Shown here one piece after another: positions 1 through 64,000 of a stretch of DNA of 64,000 nucleotides (positions within the stretch are counted from its first letter, which is position 1; every line of letters begins with the position of its first letter). The translations under genes and the position numbers were made by a program. This stretch comes from an uncultured bacterium. Lineage in GTDB: Bacteria; Zixibacteria; MSB-5A5; GN15; FEB-12. The DNA lies in contig CBDVDR010000008.1 of NCBI GenBank assembly GCA_965372795.1, positions 32,001-96,000 of the forward strand, read 5' to 3'. The notes under the pieces are model-generated. The model was not told the origin of the DNA, made no database searches, and saw nothing but the letters and a program-made list of their open reading frames with translations.

Positions 1-184
1 CAATAAAAGCATCATGCGAATCATCACGTTCACATAAGAGGCGAAGTTTTAGATTATCCTCAACCGCCGTTGCTACCGGACGGCAAAATGGTCCATACGA
101 GGCTGAATTAAAATAAACCGTTTTTTTTGTATGGGGGAAAAGTTTACGAACATTTTCAAACTTTTTTATTATTTCTATACTCAT
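1..184 (-). CDS. Aminotransferase class V / cysteine desulfurase-like PLP enzyme, N-terminal part (runs off window)
   Basis: Own translation from ATG at 184 (SD GAGG upstream): MSIEIIKKFENVRKLFPHTKKTVYFNSASYGPF...; 'R..FP.....YFNSAS.GP' is the class V N-terminal signature. Confidence 0.75.
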   Translation of the reverse strand, partial: MSIEIIKKFENVRKLFPHTKKTVYFNSASYGPFCRPVATAVEDNLKLRLLCERDDSHDAFI

Positions 185-195
185 AGCCAACCTCA

Positions 196-624
196 TTATA
201 TTGAATAAAGATATCCGATAATAGCCATACATCCCCCAATTTTTAATAAATAGCTAAGGAGTGTATACAGCATAAACTGCATAGGGAATTTTATCCGCAT
301 GGAATAACCCATTACCATTGGAACCGCACCCAATGTGAAAGCTACCAAAGCAACAGCCATTCCGGCGCGCATCCCGGTTAAAGGTAAAATTATGTAGAAA
401 AATCCAAAAGCCAAGGTAGGGATAACTGCGAAGAAAAGAAATTCCATTACAAAATTTATCAGAAACCAGCCAACATTAAATTTTTCCAAAAGTTGTGAAG
501 GAATCTCTTTGGCTAAGTTTAACTTTTTCTCAATGAAAAACAGAATCGAGCTGATTACCAGTAAGTAGCCTCCGGCCGCTATCAATGAATACAATAATAA
601 GCCGTTTGAGATCAAGTCAACCAT
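196..624 (-). CDS. Hypothetical integral membrane protein (about 4 TM)
   Basis: Hydrophobic 142-aa ORF overlapping the upstream epimerase stop. Confidence 0.75.
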   Translation of the reverse strand: MVDLISNGLLLYSLIAAGGYLLVISSILFFIEKKLNLAKEIPSQLLEKFNVGWFLINFVMEFLFFAVIPTLAFGFFYIILPLTGMRAGMAVALVAFTLGAVPMVMGYSMRIKFPMQFMLYTLLSYLLKIGGCMAIIGYLYSI

Positions 625-1628
625 CCTTTCTCACGATACCAGCGATAGGTTTCACTCGCTCCGTCTTCAAATGAAATCTTAGATTTAAATCCAAGTTCTT
701 TATATGCTTTATCAGTTGAAACCTCCCATGATGCCAGAAGTTCATCGGCTTTCTCACGGGTCAGCATCGGGGTCGCTCCCACCATTCTAAATATACTCTC
801 AGAAAAATAAGCAATTAGTCTAAATAGCGAGGATGGGATATACACCGGGATCGCACTTTTACCGCATCCCTTTTTTAACAGCTTGATAAGCTCTTTCATC
901 GAATACGAATTTTCTTCAGCGATAAAATAAATTTCACCTGATGGAGTTTCTTTTGTTAAAGCTGAATATATCCCCTCGCACAAATCATCAACATGCACTA
1001 ACTGGAGTTTTCGGCTGGTTTTCCCGACATACGGCTTTAAATGAAAATTAAGAGCCGCAAAAAATCCAAAAATCTCTTTATCGCCCGGTCCGTAAACTCC
1101 GGGAGGACGAACAGCTACAACATTCAATTTATCTTTGTAAGAAAGCGCTGATCTTTCACCGGCGAGTTTCGATTCTCCATAAGTTGTCATTGGACGGGGG
1201 CTGTCTGATTCCCGGACCGGTCTGCCGTTTAATGAACATCCGGCTGCTGCAAGAGAGGATATGTAAACAACCCGCTTTACTTGAGGATTATTTTTATGAA
1301 TTGATTCAAATAGATTTTCAGTTCCCTTTTCATTAACCTCAAAGAAGCTTCTTTTCATTTTAGCTTTTGTTATCCCGGCGTTATGAATAATATAATCAAC
1401 ATTCTCAACCATTGAACTAAGTGATTCAATGTTGCTCACATCACCATAGCGAAATTCAACATCGACTCCATCAAGCTCCGATAGATTGGCGGTTTTTCGA
1501 ATACCGGCAATTACTTTGAATCCTTTGGAAATCAGTTTCCGGCACAATCTTGAACCGACAAATCCATTGGCTCCGGTGACCAAAACAGACGAAATTAGCT
1601 TATTTTTATTTATATTATCGCTGTACAT
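612..1628 (-). CDS. NAD-dependent epimerase/dehydratase (extended SDR)
   Basis: TGANGFVG Rossmann motif, HNAG, YGESK (YxxxK), RPPGVYGP. Confidence 0.92.
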   Translation of the reverse strand: MYSDNINKNKLISSVLVTGANGFVGSRLCRKLISKGFKVIAGIRKTANLSELDGVDVEFRYGDVSNIESLSSMVENVDYIIHNAGITKAKMKRSFFEVNEKGTENLFESIHKNNPQVKRVVYISSLAAAGCSLNGRPVRESDSPRPMTTYGESKLAGERSALSYKDKLNVVAVRPPGVYGPGDKEIFGFFAALNFHLKPYVGKTSRKLQLVHVDDLCEGIYSALTKETPSGEIYFIAEENSYSMKELIKLLKKGCGKSAIPVYIPSSLFRLIAYFSESIFRMVGATPMLTREKADELLASWEVSTDKAYKELGFKSKISFEDGASETYRWYREKGWLT

Positions 1629-1693
1629 GATTAGAATTTAGCGAAATGAATGACAGGAAACAAGTTTTGAAAATAATAAAACTTATTTACAAA

Positions 1694-3133
1694 CTAAAAC
1701 ACATCAGCAGTAAAAGTATAAACCTCAGCATATTTACTCTGATATGAATTCTTTGGTAAACCGGCTTTCAAACAGGTCTGTTCCAAAAATTCTGTCGTGT
1801 CCCAGTTTAGATCGGACGCTACCTGAGGCAGCAAGAGTCCGGAATTAAAATCAAGCTTGATTAGCAAGCCATGTTTTCCAATTTTAATTTTATCAAAATT
1901 TTTGACTCTTTCAAGTTGAGAAAGCACAGAGATTTCTATATCAACCTTATCAAATTCTTCACTTGTCAACTTTGGAAAACGGGGGTCATCAAAAGCCGCC
2001 GCCTGAGCCATCTCAGCAGTTGCTTCATATAAAGGTAAATCAGTTCGAATACGACCGATACAACCTCGAAGTTCATTGTCGAGATGAAGAGTAACGAAAA
2101 GACCTTTTTCAAATTCAAGCTTTTCATCTTTCGCATATATATATTTTTTATCTTCAAGCGTGGTTTTAATAGCATCATGAGCTATCTTTTTTAACATCAG
2201 CTCAATTTCATCGGTTACTACAAACTCTTTTTGTTTGCGGGCGTCCTTTATTCCTAATTGAGGAATCACTTTTTTAATTTTGGATTCACCAACGACCGCC
2301 GCTGAAAGGTATCCCACTACTTCATCAAAATCTCCCGTAACAGCACCTGAGGTTGTGTAATCAATGACTTGAACCTCTGAGGCTCCGAGTCGCTGGGTAG
2401 CAATCATCACCGCTGCCATAATTCCACCGCCGCAAGCTTCACCTTTACCCGTTTCAAGAGTCTCTATTAATATTTTGGGATCAAATTGTTCAACAGCTTT
2501 TTGAATATTAAAATCAAGTTTTCGGGCTCTTTTTTCCGGATGAAAATGAGATAGATCGGTAGAGGCAATCAAAAGTGCATTACTGCCTTCAAGGGTTGAG
2601 GCTAAAGTTTCTCCAAGAGCACGGATTGTATCCTCTTCCTGATCTCCCATGACAATCGCAACTAATTTAAATTTACCCAGCACCACTTGTAAAAAAGGAA
2701 GCTGTACTTCAAGGGCATGTTCACCGCGAGTGTTTCCGCTGGAATGACCCATATTTGACAGATATACAACAGGATTTATTTCGCTAATTTTTTGAGAAAG
2801 CTCTTTGTCTATTTCTATAATACCTAATGGAGTCTCATAGCCGTCACCGTCATATACCGAAGCACCTTTGAAAAAAACTGTATGAGATGGCGATATTACC
2901 ACAACCGTATCATATTCCTGACCCTCAAGAAGCTTATAAGCTTTGGCGGCCGTTAATCCGGAATAAGGATAGCCGGCGTGGGGAACTATCAATGCTGACG
3001 GATTACCTTTGATCGGTATTTTTTCGACTTCAGAAAAATAACTAGCTATTGTTTTTGTTAATTCACTGGCATTGGCCGGATAAAATGAGCCTGCAACTGC
3101 CGGTTTACGTATCTGTTCATTATTTTCATTCAT
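1694..3133 (-). CDS. amrB: AmmeMemoRadiSam system protein B (MEMO1) fused to protein A (AMMECR1)
   Basis: RKPAVAGSFYP, PHAGY.YSG, EHALEVQLPFLQ, STDLSH (Memo domain); LRGCIG, DPRF, GLLLPQVA, CLKAGL (AMMECR1 domain). Confidence 0.92.
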   Translation of the reverse strand: MNENNEQIRKPAVAGSFYPANASELTKTIASYFSEVEKIPIKGNPSALIVPHAGYPYSGLTAAKAYKLLEGQEYDTVVVISPSHTVFFKGASVYDGDGYETPLGIIEIDKELSQKISEINPVVYLSNMGHSSGNTRGEHALEVQLPFLQVVLGKFKLVAIVMGDQEEDTIRALGETLASTLEGSNALLIASTDLSHFHPEKRARKLDFNIQKAVEQFDPKILIETLETGKGEACGGGIMAAVMIATQRLGASEVQVIDYTTSGAVTGDFDEVVGYLSAAVVGESKIKKVIPQLGIKDARKQKEFVVTDEIELMLKKIAHDAIKTTLEDKKYIYAKDEKLEFEKGLFVTLHLDNELRGCIGRIRTDLPLYEATAEMAQAAAFDDPRFPKLTSEEFDKVDIEISVLSQLERVKNFDKIKIGKHGLLIKLDFNSGLLLPQVASDLNWDTTEFLEQTCLKAGLPKNSYQSKYAEVYTFTADVF

Positions 3134-3283
3134 TTATTTTCTAACTCCTATTGCGTTAAGGTAAACGCTTTTATCAGACTTGTCAATTTCCTTCTATTAT
3201 TTAAATGAGATAACGAAATTTGACCTGAATAGTTTAAAAAATAATGAAGTGTCAAAGGCATAGTAGACTTTTTAAGTCTAAAT

Positions 3284-3310
3284 AAAAAAAGAGGAGCCGG
3301 TTGGCTCCTC
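3284..3310 (-). terminator. Intrinsic terminator after SPFH gene
   Basis: GAGGAGCC/GGCTCCTC stem followed by T7 on the minus strand. Confidence 0.85.
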
Positions 3311-3333
3311 GGCTTTGAAGAGGTCAGTCCCGA

Positions 3334-4275
3334 TTAAGCTTGTGCTTCCTCGGTTGATTTTTCGACTGTATTGCTTGTTTTGATTCCTTCAACCATTGCT
3401 GCCAATGATGAAATTATCCCGCTTGTCTCAATCGGCAGGAACAGTTTATTTGCTTTATTATCTGCTAATCTTGGAAGCATTTCCAAATATTTTAAAGTAA
3501 TCAATTTTTCATCCGGTTTCCCTTCATGAATCGCAGTAAAAACCGATTGAATAGCTTTAGCTTCACCCTCAGCAACTGTTAATTGTCTGAATTTCTCAGC
3601 TTCAGCTTTTGTGCGAACCGCCTCGGCATCACCTTCGGCTTGAAGAATCTTAGACTGTTTGTAACCTTCAGCTTTGGTAATGTCTGCCTGTTTAATTGCT
3701 TCCGCATCCAAAATAGCGGCACGTTTATCACGTTCAGCCTTCATCTGGCGACTCATAGCATCATGAATATCTTTGGGCGGATCAATCCTTTGAAGTTCAA
3801 CACGATTTACTTTAACACCCCACTTGTCGGTTGCCCGATCAAGAACATCACGAAGCTGCCCGTTAATTTCATCACGTGAAGTTAAACAGGCATCAAGTTC
3901 TAACTCACCAAAAACATTTCTGAGATTTGTCTGGGCAAGTTTCGTAGCGGCTAAAATATAATTTGCAATTTCATACCGTGAACGAAACGGATCGGTTACC
4001 TGAGCATAAATAACAGCATCCACTTCAACATTGACGTTATCTTTTGTAATCACAAATTGAGGAGGAACATCAAGCACCACCTCCCGCATATCAACTTTCA
4101 AGACCGTATCAAAAAATGGTATAATCAGATTTAATCCCGGTGAAAGAATGTGTTGATATTTACCCAGTCGTTCGACCAGTCCCCGTTCAAACGGACGTAT
4201 AATACGTACCGACATCGAAACAATGATGAAAGCAAATACAACCGCAATTGCTAAAAATATTATTATTGGATTCAT
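3334..4275 (-). CDS. SPFH/band 7 (stomatin-like, QmcA-type) membrane protein
   Basis: N-terminal TM, VERLGKY, ITKDNV.V.VD, AQTNLRN, QMKAERDKRA coiled coil. Confidence 0.93.
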   Translation of the reverse strand: MNPIIIFLAIAVVFAFIIVSMSVRIIRPFERGLVERLGKYQHILSPGLNLIIPFFDTVLKVDMREVVLDVPPQFVITKDNVNVEVDAVIYAQVTDPFRSRYEIANYILAATKLAQTNLRNVFGELELDACLTSRDEINGQLRDVLDRATDKWGVKVNRVELQRIDPPKDIHDAMSRQMKAERDKRAAILDAEAIKQADITKAEGYKQSKILQAEGDAEAVRTKAEAEKFRQLTVAEGEAKAIQSVFTAIHEGKPDEKLITLKYLEMLPRLADNKANKLFLPIETSGIISSLAAMVEGIKTSNTVEKSTEEAQA

Positions 4276-4289
4276 TATAACTCCCCTTT

Positions 4290-4718
4290 CTATATTTTCT
4301 TTATCACATGAAGTTTAGTGCCACTGGAGGACACAATTTCTACTTTTTCGTTTATATCAATATCTTCATCAGCACTTGCAATCCAAACTTCTCCTTCAAA
4401 TCTAATTTGACCACCTAAGTTAAGATCAATTTTTTTTGTTACTAATCCAATTTTGCCAATTAATGCATCAATATTGGATTTTTGTGGAGATGGTTTTGTT
4501 ATTTTCTTGGCTATTTTTCTCATCAATGGCAATAGTAATAATGATACTATAATGAAAATTCCTATTTGCGTGTAATAACCATCAGGAACAAAGAAACTAT
4601 ACACTCCAGCCAGTAATGAACCTGCTACAAAGCAAATGAAAACCAGCGTTGGTGTCATCAATTCCATTATGAGGAATATTACAACCGCAGCCAACCAGTA
4701 CCAGACTACGTTTTCCAT
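4290..4718 (-). CDS. NfeD family protein (partner of SPFH)
   Basis: TM segments plus C-terminal OB-fold 'GQIRFEGEVW'; canonical adjacency to SPFH. Confidence 0.9.
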   Translation of the reverse strand: MENVVWYWLAAVVIFLIMELMTPTLVFICFVAGSLLAGVYSFFVPDGYYTQIGIFIIVSLLLLPLMRKIAKKITKPSPQKSNIDALIGKIGLVTKKIDLNLGGQIRFEGEVWIASADEDIDINEKVEIVSSSGTKLHVIKKI

Positions 4719-4876
4719 TTTTACTCCTTTGTTAAACAGCGGCGTTAAAGCCGGTTTTTAACTAATACTTGACTATCAAAATTATATTCATCTTCTTCTT
4801 CATATATTTATAAGTTTCCAAATGCTGTCTCTGTCAACAAAAAGGCGTTCAATAACTAAAAGAAATCAGGATTACG

Positions 4877-5644
4877 ATGAAACCATATACCAGATTTGCA
4901 GAAGTTTACGATTTAATGGGTGCAGATCGTCATTCAATCAAAATGGTAAAATATTGCCAGAAGATTTTTGAAAAATTTAAAATTCATCCTGTTAACGGAT
5001 TGGATTTATGTTGCGGAACAGGAACAGCTATCAATCATTTATCAAAATTGGGAATAATTATGTCGGGGCTTGATCAAAGCCCGCATATGCTTGCCGTTGC
5101 CGCTAAAAAACTTAAATCAAAAAAAATTAAGTTATATCAAAAATCACTGCCAAAATTCAAACTGCTCCAAAATAATGACTCAACCAAAATCCAGCAATTC
5201 GATCTGGTCACCTCGTTTTTTGATTCGCTTAACTATTTATTAACAGAAAAAGATTTACTGGCTGCCTTCAAATCGGTTCACAAACATTTGAATCCCGGAG
5301 GATGGTTTATTTTCGACATGAATACTCAGGAAGCGTTAAAATATCTTTGGGATGAACATGTCTATGCCGATGCCAAAGATGATATCGCCTGGGTTTGGAA
5401 AAACGAATACCTTCCCAAAGAAAAAATGGCTCTGTGCCATGCTACTTTTTTCATTCAGGTTGGAAAAAAATATGAGCGGTTCTATGAAGTACACAAAGAA
5501 CGAGCCTATCCAAACAGCAAGATCAAAAAGATGCTTCGTGATGCAGGATTTCAGCTAAAAGGATATTACAACTGCTATTCATTCAATCCGGCTGATAGAG
5601 AAACCAACCGCTTTTGTGCAATTGTTAAAAAGAAAAGTAAATAA
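4877..5644 (+). CDS. Class I SAM-dependent methyltransferase
   Basis: FAEVYD, LDLCCGTG, DSLNYL, LNPGGWFIFD. Confidence 0.9.
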   Translation: MKPYTRFAEVYDLMGADRHSIKMVKYCQKIFEKFKIHPVNGLDLCCGTGTAINHLSKLGIIMSGLDQSPHMLAVAAKKLKSKKIKLYQKSLPKFKLLQNNDSTKIQQFDLVTSFFDSLNYLLTEKDLLAAFKSVHKHLNPGGWFIFDMNTQEALKYLWDEHVYADAKDDIAWVWKNEYLPKEKMALCHATFFIQVGKKYERFYEVHKERAYPNSKIKKMLRDAGFQLKGYYNCYSFNPADRETNRFCAIVKKKSK

Positions 5645-5650
5645 TTTAGT

Positions 5651-5667
5651 AATCTGCGACCGCAGAA
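5651..5667 (-). promoter_or_regulatory. Candidate bacterial SECIS hairpin for the FmdB UGA
   Basis: TCTGC/GCAGA stem with GGTC loop 18-21 nt after the UGA; resembles E. coli fdhF SECIS apex GCA-GGUC-UGC. Confidence 0.55.
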
Positions 5668-5669
5668 AA

Positions 5670-5879
5670 TCAGGACGCTCAGGAAAATCCCGAACCACAA
5701 CTGGCGGCGCCACAAGGTGCCTGATAAGACTGTGAATTAGTTGATGCGGCAAAAGTAGACAATAATTTTTCTACCCGACCAGAATTACATTCCGGACAGT
5801 TGACAGTTTCATCGGAACTCATCGAAAGTTCTTCAAACTTATTATCACAGTCACTGCATTTATATTCAAAAATTGGCAT
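5670..5879 (-). CDS. FmdB-family zinc-ribbon protein, probably with C-terminal selenocysteine (...CGSGFS-U-AS)
   Basis: MPIFEYKCxxC...CPxC motif. Track stop TGA at 5679-5681 is followed by GCG TCC TGA and hairpin TCTGC-GGTC-GCAGA. Ends at 5679 if UGA is a plain stop. Confidence 0.85.
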
Positions 5880-5888
5880 TTAATCTCT

Positions 5889-6068
5889 CTATTTCTTGTC
5901 AGTTGTCGACATCACCAAACCGGCGAAGAACCCCATCGAGGAAGCCAGATAAGGGTTGCACATTAATCGTCAGGTTGATCCAAAAGCATTATAGAGTACC
6001 GATAAACCAAAGCCGGCTAATGCACCTCCGGCTGAAAACAGTATAAGTCTTTTAGCATTTATTGCCAT
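5889..6068 (-). CDS. Small 2-TM membrane protein (DUF6132-like) with in-frame UGA, candidate selenoprotein (59 aa)
   Basis: Own translation MAINAKRLILFSAGGALAGFGLSVLYNAFGST-U-RLMCNPYLASSMGFFAGLVMSTTDKK; SD AGAAGGA; fills the gap between DUF302 and FmdB genes; TGA at 5970-5972. Confidence 0.72.
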
Positions 6069-6097
6069 GTTATTTTTGTCCTTCTAATAATATCCTA

Positions 6098-6484
6098 TTA
6101 TTCTACGGCTTCAGACATAACCTTCTTCAATCTTTTCTCAACCTCGGAAGCTAACTCATCTAACCCAATTTCCGGCATCATCTGTGAAATCATTTCAGGA
6201 CGACCAAGTGTCATGATCGTTTTGCCAGATTCAGTATGAACAGCAATTTTACAAGGCATGAACAATGCTACGTTGATATCTTTTTTCAGAGCTTCATGAG
6301 CAAAACCGGCATTACACATTTCGATAATAACCAGAGGATCGCGAGAAAACCCTTTTTCTTCAAGAGTCGCCTGAACATCATGCACCGCTAAAACCCGAAA
6401 CTGATTTTCCACGCACAAACGCTGAACCTCGGCAATAACCCTGTCAAAAGGTTTATCCGTTTCTAATCTGTATCCAAATTCCAT
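6098..6484 (-). CDS. DUF302 domain protein
   Basis: F.VLAVHDVQATL, IIEMCN, LFMPCKIAV. Confidence 0.88.
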   Translation of the reverse strand: MEFGYRLETDKPFDRVIAEVQRLCVENQFRVLAVHDVQATLEEKGFSRDPLVIIEMCNAGFAHEALKKDINVALFMPCKIAVHTESGKTIMTLGRPEMISQMMPEIGLDELASEVEKRLKKVMSEAVE

Positions 6485-6548
6485 TTTATTTCTCCATCTA
6501 TCATTTTACTATCCATATATATTTAGATAGTAAAGTTATATAAATGAT

Positions 6549-6962
6549 TCACACAATTTCATAACTTGTGATAATTTTACCGATTTCTTTAACCGTCTGA
6601 CTAACGACACAGTACTTATCTTCCGACAGCTCAATAGCTTTGGCAAGTTTGTCAGGATTAATATCCTCGCCGGATGCTATAAATTTTATTTCAACCGTAT
6701 GAAAAGGTTTGGGATAATCATCGTTTTGATGACCGCTCAATTCGATTTCAAGTGAGGTGAGTTTTTGTCTTTGTTTTTTTATAATCTGCACCACATCTAT
6801 CCCGGCACATCCTGCTATACCATAAAGCAATAATTCGGTTGGCTTAAACCCGGCTTCTGATCCTCCTGCTGATTTGGCGCCATCGGTAATTATTGAATGG
6901 CCAAAAACATTGGTACCTTCAAATTTCAACCCGCCCGACCATTTCATTTTTACCGTTAACAT
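6549..6962 (-). CDS. OsmC/YhfA family protein
   Basis: GFKPTELLL, GCAGIDV, LSEDKYCVV; start moved to ATG 6962 after SD GGAG. Confidence 0.9.
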   Translation of the reverse strand: MLTVKMKWSGGLKFEGTNVFGHSIITDGAKSAGGSEAGFKPTELLLYGIAGCAGIDVVQIIKKQRQKLTSLEIELSGHQNDDYPKPFHTVEIKFIASGEDINPDKLAKAIELSEDKYCVVSQTVKEIGKIITSYEIV

Positions 6963-7022
6963 ATATTCTCCATCGCAGTTAATTTTTTTTATAAATATAT
7001 GTCTATTCATCAAACAGTCAAA

Positions 7023-9155
7023 TTAAAGTTCTTTTAACTGAATTTTGAACTCTTCCAAATTTGTAACGGGTAAATTACAGACTGAATTTCGACAAACATA
7101 AACTTTTACCGACCCATCAGTTGATTTTCTACCTTCCAGTAATGGCAGCGATAATTTATTATTCCCATTATCAACTGCGATAATTTTATTTGGTATAAAC
7201 TTTGAATATAATTCCTTAATAATTTCATCCCGACTACTGTTATCTCCAACAATAACGATTTCAATTTTATCGTTAAAATAATAATCAACTGCAAACAAGG
7301 CCGAAGTCATTCGATTCGGTGAACGTTGAATTTGACCGGAAATTGCGTCGAGGGCTCCTTTGGCAATTTCCAGATATTTTGCATCATCAGTCAATCGGTT
7401 AATTTTTAAAAGATTCGCTATCATGTACGATCCGGGTGATGGAATGGCGCCATCGGATTCTTCTTTTGGTCGATAGATTAAATCAGTCTGTCCATCAGGA
7501 CGAAGATAAAATATATATTTTTCATCAATAAACAGTTCCGTCGCAGTCTCAGTTAGCTCCATAGCAAAATTCAACCATTTATGATTATTTTCCTGATCAC
7601 TTTCAAAAAGATTCAATAATCCACTGATATAAAAAGCATAGTCCTCAAGAAATTGTTCTTTGGTATGTTTTCCTTCTCGGTAAGCATGAGTCAGTTTTCC
7701 ATCATCATACAATTCATCTTTTACAAAGTTGGCATTTGCAATTGCAGCCTCGAGATATTTTTTATCGCCGGTAATCTGATACCCCTTACAAAAAGCGGTA
7801 AGTGCTAAACCGTTCCACGAAGTCAATTGCTTATCATCGGTCAGGGGCCGAACTCTTTTTGATCGGGCTTCAAATAGTATATCACTTCCCTTTTGAATAA
7901 ATTCATCAAAATTATCAATCTGGTTATCGTTTTTAAATCTGATAGATTCTAAGGAAAGGTTGAGAATATTTTTGCCCTCAAAATTTCCACCCGGTGTAAT
8001 ATTATAATATTTTGCAAAGGGTTCAAATATTTCTTCACCCAGTAAATCCTTCATCTCGTTATAAGTCCAGACATAAAATTTACCTTCTTCCCCTTCACTG
8101 TCAGCATCAAGGGCGCTGTAAAAACCGCCGGTCTTGTCAGTCATCTCTCTTAAGATAAAATCAAGAGTTTCAGTTACAACATTTAGATACACTTCGTTTC
8201 CGGTAATTTGATAGGCTTCGACATATACCGGTACAAGCAAGGCGTTATCGTAAAGCATCTTCTCAAAATGAGGAACCAGCCATTTTACATCGGTTGCATA
8301 GCGAGCAAAGCCGCCGCCGATTTGATCATAGATTCCCCCGAATGCCATCTCTTTTAAAGATTTTTCAGCAGCCTGAAGATATGTCAAGTCACCGCTGGAG
8401 CGATAATAGCGAAGGAAAAGAGACAGTTCCAAAGAATGTGGAAATTTCGGTGCCTGCCCAAACCCGCCGTCAATGTGATCGAAATTATTCATGAGAACTT
8501 CCGCACCCCGTTTTATCATACCTTTGGAAAGCATCGTTGTTCCGGTTGGCGCCAGGATTCTACTTGAAACTTGTTTGAAAATATCATTTGAGGATTTTAT
8601 AATCTGATCTTTACTTTCTTTATAAGCCAGACCAATTTCAGTTATCAATCTTTTAAAGCCCGGTCGACCATAGCGATCATCTGGCGGGAAATAGGTTCCG
8701 GCAAAAAACGGTTTAAGGTCAGGAGTAAGGAAAACTGACATCGGCCATCCACCGTGCCCGGTCATGGCTGTTGTAAATGACATATATATTTCATCAAGAT
8801 CAGGCCTCTGCTCTCGATCAACTTTGATTGAAATAAAATTAGCATTAAGCAAGGCGGCTATTTCTTCGTTTTCAAATGACTCTCGCTCCATGACATGACA
8901 CCAATGACAGGCAGCATAACCGATAGAAAGAAAAATCGGTTTATCTTCATTTTTCGCCCGATCAAGTGCGTCTTCACCCCACGGATACCAATCGACCGGA
9001 TTATGTGCATGAGAAAGCAGATAAGGTGAGTTTTCATTTATTAGATGATTAGTATGTTCATAAATATCGTTTGATTCCATTTCATTTCCTTTATCTTTAC
9101 CGCAGGCAATTGAGTTTAATAATATTAATGCGGCATAAATATATAATCTTTTCAT
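7023..9155 (-). CDS. Thioredoxin-domain protein, YyaL/SSP411 family
   Basis: [44 protein letters not shown]. Confidence 0.95.
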
Positions 9156-9336
9156 AATAAACCTTTAACTGTAAACTAAAAATCTTGTCTATCATAACCA
9201 CGTACAAAACCAAAAGGTCCGCAATAAATTATAATAATAATCAATATTGGAGAAAAACAGTCAATTTTAGGTTGAAATTAAATGGTTACAGAAACGATTT
9301 TAAAAAAGTCTTGTGGGATACTCAGGGAAAACTGTT

Positions 9337-10797
9337 TTATTTAATATTAACTAAGCTGTTTAAGAAGCCTGAAAATTTGATTCGAATAAATGGTAAGCTT
9401 TGGTTTTCATCTTCGATATGGGAAAAGTTTGAAATATGTTCAAGCCCGGTTTCAACATCACAGTAAAAATGATCGGCAATAAATCCTTTGACGCCTACTG
9501 AAACATTGAATCTTTTTTCAACCTGACCCGTTGGAAACGGTTCCTGATAATCACCGTCAATATCCATCCAGGGTTCGCTCCACTCAGCCGTTACTCTGCC
9601 TTCCCCCTGACGGTGATACGATAACAATAAGATGCCTTCAAAGCTTTTCGTGAACCATCGCATAACTTTAAGACTATAGCGGTCGTAATCATTGCCCAGC
9701 GCTCCGCCAATCAAATTACCATCGTTTAAATAACGATTACGATCCAAAACCTGATTAAAAGTCCAGTTGTTCACCCGCGAATATTCAGCTTTGATATCTA
9801 CCAAATCAAGAACATCAACGAAGTAGGCTCCGGCAAGATATCCGATTTCATTCGGTTCCTGATCGCTTTGGATCTCGTTGTCAATTTGGAAATCGTCAAT
9901 AAGCAATTGTCCGTAAAATTTTATACCGGCTTGAGGTTTATAAGAAAAATCAAATCCAAGAAAAGTATTATCATTTCGATTTTTATTCAGTTGATTGGAG
10001 TGGTACATCATTATGGGGTTGAGATAATAAAATTCTACATTTCTCCCAATCCCTCCGAAAACAACGGTTTCAAATATCCCTAAACGAAAATTATCTGAAA
10101 AATCAATATCAAGCCTGTGCCCGGCGAAGTATCTGTCTTCATTTTCCAAATTTGAATTATGCAATACTTTCGTTCGATCAAGTTGTGCCAAACGATATGA
10201 AAAAGTCAGTCGCCCATATTTCCAATTATACTCAAGCCCGTCCATCGTAGTTGAAGGTGCTAATAATAATGAGTTGCGTTCTCCCCAGAAAGATGCAAAC
10301 CGACCGAGCATAATTCTAAAATTATTCAATTTAAAAACGGCAATGCTGTTTTCCACTTTGCCGGCGAAACCGCGCCATTTTTTTCCGGTGTAATTTGGAT
10401 CTTTCGCCTTTTTTTCATCGAGAACAAAATTACTAAAGAAAAACAAATTCTTTGAAGGAGAAAAAGATAAACCTCCTCGAATATTTTCAATACCGTTCCC
10501 ACGAGATAATTTAACCGACCTGAAATCCTCGGATAATATTGCAAAAAGATTTATGCTCTCACTTTTCGGTTTAAAATATTCTTCAAAGGGCGAGATTGAA
10601 AAATCTTCGCGGTCTAAAGTATAAGGACCAAGTTGAAAATCATATTTATCAAGCGACAATGCATCAAGTCGTTCAAAACGATCATAGAGAAAATCAAACT
10701 CACTAATGCCTGCCGGTAGTACAGCTGCTTGAACAGCACCGATTAATATAATAGATAGAACTAAAAAATAGAGTAGTTTATAAATTGAGAAGCGCAT
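9337..10797 (-). CDS. Capsule assembly Wzi-family outer-membrane protein
   Basis: Signal peptide; RYFAGHRLD, LGIFETVVF, YLNP, FYGQLLIDD; polysaccharide gene context. Confidence 0.75.
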   Translation of the reverse strand: MRFSIYKLLYFLVLSIILIGAVQAAVLPAGISEFDFLYDRFERLDALSLDKYDFQLGPYTLDREDFSISPFEEYFKPKSESINLFAILSEDFRSVKLSRGNGIENIRGGLSFSPSKNLFFFSNFVLDEKKAKDPNYTGKKWRGFAGKVENSIAVFKLNNFRIMLGRFASFWGERNSLLLAPSTTMDGLEYNWKYGRLTFSYRLAQLDRTKVLHNSNLENEDRYFAGHRLDIDFSDNFRLGIFETVVFGGIGRNVEFYYLNPIMMYHSNQLNKNRNDNTFLGFDFSYKPQAGIKFYGQLLIDDFQIDNEIQSDQEPNEIGYLAGAYFVDVLDLVDIKAEYSRVNNWTFNQVLDRNRYLNDGNLIGGALGNDYDRYSLKVMRWFTKSFEGILLLSYHRQGEGRVTAEWSEPWMDIDGDYQEPFPTGQVEKRFNVSVGVKGFIADHFYCDVETGLEHISNFSHIEDENQSLPFIRIKFSGFLNSLVNIK

Positions 10798-10821
10798 AAG
10801 ATTCGCTGATAAGTAGGGATG

Positions 10822-12222
10822 CTACGATGCTCCCTGTCCCTTCATAACTGCCGGGATTGTTTTTAAAATAAGTTTTGTATCCAGCCACAATGACCAATTA
10901 TCTATATACTGAAGATCAAGTCTCATCCAATCGTCAAAATCAATCGCATTACGTCCGTTGACCTGCCAGATACATGTTACCCCCGGTTTCACCGATAATT
11001 TACGATGTTGCCAGGGTTCATATTGTTCAACCTCTTTCGGTAATGGCGGACGGGGTCCGACCAACGACATATCGCCCTGAAGGATATTAAAAAATTGCGG
11101 GAGTTCATCAATTGAGTATTTTCTTAACAATCGTCCCACTCTTGTAACCCGGGGATCATCTTTAATCTTAAAGACCGGACCTGACATCTCATTCAAGTCA
11201 GCCAGATTATCCTTTTTCTCCTCAGCGTCACTGCACATAGTACGAAATTTATATAATTCAAACCTTCTGCCATTTAATCCGCTTCGAACCTGCTTGAAAA
11301 AAATCGGTCCTTTACTGTCAAGTTTGATAGCTATTATAGAAGCTAAAATAACCGGAGAAGCTATAAGTAACCCAGCCATAGCACCAATTTTATCCATCAC
11401 ATTTTTCAATAACAATGGCAATCTCGCCAGAGGAACGGCTGTATATACAATCGCCGGATATCCATTTAAAAATGCCGGGTTTGGACGGGTCAGTTTAGAT
11501 TCATACAAGTTAGGCATGAAGCAAACCGGAACACCCATTTTTTCTGAAACCTCAAATAGTGATTGAGTATATTGTAAATCTTTAGGTTCGGTCGCAATGA
11601 TTATGGAATTAATGTGACAAACTGCGGCAATGCGTTCAAAATCATCAGGATGACCGATCAGAGGCACATCCCGAAAACGCCACAGTCCTGTTTTTTTATA
11701 ATCTATAAATCCGATTAATAAAGAATCAAGTTCAGGAGAATCAAGAATTAATGATGCAACTTCTTTTGCTCTTTTTCCTGTCCCAACTATTATTACTTGT
11801 TTTGTAAAATTGTGACTCCGGGAGTCTTTTGTTTTTGACAACAATTTAATAACAAGGTTATTTAAAATAGTCATCGTGAATTGTAATAGACCATTACATA
11901 AAACAAACAAACCAATACTTATTCTTGATACCGGCCAATCCAATAAATAACAAGCCGATAAGAAAAGCAGACTGATAAGAGATTCATCTATAAAAACATT
12001 TTTTACTTTTTGATGATTTAAATAAGCTTTAAGGACCGGCATCGGCGGTCTATAAAGTCGGTAGCCAAGCCGAATTACAAACAAAGCTGCCAGCATTTCA
12101 AAAATAAAATCATTTGTTTGATTAGTCAGTAATACCGCACCCCACAAAGTCAAAAGCGATACAAAAGTCGCTCCGGCAGGTCCGGAAAATAACATAAATA
12201 TATTTTTTAAAATCTTATTCAA
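10822..12222 (-). CDS. Polyprenyl-phosphate sugar-1-phosphate transferase (WcaJ/WbaP type)
   Basis: TMs, Rossmann-like IVGTG, KFRTM, DDPRVT, DELPQ, GDMSLVGPRP, YIDNWSLWLD. Confidence 0.93.
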   Translation of the reverse strand: MNKILKNIFMLFSGPAGATFVSLLTLWGAVLLTNQTNDFIFEMLAALFVIRLGYRLYRPPMPVLKAYLNHQKVKNVFIDESLISLLFLSACYLLDWPVSRISIGLFVLCNGLLQFTMTILNNLVIKLLSKTKDSRSHNFTKQVIIVGTGKRAKEVASLILDSPELDSLLIGFIDYKKTGLWRFRDVPLIGHPDDFERIAAVCHINSIIIATEPKDLQYTQSLFEVSEKMGVPVCFMPNLYESKLTRPNPAFLNGYPAIVYTAVPLARLPLLLKNVMDKIGAMAGLLIASPVILASIIAIKLDSKGPIFFKQVRSGLNGRRFELYKFRTMCSDAEEKKDNLADLNEMSGPVFKIKDDPRVTRVGRLLRKYSIDELPQFFNILQGDMSLVGPRPPLPKEVEQYEPWQHRKLSVKPGVTCIWQVNGRNAIDFDDWMRLDLQYIDNWSLWLDTKLILKTIPAVMKGQGAS

Positions 12223-12434
12223 AACCTTAATCGTTCCTTAGCAAATTATGTCAACAGAATAGTTAAATTTATAACCAAAATGCCTCGTTTGTCAACAAAC
12301 ATGATGGTTTTTAACCATTTATAACAAAATATCAATACTTTTTATAATACAGGACATAAATTGTGCTGAATAATTTTAGATTTTTCCTTAATTTTGATAT
12401 ATTCTGATTCAGTTTGTAATTGAACCAAGGATGT

Positions 12435-13454
12435 TTATTCTTGTTTGATAGTTGCTGTTATCCTTGAATGAGTATCCTGTTTTTCTTCTGAAGGTCTTCT
12501 TATAGTTGTTTTAAGGATATTTTTTGCCGTCAGCTGATAATATTCACTCGGCATCTTTTGAAAAGCCTCAATCAGTTTATCATTAGTTAACACTGATTGA
12601 ATTTGATAACGCATGTAATTTTTCATTAAAGGATAACCATCAAGGTTCTCAATCGCAATTTTATGTCGGGCGATATGATTTCCCACCCTGGCAGTATCTT
12701 TCACTTTTATCAGCAGATAGTCGCCAGCCACTATTCGAGATCTTACACCAATTCTGTTTAATTGGGTTGCAAGACGCAATGATTCTTCGTGTATCTCGTC
12801 CAACCGCATTTTAGTGGCTTGATCGTTAAGTATAATCGTCATTATTGATTTTCTTAAAATTGTCGAAAATGGTTTCTGAGGAATAAGTTCTTTCAGTCTG
12901 CTTATAGTACGTGATGAAGAAACAGCATAACCTGCTTCAAAAGAATTCAATCCAAATGTAGCTGTAAAAGACCGCAATACAATCACATTATCAAACTTAT
13001 CCAGTAGCATTCTTCCGGTTATTCCAAAAAAATCATAATAATATTCATCAATAATTAAATTTCCTTCCGGGATAGCATTATGAATATTTTCAAGCTCTGC
13101 AAGAGAAAAGTTTGCACCGGTTAATCTGTTTGGATTGGCAATATAGACTATATCCTTCGGTGATTGAATAGCATCAATAATATTTGAAATATCACTTGAA
13201 AATGGCGTTTTACCAAATATTTCTTCGAGTTCCATATCCGCCCGATCAGCTGCAATAGCTATCTCAGGCAAAACCTGTCCGCACGCTATAATTTTATTCC
13301 TGATTGTATCACTGTATTTGAAAAGTTCCGTTAGAAAATTGGTAAAGTCCTGATATGGACTGATCATATTTCTATTCACTTTGATGCGCGCTGCGATCAA
13401 AGAAAGAATATCATCTAAATCTAGTTTAGTTGCAGCTTCTATCATGTTATTCAT
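12435..13454 (-). CDS. HisC-like class I/II aminotransferase-fold protein lacking the PLP lysine
   Basis: IANPNRLTG, IIDEYY, LRSFTATFGLNSFEAGY versus canonical RTFSKAYGLAGLRIGY. Confidence 0.75.
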   Translation of the reverse strand: MNNMIEAATKLDLDDILSLIAARIKVNRNMISPYQDFTNFLTELFKYSDTIRNKIIACGQVLPEIAIAADRADMELEEIFGKTPFSSDISNIIDAIQSPKDIVYIANPNRLTGANFSLAELENIHNAIPEGNLIIDEYYYDFFGITGRMLLDKFDNVIVLRSFTATFGLNSFEAGYAVSSSRTISRLKELIPQKPFSTILRKSIMTIILNDQATKMRLDEIHEESLRLATQLNRIGVRSRIVAGDYLLIKVKDTARVGNHIARHKIAIENLDGYPLMKNYMRYQIQSVLTNDKLIEAFQKMPSEYYQLTAKNILKTTIRRPSEEKQDTHSRITATIKQE

Positions 13455-13492
13455 TTCCTTATGATATTATAATTCCTTTGAATAATATTATC

Positions 13493-13507
13493 GCAAGGCT
13501 GATGCCA
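13493..13507 (-). promoter_or_regulatory. Sigma54 -24/-12 promoter
   Basis: TGGCATCAGCCTTGC, exact GG-N10-GC spacing, about 40 nt before the ATG at 13454. Confidence 0.7.
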
Positions 13508-13601
13508 AACAGTAGAATGCGACAAATAGATGTTATCTAATTAAACAACAACAGATTACAACCAACCCTGAAATTGTCTTTTTAATTTTATATTTCAAGA
13601 C

Positions 13602-13641
13602 ATGGTATTTTTTTCCATGATGTGATTGAAAATATTTCCAA
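13602..13641. promoter_or_regulatory. Tandem palindromic sites, putative enhancer-binding-protein UAS
   Basis: ATGGTATTTTTTTCCAT (13602) and ATTGAAAATATTTCCAA (13625). Confidence 0.5.
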
Positions 13642-13712
13642 AAAAATTCGCCGAAGAAATGCGCTTTCTCCGACGAATATTAGGAAGGTAAACCAAAAAA
13701 TGGAACGAAAAT

Positions 13713-16079
13713 TTATAATTTACTAACTATATAAATAGTTGTCAAAATTCCTGTTGTAGCTGAAAGCACTTCGGTAAATGCTTTAAGGAAATTTCTCTCT
13801 CTTTCAATTTTAGAAGGCACAAAGATAACGTCACCAATGAGAACTTTTTGTCCGAGAGATTTCTTCCCAGAGATAATTTCCCCGTTAGCCCTAATTAGCT
13901 TAGTTTCATTTTTATCAGAACGGCGGGTAAAATTACCGGCACGCTTTATATAATCTTTAACTTTCAATCCTTGATTGAATTTGATAGTCCCATTGGCGCC
14001 AACAGCACCCATAACTGTTACCCCGGAAGGGATTGAAGGGACATATACCTGATCTCCAGGCTCTAAGATGATATCGCCTTGCTTGCCTTCTGAATCTAAC
14101 AGTTTTTCCATATCAATAATAATACGATTAACAGATTTCAGATCGAATTCAAAGACATTTGAACGAACCAGATTCCCGACAGAATCTTCCACCAAAGGCT
14201 GTGTTTTTTCAATCAGACCTCGGATATGAATTCTCTGCATATTTTCACCGATTGATTCACGTTCAAGAACCAATCCGGTTGGAAAAGCGGTGCGAGTAAA
14301 CCCTCCGGTTCTTTTTATAATCTGATAAAGTGTTTCATCACGGCTTGATAACATATATTGACCCGGATAACGAACTTCCCCTTCAATCGCAACAACCGGA
14401 TTAAACTGCCACTCTGGAATATGACGGACATAAAGATGATCATCTTCTTCCAAAATTATTTTTTTTACAGAATCACTAGCTAATGATATATACATCAAAG
14501 ACACTTCACCGCTTGAATCCAAGCGAGCCAGCTCGGCTTCGTGACGGGAAGCTTCCCGATTATATGAACCGGCAAGAAAGATTAAATCGGCCACTGTCAT
14601 ATTATTATAGAGACGGTATTGCCCCGGCTCTTTTATAGCTCCTTCAATAAACACCCATTTATCCCAGCTGATCTCTTCGATTGAATGAATATGGATCGAA
14701 TCAAGATCCATAAGCAGCAAGTCAGCTTCGGGATTGCCGTCAATTATTTCGCGGAGATTTATGGCAATTACTTCGGTGCTCCAATCTTCATAACGTCTGA
14801 ATAAATCTGCTCTCTCGAGGTAGACATCATAGGTTTGAAGATGTGATTGGAGAAGAAGATCCGATATTTTAGTCGAGTCGTTGCGTTCATAGTAGCCCGG
14901 ATGTTGTACTTGTCCAAATATCCCGACTTTACTTTTCTCAAAATCAAATATTCCATTAACCGTAATTCTATCACCATCCTGAAGAACCAGCTTATCAACC
15001 GGTTTTGAACTGAGGGGATTAAGATTTAAATCCAGTACAACCCATTCTTTTTGATTGGAAATTCTTTCGAGCATAACCCGGTCAAGATAAGCAGTCGGAG
15101 TTGGATTTCCTGCCAGAGCAAGCAAATCATTGCCGGTTTCATTCCCTAATAATTCATAAATTGCCGGTCGATTAATCTCACCTCTGATAGCTACCCGGCT
15201 CCCTGCTACGGGTACAAAGATAACATCGCCCGATTCAAGTCGCAGATCATTAGTATTGTCACCTTTGAGGAGGAAATCATAAAGATCAACAGTTGCTCTC
15301 TTTTTGCCATTTCTCATCAATTTTATCTGTCTCATTGAGCCCAGGTTATTCGGACCGCTCGCAAAATATAAAGCATTATAGACTGATGATAATGAACTAA
15401 CTGTATATGCGCCGGGATATTTCACTTCGCCGCTGATAAAAATTCTTATGGAGCGGATTTTCCCAAGTGAAACTGTTATTTTAAAATCTGAGTAAGCACT
15501 CGATAATCTTTCCTTAGCTAATTCAGTGAATTTCTCTACTGTAAGTCCCCAGGCAACTATTTCTCCAACCTGTTGGATGAATATTTTACCTTCACGATCG
15601 AGAGTAAGATTTAACTGCTTATCGACTCGTCCCCAAAGATAAATGATTACATTATCACCCGGTCCAAGAATATAATCCGAGGCAGCAGCAATTTCTACAG
15701 GAGGTTCTAAATCACGGGGGTCATCAAAAATCTCTAAACCAAACGGCTTTAGATCTTCAAAAGGGATTAATTCCACTTTTTTTTGTAAAGTGCTATCCTG
15801 TTCAAGATCAATTAAGCTTTGATATTTTTGCTTTAAAGAGTCAGGAATTAGTGATTTTTTTTCAGTTTTAGTGGTTTTATCCTCCTGGTCGTATATAGGA
15901 GGAGTCTTGTATGAATTATCTAAGCTGTCATTATCTGCTTGTAATTGATACTGTTTTATGAGTTGTTCTTTTTCCTCGTCTGATAACTTGGACAGGTCTT
16001 GCGCCAGAACCACCTTAAACCAGTTAAGCGAAACAATAATTATTACAAATAAGATAAAGAATAAAATTCTTTTTAACAT
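13713..16079 (-). CDS. SLBB-repeat polysaccharide export protein (KpsD/Wza-like)
   Basis: PFGLEIF, DYILGPGD (Poly_export), repeated GEV..PG.Y SLBB units; start moved to ATG 16079 (SD AGGAAGG, signal peptide). Confidence 0.92.
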   Translation of the reverse strand: MLKRILFFILFVIIIVSLNWFKVVLAQDLSKLSDEEKEQLIKQYQLQADNDSLDNSYKTPPIYDQEDKTTKTEKKSLIPDSLKQKYQSLIDLEQDSTLQKKVELIPFEDLKPFGLEIFDDPRDLEPPVEIAAASDYILGPGDNVIIYLWGRVDKQLNLTLDREGKIFIQQVGEIVAWGLTVEKFTELAKERLSSAYSDFKITVSLGKIRSIRIFISGEVKYPGAYTVSSLSSVYNALYFASGPNNLGSMRQIKLMRNGKKRATVDLYDFLLKGDNTNDLRLESGDVIFVPVAGSRVAIRGEINRPAIYELLGNETGNDLLALAGNPTPTAYLDRVMLERISNQKEWVVLDLNLNPLSSKPVDKLVLQDGDRITVNGIFDFEKSKVGIFGQVQHPGYYERNDSTKISDLLLQSHLQTYDVYLERADLFRRYEDWSTEVIAINLREIIDGNPEADLLLMDLDSIHIHSIEEISWDKWVFIEGAIKEPGQYRLYNNMTVADLIFLAGSYNREASRHEAELARLDSSGEVSLMYISLASDSVKKIILEEDDHLYVRHIPEWQFNPVVAIEGEVRYPGQYMLSSRDETLYQIIKRTGGFTRTAFPTGLVLERESIGENMQRIHIRGLIEKTQPLVEDSVGNLVRSNVFEFDLKSVNRIIIDMEKLLDSEGKQGDIILEPGDQVYVPSIPSGVTVMGAVGANGTIKFNQGLKVKDYIKRAGNFTRRSDKNETKLIRANGEIISGKKSLGQKVLIGDVIFVPSKIERERNFLKAFTEVLSATTGILTTIYIVSKL

Positions 16080-16149
16080 CCTGTTACCTTCCTTAGCAAC
16101 GTGATCGCATCCTATGATCACACCGTTTCCATCACATTGCAATAGGGAA

Positions 16150-16164
16150 GCAAAGTCAGTGCCG
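16150..16164 (-). promoter_or_regulatory. Sigma54 -24/-12 promoter
   Basis: CGGCACTGACTTTGC with exact spacing, 70 nt upstream of ATG 16079. Confidence 0.7.
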
Positions 16165-16260
16165 AAATTTTTCATTTTACCGTAAGTGTTTGTTTCGCAT
16201 TGAAATACAATTTCCATTTGCTCAATGCGACCCGGTTCTTGGTTAAAAATAAGCGAAATA

Positions 16261-16299
16261 ATGGAAACTGTTTCTATTTTGTGGAGAAAGATTTTCCTT
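16261..16299. promoter_or_regulatory. Tandem palindromic sites, putative enhancer-binding-protein UAS
   Basis: ATGGAAACTGTTTCTAT (16261) and GGAGAAAGATTTTCCTT (16283); same offset from -24 as the 13602 pair. Confidence 0.5.
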
Positions 16300-16518
16300 G
16301 AAACAGTCTTTTCGCTTTGCTTGTAAAAAATCCATTTAATCTCCTTATAATGTCAATCAATTTATCAAATATTCAAGTCCTTATGCAAAATTAGTTAAAA
16401 AAATATTTCAAAATTTTACAGTCTTAAGGCTTGTACGTCATTATTCCTTAGTGCCTATTTAGGCTATTAAATTATGGTGTTAGAGGTCTAAAAACAGTGA
16501 CAAAATATAGGGTAACTC

Positions 16519-16547
16519 TTGACAATAGGTGAAGGTTGTAGTAATTT
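16519..16547 (+). promoter_or_regulatory. Sigma70-type promoter of the FadL-like operon
   Basis: TTGACA-N17-TAATTT. Confidence 0.5.
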
Positions 16548-16689
16548 GACAGCTTCATTTGAAGGTACCGGGCTCTAAGTGTGTCTGGTAAAAAAAGTTA
16601 GTCGTTTTTTACTGATGAGGAAGTCGAACAAGGGCATCTGCATCATTTGGTCAAGACATGAAAATTAAATGTAATACTAATTTACGGAG

Positions 16690-18186
16690 ATGAGAATGAG
16701 GATTATAAGATTCTCGGTTTTTGTTATGCTTGTCGTAGCTTTACTCTCTCCAGTATTGCTGGCAAGCGGTTTTGAAAATTCCGGACTGGGTATGAAAGCC
16801 CGGGGAATGTCCGGTGCTTTTCGTGCGGTTGCAAGCGACTGGAGCGCAGCATATTACAACCCTGCAGGGTACGCCTTTATTAACGACAACCAACTGGGTG
16901 CTGATTTTGCTTTTATGCATTATCGAAATGAATTGACACCAAATTATGAGTGGCCGGGTGGATCCGAATGGGATCAGCCGGGAATTTATAACGGTGCCAA
17001 TATATATAATTTCCACGAAGTCTTATCAAATCCATCGATTGGATTTATCGCCCGACTTCCACTTTGGGGTGAGACTGTTTTTGGTTTGTCTGGTTATCAG
17101 CCGTTTGATAATAATATCTCATGGCAGCTTTATGATCATAATACTGCGTATAATGATTCTTTGATAAGCCCGGGCGAACAATATATCAACAATCTCGATG
17201 TTGTAGCTTTTCAGTTTACCGCAGCCAAAGAATTTATAGACAGTAAACTGTCAATTGGTATTGGACTTCAGCTTCTAAGAGCTGACTTACTATTCAAGGA
17301 TGTCATATTCCGTGACAACCCTTATTGGGATAATTTGCCTGCCCAGTACCAGACTCAATTGACCAGAAAGATTACTGAATTTTCAAGTATTGACGGTAAT
17401 GGCTGGGGTTTGGGATTCCGTGGCGGCGCATTGTATAAAGTTAATGAGAAAACTAATTTGGCTGTTACTTTTAATGTGCCATTAAGTATTACTGTTACCG
17501 GCGAATCAGTACTAAAATTCCACCTGCCGGATATCCCGTCATATCATGGTGACTCGGTTCAAATTACAAACCCGGGACAACCTGGTAATCTGTTTGTAGC
17601 CGGAGCAGAATTAATAGATTCAGCCGATTTTGAAACAACTTTGAATTTACCTGTTTCCTTCGGTTTTGGATTATCATACAAAGTTAATGATAAATTTACT
17701 TTATCTGCTGATGCTGAATACACAAACTGGAGTTCATTCGACGGTTTTGAGTTCGCATTCAGCAATCATAGAGGATTACCAACCTCGGCTGATACTTCTG
17801 CTATTGTCAGCAGTTTTGTAACAGCTGACTTGTCCAATCCGGTTGAATGGGATAATACAATAAAGCTAATGGCTGGAATTGATTATACTTTTGCTGATTA
17901 TTTAACGATAGTTGGTGGAACTGTTTTTGATCAATCACCTATTCGTGATATCAAACAGACTATTCCACAATTTGTTGATACCGGTAATAAGCTTGGAATT
18001 AGTGGAGGATTAATTTTCCACATACAGCAATGGGATCTTGGTCTTGTTACAGCTTATACAAAAGCTGATGATCTGACTGTTGACGGTCTGAATGATCTTG
18101 ACAACGACGGCAATTTTGACAGCTTTGCCGGAGACTATGTATCCAAAACCTATGAAACTGTACTGTCAATTAACTACCGGTTTTAG
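16690..18186 (+). CDS. FadL/OmpP1/TodX-family outer-membrane transport barrel
   Basis: Signal peptide then SGF, ARGMSGA, D.SAAYYNPAG; C-terminal YRF. Confidence 0.88.
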   Translation: MRMRIIRFSVFVMLVVALLSPVLLASGFENSGLGMKARGMSGAFRAVASDWSAAYYNPAGYAFINDNQLGADFAFMHYRNELTPNYEWPGGSEWDQPGIYNGANIYNFHEVLSNPSIGFIARLPLWGETVFGLSGYQPFDNNISWQLYDHNTAYNDSLISPGEQYINNLDVVAFQFTAAKEFIDSKLSIGIGLQLLRADLLFKDVIFRDNPYWDNLPAQYQTQLTRKITEFSSIDGNGWGLGFRGGALYKVNEKTNLAVTFNVPLSITVTGESVLKFHLPDIPSYHGDSVQITNPGQPGNLFVAGAELIDSADFETTLNLPVSFGFGLSYKVNDKFTLSADAEYTNWSSFDGFEFAFSNHRGLPTSADTSAIVSSFVTADLSNPVEWDNTIKLMAGIDYTFADYLTIVGGTVFDQSPIRDIKQTIPQFVDTGNKLGISGGLIFHIQQWDLGLVTAYTKADDLTVDGLNDLDNDGNFDSFAGDYVSKTYETVLSINYRF

Positions 18187-18195
18187 CGGAGGGAT

Positions 18196-19473
18196 ATGAT
18201 GCTAAAAATATTTCGATATACTGTTTTAATCTCGATGTTGACCCTTTTGTTTGTATCCGGTTGTTCTGATCGAGGAACAAACATTCCGGTAAAACCTGAC
18301 ACCGATTTCATCCGCTCTTTACAGGATGTTAAAATTGCTCCGTTGGTTCATGATTTCTATCCGGAATTGTCATTTCAGATACGTAACCAATTCCGCTTAC
18401 TGGAAATGGCTGTTTATGTACCGGACATCGCCTTCCCTGAACCTTACGGCACAGAAGAAAGTGTTCCGCTTTTAGTTCTGCTTCCTCCACAGGATGGTGA
18501 TCAGTATTATTATTTCAATCACGGGCTTCAACAGCTTGCTGATGATCTGATTGCTGATGGCACCATTGAACCGATGATTATCTGTTGTATCACCAACGAT
18601 AAAGCCTTTGGCGGTTACTTCTATGCGTCAAGCAACCCGGCTGGTGATTATGATGAAATTATTGGTAATAAGTTAATTGGGTATATGGAACAAAGTTTCC
18701 CGGTTATTGAATCTCCTGCAAAAAGAGGTATTGGCGGGGTTGGCATGGGCGCCTATGGTGCATTCCGTTCAACTATCTTAAACCCGAATATCTATTCTGC
18801 AATTTCAGCAACCGATGGTCCTCTTGATTTTGACGGTGCTGATGGAAGCTCCGGTTTGATGGATCTCTTTGATGATGCTCTTACCGAACAGGGTCTTGAT
18901 GAAACAACTTTCAAAAACTTTGACACAACCGGTGCCTGGCATGTTTCCCGACTTTTTGTCGGGGGAGCCTTGGCGTTCTCGCCGCATGATACTTTGATTT
19001 ATTCTCATGATGTTCTCATTACCCAGATGGTCAACGGTGTTATTGTTTCTCAAAATTTACAGCTTAATATTGATTCAACTTTGACTTATGATGATGAAAC
19101 AACTTTGATCGCTGATGTCGTTAGCGGCGTAAGAGATTTAGATTTTCATCTTCCGTTCAGTGGTACCGGCGAGGTTTACGGACCAATCTGGCAGCTCTGG
19201 CTGGATAACAATCTTGAAACATTAATAGCTGATAAAGGTCCATCCGCCTTAGCGGGGGTTGAGATTCAAATTAGAACTACTCCGGAAGCCCGTTTTGGTT
19301 TTTATAACCAGACTCAATCCTGGGTTAATACAATTATGAATCCGCCTTACAGTTATAAAATTGATTATGAAAGATATACCGGTTTTGACGGTAACCCGGC
19401 TACTAACGACCAATATCTTTATGAAGTAATGAAAGATATGTTAATTTTCCATTCCAATAACTTTGGAAAATAG
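18196..19473 (+). CDS. Lipoprotein with esterase (alpha/beta-hydrolase) fold, nucleophile Ser replaced by Gly
   Basis: Lipobox VSGC; VYVP, PLLVLL, RGIGGVGMGAYGA versus canonical GxSMGGYGA. Confidence 0.75.
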   Translation: MMLKIFRYTVLISMLTLLFVSGCSDRGTNIPVKPDTDFIRSLQDVKIAPLVHDFYPELSFQIRNQFRLLEMAVYVPDIAFPEPYGTEESVPLLVLLPPQDGDQYYYFNHGLQQLADDLIADGTIEPMIICCITNDKAFGGYFYASSNPAGDYDEIIGNKLIGYMEQSFPVIESPAKRGIGGVGMGAYGAFRSTILNPNIYSAISATDGPLDFDGADGSSGLMDLFDDALTEQGLDETTFKNFDTTGAWHVSRLFVGGALAFSPHDTLIYSHDVLITQMVNGVIVSQNLQLNIDSTLTYDDETTLIADVVSGVRDLDFHLPFSGTGEVYGPIWQLWLDNNLETLIADKGPSALAGVEIQIRTTPEARFGFYNQTQSWVNTIMNPPYSYKIDYERYTGFDGNPATNDQYLYEVMKDMLIFHSNNFGK

Positions 19474-19490
19474 ATTTAAGAAAATTAAAG

Positions 19491-19525
19491 AAACCCGGAA
19501 GAGAATCTCTCTTTCGGGTTTTTTT
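19491..19525 (+). terminator. Intrinsic terminator
   Basis: ACCCGGAAGAG...CTCTTTCGGGT followed by T-run. Confidence 0.8.
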
Positions 19526-19540
19526 GTACGAGGTGTGAAA

Positions 19541-20257
19541 ATGAAATCAAATTATGACCTGCTTTCAATTGGGGCTCATCCGGATGATGTCGAGGTTGGC
19601 ACCGGCGGCGTTCTGATCGATCTGAAAAAAAGAGGCTATAAATGCGGTCTCGTGATTCTGACCGAAGGCGAAATGGGTACCGGTGGAACTCCCGAGATTA
19701 GAGCGCAGGAAGTAAAAGATGCGGCAAAAATTCTGGGGGCCGATGTTGTAAAAACTTTCGACTGGGGCGATACGAAACTTGAAGACAGCATCAAACACCG
19801 CTCACAGTTAGCTGAGATTATCAGACAAACCCGTCCTAAGATAATTCTAACGCCATACCCCCATGTGGGACATGGACGCCGACAGTCACATCCTGATCAT
19901 GTGGCATCCGGTATTATATCGATCAATGCTGCAAATATGGCGGCGTTGAAAAAGGCTGAAATAGAAGGCGAGCCTCATCTGGTAACAAGAATCTTTCACT
20001 ATTTCCTTCCTCCCGGTTTGACTCCAAATTTTGTGGTCGATATCACTCCGCATTTTGAAAAGTGGATCGAAGCTTTGTCGGCGCATAAATCACAATTTCT
20101 CAATCCTGAAAAATCAAATGACTATCTCGAACATCTTGAGGCGATGGCGCGCTCTTATGGTTTGGTGGCAAGGTGTAAATACGGACAGGGATTTCATGCG
20201 GTTGAACCGATAGTGGTTGGTGACATCATGACCCTCGCCGTTCCGGACTTACATTAA
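19541..20257 (+). CDS. bshB1: Bacillithiol biosynthesis N-acetylglucosaminyl-malate deacetylase (PIG-L family)
   Basis: AHPDDVE, LTEGEMGTGGT...R..E, HPDH, FVVDIT, AHKSQF; start ATG 19541 after GAGGTG. Confidence 0.85.
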   Translation: MKSNYDLLSIGAHPDDVEVGTGGVLIDLKKRGYKCGLVILTEGEMGTGGTPEIRAQEVKDAAKILGADVVKTFDWGDTKLEDSIKHRSQLAEIIRQTRPKIILTPYPHVGHGRRQSHPDHVASGIISINAANMAALKKAEIEGEPHLVTRIFHYFLPPGLTPNFVVDITPHFEKWIEALSAHKSQFLNPEKSNDYLEHLEAMARSYGLVARCKYGQGFHAVEPIVVGDIMTLAVPDLH

Positions 20258-20274
20258 CTCCCACGTTGTGGGTC

Positions 20275-20452
20275 TTTTCCTTGTAACTCATTCTTTTGTA
20301 TGGGAATACACGGAATTGGGTTCGTTTCTTCACTTTTGACATAGTGATGTCTTTGGCACGCTTCGCGTGAATTATTTTCTTCGTATAATAATCTTTGATA
20401 TGTTTTTGAGTCGAAATTTTGGACATAACTCACTCTTCCCTTTTATAGAGGG
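20275..20452 (-). repeat. Left copy of diverged ~180-bp element, inverted relative to 21754-21938
   Basis: Minus strand has blocks CCCTCTATAAAA, TTATGTCCAAAAT, AAACGAACCCAATT, AGAATGAGTTACAAGGAAAA. Confidence 0.7.
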
Positions 20453-20598
20453 ATACATTTTCCTATTCAACAGTGTTTTGGGTGTGAATTTGGAGGGATG
20501 CACGGGCACTTGATTAATTGATGAAATACATATATATTTATCCATGAATTATAGGCGTTCGGTTTTGGCAGGGAGATGACTTATGAAGATTATTACTA

Positions 20599-20675
20599 AC
20601 CCCACCGCAAGGGGTGGGGTGGCTGTGATAGAAGAAAAACATGAACGTCGAAACCGCAAGGGTTTCTACCTACTC
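20599..20675. repeat. REP-like palindrome doublet
   Basis: CCCCACCGCAAGGGGTGGGG plus GTCGAAACCGCAAGGGTTTCTACCTAC (GTAG start on minus); similar doublet at 38171-38255. Confidence 0.8.
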
Positions 20676-20815
20676 TAACTATATAAAAACCAGAATAAGT
20701 CACAATCAAGTCACATCTGGTGTTCAATTTAGAACTTTTAACCGATATAATCGTTATAATATTATTGGTTGACTTAATGCAATAATTAGACATATTGAGT
20801 TTGAAAGGAATTTTT

Positions 20816-21382
20816 ATGGACTTTACAAGATATCATAGCTTCAAAGATGAACATAAAAAACTCAAAGAGTTGATTCTTTATGTTTCAGATAAATGCTTGC
20901 AGCACAATAAATTTGGTGCAACTAAGTTAAATAAAATACTCTTTTTCTCAGACTTTATCGCTTACCATCAGCGAGGCATATCAATTACAGGAGAAACATA
21001 TTTTAAGTTGGATAATGGTCCTGCACCCAAACATTTACTTCCAGTTAGGGAGGAGCTAAGGCAAGCGAAAGATTTAGAGATTTCCATCAGGAAAACATTT
21101 GCTGGTGATCAATTACGCCCTATTGCATTGAGGCCACCAAATTTGTCTGAGTTTGATGGCGAAGAAATCTCAATAGTTGATGAAGTAATTACTGCACTTA
21201 GAGATAAAAGCTCAGAAGAAGTTAGTGAAATGTCTCATTTATTCCCTGGGTGGATATTGGTAAATACGAAAGAAGACATACCTTATGAAACAGTATATAT
21301 AAATGACCCTTCAAAGATTTTAGTTACTGACCATAATAACAAAAAAGCGCAGGAATTAGCTGAAAAAAATGGTCTCATCTGA
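20816..21382 (+). CDS. Panacea-domain (DUF4065/SocA/GepA) antitoxin
   Basis: KLKELILY, TKLNKILFFSDF, GISITGETY.KL..GPAP, SEMSH...W, IPYE. Confidence 0.88.
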   Translation: MDFTRYHSFKDEHKKLKELILYVSDKCLQHNKFGATKLNKILFFSDFIAYHQRGISITGETYFKLDNGPAPKHLLPVREELRQAKDLEISIRKTFAGDQLRPIALRPPNLSEFDGEEISIVDEVITALRDKSSEEVSEMSHLFPGWILVNTKEDIPYETVYINDPSKILVTDHNNKKAQELAEKNGLI

Positions 21383-21671
21383 ATTTGATCGTACCTCTCG
21401 TTTTGTAGACTTTAATTCTGATGCAAGAGAAGATATTCATGCTATAGAAAGTACTTATCCAGATATCAATAAAGTTCTTATTGGTATTCAAGTATTTTTA
21501 AAAGAAAGTGCTCATAACGGTATCCATTTAAAGCATAATATTTATTTATACACAACTGCAAAAGGTACAACAATCCCTCCTATTGATGTTTATTATACTT
21601 TTGATGAAATCAAAGTTTTTGTGAATTGTTTAGAAGTAAAAAAGGGCTTTACTTACAATAATAATTCTTAA
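21369..21671 (+). CDS. Putative toxin partner of Panacea antitoxin, possibly RelE/ParE-like fold
   Basis: 100 aa, overlaps antitoxin stop; strand-helix-helix start (FVDFNSDAREDI) and C-terminal strands (IDVYYTFDEIKVFV). Confidence 0.6.
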   Translation: MVSSEFDRTSRFVDFNSDAREDIHAIESTYPDINKVLIGIQVFLKESAHNGIHLKHNIYLYTTAKGTTIPPIDVYYTFDEIKVFVNCLEVKKGFTYNNNS

Positions 21672-21753
21672 CAATATTCTTTTTAAATTTTTTAATTAAA
21701 ATTGCCTTGCATCCAAATTCACTCATTTATCGTTGTTGATTGAGATTTCATAA

Positions 21754-21938
21754 CCCTCTATAAAAAGAGGAGCGGTAAATTATGTCCAAAATCGTATGTC
21801 CAATTATCAAAAAATCACACGAATATAAATAACTCAAAAAATTACAAAAACTGTGTTCTTGGCGTCAAAAACATAAAAATGACAAAACGAGCCCATTTTC
21901 ATTGTACAAGACTATAACAGAATAAGTTACAAAGAAAA
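21754..21938 (+). repeat. Right copy of diverged ~180-bp element
   Basis: Blocks CCCTCTATAAAA, TTATGTCCAAAAT, AAACGAGCCCATTT, AGAATAAGTTACAAAGAAAA. Confidence 0.7.
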
Positions 21939-21973
21939 AACACTATTTGAGTAAGTTTCCAATATCAAAACTG

Positions 21974-22392
21974 ATCAGGTCTTCGGAGTAAAAGACCTGA
22001 CGTTAGAGGGATAGATGTGCACAAAAGGCAGGATCGCAGGGATGCTACCCTACTAAACTAATACCTCCCACGAAAATCCAATTGAATAGAAACCCACCCC
22101 AAGGGATGGGCTACCCGATGGCGCCCACAAGCAATGTCAGGAGGACATCCGCCTTGGCGGACTGACCTACTCAAGAATAAATTTAATCGACCGTCCACGA
22201 AAATAATGTTGAATAGAAATTAATTCAAATGAATAGAAACCCACCCCAAAGGGTGGGCTACCCGATGGCGCCCACAAGCAATGTCAGGAGGACACGCCTC
22301 CTGACCTACTCAAGAAAAGACTAAAGGGTTCTGCCCTACTCGAACTATTGGGGCAGACGAGCACACGAAATGTGGTTGACGTCTGCCGCCCA
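21974..22392. repeat. Cluster of REP-like palindromes including a ~90-bp direct duplication (22083-22177 / 22230-22316)
   Basis: Two copies of TGAATAGAAACCCACCCCAA..GGGCTACCCGATGGCGCCCACAAGCAATGTCAGGAGGACA...CTGACCTACTCAAGAA; several other hairpins ending CCTAC. Confidence 0.85.
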
Positions 22393-22407
22393 CATTACGA
22401 AAGTAAA

Positions 22408-23208
22408 TTATTTATTGGCGATGACGAAGACCGAGGATTCGGTGATCGTCAAGCTACCATTACGGCTCGCTAAATGATCAATAATCATCTTTTTGGTTTT
22501 TGTTTTGTTTTTTTCATTTACAAAATGATCGAGATAATTCTCATTCACAATTGCATTGATCCGTTCAACATAACCGATCGGTTTGATCGGTTCGACCGTT
22601 GACAAAGTAAAATTGTTTTCGACTTTGAAACCGGCATTAGCAACCGATTCGCTTAGTTCTGATAAGGTATGAAGTTTTGCACCCATGATTTCAAAAGGTT
22701 CACCATCAGGGAAAAGGCCGGGGTAGTCCTGAGAGATACCGCGAAGGACATTTGAAAATTCCTGATAACAGTCAGTTGAAAGAGCGACAAGCGCCAGTTT
22801 GCCGTTTGGTTTTAGGACCCGATTGACTTCACTTAGGAACTGTTTGCGATCCGGCACCCAGGGGTAGGCGTTTGATGAGACAACAATATCAAACTCGCCG
22901 GCATCCAGATTAAGATCGAGGGCGTTGCCAAGTTTAAAGGTAACATTCGAAAAATTTTCCCGTTCGAGATTTTTTTGCGACAGTTCAACCATGTTGGGCG
23001 ATAGATCAATTCCCAAAAGCGAGCCGCCATCGGTTAGTTCACGGGCGATGTGCATTGATAAAATTCCCGGACCGGAACCGATATCCAAAATTCGTTCGGT
23101 ACCTTTTAAGTTCAGGGCATGGGTTAAAGCTAAAAACTGATTAAAACGGCGAGGTGATACTGTATTAGTATAAGCCTCTGCTACTGGATTAAAACTGGTG
23201 GTTTTCAT
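22408..23208 (-). CDS. Class I SAM-dependent methyltransferase (Methyltransf_11/31-like)
   Basis: ILDIGSGPG, GIDLSPNMV, FDIVVS, RVLKPNG. Confidence 0.9.
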   Translation of the reverse strand: MKTTSFNPVAEAYTNTVSPRRFNQFLALTHALNLKGTERILDIGSGPGILSMHIARELTDGGSLLGIDLSPNMVELSQKNLERENFSNVTFKLGNALDLNLDAGEFDIVVSSNAYPWVPDRKQFLSEVNRVLKPNGKLALVALSTDCYQEFSNVLRGISQDYPGLFPDGEPFEIMGAKLHTLSELSESVANAGFKVENNFTLSTVEPIKPIGYVERINAIVNENYLDHFVNEKNKTKTKKMIIDHLASRNGSLTITESSVFVIANK

Positions 23209-23261
23209 TATGAAACCTCATTTATTAAATTGTTACAAAAATATATTTTTAATATTAAATA

Positions 23262-23284
23262 CAGCGGGACTTTTTGTCCCGCTG
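23262..23284 (-). terminator. Hairpin between CGL and methyltransferase (weak U-tract)
   Basis: CAGCGGGAC/GTCCCGCTG 9-bp stem followed by TATTT. Confidence 0.55.
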
Positions 23285-23333
23285 ATGCAAAGCTAATTAA
23301 TGTAGAAATGTGAAAGACTGTGAGAGGGTGTGC

Positions 23334-24509
23334 TTATTTCACAGCCTTCTTGGTACATCGAAGAGTTTCAAAAGCGGTTCTGAGATCAATAAGCATATCG
23401 TCGATATGCTCAACTCCGACAGAGAGCCGGATTAGACCATCAGTGATTCCGTTTTTTTCACGGATCTCTTTTGGAATAGAAGCATGGGTCATGGAAGCCG
23501 GGTGATTCAACAAAGATTCGACTCCGCCCAAAGATTCAGCCAGAACAAAAACTTCGGTTGCCATTGCAAATGCTTTGACCTGTTCGAAGTCGGCTTTGAT
23601 ATCAAAGGAAACCATCCCGCCCGGCATGGACATTTTGTTCGGCACCGGTTTGCCATCCTGTCCGGGGAAATAGATGCGATCAACCAGATCGACAGTTTCG
23701 AGATATTCAACAACTTTGACAGCGTTGACGCTGTGGCGTTCCATGCGGAGATGCAAAGTTTTCAAACCGCGCAGAACGAGCCATGAATCAAACGGTGCGA
23801 GAATACCGCCAACGGCGTATTGAGCCAGATGGACTTTTTCAGCAAGAGCTTCATCTTTTACAATCAAGCCTCCTCCGATAACATCACAATGTCCACCGAG
23901 ATATTTTGAGAGCGAGTGCATAACTATATCAGCGCCAAGCTCCAAAGGTCTTTGGATGTATGGTGTTGCAAAAGTATTGTCGACCCCGACAAGGATATCT
24001 TTTTCTTTGGCGATTTTGACAACCGCTTCGATATCGGTAATTTTTAAAAGCGGATTGGTCGGAGTTTCAATCCAGAATAGTTTGGTGTTGGGTTTGATTG
24101 CTTTTCTAAAGTTTTCCGCATCTCTGCCATCGACATAGGTAAAGTCGAGATTAAAGTTACGAAGCATCTTTTCAAACATCCGATGAGTTCCGCCGTAAAG
24201 ATCATCAACCGCAACGACATGATCGCCGGCTTTTAGAAGATGCATCACACAATCAAGGGCGGCGAGTCCGGAAGCATAGGCAAAGCCTTTGTGACCGTTC
24301 TCAAGAGTGGCTAAAGCTTCTTCAAGCGCCAACCGCGTTGGATTTAAATAGCGAGAGTAGACATAGCCGGAATCATCACCGGGGTAATCAACCCGATAGG
24401 TAGTGCTTTGGAAGATCGGAGTTGTTACGGCTCCGGTTTCATCCCCTTTTACACTTCCGGAATGTATCGCTTTTGTTTCAAATTTTTTGTTTTTCCAATG
24501 TTCATTCAT
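23334..24509 (-). CDS. Cystathionine gamma-lyase/synthase (Cys/Met metabolism PLP enzyme)
   Basis: YSRYLNPTR, DLYGGT, ETPTNP, DNTFATP, SLSKYLGGHCD, LAESLGGVESL, THAS. Confidence 0.95.
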   Translation of the reverse strand: MNEHWKNKKFETKAIHSGSVKGDETGAVTTPIFQSTTYRVDYPGDDSGYVYSRYLNPTRLALEEALATLENGHKGFAYASGLAALDCVMHLLKAGDHVVAVDDLYGGTHRMFEKMLRNFNLDFTYVDGRDAENFRKAIKPNTKLFWIETPTNPLLKITDIEAVVKIAKEKDILVGVDNTFATPYIQRPLELGADIVMHSLSKYLGGHCDVIGGGLIVKDEALAEKVHLAQYAVGGILAPFDSWLVLRGLKTLHLRMERHSVNAVKVVEYLETVDLVDRIYFPGQDGKPVPNKMSMPGGMVSFDIKADFEQVKAFAMATEVFVLAESLGGVESLLNHPASMTHASIPKEIREKNGITDGLIRLSVGVEHIDDMLIDLRTAFETLRCTKKAVK

Positions 24510-24518
24510 AACAAGCCT

Positions 24519-25526
24519 CTATTTCAAAAAACCTTTTTCGCGCATCCAGTCATCATTAAAAATCTTACTAATATATTTTGGTCCGCCATCCGGCAGAATA
24601 ACTACCATCGTTTTGTCAGCCTCAAGAGTTTTAGCGTGTTCCATCGCAACATGTACAGCCGCACCCGATGAACCGCCGACGAAGATACCTTCTTTGCGGG
24701 TAAGATCGCGAGCTGTTAGAAAACTCTGCTGGTCGGTAACCTGATAGACTTTGTCGATATACTGAAAATCAATTGAGGGACAAAGCATATCTTCACCAAT
24801 ACCTTCAACAAAATAGGTATGGGGTTCGATCATGGTTTTATCTTTATGGTAATTATAATAAACCGATCCGATGGGGTCGACCGCAACTATTTCAATCTGA
24901 GAATTTTGTTCTTTTAGATATTTAGCTGTTCCCGAAACTGTTCCGCCGGTACCGATACCGCCGACTAACACATCAAGCTGACCATTGGTTTGTTTCCAGA
25001 TTTCCGGTCCGGTCAAATTATAGTGGGCTTCAATATTGTTGAGATTAAAATATTGTCCCACAAAGTAGCTTCCCTGGTTTTCCCGCTGCAGTCTTTTTGC
25101 GGTTTCGTAATAACTTTCGGGAGATTCAGCCGGGACCGCGGTCGGGCAGATATGCACCTCGGCACCAAAAGCTTTTAAGGCGTCAACTTTTTCCTGCGAC
25201 ATTTTATCCGGAATGGTTAATATGACTTTATGTCCATTGACCGCCCCAAACATAGCCACCGCTGCTCCGGTGTTGCCGGAAGTTGCCTCGACAATAGTTC
25301 CGCCCGGTTTGAGATCGCCTTTATCAAGCGCCTGTTTTAAAATATAAATAGCCATGCGGTCTTTAATAGAGCCGGTCGGATTCATAAATTCCGGTTTTAC
25401 TAAAATAGTAGCTTTGATGCCCAGTTCGGCAGGCAATTTTTGAAGTTTAATCAGCGGAGTATTGCCGATTACTTCCGTTATGTCGTTTGAATACTTAAAC
25501 TTAGTTTTCAAAATTGTTTCGTTCAC
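24519..25526 (-). CDS. Cystathionine beta-synthase / cysteine synthase family (MccA/CBS-like)
   Basis: GNTPL, NPTGSIKDR, TSGNTG, GIGTGGT, VEGIGED, GGSSG; GTG start with SD AGAGG. Confidence 0.93.
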   Translation of the reverse strand: MNETILKTKFKYSNDITEVIGNTPLIKLQKLPAELGIKATILVKPEFMNPTGSIKDRMAIYILKQALDKGDLKPGGTIVEATSGNTGAAVAMFGAVNGHKVILTIPDKMSQEKVDALKAFGAEVHICPTAVPAESPESYYETAKRLQRENQGSYFVGQYFNLNNIEAHYNLTGPEIWKQTNGQLDVLVGGIGTGGTVSGTAKYLKEQNSQIEIVAVDPIGSVYYNYHKDKTMIEPHTYFVEGIGEDMLCPSIDFQYIDKVYQVTDQQSFLTARDLTRKEGIFVGGSSGAAVHVAMEHAKTLEADKTMVVILPDGGPKYISKIFNDDWMREKGFLK

Positions 25527-25564
25527 TTATAACCTCTTAAAATTTTATATCCTTATAATAAAGC

Positions 25565-25594
25565 AAAAAAAAACCACCTTCAACTAAAAGGTGG
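25565..25594 (-). terminator. Attenuator terminator upstream of CBS
   Basis: CCACCTT-TTAGTTG-AAGGTGG followed by T9, 38 nt before the CBS start. Confidence 0.9.
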
Positions 25595-25625
25595 ACCAAA
25601 ATATACAAAGTTGCTGTTATTCAGA

Positions 25626-25697
25626 CTAAGACATATTTCGATCCTTCTTATTACAACAACAACAGCAGCTAATATGTTTACGAAATAGTTTAATCAT
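25626..25697 (-). CDS. Cysteine-rich attenuator leader peptide (MIKLFRKHISCCCCCNKKDRNMS)
   Basis: Own translation; five consecutive Cys codons at 25653-25667; SD AAAGGA; in-frame GTG at 25700 is an alternative start. Confidence 0.88.
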   Translation of the reverse strand: MIKLFRKHISCCCCCNKKDRNMS

Positions 25698-25719
25698 CAC
25701 AAGTTTTCCTTTGTAGACA

Positions 25720-25747
25720 ATTATAATCTATAAATAGAATTTGTCAA
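25720..25747 (-). promoter_or_regulatory. Consensus sigma70 promoter of the Cys leader/CBS-CGL operon
   Basis: TTGACA-N16-TATAAT. Confidence 0.85.
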
Positions 25748-25914
25748 GATCATAATTTGAACAAAAAATTAATATATTTCAAAAAGTAAAATAATCATTG
25801 ACAACTTTCTTGTGGCTAATTAGAATTATTACAAGCAACCGCGCCCATCTATTTTGTAAGTAGTTGTACAAGTGGCGTTTCTATGACAGAATTCAAATGT
25901 CGGAGATCTTAGGG

Positions 25915-26085
25915 ATGATCTGCACAAATTGCAAAGATGAAATTAAAGGTAATCCAATTAGGCAAGGCGATGAAATCTATTGCTCGTTAGAATGCGCCAA
26001 TAAAACCAGTGGGATGAAGCCTGAGAGTGAAGACTATTTTGAGGAACATGAGCTTGAAGGGCTTTATAACGAGGACGAAGAATAA
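25915..26085 (+). CDS. Small Cys-rich putative metal-binding protein with acidic tail
   Basis: MICTNC...YCSLECA; start ATG 25915 after GGAG; TTGACA-N17-TAGAAT promoter near 25798. Confidence 0.7.
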   Translation: MICTNCKDEIKGNPIRQGDEIYCSLECANKTSGMKPESEDYFEEHELEGLYNEDEE

Positions 26086-26119
26086 CAACTAAGGGTATTA
26101 GTTATAATTCTTACTTAAA

Positions 26120-26602
26120 TTAATCCCGTGATATTTTTATTATTTTATAAGTTACCGATCCGGCGGGAATTTTAATTTTGACAACATCCCCAACTTTTTT
26201 ACCCAATAACGCCAACGCTATCGGTGATTTGACTGATATAATGTCTTTAAAAACATCAGCTTCTCCCGGTGGAGCAACGGTATAGACAATTTCCTCGCCA
26301 TCTTTTTCATCCTTAACAGTAACTTTGGCGTATAGGTAAACTTTGTCTTTTGGTATAGAATCAAGGTCAACCGGTTGTACCCTTGACAGGGTCAGTTCTA
26401 AATCAGCCAGTTTTCTTTCAATGTGCCTTTGAGCCTCTTTGGCAGCATGATATTCAGCATTTTCAGAAAGGTCGCCAAGTTCCATAGCTCTTTTAATCTC
26501 GGCAACAATTTTTGGGCGTTCTTTAAATTTGAGGACTTTAAGTTCATCCTCAAGTTTTTTGATTCCCTCAATTGACATATATATTGGATCACTCATAGTC
26601 AT
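26120..26602 (-). CDS. greA: Transcription elongation factor GreA
   Basis: GDLSENAEYHAAKE, ISVKSPIA.ALLGK. Confidence 0.97.
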   Translation of the reverse strand: MTMSDPIYMSIEGIKKLEDELKVLKFKERPKIVAEIKRAMELGDLSENAEYHAAKEAQRHIERKLADLELTLSRVQPVDLDSIPKDKVYLYAKVTVKDEKDGEEIVYTVAPPGEADVFKDIISVKSPIALALLGKKVGDVVKIKIPAGSVTYKIIKISRD

Positions 26603-26614
26603 TGAATATAAAAC

Positions 26615-28006
26615 TTAATTTGAATTATTGCAAGATGCTATTTTTTTTGAAAACATAAAAAATATAATTAATGATAAAATAAGACCTGGGAAAATCGGTT
26701 CAATATTATAAAAATATTGATCTGATTCTGAGAAATATTTGCTGATATACCAAATAAATGAGACTCCACTGCATAAAACTATTGAAATGAATGCCTGAGC
26801 CGGCGGGATTCTTCTTTTTCCAACAAAAGCAAAAAAGAGGGGCACTAACAATGCCGGAGTTCCGATTGATCCGAAAGCATGCCAAATATCAACCGCTGAT
26901 CTGAAAAACAAGGCGAAAACCACGGCAAGCAGGGTTGAAATAATTAAGCCGAGGTGGATGTATTTAATAATATCTTTTTCATTCGTCTTTTTTAAGCGAG
27001 GCATGATATCGTTGCCAAAGGTTGAAGCGGCTAAAAATGAATAGGAATCTACCGTTGACATAACCGTTGATAACAGTGCCAGAGCAAATAATCCTAATAG
27101 TCCAACCGGGAGAACCAGTTCTGCCAGAGCGGGAAAGGATGCTATCGGATTGGTTAGATCAGGAAGGAGGACACGGGCATACAGCCCGGAAGTCGTTGTC
27201 AGGAAATCAAAGAACGCCCAGCATAAAATTGAAACAAAAATGCCATTTCTGGCAGTATTAGCATTTTTTGCCGCAAAGCATCTTTGGTAAAAAGCCGGTT
27301 CAATCAGAGTTGCCAACGCGATGACATACCAAACGGCAATGTACCAGCCGGAATTACCGCCATGCCAGGTGAGATGTTCCTCGGGCAGGTTTTTTTGTAA
27401 AAAGTCAAACCCGCCATAGTCGACAAAAAGAAAAATGACTAAAATAATAAAACCGAGAAACATCAATCCAAATTGAAAGAGGTCGGTTCGGACAACCGAT
27501 TTGAAACCGCCCATGAAAACATAGATTATTGAAAAAATGGTTCCGATTATTACTCCGACATAAAATGGTAAATTAAAAAGATGTTCGCACAATACTCCCA
27601 GCATCAATATGTATGCCGCCGGCACGGTCATTAAAAAGATAATAATTGATCCTGCCAGGGCAGTTCGGTTATCATAGGTTTGAGCCAGCCGTTGGGGAAT
27701 GGTCAGCAGTTCGGTTTGTCTGACTTTTTTTGATAAGAAAATCGCAAAGAAAAATGCGGCTAAATAATAAGGCAGTCCGAACACCAGCCAGTTTGATAAG
27801 CCATAGAGATAGGTATATTCTCCGACTCCTAAGATTCCCCCGTACCAGGTAGATACTAACGAGGCTACGAAAGCCGGAAGGGTTAACATCCGGCCTCCAA
27901 GAATAATTTCAGATGTGGAGCTGTCTTTTTTTAAGCGAAAATAAAATCCGAAAGCTAACAAAGCTCCCAAATATAGAATAACAATAGCATAATCAACCAG
28001 CTGCAT
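26615..28006 (-). CDS. Sodium:solute symporter family protein, probable thiamine/precursor uptake
   Basis: Polytopic; LGGR.L, STWYGG, GGFKSVVRTD, QRCFAAK, MSTVDS; follows the TPP-controlled TonB receptor. Confidence 0.9.
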   Translation of the reverse strand: MQLVDYAIVILYLGALLAFGFYFRLKKDSSTSEIILGGRMLTLPAFVASLVSTWYGGILGVGEYTYLYGLSNWLVFGLPYYLAAFFFAIFLSKKVRQTELLTIPQRLAQTYDNRTALAGSIIIFLMTVPAAYILMLGVLCEHLFNLPFYVGVIIGTIFSIIYVFMGGFKSVVRTDLFQFGLMFLGFIILVIFLFVDYGGFDFLQKNLPEEHLTWHGGNSGWYIAVWYVIALATLIEPAFYQRCFAAKNANTARNGIFVSILCWAFFDFLTTTSGLYARVLLPDLTNPIASFPALAELVLPVGLLGLFALALLSTVMSTVDSYSFLAASTFGNDIMPRLKKTNEKDIIKYIHLGLIISTLLAVVFALFFRSAVDIWHAFGSIGTPALLVPLFFAFVGKRRIPPAQAFISIVLCSGVSFIWYISKYFSESDQYFYNIEPIFPGLILSLIIFFMFSKKIASCNNSN

Positions 28007-28009
28007 TGA

Positions 28010-30463
28010 TTAAAATAACTCCATTTTAATCTGTCCAAAAATCGAACGTTCAGCCCCAACATAATATTCCGCCCAGCCACCTACAACAATATTAGTGCCG
28101 TCATCATAGGCATAATTTCCGCCATAACCGGAGGTTTCATATTTTTTATCAAACAGATTGTCAACCTTGCCGGTAACGATAAGGTTGCCAATATTTAAAA
28201 AGTGGTCCATGCGATATGAAATTGATAATGATGCCACAGAAAAAGCATCTATAGCCAGATCATCAATATTCCACAACTCAAGATACTGTTGGCCGATAAA
28301 TTTATGCTTATAAGTTATCCGCCATTTATCAATTGTATAATCAGCAATAATATTACCTAACAATTCAGGGAATCCAGCAGCCTTCTTATTGTTAAAGTCA
28401 ACTTCGTATCCATCGAGCAGGGGCAGATAGTTTTTAATCCGATTATAATTGTAAGAGAAATTTCCTGACAGGCTTAAGCCTGTTTGAATCAAGTATGAAA
28501 AATTGCTTTCTATGCCGGCATGAACTGAGCGATCAGCATTGACAGTAATCGCTATGCCATCATCATCAATACCGCCATAAGGAATGATTTCATCCTGAAA
28601 ATCCATCCAGAACAGGCTTACGCCTGCCTGATATTTTTCAGCTCTATAATCTAAACCAAGTTCATAGTCATAGACCCGTTCAGATTTTGCGGTTGGATCA
28701 CCAAATTTATAGATAGTATCACTTCCAACAGTAGTCATACTTTCAACTTCAAGCGACGGCAGAATAAATGGGTCGTTGGCGTCATAGATTGAAGCATCGG
28801 TCGGGGTTCGCGATGAAATCGCAAAGTTGCCATAAAAACTTAACTTGTCCGATATTTTATAGCTGGCACCAATCCTCGGAGAGAAAAATAACCAGTCGAT
28901 ATCATAATCATGTCCGGCAAAGGCGCCAATTTTTGTCTGATCAAATTTGTACCTTTGATAACGCAGTTGGGCGGTGACTTGAGTTGAAAGTTTTTCGGTA
29001 AACCGATATTCTTCCTGGGCAAAAAACGAGCCAACATATTTATCGCCAAAATATTCATAATAACGTGATGGATTTGAAAGAATTGAATTTAAGTATTCGG
29101 CTTGTTTAACCTGTCCCCAATGTTCCGATTCAAAGAAATAGAAAGAACCGCCAATTGTGTGAGTTCCCTTTTCATGTTCAATCACTAAACTGGGGTTCCA
29201 CCCTAATTGATTTTTGCGTACCCATTGCTGGCGGACAAGGTTACCACTTGAGCTGTCACTTGAATTGTTAAGATTATATTCAGAATAATCACGACCGGTT
29301 TTTAACTGTTCGTAGTAGCCTTTACCGCGAATATAGTATAGGGTATTAGACAGAGTTGTTTTATCGTTGATACGATAAATATTATGCAGATGGTAATGGG
29401 GCTGGTTAAAGTTGTCCGTTTCATTTTCATATTCCAAAGGATTTGCCCGGCGATTAAGTTCTATCGCTTCGCGTGAGGAGCCCCAGTAGGAGAGGTGCAT
29501 CCTTATCGGACCGCCGTAGATATACAGTTCGGTGGTCATGTTTGGATCAAGCCGTCCCAGCCCAAAGAAATATGCCCAGCCTTCATACCAGCTGTTTTCA
29601 CGATAGCCACCGGTTTTCTGTTTTGAGAATCGTCCGGTAAACTGCCATTGCCCATCAATCAACCCCGAGGAATATTCAAGGGTATGCTTATAAATATCAC
29701 TGATGACTTTCCCGTCTGATGTATAAACACCAAATCCGGATGATAAGGAAGTAATTTGAGGCTGTGCAAAGATACTGGTGACAACATTTATAGAGCCCCC
29801 AAACGAGGCATCGCCGTAAAGTGAATTGCCTACTCCACGCTGAATTTGAATATCAGTTATATTTGAGGCAAAATCGGGTAGATCGACAAAATAGGTTGCC
29901 TGATCTTCGGGATCATTTAACGGTACTCCATTAATATAAGTTGAGATACGTTTGTCATCAAACCCTCTGATTTTCATATAGCTGTATCCAAGCGGTGAAC
30001 CGGCATCGGAAAAAGCATGAAGATTTGGAGTTGATTCAAGCAGTAATGGAAATTCGCCCACAGTATAATCGCGTTTGATTTCTTCTTTTGAAAAATTGTC
30101 AAAAGCAATTGGTGAAACACCAAGTTTGGCTCGGTTAGCAGTAACGATTATATCATCACTTCGTAAAAACATTTTTTTCAAAGTAATTTCAGGGGTTAAG
30201 TCCGATGCCTTAAATTTAATCGGGTAATATCCTACCGACGAAAAAGTCACATGGGTTATTCCTTTCATATCCGGCAGTTTAAAAACACCCATATCATTTG
30301 TTATTGTTCCAACCGCTTTCAAGTTGGTGATAACAGAAACCCCCAATAAGGGTTCTTTGTCAGAATTTGTTACTTTGCCGTTGATTTCATCGGCATTGAC
30401 CGAAGAAATCGTGAGCAAAAGGAATAGTAGTAACCCTGAAAAGTTTTTTGTGATTGTTCTCAT
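28010..30463 (-). CDS. TonB-dependent receptor, probable thiamine uptake
   Basis: Signal peptide, N-terminal CarboxypepD-like domain, IIVTA, IRGFD, INGVPLNDPE, QIQRGVG, C-terminal F; start moved to ATG 30463. Confidence 0.92.
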   Translation of the reverse strand: MRTITKNFSGLLLFLLLTISSVNADEINGKVTNSDKEPLLGVSVITNLKAVGTITNDMGVFKLPDMKGITHVTFSSVGYYPIKFKASDLTPEITLKKMFLRSDDIIVTANRAKLGVSPIAFDNFSKEEIKRDYTVGEFPLLLESTPNLHAFSDAGSPLGYSYMKIRGFDDKRISTYINGVPLNDPEDQATYFVDLPDFASNITDIQIQRGVGNSLYGDASFGGSINVVTSIFAQPQITSLSSGFGVYTSDGKVISDIYKHTLEYSSGLIDGQWQFTGRFSKQKTGGYRENSWYEGWAYFFGLGRLDPNMTTELYIYGGPIRMHLSYWGSSREAIELNRRANPLEYENETDNFNQPHYHLHNIYRINDKTTLSNTLYYIRGKGYYEQLKTGRDYSEYNLNNSSDSSSGNLVRQQWVRKNQLGWNPSLVIEHEKGTHTIGGSFYFFESEHWGQVKQAEYLNSILSNPSRYYEYFGDKYVGSFFAQEEYRFTEKLSTQVTAQLRYQRYKFDQTKIGAFAGHDYDIDWLFFSPRIGASYKISDKLSFYGNFAISSRTPTDASIYDANDPFILPSLEVESMTTVGSDTIYKFGDPTAKSERVYDYELGLDYRAEKYQAGVSLFWMDFQDEIIPYGGIDDDGIAITVNADRSVHAGIESNFSYLIQTGLSLSGNFSYNYNRIKNYLPLLDGYEVDFNNKKAAGFPELLGNIIADYTIDKWRITYKHKFIGQQYLELWNIDDLAIDAFSVASLSISYRMDHFLNIGNLIVTGKVDNLFDKKYETSGYGGNYAYDDGTNIVVGGWAEYYVGAERSIFGQIKMELF

Positions 30464-30500
30464 GACAGAAACCTCATTAAAAAAATTGTGAGATTCCGTC
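30464..30500 (-). promoter_or_regulatory. RBS-sequestering hairpin (expression platform of TPP riboswitch)
   Basis: GACGGAATCTCA pairs with TGAGGTTTCTGTC, which contains the SD directly before ATG. Confidence 0.65.
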
Positions 30501-30542
30501 CTGTTCGAAAGGAAGCCAAAAGGCTGGGGATGTAAATACATC

Positions 30543-30625
30543 TCCGTTTCCCTACGCCGGTATTATCCGGATCAGGTTTAGGGGTTATGATCTCAGGCGG
30601 ACATTTACGCCACCCCCAACGGAAT
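30543..30625 (-). ncRNA. TPP riboswitch aptamer
   Basis: GGGG...CTGAGA...ACCC..AACCTGATCCGGATAATACCGGCGTAGGGAA; P1 TCCGTT/AACGGA. Confidence 0.96.
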
Positions 30626-30797
30626 TATTATCTTCTCATATAATAAATACGAAGCTATTCATTGGCGCAAGCTCTAATTATCAAACGGGATCAAGCAGAT
30701 AACATGTAAGTTTAATTTATCTAATGGTTTAAATTGGTTGACTTTATTTTCATAAAACATCAAATTCTTTTTCGTTGGGACATTTATTGGAGGATTA

Positions 30798-31376
30798 ATG
30801 AGGAAAATTCTTTTTACAATATTTTTATTGTTATTAATGGCTAACTCTACTCAGGCAAAGTCCAGATTTGCCCCAAAGCCGACTTTTGGAATAGGCGGAT
30901 ATTTTGGCGTTGAAGTTCCGGTAACACAGGACGATCAAGGTGATGGAACAGCCTTCGGAATTAAACTGATTATCAAGGCAATGCCTATTATAACCCTTGA
31001 GCCGTTTTTTACCTCAGCTCAATATGGCAAGGCTGTCTTTGACGTTGAGGGAGTAACAATGGACCTTGAGGGCTCAAAGCTGATCTCTTACGGACTAGAC
31101 GCAGTAATAGGAGCTCCGATTGGCACGCCTGGCTTTAATCCCTATTTTGTCGGTGGAATCGGGTATTATAAATTTTCCCGGGAACAGACAAATTTATTTG
31201 ATAACGATAAGTCAGAATTGGGATACGCGGGCGGTATGGGATTCAAGATAAATTTGAACCAGTCTTTGTCACTTGATGTTCGGGGGAAATTTAATGTGAT
31301 TCCGGTAGAAAGTAACAGCTCGAGAAAATCACTTTCACTTGTAGGCGGTTTAAATTTCTATTTTCGAAGTTATTAG
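30798..31376 (+). CDS. 8-stranded OmpA-like outer-membrane beta-barrel
   Basis: Signal peptide, NPYFVGGIGY, GYAGGMG, terminal amphipathic strand GLNFYF. Confidence 0.8.
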   Translation: MRKILFTIFLLLLMANSTQAKSRFAPKPTFGIGGYFGVEVPVTQDDQGDGTAFGIKLIIKAMPIITLEPFFTSAQYGKAVFDVEGVTMDLEGSKLISYGLDAVIGAPIGTPGFNPYFVGGIGYYKFSREQTNLFDNDKSELGYAGGMGFKINLNQSLSLDVRGKFNVIPVESNSSRKSLSLVGGLNFYFRSY

Positions 31377-31390
31377 GAGTCTGAATTACT

Positions 31391-31924
31391 ATGATAAAAA
31401 AATCTTTATTACTTTTTTCCATATTCGCCTTACTTGTGACGAGTGGATGTATTTTGATGTCCGGAACTTTTACAGTTACCGAATCATTCTCGTTTAATCT
31501 TCAAACCGGATTTTATCCTCTAAGAGTAAATTTGACTGATGAAGAGGATTGGGATGATCACAAAGATGAAATTGATAGAATTGATCTTATTGGCTTTGAA
31601 ATATTTATGACTAACGATGAAGACAATGATATTACTTTGAATTTATATATAGATGATGCTGAAAACCCGCTTCATAGCAATTATACTTTGATGCGAAACA
31701 GTGCGATCAGGATTCTTGACCACTATGAACTTGAAGCGGGACCCAATCAATCGAGTCATATTACATATGGCGAATCATTTCAGTACCTTGAGAATATAGA
31801 GGAACTAAAAGAATTCGCAAAACAGGGTAAGTTTAATCTTTATGGAGTTACCAAGACCGGGGGATCGAGCGCCTTTAAAATTGACAGCGGGAAAGTAGTA
31901 ATAACTTTTACAGCACATGATTAA
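31391..31924 (+). CDS. Hypothetical lipoprotein
   Basis: Lipobox TSGC; SD AGGAG. Confidence 0.75.
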   Translation: MIKKSLLLFSIFALLVTSGCILMSGTFTVTESFSFNLQTGFYPLRVNLTDEEDWDDHKDEIDRIDLIGFEIFMTNDEDNDITLNLYIDDAENPLHSNYTLMRNSAIRILDHYELEAGPNQSSHITYGESFQYLENIEELKEFAKQGKFNLYGVTKTGGSSAFKIDSGKVVITFTAHD

Positions 31925-32079
31925 ATAACAATCGACTTTTTTGTCGGTTTTTTGTTGCGTATTTTTATCGTTTATTAGAAATTTATCATATTGGAATAGG
32001 GGATGCGGAGTTTCCTGTTAAGACATAACAGTCTGTATCCGAAGATAATTATAACAAACAAACTTTAAGGAAATTTAGC

Positions 32080-32871
32080 ATGAAAAAACAGGTAATTATT
32101 TTCATTACCTTGCTGCTCGTATTACCTTTTGTATTCAACGGATGTAACATCTTTGGGTGGACCGGTGGCGAAAGCACCGACTCACTAATTGATGATGGTA
32201 ATAAAGAGATGCGCGATGGCAATTATGAAGCTGCTTTAGAAAAATTCGCTCAGGCAGTTGCAGAAGACTCACTTCATTCCGATGCCCTTTATTTTCACGC
32301 AAAGGCAACAATGTATGCCGCTAATTTTAATGTATTAAGGTTAGCCACCATGATGTCAGATGCTGACTATTTTTCAGATCAGGATTTGCCGTTCATGGGA
32401 CCGGAATGGAAAGCAGACAACAGCTTTGAGGCAAATAATCTTTATACATCAATTTGTATTGTTTACAATGATCTCAACCCAATTTTTTACGGAAAGACTC
32501 ATGGTACTCTGGACAGTAATGATATAGATCTGGAATATGCAATCGCCCTCGCAATTAATGGGCTTCTTTTATTCCAGGATACAAATGCCGATGGTGTGAT
32601 TAATGGTGCCGATTTTAACCTGGATATTATTTTTGATTCTATTAACGATGATTTTGAAATCGATAATTTTACCGAGTTTGTCAACAATTATTCAGATAAA
32701 GAGCGCCAGGAATTTTTCGAAGCAATTGGTTCTTTAATAACTGAATCCGGTGATATTATTATAAGTATTATTGAATCAAAGATTGATTCAACCGAAGGCG
32801 GATTTGATACCGAAGAAATCGAAGATTTACTGGATGAAATCGATGAAATTATCGCCACTTACGGTGGTTGA
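32080..32871 (+). CDS. Acidic lipoprotein with N-terminal TPR and EF-hand-like motif
   Basis: Lipobox FNGC; GNYEAALEKFAQA; DTNADGVINGAD. Confidence 0.75.
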   Translation: MKKQVIIFITLLLVLPFVFNGCNIFGWTGGESTDSLIDDGNKEMRDGNYEAALEKFAQAVAEDSLHSDALYFHAKATMYAANFNVLRLATMMSDADYFSDQDLPFMGPEWKADNSFEANNLYTSICIVYNDLNPIFYGKTHGTLDSNDIDLEYAIALAINGLLLFQDTNADGVINGADFNLDIIFDSINDDFEIDNFTEFVNNYSDKERQEFFEAIGSLITESGDIIISIIESKIDSTEGGFDTEEIEDLLDEIDEIIATYGG

Positions 32872-32887
32872 GAATATAGGAGAAAAA

Positions 32888-33988
32888 ATGAAATATTTTC
32901 AATATACAGTTAAGATTCTAATAATTGGCGTGATGGTCTTGTGCCTTAGCGGACCAAAAACATCAGCCGAGGTACCTAATGTGAATTTCCAGGATGTTCG
33001 CGCTCTGGGAATGGGTGGAGCCGGGCTAACAACAATCGATGGTTTTAGTTCTCTCATTTACAATCCGGCATCATTAGCCAAAGCCGAATTTGGACTTGAG
33101 ATTATCAATGTTCAGGCAAATATGAGTAAAGATATTATCGATTTAATCGATTTTATTGATGATAATGAAGATGTCTTCGATGATTTTGATATCCTGACCG
33201 ATGAAGAACAAGAACAACTTTTGAAAGATATGGATAAATTTGATAACAACAGTATTGGAGTCGGTGTTTATCCAAAAATCGGAGTCGTTTTCAAAGGTGT
33301 TGCATTTGGTGTGTATGGCACAGGCAATGTTGATTTTAAATTAGATAAGGGTATTTTTGATCCGAAAATTTTTGCAATCGGTCATGTCGATGTTGTTTAT
33401 TCAGCCGGTTATGGAACAAAACTTCCCCTTGGAATAATTGGATTTCTGCCAAATGATCTTTATGTCGGCGGAGCTTTAAAAATTATAAATAGAAGTTTTG
33501 TTAACTACAAAAGTGCCGCCTCGGATGCTGATTTTGAAACCGTACTTGACAGTCTTGAAGAAAATGAAACCAACGGGTTTGGTGTTGATCTTGGCGCACT
33601 TTATGAAGTGATCCCGGAGAAATTAACAGTTGGTTTGAAAGTTACCGATATTCTTTCGGATATTGGTGATGAAAAAATGCCAATGATTGTCAACATAGGA
33701 GCATCGCTCAAACTTAACGAGGCTCTGCTTCTTTCGGCTGATTATAATGATTTCTTCATGCACCGAGGTGCCAGTTTCTTTAATCGTTTATATCTTGGCG
33801 GAGAATATTCACTTGGTAATATTCTATTAGCCCGGGCAGGCTTTGCTCAGGGTTATCCGTCAGTCGGCGCCGGATTAAATCTGGGTGCAATACAGATTGA
33901 CGGTGCGATCTATGGTATTGAAAAATCCAAATCACCTGGTGGTGACGGCGATTATAACTATTCGGTTCGTTTAAAAATCGGCTGGTAG
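32888..33988 (+). CDS. Outer-membrane beta-barrel, TraF_2/FadL/PorV-like superfamily
   Basis: Signal peptide, RALGMGGA, YNPASLA, GFGVDLGALY, C-terminal W; start moved to ATG 32888. Confidence 0.75.
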   Translation: MKYFQYTVKILIIGVMVLCLSGPKTSAEVPNVNFQDVRALGMGGAGLTTIDGFSSLIYNPASLAKAEFGLEIINVQANMSKDIIDLIDFIDDNEDVFDDFDILTDEEQEQLLKDMDKFDNNSIGVGVYPKIGVVFKGVAFGVYGTGNVDFKLDKGIFDPKIFAIGHVDVVYSAGYGTKLPLGIIGFLPNDLYVGGALKIINRSFVNYKSAASDADFETVLDSLEENETNGFGVDLGALYEVIPEKLTVGLKVTDILSDIGDEKMPMIVNIGASLKLNEALLLSADYNDFFMHRGASFFNRLYLGGEYSLGNILLARAGFAQGYPSVGAGLNLGAIQIDGAIYGIEKSKSPGGDGDYNYSVRLKIGW

Positions 33989-34031
33989 CCGAAGTATTGT
34001 GTGATTATAAGTTACTAACAAAATTTATAAT

Positions 34032-34067
34032 AAAATAAAAACCGCCGTCCCTATACAGGGACGGCGG
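34032..34067 (-). terminator. Intrinsic terminator between convergent genes
   Basis: CCGCCGTCCCT/AGGGACGGCGG stem, T-rich tail on minus strand. Confidence 0.8.
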
Positions 34068-34131
34068 AATCACAAAGGAGACCAGATAGAGGGAGAAAAA
34101 TTTGTAATACTAAATTAGTTTTTCCTTCTTC

Positions 34132-34659
34132 TTAGTTCTCCCGGTTCTCCTGTGTTAAGGCAACACAAATAATTCCCAGATCATTTTTCAAAAGCTCAAA
34201 ATATTTACTTAACTGTTGTTCACGGTTGACAAAGTTATCTTTACGCTGCAATTGCAAAAATATTTTTTCCTTAGCCATTGTTGATGCATAAGCTGTTTTT
34301 AATTTACTCTCTTTGCCAACATTTTTTGTTTTAGTCATATCGTTAGAAGACTGTATCCACTTGGATTGCTTTTCATAATATCTTAATCGTTCACGACTTG
34401 AAGCTATATCATGATTTATAATTTTGAGAACTCGTTGATGGAAATTGCTTGTCTTTGTAATTTTGCGACTTAAACAGGCATCTTTCCAAAGTTCATAGCC
34501 ATATTGGAGTTTTTTATAAGTTAACGATGTTTGTTCAAGATCATAATCGTCTAATAAAATCAATTCATCAGACGAACTCGTTTGAATTGTTTCTCCTGCT
34601 GAAACCAAAGAAAATCCCGCCAAAACTATCACTCCCAAAATTACAGAAAATCTTAACAT
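34132..34659 (-). CDS. Hypothetical exported helical protein
   Basis: Signal peptide MLRFSVILGVIVLAGFSLVSA from ATG 34659. Confidence 0.65.
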   Translation of the reverse strand: MLRFSVILGVIVLAGFSLVSAGETIQTSSSDELILLDDYDLEQTSLTYKKLQYGYELWKDACLSRKITKTSNFHQRVLKIINHDIASSRERLRYYEKQSKWIQSSNDMTKTKNVGKESKLKTAYASTMAKEKIFLQLQRKDNFVNREQQLSKYFELLKNDLGIICVALTQENREN

Positions 34660-34860
34660 TCTAAATGCCTTCCCTTTTTGTTGTTCCACCTGCCTATAAC
34701 ACAAAAGTTATGCCAAAACTTATTTGGCTGAATAACAATAAGATAGGCGAATTAATGGATTAAAGAATTATGGGAATTTTTTGAAAGTATGGGAAGGCTC
34801 CCATACTGAATTATTGAAAAATGCGTTGACTATAGTAAATCAATATAGAGGTTACGCCTC

Positions 34861-35799
34861 CTATTTATTTTGTTTTTTATATTCAGAGGTAATTAGATTC
34901 AACATTTGAAAACCCATGGTAGAATCAGCATCAAAAAGAAAGCTCAGGATTGAGTCCGCCTGAGGGACAAAACCGTTTAATGAGTATGAGGCACCAAGTC
35001 CAATCCACCCGGCGTAATATAGAGAATCCTGTGAGACAATATATTTAAAGCCTTCTATCGCCGGCGAATATTCCTGATCGTAAAAATATATTAAAGCTAA
35101 TGATTGCATACAGTCACGGTAATTTTGGCGGTAAGTGAGCGCTTTTTTATAGTTACTAATAGCTTCATCTTTTTTCCCAAGATCCTGTTTGATTCTTCCC
35201 AGAAAATAAAACAGCTCGGAGTCTTTTCCCTTGGCAGCGACAGATTTTTCAAAATAAAATTCAGCACTGTCTAATTTTTTTAAGCCTGCAAATGATGATC
35301 CTAATGAAAATAGAGTAATGGCATTATTGGGCATAATCGAATCAGCTTTATGCAGGATTTCAATCGCCATATCTATTTGCCCGCCTTTAGCATATTCCCG
35401 TCCAAGATTTGATAGATAAACCGGGTTGTACGGTTCCAGTCCGACCGCTTTTTTAAAAAATTGAATAGCTTGATTCGGATTATTTTCATTACTGTATATG
35501 GCGCCGAGATTGTTATTTAGATCAGCATCAACAGAATTTATCTTAAAAGCTTTCAGGAATAAATCTTTGGCTAATTCCTGATTACCCACCGCAGAATGAG
35601 CAACACCTAAATTTCTCATGGCAGAAAAATGATCCGGTCTTAACTTGAGAGCGTTTTTATAATTATCTATCGCTTTTTGATAATCTTTATCGGTTAAACC
35701 CTTGCCGCCTTTTTGAAGGTATATCTGCAGGGAGTCAGCCGCGTTTATTGAAGCAGCTAATAAGAGAATTGATGTAAATATTATTAATAATTTTTTCAT
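34861..35799 (-). CDS. Exported tetratricopeptide-repeat protein
   Basis: Signal peptide; repeated NLG/SLG...A...F..A...P units. Confidence 0.9.
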   Translation of the reverse strand: MKKLLIIFTSILLLAASINAADSLQIYLQKGGKGLTDKDYQKAIDNYKNALKLRPDHFSAMRNLGVAHSAVGNQELAKDLFLKAFKINSVDADLNNNLGAIYSNENNPNQAIQFFKKAVGLEPYNPVYLSNLGREYAKGGQIDMAIEILHKADSIMPNNAITLFSLGSSFAGLKKLDSAEFYFEKSVAAKGKDSELFYFLGRIKQDLGKKDEAISNYKKALTYRQNYRDCMQSLALIYFYDQEYSPAIEGFKYIVSQDSLYYAGWIGLGASYSLNGFVPQADSILSFLFDADSTMGFQMLNLITSEYKKQNK

Positions 35800-35880
35800 A
35801 ATTTATATATCGGTTATACAGTTAGTTTCCTAATCCATTCCATGAAATTGTGATTTCCCTGAAATATTGATTTTAAAATA

Positions 35881-35913
35881 AAATAAACGGCTTGATTATC
35901 AAGCCGTTTATTT
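35881..35913. terminator. Perfect palindrome, terminator after rex
   Basis: AAATAAACGGCTTGAT-T-ATCAAGCCGTTTATTT. Confidence 0.75.
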
Positions 35914-35974
35914 CTTAAGCCGGAAGGCGCTTAAAAGAGGTATCCTTCGTTTCATCCTTGAACAAAGGTTTTAT

Positions 35975-36643
35975 CTATTTAACCCTTTTAGGGGTATGAT
36001 TGTTCACCATTGCAAAAGATAAATATTCCAATTCCATAGACATATTTTCATTTCTTAAATGAACATCAACCGGAACTTTTAAATTCACAGGAGCAAAATT
36101 CAGAATGGACTTAACTCCCGCACTGATAACATCATCGACGATATATTGCGCAACAGTAGCCGGTACGGCTAAGACAACAATTTCGATCCCATCCTCGGCA
36201 AGTTCCTTTTCGAGATTACTGATATCTGAAACAATAATACCCTTATGGTTCGAGCCAATTTTGCGTTGATCGTTATCGAACAATTTTACTATTTTAAAGC
36301 CTTGTCGCATAAATTCTTTGTAGCTGACTAACGCTGAACCAATATTACCGATACCGATTAGAGCAACTTTCCATCGTTTGTCAATGCCCAGGATTGAAGC
36401 AATTTTCTTTTTCAATTCCAGAACCGGATAGCCAAGCCCGCGAGTCCCAAATGAACCAAAAAATGAAAGGTCTTTTCTGACTTGAGCAGGAGTAAGCCGC
36501 TCTCTTTTAGCAAGTTCTTTGGAGGAAACCGTTTCGTAATTTTCTTTTTCCAACAATGACAAAGCCCGATAGTACAAAGACAAGCGATGGATAGTCGATT
36601 CTGATATTCTTTTTTTCAAAATTGTTCTTTCGGCACCATTCAT
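35975..36643 (-). CDS. rex: Redox-sensing transcriptional repressor Rex
   Basis: RLSLYYR, VSSKELA, QVRKDLSFFGSFGTRGLGY, GIGNIGSAL, ILNFAP. Confidence 0.97.
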   Translation of the reverse strand: MNGAERTILKKRISESTIHRLSLYYRALSLLEKENYETVSSKELAKRERLTPAQVRKDLSFFGSFGTRGLGYPVLELKKKIASILGIDKRWKVALIGIGNIGSALVSYKEFMRQGFKIVKLFDNDQRKIGSNHKGIIVSDISNLEKELAEDGIEIVVLAVPATVAQYIVDDVISAGVKSILNFAPVNLKVPVDVHLRNENMSMELEYLSFAMVNNHTPKRVK

Positions 36644-36687
36644 AAGCAAACCCTCTAATTGTATAAGAATTTAAATATAATTATTCT

Positions 36688-36705
36688 ATGTGAAATGCTT
36701 CACAA
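36688..36705. promoter_or_regulatory. Rex operator upstream of rex
   Basis: ATGTGAA-ATGC-TTCACAA, one mismatch to TTGTGAA-N4-TTCACAA. Confidence 0.8.
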
Positions 36706-36826
36706 AAAATAATACCATTTAGTCAAAATTAAGTCAAGTGAAATTTTTAACAAGATATCGGACAAATGCTGTCGTTCTTAATCTGTTTATTATAATTTAA
36801 AAAACTAATTTACATAGTATTACTTA

Positions 36827-37993
36827 TTATTTACTAATTTGACGTAGTATTTGAGAATTAATACAGGCCAGAGTTTCATAATTTATGGACCCTGATAATC
36901 CCGCAAGTTGTTCTACTGTAATAGATTCTGAATTGTCAGAGCCGATCAGGGTGACCTCATCACCGATTTTTACACCTTTGATATCGGTTATGTCAACCAT
37001 TGTCAGGTTCATGCAAATCCGTCCCCGAATCGGGGCTCTTTTCCCATTTATCAACATATAAGCCAAATTAGATAAATTTCGGTCATAGCCATCGCTGTAG
37101 CCAACCGGAATAATCGCCAAAGTAGTCGGCGTGGTGGTGCGATAGGTACAGCCGTAGCCGATAAAACTGTCGGCTGAGAGTTTTTTGATCTGGGTAATTC
37201 TTGATTTTAAGCTTAAAACGGGGCTAAAAAGGTTGTTCTCGCCACCTTCAAGGCGGTAGGACAAATAAGTTTCTTTTGAGGGCCAGTGCCCATAAGCTGA
37301 AATTCCCGGTCTTACCAGATCAAAACGGGTTTTTTCAAACAGGATCAGAGCTGCCGATGAGGCGGTATGCCTGATTTTTGGTTTAATTTTTAATTTTTCC
37401 ATTTTCTGAATCAGGGCTTTAAAACATTTGAGTTGTTGTTCAGCGTATTCATGATTGGTGGTGTCTTCGATATTGGCAAAATGCATCGAGGCGCCATAAG
37501 GCTTATCCAAAGATTTGTATTTTTTATATATTTTTGCAAATTCCGGAAGTTCTTTTTCAGTTATTCCCTGTCGGTTGGTTCCGGTTTCGAGTTTTAGATG
37601 AGTTTTTATCGGAGTTCCAAGTTTGTCGCCGGCTTTACCCAAATCGGTTAAGCTTTGACTGGTAAAAACTGTCGGTTCGATATCATAATGAAAAATATCA
37701 TTGACTTCCTCTTTCAGAAAGGGACCCAGCAGCAGAATTTTTCGATCCCAGCCGGCAAATCGCGCCTGGATTGCCTCGGACATCTCATGGACGGTGATAT
37801 ATTCCACTGATTTTTCAGAGTTCAACATCGTGACGATTTGGGAGAGTCCATGACCGTAGGCATTAGCTTTGACCGAGACAGCGACGGGTCGGTTATTGGC
37901 AAGTTTGACCAGTGACTGGATATTTTTTCTGAAGGCTGATTGTGACAGTTCAATCCATTTGAGGTGGCGGGTCTGTTTTGATATTTTTTTCAT
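36827..37993 (-). CDS. alr: Alanine racemase
   Basis: VKANAYGHG, HLKLETGTNRQG, VRPGI, IGYGCTY, VGYSDG, GRICM. Confidence 0.96.
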   Translation of the reverse strand: MKKISKQTRHLKWIELSQSAFRKNIQSLVKLANNRPVAVSVKANAYGHGLSQIVTMLNSEKSVEYITVHEMSEAIQARFAGWDRKILLLGPFLKEEVNDIFHYDIEPTVFTSQSLTDLGKAGDKLGTPIKTHLKLETGTNRQGITEKELPEFAKIYKKYKSLDKPYGASMHFANIEDTTNHEYAEQQLKCFKALIQKMEKLKIKPKIRHTASSAALILFEKTRFDLVRPGISAYGHWPSKETYLSYRLEGGENNLFSPVLSLKSRITQIKKLSADSFIGYGCTYRTTTPTTLAIIPVGYSDGYDRNLSNLAYMLINGKRAPIRGRICMNLTMVDITDIKGVKIGDEVTLIGSDNSESITVEQLAGLSGSINYETLACINSQILRQISK

Positions 37994-38170
37994 TGGTTTA
38001 ATTTATACAATCTGATGGGGGAGAGGCAACAAGTTTTATTTGGGGGGTGAGATCATGATCAAATTATTATTTATTTGCTGAAATAGAAATAATATTATAG
38101 ATTAATGTATCAACTTCTAAATCACGCAGGAGGATAAATTAGGTGAAAATGCGTAAAAGTAATTACTTAT

Positions 38171-38255
38171 CCCACCCCAAGGGGTGGGGCACCCGAATTG
38201 ATGATAAAGAAAAATAAGTCTTGATTGTCGAAACCACAGGGGTTTCGACCTACTC
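38171..38255. repeat. REP-like palindrome doublet
   Basis: CCCACCCCAAGGGGTGGGGCACCCG plus GTCGAAACCACAGGGGTTTCGACCTAC; matches 20599-20675. Confidence 0.8.
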
Positions 38256-38396
38256 ATATTGATTCGAATTATAAAAATGTGGCGGGGGATAATTCCTCCT
38301 TATTCAAGCCTTAATCATGACTGGAACTACGCGTGCGCGAGGATGACACACTTCGTGTGTTTTATTTAATCAAAAAATCTTACAGCAGTTCAATTT

Positions 38397-38879
38397 TTAC
38401 AGGAGTTCGTCTTTCATATGGCTGATGATTTCCATGTGGCCTTCTTCGATTCGAGCCAGAGAACTAAACATCTTCTTACCGTCATCGGTAGAAACCCGCT
38501 TTGCCGCTGAATTAAACATCTCAAATGCTTCGACCTCAAGCCGATAAGCGATGTCTAAAATTTCTTCGATAGAGTCGGTTTCGGTCACTTCTTTAATAAG
38601 AGCGCTGTGAACTTCGTTCATTTCTTCGTTTATTTCCGGCAAGCCTTCTTGTTTCAGAATATCAGTAGTGGAAATCCATTTTTCACTGCGAACCATGGCG
38701 TCGAATTTTTTCTCGAGAATCATATAATGATCTTTTTCTTCGTAAGCCAATTTTTCCAACGGTTCTTTAATTTTTTCAGCTAAGGTTGACTGGGAAGCTT
38801 TCAGATAAAAAATATAACTGGCAACTTCCGCCTGCATTCCGGCGGTTAAGGCTTCAAGTATTTCAGGATTTGCGCCCAT
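38397..38879 (-). CDS. Ferritin-like / rubrerythrin-family protein
   Basis: Paired E...FY...EEKDH and E......IEEGH diiron motifs. Confidence 0.88.
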   Translation of the reverse strand: MGANPEILEALTAGMQAEVASYIFYLKASQSTLAEKIKEPLEKLAYEEKDHYMILEKKFDAMVRSEKWISTTDILKQEGLPEINEEMNEVHSALIKEVTETDSIEEILDIAYRLEVEAFEMFNSAAKRVSTDDGKKMFSSLARIEEGHMEIISHMKDELL

Positions 38880-39071
38880 GATTTTTCCTTTAATCTATAT
38901 CTGTTCCAAATTTACTAAACTATCAGATCTAAGTTACATAATCAATTTTGGTAGTCAAGAGAGTAATGTCAAATATCGTCTGAATATATTTTGTCGTACC
39001 CGGTTAAGCCTGAGTCACTTAAACCGGATGGGATACAAAACATTAATTGTAATATTTCGCATTAGAATAAT

Positions 39072-39098
39072 TAAGTTATCTCGCCTTAAATCCGATAA
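39072..39098 (+). promoter_or_regulatory. Sigma28 (FliA)-like promoter
   Basis: TAAG-N15-TCCGATAA, 40 nt before ATG 39138. Confidence 0.55.
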
Positions 39099-39137
39099 AT
39101 AAAGTTATAGGAACGATAAACATAGCGAGGTACCCTA

Positions 39138-40313
39138 ATGGGAAATTTTGGATTATTAGATTTTCTGTCTAACAGTTTTAAGAACCAGTATCAAAATCTG
39201 CTTAACAAAATAAACGCATCACAAAATTATAAGCCGACCTTACGGCAAGCAGAACCAGAAACAACTTCAACACCGCTGAATTCAGATTCTTACACGCCCT
39301 CACCTGATGCTCTTGCCCAAGCCGCCCAGCAGGAAAAACCGGCAACGACCGCACCAGTTGCAACCGAGGATGTTAAACCGGAAGATTCAGCAGAAGTTAA
39401 TCCTGATGCTGCACCCGAAGACGCTCCTGTAAATCCGGCGATGATGCCGGATGGTACCTATTCGTTTGAGCGGATGTCGCGTCTTGATTATAGTATGGAT
39501 CTTCGCTTTAATCTTAGCACCTTTACCCAGACGGTTGAGAGTATTGCTAATGGTGAGGTGCAATCTCTTGAAGAGTTTGCATTCGCCGGATTTGGTCTTT
39601 CGGCTGATTTGAACTTCAAAGGAAGCCAGGCGATAGTAACAAATTCCGATAGTGCACCAAACGAACGGTCAACAATGGTCAACAAATCATTTGGGCGGGC
39701 GGGGATGGCACAAAAGTTTGCGGCCAACAGTCGCAATTTTGCGCTTAATTCATTTTATAAAGAAGCAACTCAAATTGGTCGATCAAGCAAAGTTATTGAT
39801 AACGGTACTCACCGGATGACTATTAACAAAATAGGCTTACGTTACAAACTTGACAGTAATTTCAGTTTTTCATTCCTGAATAAATTTAATGTTCAGACCG
39901 AACAGATGGCTCTTCGGTCACCTGAGGCGGTTAATAATTATATTTCATCAGCCGGTAATGTGGCAGAGTCCGGGACCAGTGAAATGATGGCATCATTCTT
40001 TGGTGCTGTTGACGGATATTTGAATCAGGCTGAACAAGACCTGATTAACCGTGCCGGAGAGTTTTTTGATCTGGCAACGGAAGAACTTGGATTTAGCGGT
40101 GAAATAGTTCAGTTTGCCAAAGAGAACTTTGTGGCAACGATCAGCGGATTTTTTGATCGGGTTGATACCGCCATAGCAGAATTGAGTTCACAATATGCTC
40201 CTCAGGTTGGATTTTCTACCCCGGTTACTGAAAGTGCAGCAGAGGTTCCGATTCCTAAAGATGATTTTAATCCGGCTGTTCAAAGCGATGCCACCCAATT
40301 GGCAACCGCTTAA
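39138..40313 (+). CDS. Hypothetical protein with Pro/Ala/Glu-rich linkers, no signal peptide
   Basis: 391-aa ORF with SD GAGG; no family recognised. Confidence 0.8.
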   Translation: MGNFGLLDFLSNSFKNQYQNLLNKINASQNYKPTLRQAEPETTSTPLNSDSYTPSPDALAQAAQQEKPATTAPVATEDVKPEDSAEVNPDAAPEDAPVNPAMMPDGTYSFERMSRLDYSMDLRFNLSTFTQTVESIANGEVQSLEEFAFAGFGLSADLNFKGSQAIVTNSDSAPNERSTMVNKSFGRAGMAQKFAANSRNFALNSFYKEATQIGRSSKVIDNGTHRMTINKIGLRYKLDSNFSFSFLNKFNVQTEQMALRSPEAVNNYISSAGNVAESGTSEMMASFFGAVDGYLNQAEQDLINRAGEFFDLATEELGFSGEIVQFAKENFVATISGFFDRVDTAIAELSSQYAPQVGFSTPVTESAAEVPIPKDDFNPAVQSDATQLATA

Positions 40314-40341
40314 GGTAATATGAACTAAATTAGGGTTTACG

Positions 40342-40581
40342 ATGCGAATTCATGACGAAGACAACGACCAGACTTTAAAAAATGCATCCATATATTTGAC
40401 AACCTCAGAAGCTGCCGAACTTGTGGGGTTTCTGGTTGATATGATAAAAAAGCCGAACGTTAAGAGCGGTTTTGTCAGCGATCCTGATTTTGAACATAAT
40501 CTAAAAGTTTATGTTTATAATCAATATGAACAATCAGGGTTTAATCAACGACAAAAAGAAATTATCGAACAGGACAGCTAA
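40342..40581 (+). CDS. Small hypothetical protein
   Basis: 79-aa co-oriented ORF filling the gap before yggS. Confidence 0.7.
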   Translation: MRIHDEDNDQTLKNASIYLTTSEAAELVGFLVDMIKKPNVKSGFVSDPDFEHNLKVYVYNQYEQSGFNQRQKEIIEQDS

Positions 40582-40626
40582 AATTTATCTTGTTCTTATG
40601 CCATAATGTTTCAATATTCCAATTAA

Positions 40627-41313
40627 ATGAAAGAATTGATTTCCAAAAACCTGGTGGAACTTCACGGGCGAATTGCTGAAGCCTGTGAAAAGTATGATCG
40701 TGATACCGATGATATTGAAGTTTTAGCCGTAACTAAAACTCATCCATCCTCTATCATAAATATAACTGTTTCAGCCGGGCTGCATAATATTGGTGAAAGC
40801 CGCGTGCAGGAAGCCGAAGAAAAATTTAAAGAGATTGGTCGAATTGCCCGTTTTCATCTGATCGGTCATTTACAAAGCAACAAAGTAAAAAAAGCGGTTG
40901 AGTTGTTTGATGTTATTCAATCGGTGGATACTTTTAAACTTGCCAAACTAATCAATAATGAAGCGATCAAAAAAGATTTTACAATCGATTGTTTACTTCA
41001 GATAAATTGTTCCGGTGAAGATCAAAAATTCGGCGCTCAGCCTGATGATTGTCTGGAGTTAATCAAACAAGTAAATAATTTAGATTCAGTTAAATTAATC
41101 GGTCTTATGACAATCGGTCCGTTTGTCGAAGATGAAGAGCAAATTCGTGCTACCTATCGAAAATGTTATGATCTGTTCAAACAAGGCAAAGATATAGTCG
41201 GGCAGGAATTTGATACTCTGTCAATGGGGATGTCAAATGACTTCGAACTGGCTATTGCCGAAGGAGCAACCATGATTCGGGTCGGCAGTACCCTTTTTGG
41301 TCCCCGAAAGTAA
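40627..41313 (+). CDS. yggS: PLP homeostasis protein YggS
   Basis: AVTKT, GESRVQE, HLIGHLQSNK, GLMTI, LSMGMSND, RVGS. Confidence 0.96.
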   Translation: MKELISKNLVELHGRIAEACEKYDRDTDDIEVLAVTKTHPSSIINITVSAGLHNIGESRVQEAEEKFKEIGRIARFHLIGHLQSNKVKKAVELFDVIQSVDTFKLAKLINNEAIKKDFTIDCLLQINCSGEDQKFGAQPDDCLELIKQVNNLDSVKLIGLMTIGPFVEDEEQIRATYRKCYDLFKQGKDIVGQEFDTLSMGMSNDFELAIAEGATMIRVGSTLFGPRK

Positions 41314-41568
41314 GTTCGGTAACTTCGTTACGATGTAATTCCCTGTTCCTATTTTCCCTTTTTTACATATCCCATCCGTTATATTTCTTATATGTTGTTG
41401 ATAACAGCCGGTTTGGTCAACTTTCTTTTCATGAAAAATATTCAAATAGCCTGTTAAGTATTTTCACAAAAGTTACGATATAATTATTAAGTGTTTCGAT
41501 TTGAAACTATCAATCGGGACAAAAGTAGACACGGAAGGATAAATAAATAAAACATAAGTGAGTGAATT

Positions 41569-42513
41569 ATGGATCTTTCTCCAAATGATATTCGGAATTA
41601 TGAATTTCAATCTCAGCTCCGCGGCTATGAAAAAGAAGCCGTTGAGTCGGTATTGGAACAAGTCGCTAATGAACTGGAAGAGCTTAAACAGGCAAACCTA
41701 AAATTGTCGATGGAGCTTGATTCTGTACAGAATCAATTTAACGGACTTAAGCAGTTTGAAGACACAATTAAAAGCGCTGCCATTGATGCCCGTCGTAATG
41801 CTGATATGACAATGGAAAATGCCAAAAAAGAAGCAGAAGAGTTGCTTGAAGATGCAAAGACTAAAGCGGAAAAAAGTATTACAGAGAATTCTAACAAAGT
41901 TCATGAAATAGAGAATCAACTTTCACAACTCGATTTGACCAAACGTTCCTATATCACGAAACTTCGCGGATTAATCCAATCGCACCTTGAGATAGTTGAC
42001 GAAATTGCAGAAGCCGAACTTCCCAAAGAAGTTAATTTAACTGCAAACGATTCAGACAAAATTGAAGTTACTGATTCAAGTGAAGTTGAAGCAAAAATCA
42101 GAGAAAATATTTCAACCGTACCAAGCAATATTGAAGGCGTTGATGCCGAAGAGTCGACGGTTTCTGATCCATTAATTGAAGCTGAGAAAGCGGCCAATAA
42201 CGATGAATCAGAAGTTGATCCTGAATTGGAAGCTGCGATTAAAGGTTTTAGAAGTAATGATGATTCAGAAAGCGACCAACAACAATCTTCCGAACCGGTT
42301 GCTGAGACTAAAACCGATCCTCAAACCGGATGGGTTGAAACAGACCGCAAAGCCGAAGATGTTCCCCCCGAATTTATTACCGGTTCTGAAGTAAATGAAC
42401 ATAATGAACAGCCGGCTCAAAATCAGGAAGCTCCACCGGAAGATCTCGGAATTGAACTTGACCGGGTCGCGGCTAAATTTGAAGAGGAAATGGACAAAGC
42501 AGACAAATCATAA
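41569..42513 (+). CDS. DivIVA-domain protein with acidic disordered C-terminus
   Basis: LSPNDIRNYEF...LRGY...V, followed by coiled coil. Confidence 0.9.
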   Translation: MDLSPNDIRNYEFQSQLRGYEKEAVESVLEQVANELEELKQANLKLSMELDSVQNQFNGLKQFEDTIKSAAIDARRNADMTMENAKKEAEELLEDAKTKAEKSITENSNKVHEIENQLSQLDLTKRSYITKLRGLIQSHLEIVDEIAEAELPKEVNLTANDSDKIEVTDSSEVEAKIRENISTVPSNIEGVDAEESTVSDPLIEAEKAANNDESEVDPELEAAIKGFRSNDDSESDQQQSSEPVAETKTDPQTGWVETDRKAEDVPPEFITGSEVNEHNEQPAQNQEAPPEDLGIELDRVAAKFEEEMDKADKS

Positions 42514-42535
42514 TTAAAATTCCTTCCTCAGCAAT

Positions 42536-42574
42536 AAAAGATCGGCCTAATATTCCTACCTGGCCGATCTTTTT
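42536..42574 (+). terminator. Intrinsic terminator
   Basis: AAAAGATCGGCC/GGCCGATCTTTT. Confidence 0.75.
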
Positions 42575-42715
42575 GAATATACACACTTCTCACAATAAGT
42601 AAGATTTCTCAAATATTCCGATTATAACTCACAGTAATTTTCTGATATAAATATCTCTGATATTCAATTTCTATTTTACAAATCGGTTAGTTCTGTTTAT
42701 TCTCTCTGTTAGTAA

Positions 42716-43576
42716 ATGAATTATAAAAGGGAGTTTAAATTGGACACAGTAAATGAAATGAACAGAATGCTTGATGAAGCGGTCGCATATATCAGAACTC
42801 AAACTGATTTTGTCCCCAAAATTGGAATTATTTTAGGAACCGGATTAGGTTCCTTGGTTGATGGAATTGAAATGGTTGACACTGTTGATTATGACAAAAT
42901 TCCTAACTTCCCAGTCTCAACGGTCGAATCTCATGCCGGGAAATTACTATTTGGTAATCTCAAGGGAAAACCGGTTGTCTGTATGCAGGGACGTTTTCAC
43001 TATTACGAAGGATACTCATTCCAGCAGATAGCTTTCCCGATTCGAGTTATGAAAAAACTCGGCATGGAAACAATTATTGTCTCAAACGCCTGTGGCGGGA
43101 TGAATCCAAATTTCAAAGCCGGCGATATTATGCTGATTAAAGATCATATTAATTTCTTCCCGGGTAATCCGCTGATCGGTCCCAATGATGACACGATGGG
43201 TGACCGTTTCCCGGATATGTACGAAGTTTACAACTTCAAACTTCAGACGCTCGCCAAAGAGGTAGCCATGGAGCAGGGGCTTCGAATGCAGGAAGGTGTC
43301 TATGTCGGGTTGACCGGACCTTGTCTTGAAACCGGAGCTGAGTACCGGATGCTTCGCGGTTTTGGAGCAGATGTGGTTGGGATGTCAACCGTTCCGGAAG
43401 TTATTGCTGCCCATCACCAGCACAACAAAGTTTTGGGTTTTTCGATTGTCACCGACATGGGGCTGGCGGACAATATGCACCGTTGTTCTTTGGATGATGT
43501 TATCCGGATGGCTGGTGAAGCCGAACCGAAACTTCGCGATTTGATCGCCGGCTGTGTTGAAAAAATGATGATATAA
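42716..43576 (+). CDS. punA: Purine nucleoside phosphorylase (trimeric type)
   Basis: ILGTGLG, GRFHYYEG, SNACGG, DRFPDM, GP..ET.AE, VGMSTVPE; true start may be TTG 42740. Confidence 0.95.
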   Translation: MNYKREFKLDTVNEMNRMLDEAVAYIRTQTDFVPKIGIILGTGLGSLVDGIEMVDTVDYDKIPNFPVSTVESHAGKLLFGNLKGKPVVCMQGRFHYYEGYSFQQIAFPIRVMKKLGMETIIVSNACGGMNPNFKAGDIMLIKDHINFFPGNPLIGPNDDTMGDRFPDMYEVYNFKLQTLAKEVAMEQGLRMQEGVYVGLTGPCLETGAEYRMLRGFGADVVGMSTVPEVIAAHHQHNKVLGFSIVTDMGLADNMHRCSLDDVIRMAGEAEPKLRDLIAGCVEKMMI

Positions 43577-43625
43577 TCACGTTGACAGGTATAGCCTGTC
43601 TATTTAATTATTATAAGTTCGTTTA

Positions 43626-43653
43626 AGGTGTGGAGTAATCCACACCTATTTTT
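43626..43653 (+). terminator. Intrinsic terminator
   Basis: AGGTGTGGA/TCCACACCT followed by ATTTTT. Confidence 0.75.
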
Positions 43654-43700
43654 CAATAAAATATTATTACTTCAAATCGTAACAGAATAAATCTAACAAG

Positions 43701-43727
43701 TTAAAAATCCCTCCATTTGTCCGATAA
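43701..43727 (+). promoter_or_regulatory. Possible sigma28-like promoter
   Basis: TTAA-N15-TCCGATAA. Confidence 0.4.
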
Positions 43728-43779
43728 TAAATTTAATAAACAAATTATGTGAAAATTACAAATTGTTGAAGGGGCTGCT

Positions 43780-45090
43780 ATGTTGAAGAAACAATTCTCA
43801 AGATTAACTATCCTCATGATCTATATTGGAACCCTTCTGTTATCGATTCTTTCATTTTTCACCACTTATGCCGGAATGACGATTCTCTTAAATGAAAATC
43901 TCGCCCTGATCGGTTCTCTCGGTCTGCAAATCGCCATGCTGGGGATTGCCTGGAATTTAATGAAAATCAAAGAAAAACGTATTGCCTATATATCCGTTTT
44001 TTGCCTGGCTGCCTCTTTTTCGATTTTCTTTTCTTATGCAAATTTTGACACCAACCTGAAAGAAAATACCCGGATTGACTCGGCCCGTAAAAATTATACC
44101 AATGCCGCCCGCAATGTTTTAGCCGACTATTCAAAAACCGCTCGTGATGCCGCCCTCAAGGGACGCTATCAAATCGACCGGTTGAATACCCTTATGACAT
44201 TAGAAAAAACAAAAGGGTGGGCGACGGCTGTTGATGAAGGCTCCGGTGATCCGTTCATTCAGAATTTTCTTGATGGCGCCCGCGCAACGGTTGCATCATG
44301 GGAAAGATTAAATAGTAAAAAATATTCACAAGGGATCGGCGAAGGAATTATTTACAATTATTTTACTGGTAAAATCACTCAAGTTGAAACCAACATGATT
44401 TTGGTTAATAATTATATCACTAAACTAAATAATACTTCACAAAAACTCAATAGCACTCTTACCGTAGAAGATCAAAGTAAAATTGTTAATGATGTCTGGG
44501 CAAAATTCCCCATATCTGAAATAGCCCTAATGACCGCTACGGTTCCGGTTTATTCAAATCCGCCAAATCGCGCTGATTTTGTCGAAACACCCAAAACCCG
44601 CCAACAAGCTTTTATGATGGTTATCAATGATTTCGCCGAGATGGACAGGCTGGCAACCTTCTCTTTGTTATTAGCTTTTGCTATAGACTTTATTGTCATA
44701 CTGATGGCGTTCGTTGGAAGCTACCGGGTTGATGAAATCGACTTTCTGTTTGACCGGGTGCGTGTGGATACCGTCAACAGATTGAAAAAACTATCTCTTG
44801 ATAACAGTTCTTCGATTGATGAAGTAACCGATGAGTCTTTACATAAAATTCAAAAAGCATCTGATTTTGGTATTAACATGATTAAGAGTCAAAGAGATTA
44901 TGACAATCGCAAGAAGCAAATAAAAATCGTTCTGAAACGAAAAGGCGAAGAAGCTATTCGCGAAGATCTCAGACAGGAAAATATGGATGAAATTTCACAA
45001 AAACGATTTACCCCTGAACAGCATACAGCAACGATTAGCCGGATGCGAACCCTTATGGAATCCAAAGAAGAAGAGACGATTAGTTTGTAA
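43780..45090 (+). CDS. Hypothetical membrane protein (3 TM, large loop, 1 TM, cytoplasmic tail)
   Basis: Hydropathy pattern of 436-aa ORF. Confidence 0.8.
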   Translation: MLKKQFSRLTILMIYIGTLLLSILSFFTTYAGMTILLNENLALIGSLGLQIAMLGIAWNLMKIKEKRIAYISVFCLAASFSIFFSYANFDTNLKENTRIDSARKNYTNAARNVLADYSKTARDAALKGRYQIDRLNTLMTLEKTKGWATAVDEGSGDPFIQNFLDGARATVASWERLNSKKYSQGIGEGIIYNYFTGKITQVETNMILVNNYITKLNNTSQKLNSTLTVEDQSKIVNDVWAKFPISEIALMTATVPVYSNPPNRADFVETPKTRQQAFMMVINDFAEMDRLATFSLLLAFAIDFIVILMAFVGSYRVDEIDFLFDRVRVDTVNRLKKLSLDNSSSIDEVTDESLHKIQKASDFGINMIKSQRDYDNRKKQIKIVLKRKGEEAIREDLRQENMDEISQKRFTPEQHTATISRMRTLMESKEEETISL

Positions 45091-45144
45091 AACAAAACTT
45101 TAATAAATTTCTTGGTGTAATTTGAGTCTACAGTTCAAATGATT

Positions 45145-45174
45145 AAAGGTGCAGTGAAGTCTGCACCTTTTTTT
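45145..45174. terminator. Terminator between convergent genes
   Basis: AAAGGTGCAG/CTGCACCTTTTTTT. Confidence 0.85.
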
Positions 45175-45195
45175 ATTAAAAAAAGAAGCAATGCT

Positions 45196-46446
45196 TCAAA
45201 ATCCGGTCATGCAGACCGGTTTTTCTTCGACATAAAAAAGTTTGTTTAAGACCTCAACAAATGATATATCAGAAATTTTTATCAATGAAAAGTCGTAGAG
45301 TGATTTAAAATTAACCGCGCCCATCACAAGGGATGACAATTCGGACACATCTATGTCAACCTCGACCTCATAACTACCGTCATTATCAGTCGACAAAGTA
45401 CCATTTTCAAAATGAAGGATTATACTGCCGGCATTTGATGGATAAAAAGAATCGGCAACATTGAATTTTAATTTTATTGTTTGATTGTTAAAGTTATGGT
45501 CTGCCATCTGCACAAACAGACCGTCAGTATCAATAATGCGATACATCATCCCGGCTCCCATAATGCTGCTTTCGTGGTACACCGAGGGAATCATATTCAT
45601 GGTGCCATTGCGGGGGTCTTTGAGCATCGTATAAAAATATTCATCACTGGTTCTGAAAATAACCCGGTTAATCTGGTCAAACTGAATATGCAAATAGGTC
45701 ATCATCTCGCTTAAGGCTTCCGGGTTTTCATAAATCATCTCTTCAACAACCATATCATTTTCGATGAAAGAATCACCATCAGCTTTGGTGAATGATAAAA
45801 TCATATACCCTTCGACTTTATTATTTTTGACACAGCCGATACATTTGAAAGTTTTGTTTCTTTCGATCCGCAGTTTTCTCGTGTAGGACGATTCTTCTAT
45901 CATTCCATGAGTTTTTTCAACATAGCGGTTATAACAATCGTTGAGAATCTCAGTATCATCTAAAGTCAAATACCTGATATGCTTTTTGTTGGTGCGTGGG
46001 AGATGTTCCGGTTTGACTTTGTAGACATATATTTTAGTTCCATACCCCCACCCCATAGCTTTGTAGAAATCATGGCGGAAAGCCCAAAGGATAGTCATTG
46101 AAGCGCCCAGTTTTTTATAATGATCCAGATAAAATTCGACCATTTCTTTGGCAACATGTTCTTTTTTGTGGAGCAGGTCAACCGCAACGGCACCCAGTCC
46201 GCCGGCAAGGATTTTCTTATTGTGGAAATTCATTTGAAAATCAAAAAACCTCATCACACCCAAAATTTCATCTTCCCGGAGAAGTCCATACATTGAATAT
46301 CTGGGGTCCTTGTCAGCTTTAATGAAAATTTCCCTATATTTTTTACGCTCTTCTTCGTTTTTTACCATAAAAGCCGGATAAGCGTCTGAGAACAAATCTA
46401 TAAACCGGTCAATTTCGTTTTCATTTAATTTTCTAATCTGGCTCAT
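45196..46446 (-). CDS. Eis-family GNAT acetyltransferase (two GNAT domains plus SCP2-like domain)
   Basis: GGLGAVAVDLLHK, L.AF...FY..MGWG, C-terminal LSSLVMG. Confidence 0.88.
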   Translation of the reverse strand: MSQIRKLNENEIDRFIDLFSDAYPAFMVKNEEERKKYREIFIKADKDPRYSMYGLLREDEILGVMRFFDFQMNFHNKKILAGGLGAVAVDLLHKKEHVAKEMVEFYLDHYKKLGASMTILWAFRHDFYKAMGWGYGTKIYVYKVKPEHLPRTNKKHIRYLTLDDTEILNDCYNRYVEKTHGMIEESSYTRKLRIERNKTFKCIGCVKNNKVEGYMILSFTKADGDSFIENDMVVEEMIYENPEALSEMMTYLHIQFDQINRVIFRTSDEYFYTMLKDPRNGTMNMIPSVYHESSIMGAGMMYRIIDTDGLFVQMADHNFNNQTIKLKFNVADSFYPSNAGSIILHFENGTLSTDNDGSYEVEVDIDVSELSSLVMGAVNFKSLYDFSLIKISDISFVEVLNKLFYVEEKPVCMTGF

Positions 46447-46593
46447 ACATTTTTCCTATGTTAAACATTATCTTCTTAGCTACGTATAATAGAGTTAAAT
46501 GTTTAAATTTCAACAAATGATTATTTTTTTGATTTTTTGCATTTATTTTCAGATACTAAGGCAAGGAATATTAATTAATTTGAAAGGTATAAA

Positions 46594-48414
46594 ATGACTC
46601 CTGAAAACATTACTGCCGTTGATGAAACAATGACGCGCGATAAAATTGACGATAAACTCAAATGGGATCTGACAGATCTTTATAAGAGCGATCAGGATTG
46701 GGAAAATGATCTTGAAAAAGCCAAAACAATGATCGAGGAAGCCAAAAAATTTACCGGACAGTTAAGCAGTTCTGCCAAGACTCTTTACGATTGTCTTACT
46801 GCCCGTGGGAAATTGAACGAGACAACTTTTTCGCTTTATCAGTATGCTCATCTTAACAAAGATCTCGATAACAGGGATTCCAAATATCAGGCGATGGACG
46901 ACCGGGCGGCAATGTTGAGCGCTAATGCCGGAGCTGCGTTTTCATTTGTTGAACCTGAACTTCTGAAATTATCTGATGAACAGCTTCTGGAATTATCAGC
47001 CCAGTTTGAAAAAAAAGATGAGTATGATTTTTATATTAAAGAACTGATCCGTTCAAGGGCGCATATCCGTTCAGAGGAAGTCGAGGAAATTCTGGCACAG
47101 ACAGCTATGATCTCTCGCAGTCCGATGTCTATATTTTCGATGCTTGATAATGCTGATATTGTTTATCCGTCAATTAAAGATGAAAACGGTAATGAAGTGC
47201 AATTAACCAAACAGGTGTTTGCGAAGTTCATGGAATCATCTGATGCCCGCGTTCGTAAGGATGCCAGCGATGCCTTTTATACTCCATACAAAAATCATAT
47301 CAACACCCTCGGAGCATCGTTGTCATCTTCGGTTAACAAAGATATATTTTATTCCCGTTCAAGGAAATTTGAATCTGCTCTTGAAGCCTCGCTTGATAGT
47401 GATTTTATCCCGACCGAGGTTTATCATTCGTTGCTCGATAGCACCGAAGCAAATCTGCAGGGGCTTCATAAGTATGTTGAGTTGAGGAAGAAAATTCTCA
47501 AACTTGATGATATCCATCCTTATGATATTATCTGTCCTTTGTTTCCTGATCAAAATTATGAGGTTGAATACGACGATGCGATCAAAGAAATAATGATTGC
47601 CGTCAAACCTCTGGGTGATGAATATTGTCAGTCGCTTCAAAAGGCATTTGACTCGCGCTGGATTGATGTCTATGAAACACCCGGTAAAGAAAGTGGCGCC
47701 TACAACTGGGGTAACTACAATGTTCATCCTTTTATTTTGATGAACTACAATAAAACCGTTGATAATATGTTTACGCTGGCTCATGAGATGGGTCATGCCA
47801 TGCACAGCAAATTCTCAAGCGGTAAACAATATTTTTCAAAAGCTCATTATTCGATATTTGTTGCCGAGGTTGCCTCGACTTTGAACGAAGGACTTCTGCT
47901 GGAACATCTTCTTAAAAAAGCTACCGACAAAAAAGAGCGATTGTATCTGTTGAATCGACATATTGATAACACTGTTGGAACATATTTCAATCAGAATCTT
48001 TATGCCCGTTTTGAATTATTGATTCATGCCGAGGTTGAAAAGGGCGGAGCTTTGTCGCCGGATATGATGACTGAGGTGTGGAGAGAATTGACACAGAAAT
48101 ATTATGGTCCGGGATTTGTAATTGATGATCTTTCAGCACTCAAATGGTGCCGGATTCCTCATTTTTATATGACCTATTATGTATTTCAATATGCAACATC
48201 GTACGCCGCCTCGCAGGCAATTTTGACAAAATTCTTAAGTGGTGATGATACAATTATAGAAAAATATTTGACCTTGCTTTCAGCGGGTGGTTCGGATTAT
48301 CCGATTGAACTGCTTAAAAAATGCGATGTTGACATGACAACCGACGAACCGATTAAGGCAACCTTGAAATTGTTCTCCGACCAGATTGATGAGATGGAGA
48401 AGCTAACGAATTAA
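46594..48414 (+). CDS. pepF: Oligoendopeptidase F (M3B)
   Basis: WDLTDLY, WIDVYE..GK.SGAY, TLAHEMGHAMH, AEVAST, IPHFY..YYVFQYA. Confidence 0.96.
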   Translation: MTPENITAVDETMTRDKIDDKLKWDLTDLYKSDQDWENDLEKAKTMIEEAKKFTGQLSSSAKTLYDCLTARGKLNETTFSLYQYAHLNKDLDNRDSKYQAMDDRAAMLSANAGAAFSFVEPELLKLSDEQLLELSAQFEKKDEYDFYIKELIRSRAHIRSEEVEEILAQTAMISRSPMSIFSMLDNADIVYPSIKDENGNEVQLTKQVFAKFMESSDARVRKDASDAFYTPYKNHINTLGASLSSSVNKDIFYSRSRKFESALEASLDSDFIPTEVYHSLLDSTEANLQGLHKYVELRKKILKLDDIHPYDIICPLFPDQNYEVEYDDAIKEIMIAVKPLGDEYCQSLQKAFDSRWIDVYETPGKESGAYNWGNYNVHPFILMNYNKTVDNMFTLAHEMGHAMHSKFSSGKQYFSKAHYSIFVAEVASTLNEGLLLEHLLKKATDKKERLYLLNRHIDNTVGTYFNQNLYARFELLIHAEVEKGGALSPDMMTEVWRELTQKYYGPGFVIDDLSALKWCRIPHFYMTYYVFQYATSYAASQAILTKFLSGDDTIIEKYLTLLSAGGSDYPIELLKKCDVDMTTDEPIKATLKLFSDQIDEMEKLTN

Positions 48415-48483
48415 CAGACCCTTCGGGTGCTTTATGTCTGTTTGAATTGATTATCGTAAGGTAGGTTTTCAGACCTACCTTAC
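48413..48483. repeat. Intergenic palindromes, REP-like
   Basis: AACAGAC...GTCTGTT and GTAAGGTAGGT-TTTCAG-ACCTACCTTAC. Confidence 0.55.
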
Positions 48484-48539
48484 TTTTATATGAATAAAAA
48501 TCGAATCCATAAGTATATATATTTAAAAGGGAGAAAAAT

Positions 48540-48836
48540 ATGACACATTATGGTGGAGGAGCCGCAGCAGCCGGTACCGCAGCAGCGGCAGCGGCAGAAA
48601 TTCAGGCGCTTAAAGCCTCGGGCGCAATTGTAAAAATTGAACCGGCAGAGTTTAAGAAAATTCTGGATAAAATCGAAGAACCGTTGGTGGTATATGCTGA
48701 AGGCGGTCTGTTTACAAAAAACTATCAATATTTGATGAATTATAAGGGGTTGTTCTTTTTCACAAAAGCAACCGAACCGATTCATCTTTCAGGACGCACC
48801 GAGATAGTTGCCGCCAAATCAATCTGGGTACCGTAG
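48540..48836 (+). CDS. Hypothetical protein with Ala/Gly-rich N-terminus
   Basis: 98 aa, strong SD AAGGGAG. Confidence 0.8.
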   Translation: MTHYGGGAAAAGTAAAAAAEIQALKASGAIVKIEPAEFKKILDKIEEPLVVYAEGGLFTKNYQYLMNYKGLFFFTKATEPIHLSGRTEIVAAKSIWVP

Positions 48837-49035
48837 AGTAACAGACATGGTCTGTTTTAAATAATCATTAAGATGAGTCGGGAGCCCAGGGCTCCTGATA
48901 CACTTAGTTTGATTAGTGCTAAATAGTCCCCTCAAATTGCCCGAAATCGATCAAACTGGCGATTTCGGCACTTAAAACTTTACAAAATCATCAAAATTCC
49001 CTATTTTAGGCGGCTATTATGGGAAGAAAAACATT

Positions 49036-52000
49036 ATGAAATTTGATCCGTTAAAAGAGAATTTCAGCCTGCCGGCTGCCGAGGAAAAAATCCTCGAATT
49101 CTGGGATACACATAAAGTATTCGAGAAAACTAATGAAATGGTAAAAGACCGCGAGCACTTCGTATTCTACGAAGGTCCTCCGACTGCCAACGGTAAACCT
49201 GGTATTCACCATGTTCTTTCGCGCACTATCAAAGACCTTGTCTGTCGCTATAAGACAATGCAGGGCTTTCGGGTAGACCGCAAAGGCGGCTGGGATACTC
49301 ATGGCTTGCCGGTTGAAATCGAAGTTGAGAAACAACTCAATCTGACCAGTAAAAAAGAGATAATCGAATACGGTATTGGACCATTTAATAAAAAATGCCG
49401 TGAATCGGTTTTTAAATATCTTGAGGACTGGGATAAACTGACTCATCGAATCGGGTACTGGATTGACCTTGAAGATGCCTATGTTACTCTAAAAAATGAA
49501 TATATCGAAACGGTCTGGTATCTGCTGAAACAGCTTTTTGATAAAGACCTGATTTATAAAGGGCATCGAACAACCGCCTACTGCCCCCGTTGCGGAACCG
49601 GTCTGTCGAGCCATGAAGTTGCCCAGGGATACGCCGAAGTTTCCGATCCGTCTATCTATGTCAAAATGAAAGATTCCGAAGAGGATTTTTCCTATCTCGT
49701 TTGGACGACAACTCCGTGGACGCTTCCTTCGAACGCCGCAATTTGTGTCAGTGCTGAGGCTGATTATGTGATGGTCGAACATGAAGGCGAAAAACTTGTC
49801 TTAGCCGAAGCTCTGGTTGAAAAAGTTATTGGCGAACCAAAAGAACCAATCAAAAAATACAAAGGTACTGATTTACTTAAACGTAAATACGAACCGCTGT
49901 TTGATTTTTATAAAGATCAGGCTGATAAAGCTTTCTATGTTATCTCGGCTGATTTTGTAACCCTTGAAGACGGCACCGGAATCGTTCATATCGCCCCGGG
50001 GTTTGGAGCTGACGATTATGTTGTCGGACAAAAATTCGGTCTTCCTGTTTTACAGGCAATCGAACCGAATGGTCTGTTTAAAGATTTAGCCGGCGACTAT
50101 GCCGGGATGTTTATCAAAGATGCCGACAAAGTGATTATTAAAGATCTCAAAATTGCCGGTAAAATGTTCAAAAAAGAACAATATAAACATAACTACCCAT
50201 TCTGCTGGCGTTGTGATACGGCGCTGATCTATATCGCAGTTGATTCATGGTATATCAAAACTACCGAATTTAAAAAACAGCTGATTGACAATAACAACGC
50301 TGTGAACTGGATTCCGGATGAAATCCGTACCGGACGCATGGCGAACTGGCTGGAAAATAATGTTGACTGGTCGCTTTCCCGCGAACGATTCTGGGGAACA
50401 CCTCTGCCAATCTGGCTTTGTGATAATGCTTCCTGTGATAAAATGAAAGCTGTCGGTTCGATTGAACAACTTATGGAAGATGGAATAGATGTGCCTGAAG
50501 AGGTTGATCTTCACAAGCCGATGATGGATGATGTACAGCTGAAATGCGAATGCGGCGGCACGATGACCCGTACTCCTGAAGTCATTGATTGCTGGTTTGA
50601 TTCCGGTGCAATGCCTTATGCTCAATGGCATTGGCCTGCTAATAATAAAGATATTTTGAAAATAAAACATCCGGCTGACTTTATCTCTGAAGGTGTCGAC
50701 CAAACGCGCGGATGGTTCTATTCCCTTTTAGCAATATCAACCTTGCTCTTTGGAAAATCGGCATACAAAAACGTATTAGTACATGATATGATTTTGGATA
50801 AAAATGGTAAAAAGATGTCCAAAAGCAGAGGGAACGCCGTTGACCCATTGGCAACTACCGATAAATATGGCGCTGATCCGATTCGCTGGTATTTAATGTC
50901 GGCCTCTAATCTGTGGCTGCCGACTAAATTTGATACCAATGCCTTGTCCGAAGTGAGTCGAAAGTATTTTGATACACTTCGTAATACATATTCATTCTTT
51001 GCTCTTTATTCCAATATCGATCAGGTTTGTGAAAAAGCTGAGGCTGATAATCTATCAATCGAAGCCTATCTTAAATCGAAAGCCGGTGAATCAGAACGGT
51101 TTGATCTGTGGATATGGTCAAAGTATAACAGTCTTGTCAAAGAAGTGATAACAGCTCTCGATAGCTATGACTTAACCAAACCGACCCGTGCGATTCAGTA
51201 TTTTGTAATTGAAGAACTTTCCAATTGGTATGTCCGTAATAACCGCCGCCGTTTTTGGGCGGAAGGTGATGACCCTTCCAAGATGCGCGCTTATTTGACC
51301 TTGTACCGGATACTGATAGGGGTTTGTAAATTGACTGCTCCGGTAACACCATTTATATCCGAACTGATCTGGAAAGAACTTGCCGGTGAAAACCGTGAGA
51401 AACATGGCAACCCGTTGTCGATTCATTTGACAGAATTCCCAACGGCTGATGATTCGGCAATTGATAGTGAGTTGGAAGAAGCTATGGGATTAGTTGAAAA
51501 GATTGTGTCTCTGGGCAGAGCGGCAAGGTCGCGCAAGAATCTCAAAGTCCGTCAGCCACTCGGAAAAATATTGATCGGGCTTGAAAATCAGGAACAATAT
51601 GAAAAACTTTCTGATTATTTTGATATTATCAAAGATGAACTGAATATAAAAGAGATTGAATATGCCGGTGAACTTGATAAGTTTGTTTCGTTCACAGCCA
51701 AATTGAATTTCAAAACCGCCGGTCCGAAACTTGGGAAAAACGTTAAAACAGCAGCCGGTATGCTGGGTGAATTAGATTCTGAAAAGATCAGGGAATTCAA
51801 TTCAACGGGAAATTTAACCCTGAATATTGACAACAACGATGTAACCCTGACCGTAGATGAAGTACAAGTGCTTAAGGTCGAAAAGGATGGCTTCGCAATT
51901 GAAAACGGGACTAATGTTTCCATTGCGATTATAACTGATTTGACCGAAGATTTAGTTGCCGAAGGTTTCGCGCGAGAATTGGTTAATAAAATTCAGAATA

Positions 52001-52215
52001 TGCGAAAATCATCCGGTTTTGAAGTTACCGACACCGTCGAGGTGCAACTGGCTTCAACAGAACAGGTTATAAGTGCAGCTAAAAGGTTTAAGACATTTAT
52101 TTGTAAAGAAACTCTTGCAAAAAACATTTCCTTTGTTGATAATGAAGTAATTGAAAATGCAACTGAATGGAATGTTAACGGAGAAAAGACAGCTATTTTT
52201 GTAGCAAAAAACTAA
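49036..52215 (+). CDS. ileS: Isoleucine--tRNA ligase (IleRS2 type)
   Basis: FYEGPPTANGKPGIHH, GWDTHGLP, WTTTPWTL, EGVDQTRGWFY, KMSKS; EG.ARE...IQ..RK tail without Zn finger. Confidence 0.98.
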   Translation: MKFDPLKENFSLPAAEEKILEFWDTHKVFEKTNEMVKDREHFVFYEGPPTANGKPGIHHVLSRTIKDLVCRYKTMQGFRVDRKGGWDTHGLPVEIEVEKQLNLTSKKEIIEYGIGPFNKKCRESVFKYLEDWDKLTHRIGYWIDLEDAYVTLKNEYIETVWYLLKQLFDKDLIYKGHRTTAYCPRCGTGLSSHEVAQGYAEVSDPSIYVKMKDSEEDFSYLVWTTTPWTLPSNAAICVSAEADYVMVEHEGEKLVLAEALVEKVIGEPKEPIKKYKGTDLLKRKYEPLFDFYKDQADKAFYVISADFVTLEDGTGIVHIAPGFGADDYVVGQKFGLPVLQAIEPNGLFKDLAGDYAGMFIKDADKVIIKDLKIAGKMFKKEQYKHNYPFCWRCDTALIYIAVDSWYIKTTEFKKQLIDNNNAVNWIPDEIRTGRMANWLENNVDWSLSRERFWGTPLPIWLCDNASCDKMKAVGSIEQLMEDGIDVPEEVDLHKPMMDDVQLKCECGGTMTRTPEVIDCWFDSGAMPYAQWHWPANNKDILKIKHPADFISEGVDQTRGWFYSLLAISTLLFGKSAYKNVLVHDMILDKNGKKMSKSRGNAVDPLATTDKYGADPIRWYLMSASNLWLPTKFDTNALSEVSRKYFDTLRNTYSFFALYSNIDQVCEKAEADNLSIEAYLKSKAGESERFDLWIWSKYNSLVKEVITALDSYDLTKPTRAIQYFVIEELSNWYVRNNRRRFWAEGDDPSKMRAYLTLYRILIGVCKLTAPVTPFISELIWKELAGENREKHGNPLSIHLTEFPTADDSAIDSELEEAMGLVEKIVSLGRAARSRKNLKVRQPLGKILIGLENQEQYEKLSDYFDIIKDELNIKEIEYAGELDKFVSFTAKLNFKTAGPKLGKNVKTAAGMLGELDSEKIREFNSTGNLTLNIDNNDVTLTVDEVQVLKVEKDGFAIENGTNVSIAIITDLTEDLVAEGFARELVNKIQNMRKSSGFEVTDTVEVQLASTEQVISAAKRFKTFICKETLAKNISFVDNEVIENATEWNVNGEKTAIFVAKN

Positions 52216-52228
52216 AATCGGAGCCGTT

Positions 52229-52615
52229 ATGAAAAAAACCGATTTGAAAAAATACCAAAAACTTCTTTTAATAAAAAAGAAAGCCCTGTTTGAGGATATG
52301 GATGACATTTTGAAGGAGCGCGTTAACAAAACGATTAAAGATGCTACCGGGGATTTATCATCTTATTCATATCATATGGCTGATCAAGGTACTGATGCTA
52401 TGGAACGAGAGATGGCTTTTATGTTAGCTTCCAAATCAGGAAGGCTTATTTATCATATCGATGAAGCTTTACGGCGTATTGATAAGGGAAATTACGGCGA
52501 TTGTTTTGTTTGTGAAAAACTAATTAGTACGGCGAGACTTGAGGCTGTACCTCATGCAAGGCTTTGTATCGAATGTAAATCTGCTGAAGAGGAAAATAAC
52601 TCTGGCAAAAAATAA
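52229..52615 (+). CDS. TraR/DksA C4-type zinc finger protein
   Basis: HMADQGTD, ALRRI..G.YG.CxxC...RLEAVPHARLCIECK. Confidence 0.93.
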   Translation: MKKTDLKKYQKLLLIKKKALFEDMDDILKERVNKTIKDATGDLSSYSYHMADQGTDAMEREMAFMLASKSGRLIYHIDEALRRIDKGNYGDCFVCEKLISTARLEAVPHARLCIECKSAEEENNSGKK

Positions 52616-53135
52616 TCTCAAAAATTTCATTGCTCCGCTGACAATAATTTTCTCTGTTGTTATAATCGATCAATTGACCAAATGGTGGGCTGTGGCTAAT
52701 CTTTCCGGTAAGCCCTCGGTTGAGATTCTGGGAAAATTTTTCATGTTGACGCTGGTCTATAACGAGGGTGGTGCTCTGGGCACTAATTTTGGTCCCTCTA
52801 AATATTACCTTATTTCCTCATCATTAATTTTACTCTTTGTTTTATATTATATTTATTTAAATATCAAAATTAAACCGATCGCATTACCGCTCTCATTAAT
52901 TTCTGCCGGAGCCATAGGTAACATAATCGACCGTATTTATTATGGAAAAGTTGTAGATTTTTTAGATGTTGATTTCTTTGATATTGATCTGTTTGGTTAT
53001 CAACTTCAGAGGTGGTGGACTTTTAATATTGCTGATTCGGCTATTAGCTGCTCAATCGTTTTTTTGCTGATATATTCCCTTTTCTTCCACAAAGAGCCGG
53101 CGACTAAAGTTGAAAATGAGAATTCTGTCGACTAA
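52602..53135 (+). CDS. lspA: Lipoprotein signal peptidase II
   Basis: DQLTK, YNEGGA, AGAIGNIIDR, VVDF, FNIADS; start uncertain (CTG 52602 follows AGAGGA). Confidence 0.93.
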   Translation: MAKNNLKNFIAPLTIIFSVVIIDQLTKWWAVANLSGKPSVEILGKFFMLTLVYNEGGALGTNFGPSKYYLISSSLILLFVLYYIYLNIKIKPIALPLSLISAGAIGNIIDRIYYGKVVDFLDVDFFDIDLFGYQLQRWWTFNIADSAISCSIVFLLIYSLFFHKEPATKVENENSVD

Positions 53136-53281
53136 TTCAAGATTAAAACTCTTACGTTTTTGACCAAAAAAACTAATATATTCTCTTTAATTGTATAAAC
53201 TAATACGTATATTGGTTATCCATTTCTAAGCGAATTCTTAGAAGGGTTGTATAAATATTAAATAATTAGATAAACGAGGCT

Positions 53282-54346
53282 GTGATGATAAATAAAGAAG
53301 CTGTGATGCATATTTTAAGCGGGATTGAAGACCCTGAACTTCGTAAACCGCTAACCGAACTTGGTATGGTAAAATTTGTTGAGATAGAAGGGTCCGTGGT
53401 TACTGTCGGGATTACTCTTACTGTTCCGGGTTGTCCTCTAAAGGAAAAAATTACCAGTGATGTTGTTGAGGGTGTTAAATTTATTGAGGGTGTAAGTGAG
53501 GTCAAAGTTCAATTTGATGTTATGTCTGATGAACAGCGTGATACTTTAAAACAGAAGCTTGGCTATGGCGCCAAAGATGGCAAAGCTCAGGTAACTATCA
53601 ATAATTTTGCAAAAAGATATATTGCCGTATCATCCGGAAAGGGCGGGGTTGGGAAGTCCACCGTGACAACAAATCTGGCTGTTGCATTTGCACGTAAAGG
53701 ATTTAAAGTCGGTGTGTTAGATGCTGATGTGTATGGATTTTCAATTCCCCGAATGATCGGTGTTCATGGTCAACCAACCGTTATTGATGATAAATTGATT
53801 CCTCTTCGTCTTGGAGATAATCTCCAGGTCATGTCGATGGGCTTTTTTATTGATGAAGATGAACCTGTTATCTGGCGCGGACCTCTGCTTCATAAAGCAA
53901 TCAACCAATTTTTAGCCGATGTGTTCTGGGATGAACTTGATTATATGTTTCTCGATCTGCCACCCGGAACCGGTGATGTGACCCTGACCATTGCTCAAGC
54001 AATTCCAACGGCTGAGATGCTCGTTGTAACAACGCCACAGCAGACTGCTGTTCATGTAGCCGGTCGCGTAGCCCGTCTTGCAGAGAAAACCGAGTTGAAA
54101 ACTATTGGTGTAATCGAAAATATGGCTTACTATGTATCCAATGGAGAGAGAGATTACATCTTTGGTAAAGATGGCGGCAAAGATTTAGCGAAAACTCTTT
54201 CCACAGAATTTATCGGAGAAATTCCTTTAGAAAAATCCATTCGTGAAGGAGCCGACAACGGGTTGCCGGTCGCATCGCACGGAGATGAGAAATATATTTC
54301 ACTCTTCGAATCATTCGTTGATAAAATTCACGGAACTGACAAGTGA
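53282..54346 (+). CDS. mrp: Mrp/NBP35 (ApbC) Fe-S carrier ATPase with N-terminal DUF59
   Basis: DPEL...L.ELG, GCP, SGKGGVGKST, DADVYG, WRGP, DLPPGTGD, VTTPQ, IENM. Confidence 0.95.
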   Translation: MMINKEAVMHILSGIEDPELRKPLTELGMVKFVEIEGSVVTVGITLTVPGCPLKEKITSDVVEGVKFIEGVSEVKVQFDVMSDEQRDTLKQKLGYGAKDGKAQVTINNFAKRYIAVSSGKGGVGKSTVTTNLAVAFARKGFKVGVLDADVYGFSIPRMIGVHGQPTVIDDKLIPLRLGDNLQVMSMGFFIDEDEPVIWRGPLLHKAINQFLADVFWDELDYMFLDLPPGTGDVTLTIAQAIPTAEMLVVTTPQQTAVHVAGRVARLAEKTELKTIGVIENMAYYVSNGERDYIFGKDGGKDLAKTLSTEFIGEIPLEKSIREGADNGLPVASHGDEKYISLFESFVDKIHGTDK

Positions 54347-54399
54347 TAACCTTTTGAAATGATTACTTTTTAGAAGTTGCATTAATATTTTGTAAAAAG

Positions 54400-54660
54400 T
54401 TTTACTCTTGAGTTATCCACAGGGTTAATTATTGCTCCCGTAAAGGCAGCTACAACAACGACTTCAAAAATTTGTTTTATAAACGTTCGGTCGGCTTGAC
54501 GATTCGTTCGAACTTCACTACTTATTAACATGAGAGCGAAAAAATCCCTGCATGTTAATAAATTGTGGACAACTTCCGTGTGTGTTGCTAAAATCGATAA
54601 TTTCAAGGAAGTTAGGGTGATTAGTAATTCTCTTTAATGTTGATAACATTGTGGGTATCT
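54400..54660. other. oriC part 1: DnaA-box cluster upstream of dnaA
   Basis: TTATCCACA 54413-54421, TGTGGACAA 54564-54572, TGTTGATAA 54638-54646, TTATTAACA and TGTTAATAA variants. Confidence 0.75.
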
Positions 54661-54743
54661 CTTCAGCTTTTTGAGGCTGTTAGTTTTACCTATATTTATT
54701 TGTTGTAGTTGAGTTATTTTTTTAATTGAGGGGTAATGTTAAA

Positions 54744-56108
54744 TTGCAAGAGAGTATGGTAAGTTCACAGATCTGGGATGACTGCCTCAAGTATATGTCA
54801 AGGCGTATGAAAGAGCAGTCATACAACACCTGGTTGAAATCGACTAAGGGTGAGCCGGGTGGAAATGGTAATTTTCAAGTTGCTGTGCCGAATCAATTCG
54901 TTGCTGACTGGATCAGAGGTCATTATAGCGAGTTGATTGAAGAAGCCTTTTTTGAGGTTCACGGCAGAAGATATGATGTACAATATGTTATATCGGCTTC
55001 ACAGGACCAGGAACAGCAGGTATCGCTTAAACTGCATGAGCCAGTTGAGATGATTATGCCGGCGCCCAGGCCGAAAAAGGCAGGTCATCATAATCTTAAC
55101 CAAAAATATCAATTTGCATCGTTGGTGGTTGGTGATTTTAACCAATTTGCTTATGCTGCCTCAAAGGCTGTAGCAGAAGCTCCCGGTATGACCCAATATA
55201 ATCCGCTTTTAATTTATGGCGGGACCGGGCTGGGTAAAACGCATTTAGCACAAGCTATCGGGCATAGTATTCTTAAAGAGTATCCCGAAAAAAGTGTTAT
55301 GTACGCTACCAGTGAAAAGTTTACATCCGATTTTATTTCATCTATTTCAGATGGTTCAATTTCTCGTTTTACGAAAGTTTATCGTGAAGTTGATGTATTG
55401 ATTATTGACGATATTCAGTTCTTCACCGGAAAGGAATCCACCCAGGAACAGTTTTTTCATACTTTCAATACCTTGTATCATCTTGGAAAACAAATTATCT
55501 TAACCTCAGATCGACCACCTAAGGAAATTAAGGGTCTCGAAGACAGGTTATTATCCCGATTTTCATGCGGGCTCGTAACTGACCTTCAAGCTCCAGACTT
55601 GGAAGCCAGGACGGCCATCCTTTATAAAAAGATCGAATCGGAAGGATTGGTGCTTCCTGATGATGTTATTAATTATATTGCAGATAAGGTTTCTACTAAC
55701 GTCCGGGAATTAGAGGGTGCTTTAATCAGGCTGCTGGCATATACGTCGTTGAAAAATGTACCCACTAACCTTGAAACCACTAAAAAAGTATTAGCCGACA
55801 CGCTTTCTTCGCATCGCAAAGAGATAACGATTGAACTAATTCAGAAAAAAACTTCTGATCTTTTTGGAGTCGATCAAAATATGATGATTGCCAAAAAGAA
55901 GACATCAAATATAGTCTTGGCGCGGCAGGTGGCAATGTATATCGCTCGTAATCTTACTGATAATTCTTTAAAAGCTATAGGTGATTCGTTTGGTGGAAGA
56001 GATCATTCAACGGTAATTCATGCCTGTAATTTAATCACTAATAAACTGTCAAGTGACTCTATTTTCAGGGAAAAAATTGACAAACTATCAGCCTCTTTAC
56101 TGTATTGA
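54744..56108 (+). CDS. dnaA: Chromosomal replication initiator DnaA
   Basis: YNPLLIYGGTGLGKTHL, IDDIQF, TQEQFFHTFN, NVRELEGAL, GGRDHSTVIHA; start approximate. Confidence 0.98.
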   Translation: MQESMVSSQIWDDCLKYMSRRMKEQSYNTWLKSTKGEPGGNGNFQVAVPNQFVADWIRGHYSELIEEAFFEVHGRRYDVQYVISASQDQEQQVSLKLHEPVEMIMPAPRPKKAGHHNLNQKYQFASLVVGDFNQFAYAASKAVAEAPGMTQYNPLLIYGGTGLGKTHLAQAIGHSILKEYPEKSVMYATSEKFTSDFISSISDGSISRFTKVYREVDVLIIDDIQFFTGKESTQEQFFHTFNTLYHLGKQIILTSDRPPKEIKGLEDRLLSRFSCGLVTDLQAPDLEARTAILYKKIESEGLVLPDDVINYIADKVSTNVRELEGALIRLLAYTSLKNVPTNLETTKKVLADTLSSHRKEITIELIQKKTSDLFGVDQNMMIAKKKTSNIVLARQVAMYIARNLTDNSLKAIGDSFGGRDHSTVIHACNLITNKLSSDSIFREKIDKLSASLLY

Positions 56109-56388
56109 TAAGTTGTGGTTTTCTATGTGTAAAAAATGTGAATTACTTGAAATGGGTGTTAAATTGTTGATAATTAAAATTTTGGTTTAATTTTTGTTTA
56201 TTGTTAGTTGAAAAGTTTTAGGGTATATAAAAATGTTAAGTAGTTGTAGGATATATAATAAAAAGATGAAGGTTGTTAATAAATTAACTTTATTAACATT
56301 TTAACATCTATTATTATTATTACTTATATAAGATATAAAGTATAGAATTAAGAATTAGTTGTTGAAAAACATTTAGGAAAGGCATTCG
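56109..56388. other. oriC part 2: AT-rich dnaA-dnaN spacer with variant DnaA boxes and DnaA-trio-like repeats
   Basis: TGTTGATAA 56165, TGTTAATAA 56274, TTATTAACA 56290, then CTATTATTATTATTACT 56308-56324. Confidence 0.7.
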
Positions 56389-57501
56389 ATGAAATTCAGT
56401 TTACCGAAATCAAAGCTGGCAGGTTACCTTCAATATATTCTTCAGGTAGTACCGACAAAATCCACTTTACCAATATTAACCAACCTTCTGATTGAAGCAC
56501 TTGATAATAAATTAAAAATCTCTGCGACTGATTTGGATATTTCGATTACAGCCTCGATTGATTGTAATGTCAGTAAAAAAGGTGCAACCTCAATTCCGGC
56601 AAAGATTCTATTTGAGATTATTAAAGAACTTCCTGAATCAGAAGTTAGTTTTGAAGTAACATCATCGCGTATGGAAATTAAAATACCAAACGGTTCGTAC
56701 AAAATTGCAACAGTATCTCCTGATGACTTTCCGAAACTTCCCGCTGTTAATACAAAAAAAGAGATTAAGATTGCTGCTGACGCTTTAGTTCGCATGGTTA
56801 AGAAAACCAGTTTTGCCTGTTCTGATGATGATACACGTCCGGCTCTTAACGGTGTTTTGTGGCAGACAAAAGGTGATCGGATGCAGATGGTTGCTACTGA
56901 TGGTCATCGTTTGGCGAAGATGTCGGTTGAGAATACAAAATTAAAAGGCATGTACGAAGATGTTATTGTTCCACCAAAGGTTTTGAATCTTATTCCAAAA
57001 TTTGCATTGGATGATGATCAGGAGATCGGGATTATTTTTGGAGAGAATAATATTATTTTTAATCTGGGTGAAATTGTTTTAACATCCCGCCTGATTGAAG
57101 GACCATATCCAAATTACGATCAGGTCATTCCTACTGACAACGATAAAAAATTAGTTGTGTCCAAAGAAGATCTTGCCGGAGCAGTTCGTCGTGTTTCAAT
57201 TCTTTCTAATTCACTGACTCACCAGGTAAAGTTTTCTTTGAAAGAAAACTCACTCACTTTGTCGACTACCAACGCTGATGTTGGCGGTGAAGGTAAAGAA
57301 GTTATCGAATGTGATTATGTCGGTGAGCAGATTGAAATGGGCTATAACGCTATGTATGTTAACGATATTTTAGCAAAACTTGATTCAAGCGAAGCAGTGT
57401 TTGAGTTGTCCTCAACCGCCGCTGCCGGATTGATATATAATTCAAATTTATCTAAAGATGATTATCTCTGCCTGATTATGCCTCTCAGGCTGGCAGAGTA
57501 A
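56389..57501 (+). CDS. dnaN: DNA polymerase III beta clamp
   Basis: STLPIL, ATDLDI, TRPALNG, VATDGHRLA, SRLIEGPYPNY, LIMP. Confidence 0.98.
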   Translation: MKFSLPKSKLAGYLQYILQVVPTKSTLPILTNLLIEALDNKLKISATDLDISITASIDCNVSKKGATSIPAKILFEIIKELPESEVSFEVTSSRMEIKIPNGSYKIATVSPDDFPKLPAVNTKKEIKIAADALVRMVKKTSFACSDDDTRPALNGVLWQTKGDRMQMVATDGHRLAKMSVENTKLKGMYEDVIVPPKVLNLIPKFALDDDQEIGIIFGENNIIFNLGEIVLTSRLIEGPYPNYDQVIPTDNDKKLVVSKEDLAGAVRRVSILSNSLTHQVKFSLKENSLTLSTTNADVGGEGKEVIECDYVGEQIEMGYNAMYVNDILAKLDSSEAVFELSSTAAAGLIYNSNLSKDDYLCLIMPLRLAE

Positions 57502-57518
57502 GAATATTATTGGGAATT

Positions 57519-57548
57519 AAAAGGCAGATAAATTATCTGCCTTTTTTT
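57519..57548 (+). terminator. Intrinsic terminator between dnaN and recF
   Basis: AAAAGGCAGATAA/TTATCTGCCTTTTTTT. Confidence 0.75.
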
Positions 57549-57556
57549 ATCTATTC

Positions 57557-58645
57557 ATGTATTTAAAATCATTAAAACTAAACAATTTTAGAAATATTAA
57601 AACACAGTCAATTGAGTTCTCTCCGGAAATAAATATTCTGTATGGCAGCAACGGTTCGGGGAAAACTAATATTCTTGAAGCAGTTTTTGTTTTATGTCTC
57701 GGTCGCTCACATCGAAGTTCGATGGATACGGTGATGATTGAGAAGGGCAATGATTTTTACCGTCTTGAAGGACTGGTAAATTTTCCTGAAAAAGAAACCG
57801 AGGTTGCCCTAGCTTTTCAAAAAGGCGGTCGAAAGAAAATAACTATCGACAAGGTCTCGGTTAGGATCCATGAATTGTATGAAAATTTTTGTGTGGTTTC
57901 AGCGGGTCCGGAAGACAGCGATATTCTTTCCGGTTCGCCTTCGTCAAGACGTACTTTTATAGATATGTACCTTTCTCAGAAGTCCAAAAATTATCTAAAC
58001 AACCTGACTCAGTATCAAAAAATATTAACACAAAAAAACGCCGCTTTAAAACACAACATGGACCCATCGCCCTTCAACAGCATGCTGATTGATTTTGGAT
58101 CCTCTTTGATGGTGGCTCGCAATGATTTTATAAGTTTGATAAGCGGCTTATCAGAAGAATTTTATAATAAAATTACAAGCGGCGGTTCTTTTAAAACAAT
58201 TTACAATCCGTCAATTTCGTTTGATCCTGACAATACTAACCACTCTGCGGTTAAAGATGCGTTCGAACAAACTCTTCAGAATGTTCAGGAGAAAGAGCGC
58301 ATTATGCAGTCTTCTCTTAAAGGACCACACCGCGATGATATTGGTTTTGAAATAGAAAACCTTCCGGCAAGACATCACGGTTCCCAGGGTGAATGGCGGA
58401 CAGCGGCGATTTCATTAAAGCTTGCCGTTTATAAAATATTGAAAGAAGAAAAAGAAACTATCCCGATTCTTCTGCTTGATGAAATATTTGCTGAGCTTGA
58501 CAACGAACGCATTCAGGGTTTAGTTAATTCATTCGGGGGTTTTGGACAGTTGATTTTAACGACAGCCCAGGAGCCGCCGGACGTTTTAAAAAAGGGCAGT
58601 CGCTGTTTTAGAATATCTAACGGATCAATAGAGGAAACAGTCTGA
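57557..58645 (+). CDS. recF: DNA replication/repair protein RecF
   Basis: NFRN, GSNGSGKTNILEA, GPHRDD, GSQGE, LLLDEIFAELD. Confidence 0.97.
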   Translation: MYLKSLKLNNFRNIKTQSIEFSPEINILYGSNGSGKTNILEAVFVLCLGRSHRSSMDTVMIEKGNDFYRLEGLVNFPEKETEVALAFQKGGRKKITIDKVSVRIHELYENFCVVSAGPEDSDILSGSPSSRRTFIDMYLSQKSKNYLNNLTQYQKILTQKNAALKHNMDPSPFNSMLIDFGSSLMVARNDFISLISGLSEEFYNKITSGGSFKTIYNPSISFDPDNTNHSAVKDAFEQTLQNVQEKERIMQSSLKGPHRDDIGFEIENLPARHHGSQGEWRTAAISLKLAVYKILKEEKETIPILLLDEIFAELDNERIQGLVNSFGGFGQLILTTAQEPPDVLKKGSRCFRISNGSIEETV

Positions 58646-59691
58646 TGGCGGGATTGATTTTAAAAAATCTGTCAAAATCATTTGGAGACTTAAAAGTTCT
58701 CGACTCAATTAACTTAGAGTTAAACGAAGGTGAATTTTTAGTTCTATTGGGACCATCTGGGTGCGGTAAGTCTACCTGTTTACGATTGATTGCCGGGTTG
58801 GAAGATGTTGATGCCGGTGAAATTTATATTGGCAATCGTCAGGTCGAAAAAATTGAACCGAAAGATCGTAAAGTAGCAATGGTTTTTCAAAATTATTCCC
58901 TCTATCCCCACATGACGGTTGAAAAAAATCTTGCATTCCCGCTTAAGGTCGCCGGAGTTGCCTCGAAAACGATTAAAGAAAAAGTTATCAAAACCGCTGA
59001 GATGATCGGACTTTCAGATCGGCTTAAACACAAACCGAATCAACTCTCGGGCGGTCAAAGACAAAGAGTCGCTCTTGGGCGGGCTGTTATAAGGCAACCG
59101 GATATATTTTTACTTGATGAACCTCTTTCGAATCTGGATGCTGATTTGCGAATTAAGATGCGTCGAGAGATTGTCAGAATACAACAAGAATTAAATTGTA
59201 CAACAGTATATGTTACTCATGATCAGGAAGAAGCCTTATCAATGGGTGACAGAATTGCATTACTCGATAATGGTCATATAGTGCAATTTGACACCCCGGT
59301 TAAAATATATAATTATCCGGTTAATCTTTTTGCGGCCCAATTTATAGGTACTCCCAAAATCAATATTGTCGAAGCGATTGTTGAGGAAGCTACTATTCGC
59401 CCATTTGGAATAAATATTCCAACCGGGGTACGCAGGGGCAATTATAAAAAGCTGTTGTTAGGGGTGCGTCCTGATGCTATTAAAATTGATATAGACGGTT
59501 ATTATTCGGCGGTTGTGACTAGCTGTGAATTTGTTGGTGACAGCTATACCATTACCATTGAATATGATAACAATTTATTGACTGTGTCAAATTTGCAGGA
59601 ACCTAAATCAATTTCGGAGAATGTCAGGTTTACGATAAATACAGACGCAATTTTATATTTTGATCCCATTTCTAAAAAAAGCATAAATTAA
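58645..59691 (+). CDS. MalK/UgpC-type ABC transporter ATP-binding protein
   Basis: GPSGCGKST, MVFQNYSLYPHM, LSGGQRQRVALGRA, DEPLSNLD, VTHDQEEA, C-terminal TOBE. Confidence 0.95.
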   Translation: MAGLILKNLSKSFGDLKVLDSINLELNEGEFLVLLGPSGCGKSTCLRLIAGLEDVDAGEIYIGNRQVEKIEPKDRKVAMVFQNYSLYPHMTVEKNLAFPLKVAGVASKTIKEKVIKTAEMIGLSDRLKHKPNQLSGGQRQRVALGRAVIRQPDIFLLDEPLSNLDADLRIKMRREIVRIQQELNCTTVYVTHDQEEALSMGDRIALLDNGHIVQFDTPVKIYNYPVNLFAAQFIGTPKINIVEAIVEEATIRPFGINIPTGVRRGNYKKLLLGVRPDAIKIDIDGYYSAVVTSCEFVGDSYTITIEYDNNLLTVSNLQEPKSISENVRFTINTDAILYFDPISKKSIN

Positions 59692-59742
59692 GCTTTCGTT
59701 TTCAATTAATGGAAAAGCCCACTTAAACGTCTATTAAAGATA

Positions 59743-59770
59743 TTGACAAAAATTGTCAAAATGGTATATT
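59743..59770 (+). promoter_or_regulatory. Sigma70 promoter with palindrome over the -35 element
   Basis: TTGACA-N16-TATATT; inverted repeat TTGACA-AAAAT-TGTCAA. Confidence 0.55.
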
Positions 59771-59810
59771 TTACGATACTATATTTAACCAATAATCAGG
59801 GGGTAGTTCT

Positions 59811-62330
59811 ATGCGCGGAATTACTATCTTTTTTTTAACTCTAATTGTTATAGTGTCGTTTTCTGTTTTCGCAAAACCTCCGGAAGGCACTCAAACAAAT
59901 TTTACCAATCCAAGCAAATCAATAGATTCTGACACATACATCAATGCCAATAAGCTTTTGATGCTAACAACTAATGTTGGTTCTTTTGCTTATGATTTGG
60001 GGGGACTGTTCGGGAAAACGGATGGTCTTTATTATCCCTTTACATCATTGTCTGATATAACTTTCGGTTTTAACGACAGAACTCTTATCTATGCTGCCGG
60101 GCTGTGGCTGGGCAGTGTTGAGAATGGTATTGGTGACACGCTGATCGCATTGGCTGGATATTCGCAAGAGTATGTTCCCGGTCCTATGGTGGGCGGAACC
60201 TTTCAGCCCGATAACCCTTCTTTTAGGGTCTATAAACTTTACGCTGACAGTATGGCTGGCAACCCCAATCAGGATTATCTTGACTGGCCGGTTGATCAGG
60301 GGGCGCCGGTTGATGAATATGGCAATCCTGAACTAACCGGCGATCAAACGCTCTGGACAATTTTTAATGATGCTGATCCAAGCCAACATACTAACAATTC
60401 TGGTAAAACGGCACCACTTGGGGTTGAAGTTCACCAAAGAATTTGGGCTGTGGACGAACCAGGTATAATCGAAATCCCTCAACTTGATAGATTTTTATCT
60501 GCGGTTCACATTACCGGTGGTTCTCGCGGGACTGTAGGTGTGGAATTGGTTGAAATGGATCCGCTTATTGGTCACAGCTATATGGTTGTCTTTCGAGATG
60601 ATTTCACCTATGGTTTAGTGTGGGATTTAATTAATGTTTCAACCGGAATCACAATCCTTGAAAACCAAACCAATCAGTCAGGGGACGGTCTTTATGCGAC
60701 TGTCGAAGGAATAAAAGTCCATGTAGTAAGGGGAGCCGCCGGAGTTATTGACTGGAGTATTCCCAACGGCACCAGAAGATTTACCTGGGCTGGAGGAGCA
60801 GATGGTTTTGGATGGGAAGGATTTTTTGGCGCTATCGGATGGGGCGGTCCGGGAGATACTCATGGTTTTGGAGGATACGATCCGGTTCCTGAAGAATCCC
60901 TGATAAATGTTCTTTTGAAACTTGCCGAGGTTGATGTATATGGAAATTACGATCCTAATGACCCTAATGTATCATATGGATATCGTTATTTAAGAGGTGC
61001 AAATGGCCCTCCGGCTCGACCGGAATTTGTACCTTATATTATAAATCCTTCAAGCTATGGATTTCAGGCTTTCGAAAAGAATATTCCATTGTCAGCCTGG
61101 AATGTGAGTGTTAATCCACCAAAAAGATTAACAATGGGCTTTTTGGAAAATAATACTTTTAATGGTTTGGTTGATGGTAAGTATTTTCCGGGAAGCTATG
61201 TAGACTATGACAATGTTTCAAGTTTAGGACCTCGTGAATGGTTGTGGATATTTTTGGATGATTACTCTGAAACTCTCAATCCGGCTTATGCCTTAAACGC
61301 TATTGATGATCCAATGCCGATAATGTATTGGAGTACAGCCGCCAGAAGGGGTGATGTTCCCTTTAACACCGGTGATGAATTCCTGATAATTGCAGGTCCC
61401 GGTGAGTTGAACACACCCGCTGATACTTTTATTTTTACTGTGCCGGATGATGAGCCTTTGAGCTCGGGACCGGAAGGACTGTCAATTTATATTGAACATA
61501 AGATATTTAATAAAGGCGGGAAAAATCTGATCAACTGTTACGCCTCTATCTGGGCTGATCCGGATCTTGGTGATGCCGGTGATGATATGGTCGGTTGTGA
61601 TACGGTCTTAGATTTTGGCTATTGCTATAATGGCGATCCTTATGATGGTATTTATGACACTTATGTCCCGGCTGTCGGGTTTCAGGTCATTGAAAGTCCG
61701 GTTGTTTATACCGGGAATATTTATGATACGGCAAAATACTGGGGAACTGACTTAGTTAGATATGAAAATATTGGCATGACGGCTTTTTCAAAATTCATCA
61801 ATGGTACGGACCCTCAAAGTAAATTTGAGAGCTACTATTATATGCAGGGATTAAAGCAAGATGGATCTGATTATGTGGATGAGTTTGGTGTCACGACAAA
61901 ATTCCAATTTGCCGGTGATCCGGTAACCGGTACCGGTGCGGTTGATTTTGATCAGGCAGATCGAAGGATGTTTATAACTACCGGTCCGTTTAATTTGGGT
62001 ACGACTGACTCACTCTGTTTCACGGTCAAACTTGCCGTTGGACAGGGAACCGATTACCTTTCATCAATAACAGCCTTGCGGGATATATTTATGAACGACC
62101 CTGATGATTGCTGTATTATCAGAGGCGATTTAAATCATCTCGGCGGTGACTTGCCAATTGACATAACCGACCTGACATTTCTAATTGACTATATGTTCAG
62201 AGAGGGTGCGGCACCTTATTGTGATGAAGAAGCAGATCTTGATGATTCCGGTGAAATCGATATTTCTGATTTAACATTTTTAATTGATTTTATGTTTAGA
62301 GAGGGACCGGCGCCGGCGCCTTGTAATTAG
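59811..62330 (+). CDS. Large secreted protein with C-terminal double-Cys dockerin-like domain
   Basis: Signal peptide; C-terminus CCIIRGDLN...IDITDLTFLIDYMF...C..EADLDDSGEIDISDLTFLIDFMF...PC. Confidence 0.85.
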   Translation: MRGITIFFLTLIVIVSFSVFAKPPEGTQTNFTNPSKSIDSDTYINANKLLMLTTNVGSFAYDLGGLFGKTDGLYYPFTSLSDITFGFNDRTLIYAAGLWLGSVENGIGDTLIALAGYSQEYVPGPMVGGTFQPDNPSFRVYKLYADSMAGNPNQDYLDWPVDQGAPVDEYGNPELTGDQTLWTIFNDADPSQHTNNSGKTAPLGVEVHQRIWAVDEPGIIEIPQLDRFLSAVHITGGSRGTVGVELVEMDPLIGHSYMVVFRDDFTYGLVWDLINVSTGITILENQTNQSGDGLYATVEGIKVHVVRGAAGVIDWSIPNGTRRFTWAGGADGFGWEGFFGAIGWGGPGDTHGFGGYDPVPEESLINVLLKLAEVDVYGNYDPNDPNVSYGYRYLRGANGPPARPEFVPYIINPSSYGFQAFEKNIPLSAWNVSVNPPKRLTMGFLENNTFNGLVDGKYFPGSYVDYDNVSSLGPREWLWIFLDDYSETLNPAYALNAIDDPMPIMYWSTAARRGDVPFNTGDEFLIIAGPGELNTPADTFIFTVPDDEPLSSGPEGLSIYIEHKIFNKGGKNLINCYASIWADPDLGDAGDDMVGCDTVLDFGYCYNGDPYDGIYDTYVPAVGFQVIESPVVYTGNIYDTAKYWGTDLVRYENIGMTAFSKFINGTDPQSKFESYYYMQGLKQDGSDYVDEFGVTTKFQFAGDPVTGTGAVDFDQADRRMFITTGPFNLGTTDSLCFTVKLAVGQGTDYLSSITALRDIFMNDPDDCCIIRGDLNHLGGDLPIDITDLTFLIDYMFREGAAPYCDEEADLDDSGEIDISDLTFLIDFMFREGPAPAPCN

Positions 62331-62365
62331 TTTTGATTTATTAAAAATAAATCTTGAAAGGGAAT

Positions 62366-64000
62366 ATGATGAAACAATTATTGATAATATCGTTTTTGGT
62401 TTTTGTCATGGCATTTTCTGTTCTGGGAAAACAACCCGAAGGCGATCAAGACAAGATAATCAACTCAAATAAAGCACTTGATACCGACACATATATTAAT
62501 GCCAATAAATTATTGATGATGACTACCAATGTGGGGGTTTTCGCAACTGATATTAGTAGTATTTTCTATAAAACGGATGGGCTTTATTATCCTTATACAA
62601 ACACTTATGATATCATTTATGGACTAAACAATAACTCGGTTGTATATGCTGCCGGTATATGGTTTGGGGGAGTCGACAATAGCACTAATGATACGCTGGT
62701 AACGATTGCCGAATATAATGAAGAATATGTTCCCGGACCAATGGCGGGAGGTACTTTTCAACCGGATCAAGCTTCATTCAGAGTTTACAAACTTTATGCT
62801 GACAGCATGGAGAGCAATCCAAATCAGGACTATCTTGACTGGCCTGTTGATCAGGGTGCACCAGTTGATGAGCTTGGACGTCCTGAAATAACCGGTGATC
62901 AAATGCTTTGGACGGTGTTTAACGATGCTGATCCGGTTGCTCATCAAAATAATTCAGGAATGACAGCACCCAATGGGATAGAAGTTCAACAAAGAATTTG
63001 GGCGGTTGATCAAAGCGGGAGTATTGAGATACCATTAAATAATAAATATGATGCACAATTGATTTCAGGATCAACATTTGGACAAGTTTATGCTAATGTT
63101 GTTAATCCAGCGGCGTTGACAGGGCATACTTATATGGTTGTTTTTAAAGGTGATGTAATCAACGGAACAACCTGGGATTTAATTGACGTTACCCTTGGAC
63201 TTACAATTCTACCTAACCAGACTAACCAAAGCGGTGATGCGAATTATGCTATTATTGATGGATTAAAAGTAATTGTCACAGATTTACCCTGGGGAGTATC
63301 CGGCTGGAGTGTCCCAAGTGGAATAAGGAATTTTGCATCAATGAATGCAGATGGTTTTGAATGGGAAGGGTTTAATGGTGCCATAGGCTGGGGCGGTCCC
63401 GGTGATACTCATGGATTCGGTGTGTATGACCCGGTCCCGCTTAGTTCACTGAGTGATGTTCTTCTTAAGTTTGCAACAACTGATTTAAATGGTAATTTTG
63501 ATCCTAACGATCCGAATGTTTCTTTTGGATACCGATATTTGAGAAATGCTATGAACTCTCCAGCTCTCCCCGAGTTTGCACCCTATATTATAAACCATAC
63601 CTCAAGCTATGGATTTCAGATTTTCGAAAAAAATATTCCATTATCTGCCTGGAATGTTAGTGTTGACCCACCTCAAAGGTTAACAATGGGCTTTTTGGAA
63701 AATAATGTTGTGGGTGGTTTGGTTGATGGCAAGTATTTCCCGGGCTATTATGAATTTTATGACAATACTACAAGCGATGGACCTCGCGAATGGCTTTGGA
63801 TATATCTTGATGACTACTCCGAAACCCCAAATCCGGCTTATATGATAAATGCTATTGATGAACCGATGCCTATAATGTACTGGAACACGAGTAATAGGAG
63901 AAATGAGACTTTTAATACCGGTGATGAATTCAAAATATTTGGTGGACTTCATGTGATTAATCTGCCAACTGATACATTTGTGTTTACCGTACCCTCCTAT
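62366..64000 (+). CDS. Tandem paralog of the 59811 secreted protein (partial, runs off window; absent from ORF track)
   Basis: Own translation MMKQLLIISFLVFVMAFSVLGKQPEG...DTYINANKLLMMTTNVG; shares blocks such as NPNQDYLDWPVDQGAPVDE and GAIGWGGPGDTHGFG. Confidence 0.9.
   Translation, partial: MMKQLLIISFLVFVMAFSVLGKQPEGDQDKIINSNKALDTDTYINANKLLMMTTNVGVFATDISSIFYKTDGLYYPYTNTYDIIYGLNNNSVVYAAGIWFGGVDNSTNDTLVTIAEYNEEYVPGPMAGGTFQPDQASFRVYKLYADSMESNPNQDYLDWPVDQGAPVDELGRPEITGDQMLWTVFNDADPVAHQNNSGMTAPNGIEVQQRIWAVDQSGSIEIPLNNKYDAQLISGSTFGQVYANVVNPAALTGHTYMVVFKGDVINGTTWDLIDVTLGLTILPNQTNQSGDANYAIIDGLKVIVTDLPWGVSGWSVPSGIRNFASMNADGFEWEGFNGAIGWGGPGDTHGFGVYDPVPLSSLSDVLLKFATTDLNGNFDPNDPNVSFGYRYLRNAMNSPALPEFAPYIINHTSSYGFQIFEKNIPLSAWNVSVDPPQRLTMGFLENNVVGGLVDGKYFPGYYEFYDNTTSDGPREWLWIYLDDYSETPNPAYMINAIDEPMPIMYWNTSNRRNETFNTGDEFKIFGGLHVINLPTDTFVFTVPSY

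Follow-up and report, generated by a model that had tools for sequence, protein, structure and literature searches.

We describe here, on the minus strand of a 64,000-nucleotide stretch of DNA from an uncultured bacterium (hereafter the window), a short gene that very probably encodes a genuine selenoprotein, the UGA at 5972-5970 being decoded as selenocysteine (Sec) by the SelA, SelB, SelD and tRNA-Sec that the genome itself carries. There is strong support for reading 6068..5889 as a single gene whose 59-residue product has two membrane helices. Sequence comparison gives strong support to two further statements, namely that Sec fills a single loop position that is Cys in all Cys-type relatives, and that the family is a divergent branch of the DUF6132 superfamily lying below the Pfam threshold. 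Taken as a whole, the reading that we favour, with reasonable rather than full confidence, is that of a Sec-decoded two-helix protein acting as the membrane redox centre of the gene string in which it lies.

Under translation table 11 the frame is broken into pieces of 32 aa and 24 aa, and reading through the TGA gives 59 aa, MAINAKRLILFSAGGALAGFGLSVLYNAFGST-U-RLMCNPYLASSMGFFAGLVMSTTDKK (MAINAKR…GST-UGA-RLMCNPY…DKK). Only the 32-aa N-terminal piece of the window gene is present in a large protein collection. The original prediction, made from the sequence alone, was of an unannotated reading frame filling the gap between the DUF302 and FmdB genes, preceded by a Shine-Dalgarno motif and giving a first helix, GST-TGA-RLMCNPY and a second helix on read-through. 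Frame and translation agree with it, Pfam identifies the expected neighbour on either side, and the Shine-Dalgarno-like motif can be read directly in the sequence (Table 1). The gene is part of a same-strand string in the order DUF255, OsmC, DUF302, selenoprotein gene and FmdB zinc ribbon, with gaps of 9, 64, 29 and 9 nt; the DUF255 gene is the first of the string and ends 9 nt before OsmC, while the zinc-ribbon gene begins 9 nt past the stop of the selenoprotein gene. A promoter and terminator scan of 5500-9400 returned nothing above shuffles. On the opposite side of the string lies a convergent methyltransferase gene (4877-5644, plus strand). It has a weak match (E 0.009) to TehB, the tellurite/selenite methyltransferase family, and its counterpart in locus L033 matches at 2.7e-7; generic methyltransferase domains outscore TehB.

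Table 1. Positions of the probable selenoprotein gene, its signals and its string neighbours in the window
Feature	Position	Strand	Basis or remark
Read-through ORF, 59 codons + TAG stop	5889..6068	minus	two-helix membrane protein, probable Sec at residue 33
Start, in-frame and stop codons	ATG 6068-6066; TGA 5972-5970; TAG 5891-5889	minus	sequence reading
In-frame UGA, candidate U33	5970..5972	minus	conservation of the TGA column and alignment to the invariant DUF6132 Cys
SECIS-like hairpin AACCCUUAUC/GAUGGGGUU	5923..5961	minus	MFE -10.6 kcal/mol
Shine-Dalgarno-like AGAAGGA	6079..6085	minus	10 nt 5' of the ATG, by sequence reading
FmdB-family zinc ribbon, 66 aa, downstream	5679..5879	minus	Pfam Zn_ribbon_8, E 9e-16
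DUF302 protein, 128 aa, upstream neighbour	6098..6484	minus	Pfam DUF302, E 7.6e-16
OsmC-like protein, 154 aa, further upstream	6549..7013	minus	Pfam OsmC, E 7.7e-19
Thioredoxin-like DUF255 (Thioredox_DsbH), 710 aa	7023..9155	minus	Pfam PF03190, E 6e-77

The in-frame UGA is a constant feature of the family. When the read-through peptide was compared with six-frame translations of 61 genomes (the window's own and 60 family- or order-level relatives), exactly one TGA lay within the match (E <= 1e-3) in 35 genomes, and the match was uninterrupted in 2. Across the 30 loci that were fetched, the same aligned column holds TGA in 28 and TGT, a Cys codon, in two (L033 and L036), with TGG in none; natural full-length representatives likewise have Cys at this point. 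The 30-locus alignment gives the loop consensus G-S-T-U-x-[LIM]-M-C-N-P-[YW] between two helices, with G15, G19, G30, G46 and G50 invariant and conservation of 90% or more for C37, N38 and P39. Two Sec forms, L037 and L038, have no Cys at +4 and carry one 5-6 residues upstream, with x-L-T-S-N-P after the Sec. Thus U-x3-C is not universal, being absent from 2 of the 28 Sec forms, and Sec is used in both loop architectures; the two genes (L037:1492-1671 and L038:1489-1668) have the DUF6132-type arrangement C-x4/5-U-x-L-T-S-N-P and lie inside the same operon.

The distribution was widened with a strict DNA motif (GxT-TGA-xx-MCNP) scanned over 185,579 species, one genome each. It matched 47 times, comprising 45 complete two-helix family ORFs, many of them in genomes identical to ones already among the family- and order-level relatives, and 2 chance matches. 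By record title the 45 divide into 16 Zixibacteria/GN15, 10 "uncultured Ignavibacteriales" MAGs, 14 unclassified, 3 Myxococcota/Myxococcales, 1 Vulcanimicrobiota and 1 Fischerbacteria. The overlap with those relatives indicates that the lineage of the window is evidently Zixibacteria-like. The family occurs in about 35 of the 61 searched genomes of the window's order and, going by record titles, in at least three other phyla. A narrower alignment used as query matched 2 metagenome loci.

Selection on the frame continues past the TGA. Pairwise identity after it is 0.63, 0.72 and 0.44 at codon positions 1, 2 and 3, a pattern indicating a coding frame under purifying selection; together with the invariance of G46 and G50, this periodicity answers the question, raised with the original prediction, of whether the C-terminal half is conserved. 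The codon is an ordinary stop elsewhere: of the long ORFs, 7 of 43 in the window and 327 of 1954 genome-wide end in it, so that a changed genetic code is excluded; it even serves as terminator of the same small gene in 7 of 30 relatives. The machinery for Sec, on whose presence the prediction depended, was found complete in the genome: SelA (425 bits), SelB with its wing domain, tRNA-Sec (68.9 bits; anticodon tca by ARAGORN) and SelD (389 bits), the last carrying one in-frame TGA. This selD gene, situated outside the window (G000:C4:204174-205094; locus L052), reads …SCAG-TGA-ASKL…, i.e. it is itself Sec-containing, and a hairpin with a GGUU loop follows its TGA. Among the 61 genomes SelA was found in 58, the three others being 85%, 56% and 93% complete, and it was found in all five holders examined from other phyla.

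What stands in place of the UGA was further judged from protein collections. With U replaced by C, a profile built from the 30 sequences matched 288 of 1.84 billion representative proteins at E <= 1e-3, and the best 150 of these 288 were sorted by loop type. Among these best 150, 41 have G-x-x-C-x3-C-N-P, i.e. the same loop with Cys, and 97 have the DUF6132 loop G-C-x2-G-x-C-P-I-T-S-N-P; 6 are N-terminal stubs that break off at GST and 3 have W at the Sec column, and of the remaining 3, P0103 and P0134 are DUF6132-type by eye and P0122 lacks Cys at that column. P0003, one of the three with W, equals the read-through of L077 letter for letter, except for W in place of U; the W forms thus come from gene callers that translated TGA as Trp. 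Homologues thus have TGA or Cys at the site, as a Sec codon would predict, the three W entries being traced to gene-caller translation. In public protein collections W was seen at the Sec site in P0003, P0007 and P0036, and stubs of 32-46 aa ending at GST in P0002, P0067, P0081, P0132, P0137, P0148 and P0150; W forms and GST stubs together are a systematic annotation error in these collections.

Kinship with DUF6132 had been suggested from a shared loop motif. The DUF6132 motif given there proved accurate, the consensus of the 97 DUF6132-type representatives being FIGCxxGxCPITSNPY, and 95 of these 97 match PF19628, compared with only 13 of the 41 CxxxCNP-type proteins (E <= 0.01). A profile-profile comparison (hhalign) of the family with the DUF6132-type set gave 99.4% and E 9e-22 over 63 columns. 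In it the Sec column falls on the second, invariant Cys of the DUF6132 G-C-x2-G-x-C, so the UGA does stand where a Cys had been expected. Single sequences remain below detection: the window protein has no Pfam match at E <= 1, the best Cys orthologue, L033, reaches 14.2 bits against a PF19628 gathering cut-off of 23.2, PF19628 scores above its cut-off in none of the 61 related genomes, and five members searched against NCBIfam release 20.0 gave no match at E <= 10 beyond noise. A C-terminal thioredoxin domain is carried by 5 of the 41 CxxxCNP-type homologues. These fusions of the CxxxC-N-P module are P0021, P0055, P0085, P0112 and P0118, with a CxxC site in P0055, P0085 and P0118.

A SECIS-type hairpin after the UGA was a further element of the prediction. 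The stem-loop exists (Table 1), starting 12 nt after the UGA with its apical loop about 25 nt after it, but for the window sequence alone it is no better than shuffles: the z-score against dinucleotide shuffles is -0.32, with 67 of 200 folding as well, and against synonymous recodings it is -0.91 (p 0.20). At family level, the 51 nt after the UGA in the 28 Sec forms have a mean z of -1.74 against synonymous recodings (p < 0.05 in 15 of 28), compared with -0.50 (3 of 28) for the 51 nt before the UGA of the same forms as an upstream control. In a second set of 30 further loci, p < 0.05 was reached in 10 of 30 against 9 of 30 for the control, the mean z being -1.35 against -0.65. A hairpin of at least 5 bp with its loop starting 16-37 nt after the UGA, mostly at 20-27 nt, is present in 51 of 59 distinct Sec forms. 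Its stem draws on the CCC within the Asn-Pro codons and on a Gly codon that lies 13 positions beyond Sec; this Gly codon is GGG in 14 of 28 forms, compared with 2 to 4 of 28 for three upstream Gly codons. The inner stem varies in sequence yet remains complementary, as judged by eye, and the base after the UGA is C in 23 of 28 Sec forms. A G at the loop start is a feature of the bSECISearch model, and only 23 of 59 loops have a G among their first two bases. RNAalifold found no consensus structure on an ungapped nucleotide alignment, and column-wise covariation was not above shuffles (59.9% of cells paired in the intended register, 52.8% at a one-column offset and 40-60% across slides), a failure due in part to the stem register, which shifts between orthologues. 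Rfam returned no SECIS family match, and only a sub-threshold match to GAIT. Overall, the family-level comparisons are mixed, though for the most part favourable, and a SECIS hairpin in the family as a whole is consistent with them but not proven by them.

The surroundings of the gene are conserved to different degrees. A zinc-ribbon gene lies downstream in all 30 loci, with a gap of at most 19 nt in 28, and in 39 of the 45 motif-scan members; DUF302 precedes the selenoprotein gene on its own strand in 22 of 30 loci, OsmC lies upstream in 24 of 30, and the zinc ribbon is itself followed by a Thioredoxin_2/DsbH-like gene in 5 of the 3-kb loci. Six members, from other phyla and not in the Zixibacteria-type operon, are flanked by unrelated genes (GGDEF regulator, PEBP, cytochrome c peroxidase with H-NOX, HAD hydrolase), and hence the operon argument holds for one lineage only. 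Turning to individual loci, the ten MAGs titled "uncultured Ignavibacteriales" (L062, L063, L068, L070, L076, L077, L082, L092, L095 and L097) have the zinc-ribbon gene downstream, and eight of them also have OsmC and DUF302 upstream, as in the Zixibacteria-titled MAGs; several are family-level relatives of the window, and the titles may be mislabelled. In one locus (L035:424-1383) an inserted ORF of 320 aa, which matches no Pfam family, separates DUF302 from the selenoprotein gene. DUF302 itself was considered as a possible TGA-bearing selenoprotein and was ruled out, tblastn finding intact DUF302 genes.

The zinc-ribbon proteins (5679-5879 and its orthologues) have a Ser/Gly-rich linker and a tail that usually bears C-x(2-5)-C and ends in G-F-[ST]. 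FmdB-family proteins are listed as UxxU selenoproteins in other organisms (PMC13188914); here all four ribbon Cys are Cys. A predicted complex of a natural Cys-form peptide with its own zinc-ribbon neighbour scored 0.00, below the mark, which speaks neither for nor against a contact.

As for topology, the N-tail has on average 3.33 K+R residues, the loop 0.10 and the C-tail 1.10, and an AF2 model (mean pLDDT 69) has helices at 5-29, 33-36 and 39-55, the one-turn helix 33-36 starting at Sec. Judged solely by the positive-inside rule, a basic N-tail and a loop without charge mean that both termini are cytoplasmic, and we infer that the U-x3-C loop lies level with, or a little short of, the outer face of the inner membrane. 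Each helix carries a GxxxG pair, which suggests that the hairpin packs tightly or forms oligomers. The thioredoxin fusions would put thioredoxin on the cytoplasmic side, so that a direct contact between thioredoxin and the loop would need a re-entrant hairpin rather than a spanning one.

Sec almost always stands in for a catalytic or redox Cys. Its use here therefore marks the invariant loop Cys of DUF6132 as the working and likely active residue. The partner Cys is at +4 in the window branch and at -5 in DUF6132 proper and in the two exceptional Sec forms, the Sec/Cys position being invariant throughout; Sec in place of an invariant Cys, a partner Cys on either side and the thioredoxin fusions all speak for a selenol/thiol pair with redox activity. 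In such a pair the selenol and the Cys at +4 would cycle between a reduced form and a selenenylsulfide. Its partners would be the thioredoxin-like and OsmC genes nearby, and the two-helix protein would be the membrane redox centre of a string (DUF255, OsmC, DUF302, FmdB) concerned with thiol redox or peroxide stress. Given a genuine selenoprotein, we would put the chances of this redox-centre function at about even.

The weakest of the other explanations for the UGA treats it as an artefact or a sign of decay, arising from a sequencing or assembly error or in a pseudogene of a Cys-type DUF6132-like gene, and its probability is next to nil. TGA was found at the column in 28 of 30 loci and then in the 45 motif-scan genomes, in independent assemblies, with the downstream frame intact and under purifying selection; kept in dozens of assemblies, it makes a read error irrelevant, and a one-off error or decay cannot give such a pattern. 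Insertion of a standard amino acid at the UGA, be it Trp or Cys through a near-cognate tRNA or by a local change of the code, is very improbable. This reading could draw on the W of three database proteins and on the C that follows the UGA in most Sec forms, UGA followed by C being a leaky context. The W forms are explained by a table in which TGA is Trp, as the pair P0003 and L077 illustrates, while TGA is a normal stop in the genome, none of the 30 loci has TGG at the site, and Cys at this position in every Cys-type relative is what classically marks a Sec site. We consider it equally hard to believe that no recoding takes place and that the UGA ends a 32-aa single-helix peptide, with a 24-aa peptide made by re-initiation at the AUG at 5963-5961, three codons on, and the two assembling. 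An ATG does occur at U+3 in the window and in 22 of 28 Sec forms, and the 32-aa piece is what gene callers report, yet the remaining 6 of 28 have CTG, ACC, ACA, ATC, ATA and ACC there, and hence no usual start. Moreover, the internal AUG has no SD-like motif before it, the Cys-type homologues run as one unbroken chain whose Cys stands precisely at the TGA column, and the Sec machinery is found in every complete holder genome.

Accepting Sec decoding, one may still ask whether the protein does redox chemistry. The Sec/Cys pair could instead bind a soft metal or chalcogen (Hg, Cu, As, selenide, persulfide, thiosulfate), with glycine-zipper oligomers passing the bound species along the membrane or through it, as in MerF, MerT or YeeE; we hold this to be rather unlikely, if a serious competitor. 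It would fit the GCxxGxC motif of DUF6132, which we take to resemble metal-binding loops, the invariant GxxxG pairs G15/G19 and G46/G50, the matches of several relatives to glycine-zipper Pfam models and the TehB-family matches of some neighbouring methyltransferases mentioned above. Small or membrane selenoproteins of this sort are on record, a 2026 inventory listing a putative MerT (C/SxxU), YeeE/YedE (GUxSG) and the SO_0444 Cu/Zn efflux transporter (UxC) (PMC13188914), and the passages available of another study place DUF302 genes in sox sulfur-oxidation clusters of other bacteria (PMC5037610). Against it, the conserved string has no metal or sulfur transporter or resistance gene, Pfam detects no similarity to Mer proteins, and the thioredoxin fusions and OsmC indicate thiol redox chemistry more directly. 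Going beyond the redox centre that we prefer, the protein could also be the smallest integral-membrane selenoprotein so far, a glycine-zipper hairpin of 55-65 residues forming oligomers with a ring or pair of selenols and thiols inside the membrane. Such a minimal transmembrane relay would pass reducing equivalents, or chalcogen or metal, between cytoplasmic thioredoxin-type partners and the periplasm, like a miniature CcdA/DsbD or MerF/YeeE. This is a speculative proposal, and we think it improbable; if true, the DUF6132 superfamily in its entirety would be a class of membrane thiol relays that has so far gone unrecognised.

Concerning novelty, Table 1 of a 2026 inventory counts 119 prokaryotic selenoprotein families and subfamilies (PMC13188914), and this table lists neither DUF6132 nor a two-helix U-x3-C family. 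BSepDB, in the passages available, covers 111 known families, and the nine new families of deep-Sep differ, as its available passages describe them, from the window family. Literature searches returned only an unrelated paper for selenoprotein with DUF302 and, for Zixibacteria with selenoprotein, only one on genetic code expansion in marine Deltaproteobacteria. On this basis, i.e. its absence from Table 1 of the inventory, from the NCBIfam models and from those passages on BSepDB and deep-Sep, we regard it as a new family of selenoproteins. As such it extends the bacterial selenoproteome, is useful for annotation and opens up DUF6132, on which a full-text search found no real paper. It also ties selenium to a widespread and unexplained string of a DUF255 thioredoxin-like protein, OsmC, DUF302 and an FmdB zinc ribbon.

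Among known systems, DUF6132 (PF19628) is the closest. Like those of the window family, its proteins are some 60 residues long, with a GxxxG in each of two hydrophobic helices and a short loop that closes with N-P-[YW]; the invariant loop Cys aligns with the Sec. The difference is in the loop: the window family has Sec and a partner Cys at +4, whereas DUF6132 has Cys in place of Sec and its partner Cys at -5, so that, set against G-C-x2-G-x-C-P-I-T-S-N-P, the window loop G-S-T-U-R-L-M-C-N-P lacks the -5 Cys and has Cys rather than Ser at +4. The nearest ESM-Atlas clusters of a natural Cys homologue are also DUF6132 (score 0.87), which serves as a lead only. The CxxxC-N-P Cys homologues (P0004-P0012, P0055, P0085, P0118) share the loop motif, length and helices and are the true Cys counterpart; they differ in having Cys for Sec and, in 5 of 41, a C-terminal thioredoxin that is absent from the window protein.

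Further away, a putative MerT (PF02411, C/SxxU), YeeE/YedE (GUxSG) and TsoA (LULAxC, NF045695) appear in Table 1 of the inventory (PMC13188914). They resemble the window protein in having Sec in or beside a membrane segment or, in TsoA, the U-x3-C spacing, but their motifs and sizes are different and neither NCBIfam nor Pfam indicates a sequence relation. By analogy, these three may be possible functional counterparts of the window protein. The transmembrane thiol relays of the CcdA/DsbD type have a Cys pair next to Pro in short helices, are served by thioredoxin and are much larger, with six or more helices. The thioredoxin fusions among the relatives of the window family suggest that a comparable partnership with thioredoxin may exist here.

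Follow-up and report, generated by a model that had tools for sequence, protein, structure and literature searches.

A predicted cysteine-sensing transcription attenuator upstream of a reverse-transsulfuration-type gene cluster in Ignavibacteriales-type genomes

The leader preceding a cystathionine beta-synthase (CBS)-type gene on the minus strand of the window (the whole stretch of 64,000 nucleotides that was analyzed) very probably functions as a ribosome-mediated attenuator of transcription, with charged tRNA-Cys as the signal and an operon for reverse transsulfuration (from methionine/homocysteine to cysteine) as the target, as judged from sequence comparison and modeled RNA folds. The promoter, the Cys-codon run, the long-range helix between the 3′ end of the short leader ORF (sORF) and the 5′ flank of the terminator, and the terminator itself were each present in all 23 distinct leaders that were collected, that of the window and 22 from relatives.

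Architecture of the leader and the genes downstream

On the minus strand, a sigma-70 promoter with 12 of 12 consensus positions is followed by a Shine-Dalgarno (SD) sequence, an sORF of 23 or 24 codons, a 13-bp antiterminator helix and an 8-bp terminator with T9 (Table 1). The promoter (25747-25720) was the sole 12-of-12 match within positions 21500-26700; based on its spacing, transcription of the leader would start at approximately 25712-25714. The sORF encodes the peptide M(M)IKLFRKHISCCCCCNKKDRNMS (24 codons if read from GTG 25700, 23 from ATG 25697) and is terminated by a TAG codon (25628-25626); the antiterminator 5′ arm is located within its last eight codons. This arm, GGATCGAAATATG (25644-25632), is complementary to TATATTTTGGTCC (25605-25593) over 13 bp including three G-U pairs, and the terminator arms CCACCTTT and GAAGGTGG (25594-25574) are directly continued by the T9 tract (25573-25565). 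A further segment, AATAACAGCA (25621-25612), pairs over 10 bp with TGCTGTTGTT inside the Cys run and in part also forms a small CUG/CAG hairpin within the antiterminator loop. The first-pass annotation had listed the promoter, the SD, a 23-codon ORF with five Cys codons, the 13-bp antiterminator and the terminator with T9 ahead of the CBS-type gene; the observation was confirmed as real and correct to the base.

Table 1. Coordinates of the leader elements and downstream genes in the window
Feature	Position	Strand	Basis or remark
−35 hexamer TTGACA	25742..25747	-	12/12 match together with −10
−10 hexamer TATAAT	25720..25725	-	16-nt spacer to −35
Shine-Dalgarno-like AAAGGAAAA of leader ORF	25704..25712	-	sequence
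Leader ORF V/M-MIKLFRKHISCCCCCNKKDRNMS, stop codon included	25626..25700	-	GTG 25700 or ATG 25697 start
Five consecutive Cys codons TGC TGT TGT TGT TGT, proposed sensing site	25653..25667	-	sequence
Antiterminator 5′ arm GGAUCGAAAUAUG (25644-25632) and AAG (25649-25647)	25632..25649	-	folds, covariation
Antiterminator 3′ arm UAUAUUUUGGUCC	25593..25605	-	final CC also opens the terminator stem
AAUAACAGCA, 10 bp complementary to Cys-codon run	25612..25621	-	sequence
Predicted terminator hairpin CCACCUUU-UAGUU-GAAGGUGG, 8 bp, −10.4 kcal/mol	25574..25594	-	folding
U9 tract of terminator	25565..25573	-	sequence
First gene: PLP-dependent, cystathionine beta-synthase-type, 335 aa, catalytic core only (MccA/CBS-like)	24519..25526	-	PF00291 2.3e-80
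Second gene: Cys/Met-metabolism PLP enzyme, cystathionine gamma-lyase (CGL) type (MccB-like), 391 aa	23334..24509	-	PF01053 1.2e-142
Third gene: class I SAM-dependent methyltransferase (UbiE/UbiG-like), 266 aa	22408..23208	-	55%-identical orthologue directly behind leader L125

The CBS-type protein scored 393 bits against TIGR01137, under the cut-off of 510, with positions 3-322 of 457 covered; its nearest solved chains were mostly cystathionine beta-synthases (259-301 bits), cysteine synthases reached at most 217 bits, and the top chain (9k2p_A) bears a generic PLP-protein name only. For the CGL-type gene the best NCBIfam match (NF005810) was likewise under its cut-off, and the nearest PDB chains of the protein were cystathionine gamma-lyases, gamma-synthases and one beta-lyase. 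The CGL-type gene and the methyltransferase gene behind it are separated by 125 nt that contain a hairpin (23284-23262), and co-transcription of the methyltransferase gene with the two preceding genes is uncertain. The same genome contains ahcY (above cut-off; SAH to homocysteine) and cysE adjoining a cysK-like gene; these genes fit the pathway logic of a Cys-controlled reverse transsulfuration and were counted in its favor.

The fold of the leader differed from chance (z = −2.70; 1 of 200 shuffled sequences folded equally well). In the 3.35-Mb genome there are 26 runs of at least four TGY codons; of the 21 Cys-rich sORFs listed outside long ORFs with a downstream T-run, only that of the window had the design described here, and five other TGY runs that were examined were all antisense within long ORFs. 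A scan of the intergenic DNA of this genome for Cys-rich sORFs gave no other convincing Cys leader. The covariance model built for the leader (R1), which was used on this genome, the order and the class, gave one strong match in the genome and three weak ones (E = 0.2-0.7); the weak match at C5:8805-8885 was rejected as antisense within a long ORF.

Conservation and covariation among relatives

Across the order, R1 matched 21 of 151 genomes with one copy each, the genome of the window included; leaving the latter aside, the matches were distributed over families f1 (15 of 98 genomes) and f4 (5 of 33), with none in f2 (0 of 5) and f3 (0 of 14). The wider search of the class gave matches in five of 151 genomes, all of family f1 and none in the 18 other sampled families, counts that are lower bounds given the stricter filters and the divergent leaders L004 and L021, which were missed at genome scale. 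The order matches and the loci from earlier locus searches together amounted to 26 matches representing 23 distinct leaders, one per genome, in Ignavibacteriales-type genomes.

All 23 leaders possessed a promoter of the form TTGACN-N15-19-TANNNT upstream of the Cys run and, after the sORF, a hairpin with a U6-U9 tract (T-run criterion of at least 5). The number of Cys codons varied between three and six; an in-frame ATG upstream of the TGY run was found in the Cys frame of 22 of the 23 and in none for each of the other two frames. From the last Cys codon to the stop codon there were 21-36 nt, and the antiterminator 5′ arm was placed within the last sORF codons of every leader, with the stop codon always at this arm. 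The G+C content of the leaders ranged from 32 to 55%. With regard to gene context, 21 of the 23 were situated 37-71 nt upstream of a CBS orthologue, while L126 directly precedes a 72%-identical orthologue of the second (CGL-type) gene and L125 a 55%-identical orthologue of the third (methyltransferase) gene; in every case the next gene after the leader, in the same orientation, was one of these three. The distribution of the leader is patchy: among the 30 best loci with a CBS orthologue in relatives, only 8 carried it; an Rfam search at gathering scores of 20 CBS loci without a usable poly-Cys leader gave no match.

When the RNAs were folded only to the 5′ arm of the terminator, the long-range helix was formed in 23 of 23 leaders and sequestered 2-9 nt (median 4) of that arm. 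In the alignment fitted to the model, which leans towards this model, 86% of the cells paired and 10 of the 13 modeled pairs exhibited changes on both sides; none of 500 shuffles reached any of five measures, and slid registers paired at 28-55%. When the 23 leaders were aligned with MAFFT without fitting to the model, RNAalifold recovered five terminator pairs only and no antiterminator; MAFFT misaligns the divergent 5′ arms. The check proposed in the first-pass annotation, a search for poly-Cys sORFs and covarying helices upstream of CBS orthologues in related genomes, had a positive outcome in these leaders and their 10 doubly changed pairs.

Predicted switch and alternative readings

The leader combines a short ORF near the promoter, tandem Cys codons and an intrinsic terminator before the first gene with an excluding antiterminator that, in the predicted folds, is freed by a stall at Cys and made inaccessible once the ribosome has reached the stop codon, an effect that was absent from four of the 23 leaders. 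In the proposed sequence of events, transcription would begin approximately 12-14 nt ahead of the leader ORF, and a ribosome would translate this ORF as the RNA polymerase advances to the terminator. If Cys-tRNA is plentiful, the ribosome would reach the stop codon and cover GGAUCGAAAUAUG in the last codons; UAUAUUUUGGUCC would be left free, the hairpin of CCACCUUU and GAAGGUGG with its U9 tract would form fully, and transcription would end before the CBS-type gene. If Cys-tRNA is scarce, the ribosome would stall within the run of five Cys codons, which ends 8-20 nt ahead of the antiterminator 5′ arm depending on the codon occupied; this arm would pair with UAUAUUUUGGUCC, and AAG with CUU, taking the bottom base pairs of the terminator beside the U-tract, and the polymerase would continue into the CBS-type gene, the CGL-type gene and, probably, that of the methyltransferase. 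Translation of the sORF, ribosome stalling, the transcript 3′ end and the response to cysteine are those that we infer from this arrangement.

In the window itself, mutual exclusion of antiterminator and terminator is weakly predicted by the folds. The overlap of the antiterminator with the base of the terminator stem, as proposed in the earlier annotation, does exist, but is restricted to 2 nt (CC, 25594-25593), and when the full leader is folded at equilibrium, the 13-bp helix coexists with a 6-bp terminator; the switch would consequently hinge on the order of folding and on the lowest base pairs of the terminator stem. In the fold before the terminator 3′ arm exists, AAG (25649-25647) additionally pairs with CUU (25590-25588), and five of the eight nucleotides of the terminator 5′ arm are sequestered.

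The switch was examined across the family by excluding a ribosome footprint from pairing, either over the Cys codons or over the stop codon, and calculating the probability of the bottom 3 bp of the terminator. For a footprint on the first Cys codon the median over the 23 leaders was 0.05; it rose to 0.14 for the last Cys codon and to 0.82 for the stop codon. After shuffling of the segment between Cys run and terminator, the median of the per-leader means in the stalled state was 0.71 compared with the observed 0.05. Without a ribosome the median was 0.11; in the absence of translation, read-through of the leader would be expected. Exceptions of two kinds were encountered: in four of the 23 leaders (L116, L126, L127, L128) the footprint at the first Cys codon failed to lower the terminator probability (0.67-0.87), and in three (L119, L124, L004) it did not exceed 0.32 for the stop-codon footprint either. 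Taken as a thermodynamic prediction, the switch is in line with the earlier proposal that stalling at Cys frees the antiterminator and induces conversion of homocysteine to cysteine, which is supported by the comparative geometry, the compensatory changes and the footprint-masked folds.

The pairing of the Cys codons with 25621-25612, also part of the first-pass annotation, is strong in the window (−13.8 kcal/mol; z = −3.24 versus shuffled spacers), but was significant in only six of the 23 leaders (z < −1.64; mean z of −1.03). As a family-wide protector or pause hairpin it was rejected; thus, of the suggested trp/his/thr attenuator geometry the layout of ORF, antiterminator and terminator was found in all 23 leaders, whereas the four-segment arrangement of the trp type does not appear to be a feature of the family.

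A more specific version of the attenuator was considered doubtful, albeit worth stating: a distinct two-helix attenuator without protector hairpin, for which the default without translation would be ON and the ribosome at the stop codon would act solely as a terminator-enabling clamp, the whole unit behaving as a portable cassette that, in different genomes, stands before each of the three genes. The leader peptides end with Pro in 11 and with Gly in 4 of the 23 cases. A C-terminal Pro slows peptide release, and the frequent Pro-stop ending may in this way prolong the clamp.

An alternative in which the ORF is incidental and the leader RNA itself acts in cis as a switch, recognized by a protein, a tRNA or a small ligand in the manner of a T-box, of CymR or of a riboswitch, appears highly improbable, even though the motif YCGGUCCACC is conserved beyond the needs of pairing (junction columns identical in 22 of 23 leaders) and the clostridial ubiG-mccBA operon of similar gene content has a Cys-specific T-box, as described in PMC2566862. 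An Rfam 15 search of positions 24500-27000 at E ≤ 10 gave only a chance snoRNA match (E = 8.5) and no match to a T-box model, so that membership in the Cys-specific T-box class is not indicated; at gathering scores the whole window gave only a TPP riboswitch elsewhere and neither a T-box nor a SAM riboswitch. Moreover, the upstream ATG is confined to the Cys frame and the stop codon is always kept at the antiterminator 5′ arm, features that an incidental ORF would not retain over such a range of G+C contents.

Equally improbable is a mode of action of the mycobacterial kind, in which the Cys-codon sORF operates via translation or polarity dependent on Rho, with a regulated step other than the hairpin and its U-tract. 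The polycysteine sORF Ms5788A, according to the available text of bioRxiv 10.1101/834739, controls SD availability, and transcription beyond it is insensitive to cysteine. The leaders analyzed here, in contrast, all carry the canonical hairpin and U-tract after the sORF; in the window the terminator ends approximately 38 nt before the CBS-type start codon (GTG 25526), and the SD of the CBS-type gene (AAGAGG, 25538-25533) is positioned outside every conserved helix. With an SD and a 5′ UTR of its own and a canonical terminator, the window sORF does not belong to the mycobacterial leaderless polycysteine class. Finally, a role of the sORF product as a small functional peptide rich in Cys (e.g. 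metal- or redox-active), with its own terminator and without control of the downstream genes, is extremely improbable, since, although a Cys run could bind metals and the element has its own promoter and terminator, the peptide N-termini vary in length and sequence, beyond the Cys run only a [GD]-R dipeptide encoded by the helix arm GGNYCGA is kept, and the element is always followed directly, on its own strand, by a gene of the pathway set.

Comparison with known attenuation systems

The favored reading, the ribosome-mediated attenuator, relies on a textbook mechanism, and the surprise for specialists is moderate; it adds a clean, conserved, terminator-based predicted Cys sensor in the little-studied Ignavibacteriales, and provides these genomes with a consensus for promoters as well as examples of an SD-led sORF and of an intrinsic terminator. 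The element could enter RNA-family catalogues and improve the annotation of metagenome-assembled genomes.

Classical attenuation has been elucidated for trp, his, leu, thr, ilv and phe; in the trp type, the 1:2 protector/pause hairpin makes the untranslated leader terminate. The present leader resembles the trp/his attenuators in its promoter-proximal ORF with tandem codons for the end product, its intrinsic terminator and an antiterminator that would depend on ribosome position. Unlike these, cysteine would be sensed, no conserved 1:2 hairpin is apparent, the leader is predicted to read through if untranslated, and the antiterminator shares 2-9 nt with the terminator instead of a whole arm. 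The general model of leader-peptide attenuation is summarized in bioRxiv 10.1101/834739, the authors of which, in the available text, noted in 2020 the lack of any description of uORF-mediated attenuation for cysteine. In a flavobacterium, leader-peptide attenuation was reported upstream of amino-acid operons, with cysteine not named in the available text (PMC9723704). Literature searches for leader peptides in Ignavibacteri- revealed nothing relevant by title or abstract, and those for polycysteine attenuation with terminators led to mycobacteria only.

The statement of the first-pass annotation that poly-Cys uORFs are known in Actinobacteria agrees with the literature: polycysteine leader ORFs were predicted upstream of cys operons in Actinobacteria and of cbs of Bifidobacterium longum (PMC1262725), and one was tested experimentally in Mycobacterium smegmatis (bioRxiv 10.1101/834739). 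Common to these and to the present leader is a Cys run in a short upstream ORF that senses, or would sense, the cysteine supply for pathway genes including cbs. As far as the available text of these sources goes, the actinobacterial ORFs are leaderless, have no obvious terminator and act via SD sequestration and polarity, in contrast to the SD, short 5′ UTR and canonical terminator/antiterminator pair found here. The suggestion that no intrinsic-terminator Cys attenuator had been described in this lineage holds for this lineage and operon only, as a Cys uORF of that type was predicted for Rhodobacterales in the uORFC-8-2 motif, which precedes cysS (PMC8632094). The latter is, in the description available, likewise a predicted ribosome-mediated attenuator with conserved uORF Cys codons and a U-run consistent with an intrinsic terminator; it has two Cys codons inside the first stem and would regulate the cysteinyl-tRNA synthetase in Alphaproteobacteria. 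The present element is set apart by this description with its three to six Cys codons upstream of the helix and its CBS, CGL and methyltransferase genes in Ignavibacteriales. Of the precedents for cysteine in the sources as available, the tested mycobacterial case acts on translation, and the terminator-based case is the one predicted for Rhodobacterales cysS.

With respect to the genes, the leader would link the CBS-type, CGL-type and SAM methyltransferase genes as one regulatory unit, which supports a role of the methyltransferase in methionine-to-cysteine conversion parallel to that of the clostridial ubiG-mccBA genes. The ubiG-mccB-mccA operon of Clostridium acetobutylicum, under the control of a Cys-specific T-box and an S-box antisense system (PMC2566862), comprises a methyltransferase/MccB/MccA set of the same kind for the conversion of methionine to cysteine, and both operons are preceded by an antitermination leader that reads, or here would read, the status of tRNA-Cys; in C. 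acetobutylicum, as described in the available text, the sensor is an RNA that binds the uncharged tRNA, whereas the sensor proposed here is the translating ribosome.

Leader architecture and genomic surroundings

The leader, read on the minus strand, carries a promoter, a Shine-Dalgarno site, a short open reading frame (sORF) with five Cys codons, an antiterminator and a terminator (see the table); re-examined element by element on this strand, all coordinates of the first-pass annotation proved correct. Its promoter is the sole 12-of-12 match in a pattern scan of positions 21500-26700, which also lists the terminator. The 156-nt leader folds with −37.0 kcal/mol (z = −2.70), a value equalled by 1 of 200 dinucleotide shuffles.

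Features of the leader and of neighboring genes and elements (window positions)
Feature	Position	Strand	Remark
-35 TTGACA	25747-25742	-	16-nt spacer to -10
-10 TATAAT	25725-25720	-	sequence reading
SD site AAAGGAAAA	25712-25704	-	sequence reading
Leader ORF (M)MIKLFRKHISCCCCCNKKDRNMS	start GTG-ATG 25700/25697, stop TAG 25628-25626	-	same limits in ORF list
Antiterminator 5' arm GGATCGAAATATG	25644-25632	-	within last codons of sORF
AATAACAGCA	25621-25612	-	between sORF stop and antiterminator 3' arm
Antiterminator 3' arm TATATTTTGGTCC	25605-25593	-	sequence reading
Terminator hairpin CCACCTTT-TAGTT-GAAGGTGG	25594-25574	-	sequence and pattern scan
Terminator T9	25573-25565	-	38 nt before GTG 25526 opening a 335-aa ORF
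CBS-type gene	24519-25526		first gene after leader
CGL-type gene	23334-24509		second gene
Intergenic hairpin CAGCGGGAC-AAAAA-GTCCCGCUG	23262-23284	-	9-bp, G+C-rich, weak T-tail
Methyltransferase gene	22408-23208		third gene
TPP riboswitch RF00059	30532-30627	-	72.7 bits
TonB-dependent receptor gene	28010-30541	-	843 aa, Plug and beta-barrel
Sodium:solute symporter family gene	26615-28006	-	follows receptor gene
SocA/Panacea antitoxin-like ORF	20795-21382	+	PF13274, 9.6e-15

The first gene after the leader encodes a PALP-fold enzyme (PF00291, 2.3e-80). Among NCBIfam models, TIGR01137 (cystathionine beta-synthase) fits it best, with 393 bits against a cut-off of 510; it falls short because the catalytic core only is present (positions 3-322 of 457). 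The closest solved chains (259-301 bits) are mostly named cystathionine beta-synthase, the top one, 9k2p_A, bearing a generic PLP-protein name only, and cysteine synthases reach at most 217 bits. The nearest public relatives of the protein (70-79% identity) come mostly from metagenome-assembled genomes of "uncultured Ignavibacteriales", a few being otherwise labelled. The second gene product is a Cys_Met_Meta_PP enzyme closest to cystathionine gamma-lyases, gamma-synthases and a beta-lyase, the third a class I SAM methyltransferase encoded 125 nt further on. The hairpin within this gap, perhaps a partial terminator or a processing site, makes co-transcription of the methyltransferase gene with the first two genes uncertain. 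Elsewhere in the genome, S-adenosylhomocysteine hydrolase is encoded (above cut-off) and cysE adjoins a cysK-like gene; according to the gene set, the route from SAM via SAH, homocysteine and cystathionine to cysteine is complete on paper, and a sulfide-dependent cysteine route exists as well.

Upstream of the leader lies greA on the same strand. Among the other genes of the window, the TonB-dependent receptor gene, directly preceded by the TPP riboswitch, and the symporter gene probably form an operon for uptake of thiamine or a thiamine precursor; the SocA/Panacea-like ORF and the 100-aa ORF that overlaps it next downstream (no Pfam match) may constitute a toxin-antitoxin pair.

Conservation of the leader in related genomes

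An sORF with at least three consecutive Cys codons was present directly upstream in 8 of the 30 best CBS-orthologue loci of relatives, and public contigs supplied 3 further distinct poly-Cys leaders; a ninth locus (L019) was dropped, its hit falling within a long stop-to-stop frame upstream. In the genome that contains the window, the covariance model R1, built on 8 of these leaders (alignment A2), gave a single strong hit, and no second leader of this kind turned up there. Across the order, 21 of 151 genomes contained a single R1 match; one of these is the genome of the window, and when it is set aside the tallies are family f1 15/98, f4 5/33, f2 0/5 and f3 0/14. In a class sample, 5 of 151 genomes matched, all of f1, and the 18 other families sampled gave no match. 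All these counts are lower bounds: the divergent loci L004 and L021 score only at locus scale. Two CBS-orthologue loci lacking a poly-Cys leader (L007 and L038) have another conserved leader in common about 120-230 nt before the start (promoter-like CCCTTGACTTT..GATAGTACCAT, then ACATTG.C..AACGC...TGGA.TAA.CTGTTGTGGT), which may be another regulatory element for the CBS-type gene; that of L007, the one searched, had no Rfam family match.

Pooling gave 26 matches with 23 distinct sequences (32-55% G+C), preceded in every case by a TTGACN-N15-19-TANNNT promoter. A CBS orthologue follows 21 of the 23 at 37-71 nt; directly after one leader each stand a methyltransferase orthologue (55% identity) and a CGL-type orthologue (72% identity); in the CGL-type case, greA precedes the leader just as it does in the window. 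The leader is found with each of the three genes, which is the best evidence that these form one functional unit. In locus L126 (G141:C162, 638-2872), the order is greA, leader, CGL-type gene; the CBS-type gene, the unit's first, is absent between leader and CGL-type gene and appears to be missing or moved.

Since a TGY run can also be read as Val/Ala or Leu, the three frames were compared: in the Cys frame, 22 of 23 leaders have an in-frame ATG ahead of the run with no stop between, and the remaining one offers GTG/TTG starts, whereas such an ATG is found in neither of the other frames (0/23 each). The stop codon lies 21-36 nt past the last Cys codon. These frame statistics and the fixed stop-codon position, together with the lack of any Rfam family match to the leader, make it unlikely that the RNA binds a protein, tRNA or ligand and that the ORF is incidental. 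A functional Cys-rich peptide is unlikely too: beyond the Cys run, the peptides have nothing in common but a [GD]-R dipeptide, for which the helix arm GGNYCGA codes, while the N-termini vary freely. The last residue before the stop is Pro in 11 and Gly in 4 of the 23 peptides; such endings may be a by-product of the RNA helix (AUGCCN pairing with GGC) or a selected slow-release end that holds the ribosome on the antiterminator arm.

Antiterminator helix and predicted response to the ribosome

To represent the transcript before the terminator can form, each RNA was folded only from its last Cys codon through the 5' arm of the terminator, and all 23 folds contained a long-range helix between the last sORF codons and the segment entering the terminator. 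Its 5' arm begins 1-16 nt past the last Cys codon; relative to the start of the stop codon, the arm's end ranges from 6 nt upstream to 3 nt downstream. In the terminator's 5' arm, the helix ties up a median of 4 nt (range 2-9). Arm sequences are diverse (GGAUCGAAAUAUG, GGGCCGAA, GACCGGGAG, GGCCGCG, GAGGU..GGC x GCCACCUC), and pairing is always kept. In A3, a model-fitted alignment of the distinct leaders, 86% of cells are paired and 10 of 13 pairs have changed at both positions. On each of five measures, all 500 shuffles stayed short of the observed value, and slid registers gave 28-55% pairing. This covariation count has two caveats: A3 is itself fitted to the model, and RNAalifold on a plain MAFFT alignment recovered just five terminator pairs.

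Base-pair probabilities of the three bottom terminator pairs were calculated on each RNA, ended where the 3' arm of the terminator is complete. The ribosome was represented by an unpairable footprint of 27 nt that begins 15 nt ahead of the A-site codon and extends 11 nt beyond that codon's first base. Over 23 leaders, the median was 0.11 without ribosome, 0.05 with the A site on the first Cys codon, 0.14 on the last Cys codon and 0.82 on the stop codon (window: 0.55, 0.04, 0.12 and 0.96, respectively), so that the terminator is predicted to switch with ribosome position. When the segment from Cys run to terminator was shuffled (30 mononucleotide shuffles per leader), the per-leader means for the stalled state rose to a median of 0.71, against the observed median of 0.05. 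Exceptions were L116, L126, L127 and L128, without a drop under the first-Cys footprint, and L119, L124 and L004, with low terminator probability even with the ribosome at the stop codon.

According to these models, the data agree with ribosome-mediated attenuation of the classical type. Under ample Cys-tRNA, a ribosome would reach the stop codon and cover the antiterminator 5' arm, the full terminator would form and transcription would end at the U-tract; with scarce Cys-tRNA, it would wait on the Cys run, and the free 5' arm would pair with the terminator flank and base, letting the polymerase read on. Conserved geometry, covariation and the predicted switch support the interpretation of the first-pass annotation that stalling on the Cys codons frees the antiterminator. 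Translational or Rho-dependent control of the mycobacterial style is unlikely, as every leader has a canonical terminator and none of the helices includes the SD site of the CBS-type gene.

Relation to known attenuators

Compared with trp, the overlap is short: the 13-bp helix of the window shares 2 nt with the terminator (5 nt counting the AAG:CUU extension), and at equilibrium helix and shortened terminator are able to coexist in the fold. In consequence, the switch must act via the bottom pairs beside the U-tract and via folding order; a few shared bases can suffice in other antiterminators. The family further differs from trp in having no conserved protector hairpin, so that an untranslated leader is predicted to read through. 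The window shows a strong pairing of the Cys run with AAUAACAGCA (−13.8 kcal/mol, z = −3.24), likewise put forward in the first-pass annotation; across the family, only 6 of 23 leaders have a z below −1.64.

Poly-Cys leader ORFs that lack terminators have been predicted for cys operons of Mycobacterium and Propionibacterium and for cbs of Bifidobacterium longum (PMC1262725). One such ORF of M. smegmatis was shown to act translationally, its authors stating that uORF-mediated cysteine attenuation had to their knowledge not been described (bioRxiv 10.1101/834739). In Rhodobacterales, the leader predicted upstream of cysS combines a uORF containing two Cys codons with what looks like an intrinsic terminator (PMC8632094). 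Literature searches found no account of a Cys attenuator for Ignavibacteria and no Cys leader in Bacteroidetes papers, where the supplement of PMC9723704 may list leaders. In clostridia, the ubiG-mccB-mccA operon, whose gene content is similar, carries a Cys T-box and an S-box antisense system (PMC2566862). Rfam searches detected neither system in the window. The leader is a real, well-defined and conserved feature that provides a putative regulatory link between the CBS-type, CGL-type and methyltransferase genes. Its mechanism is not new; as a switch it adds a member, at the level of a new family, to a kind already known.
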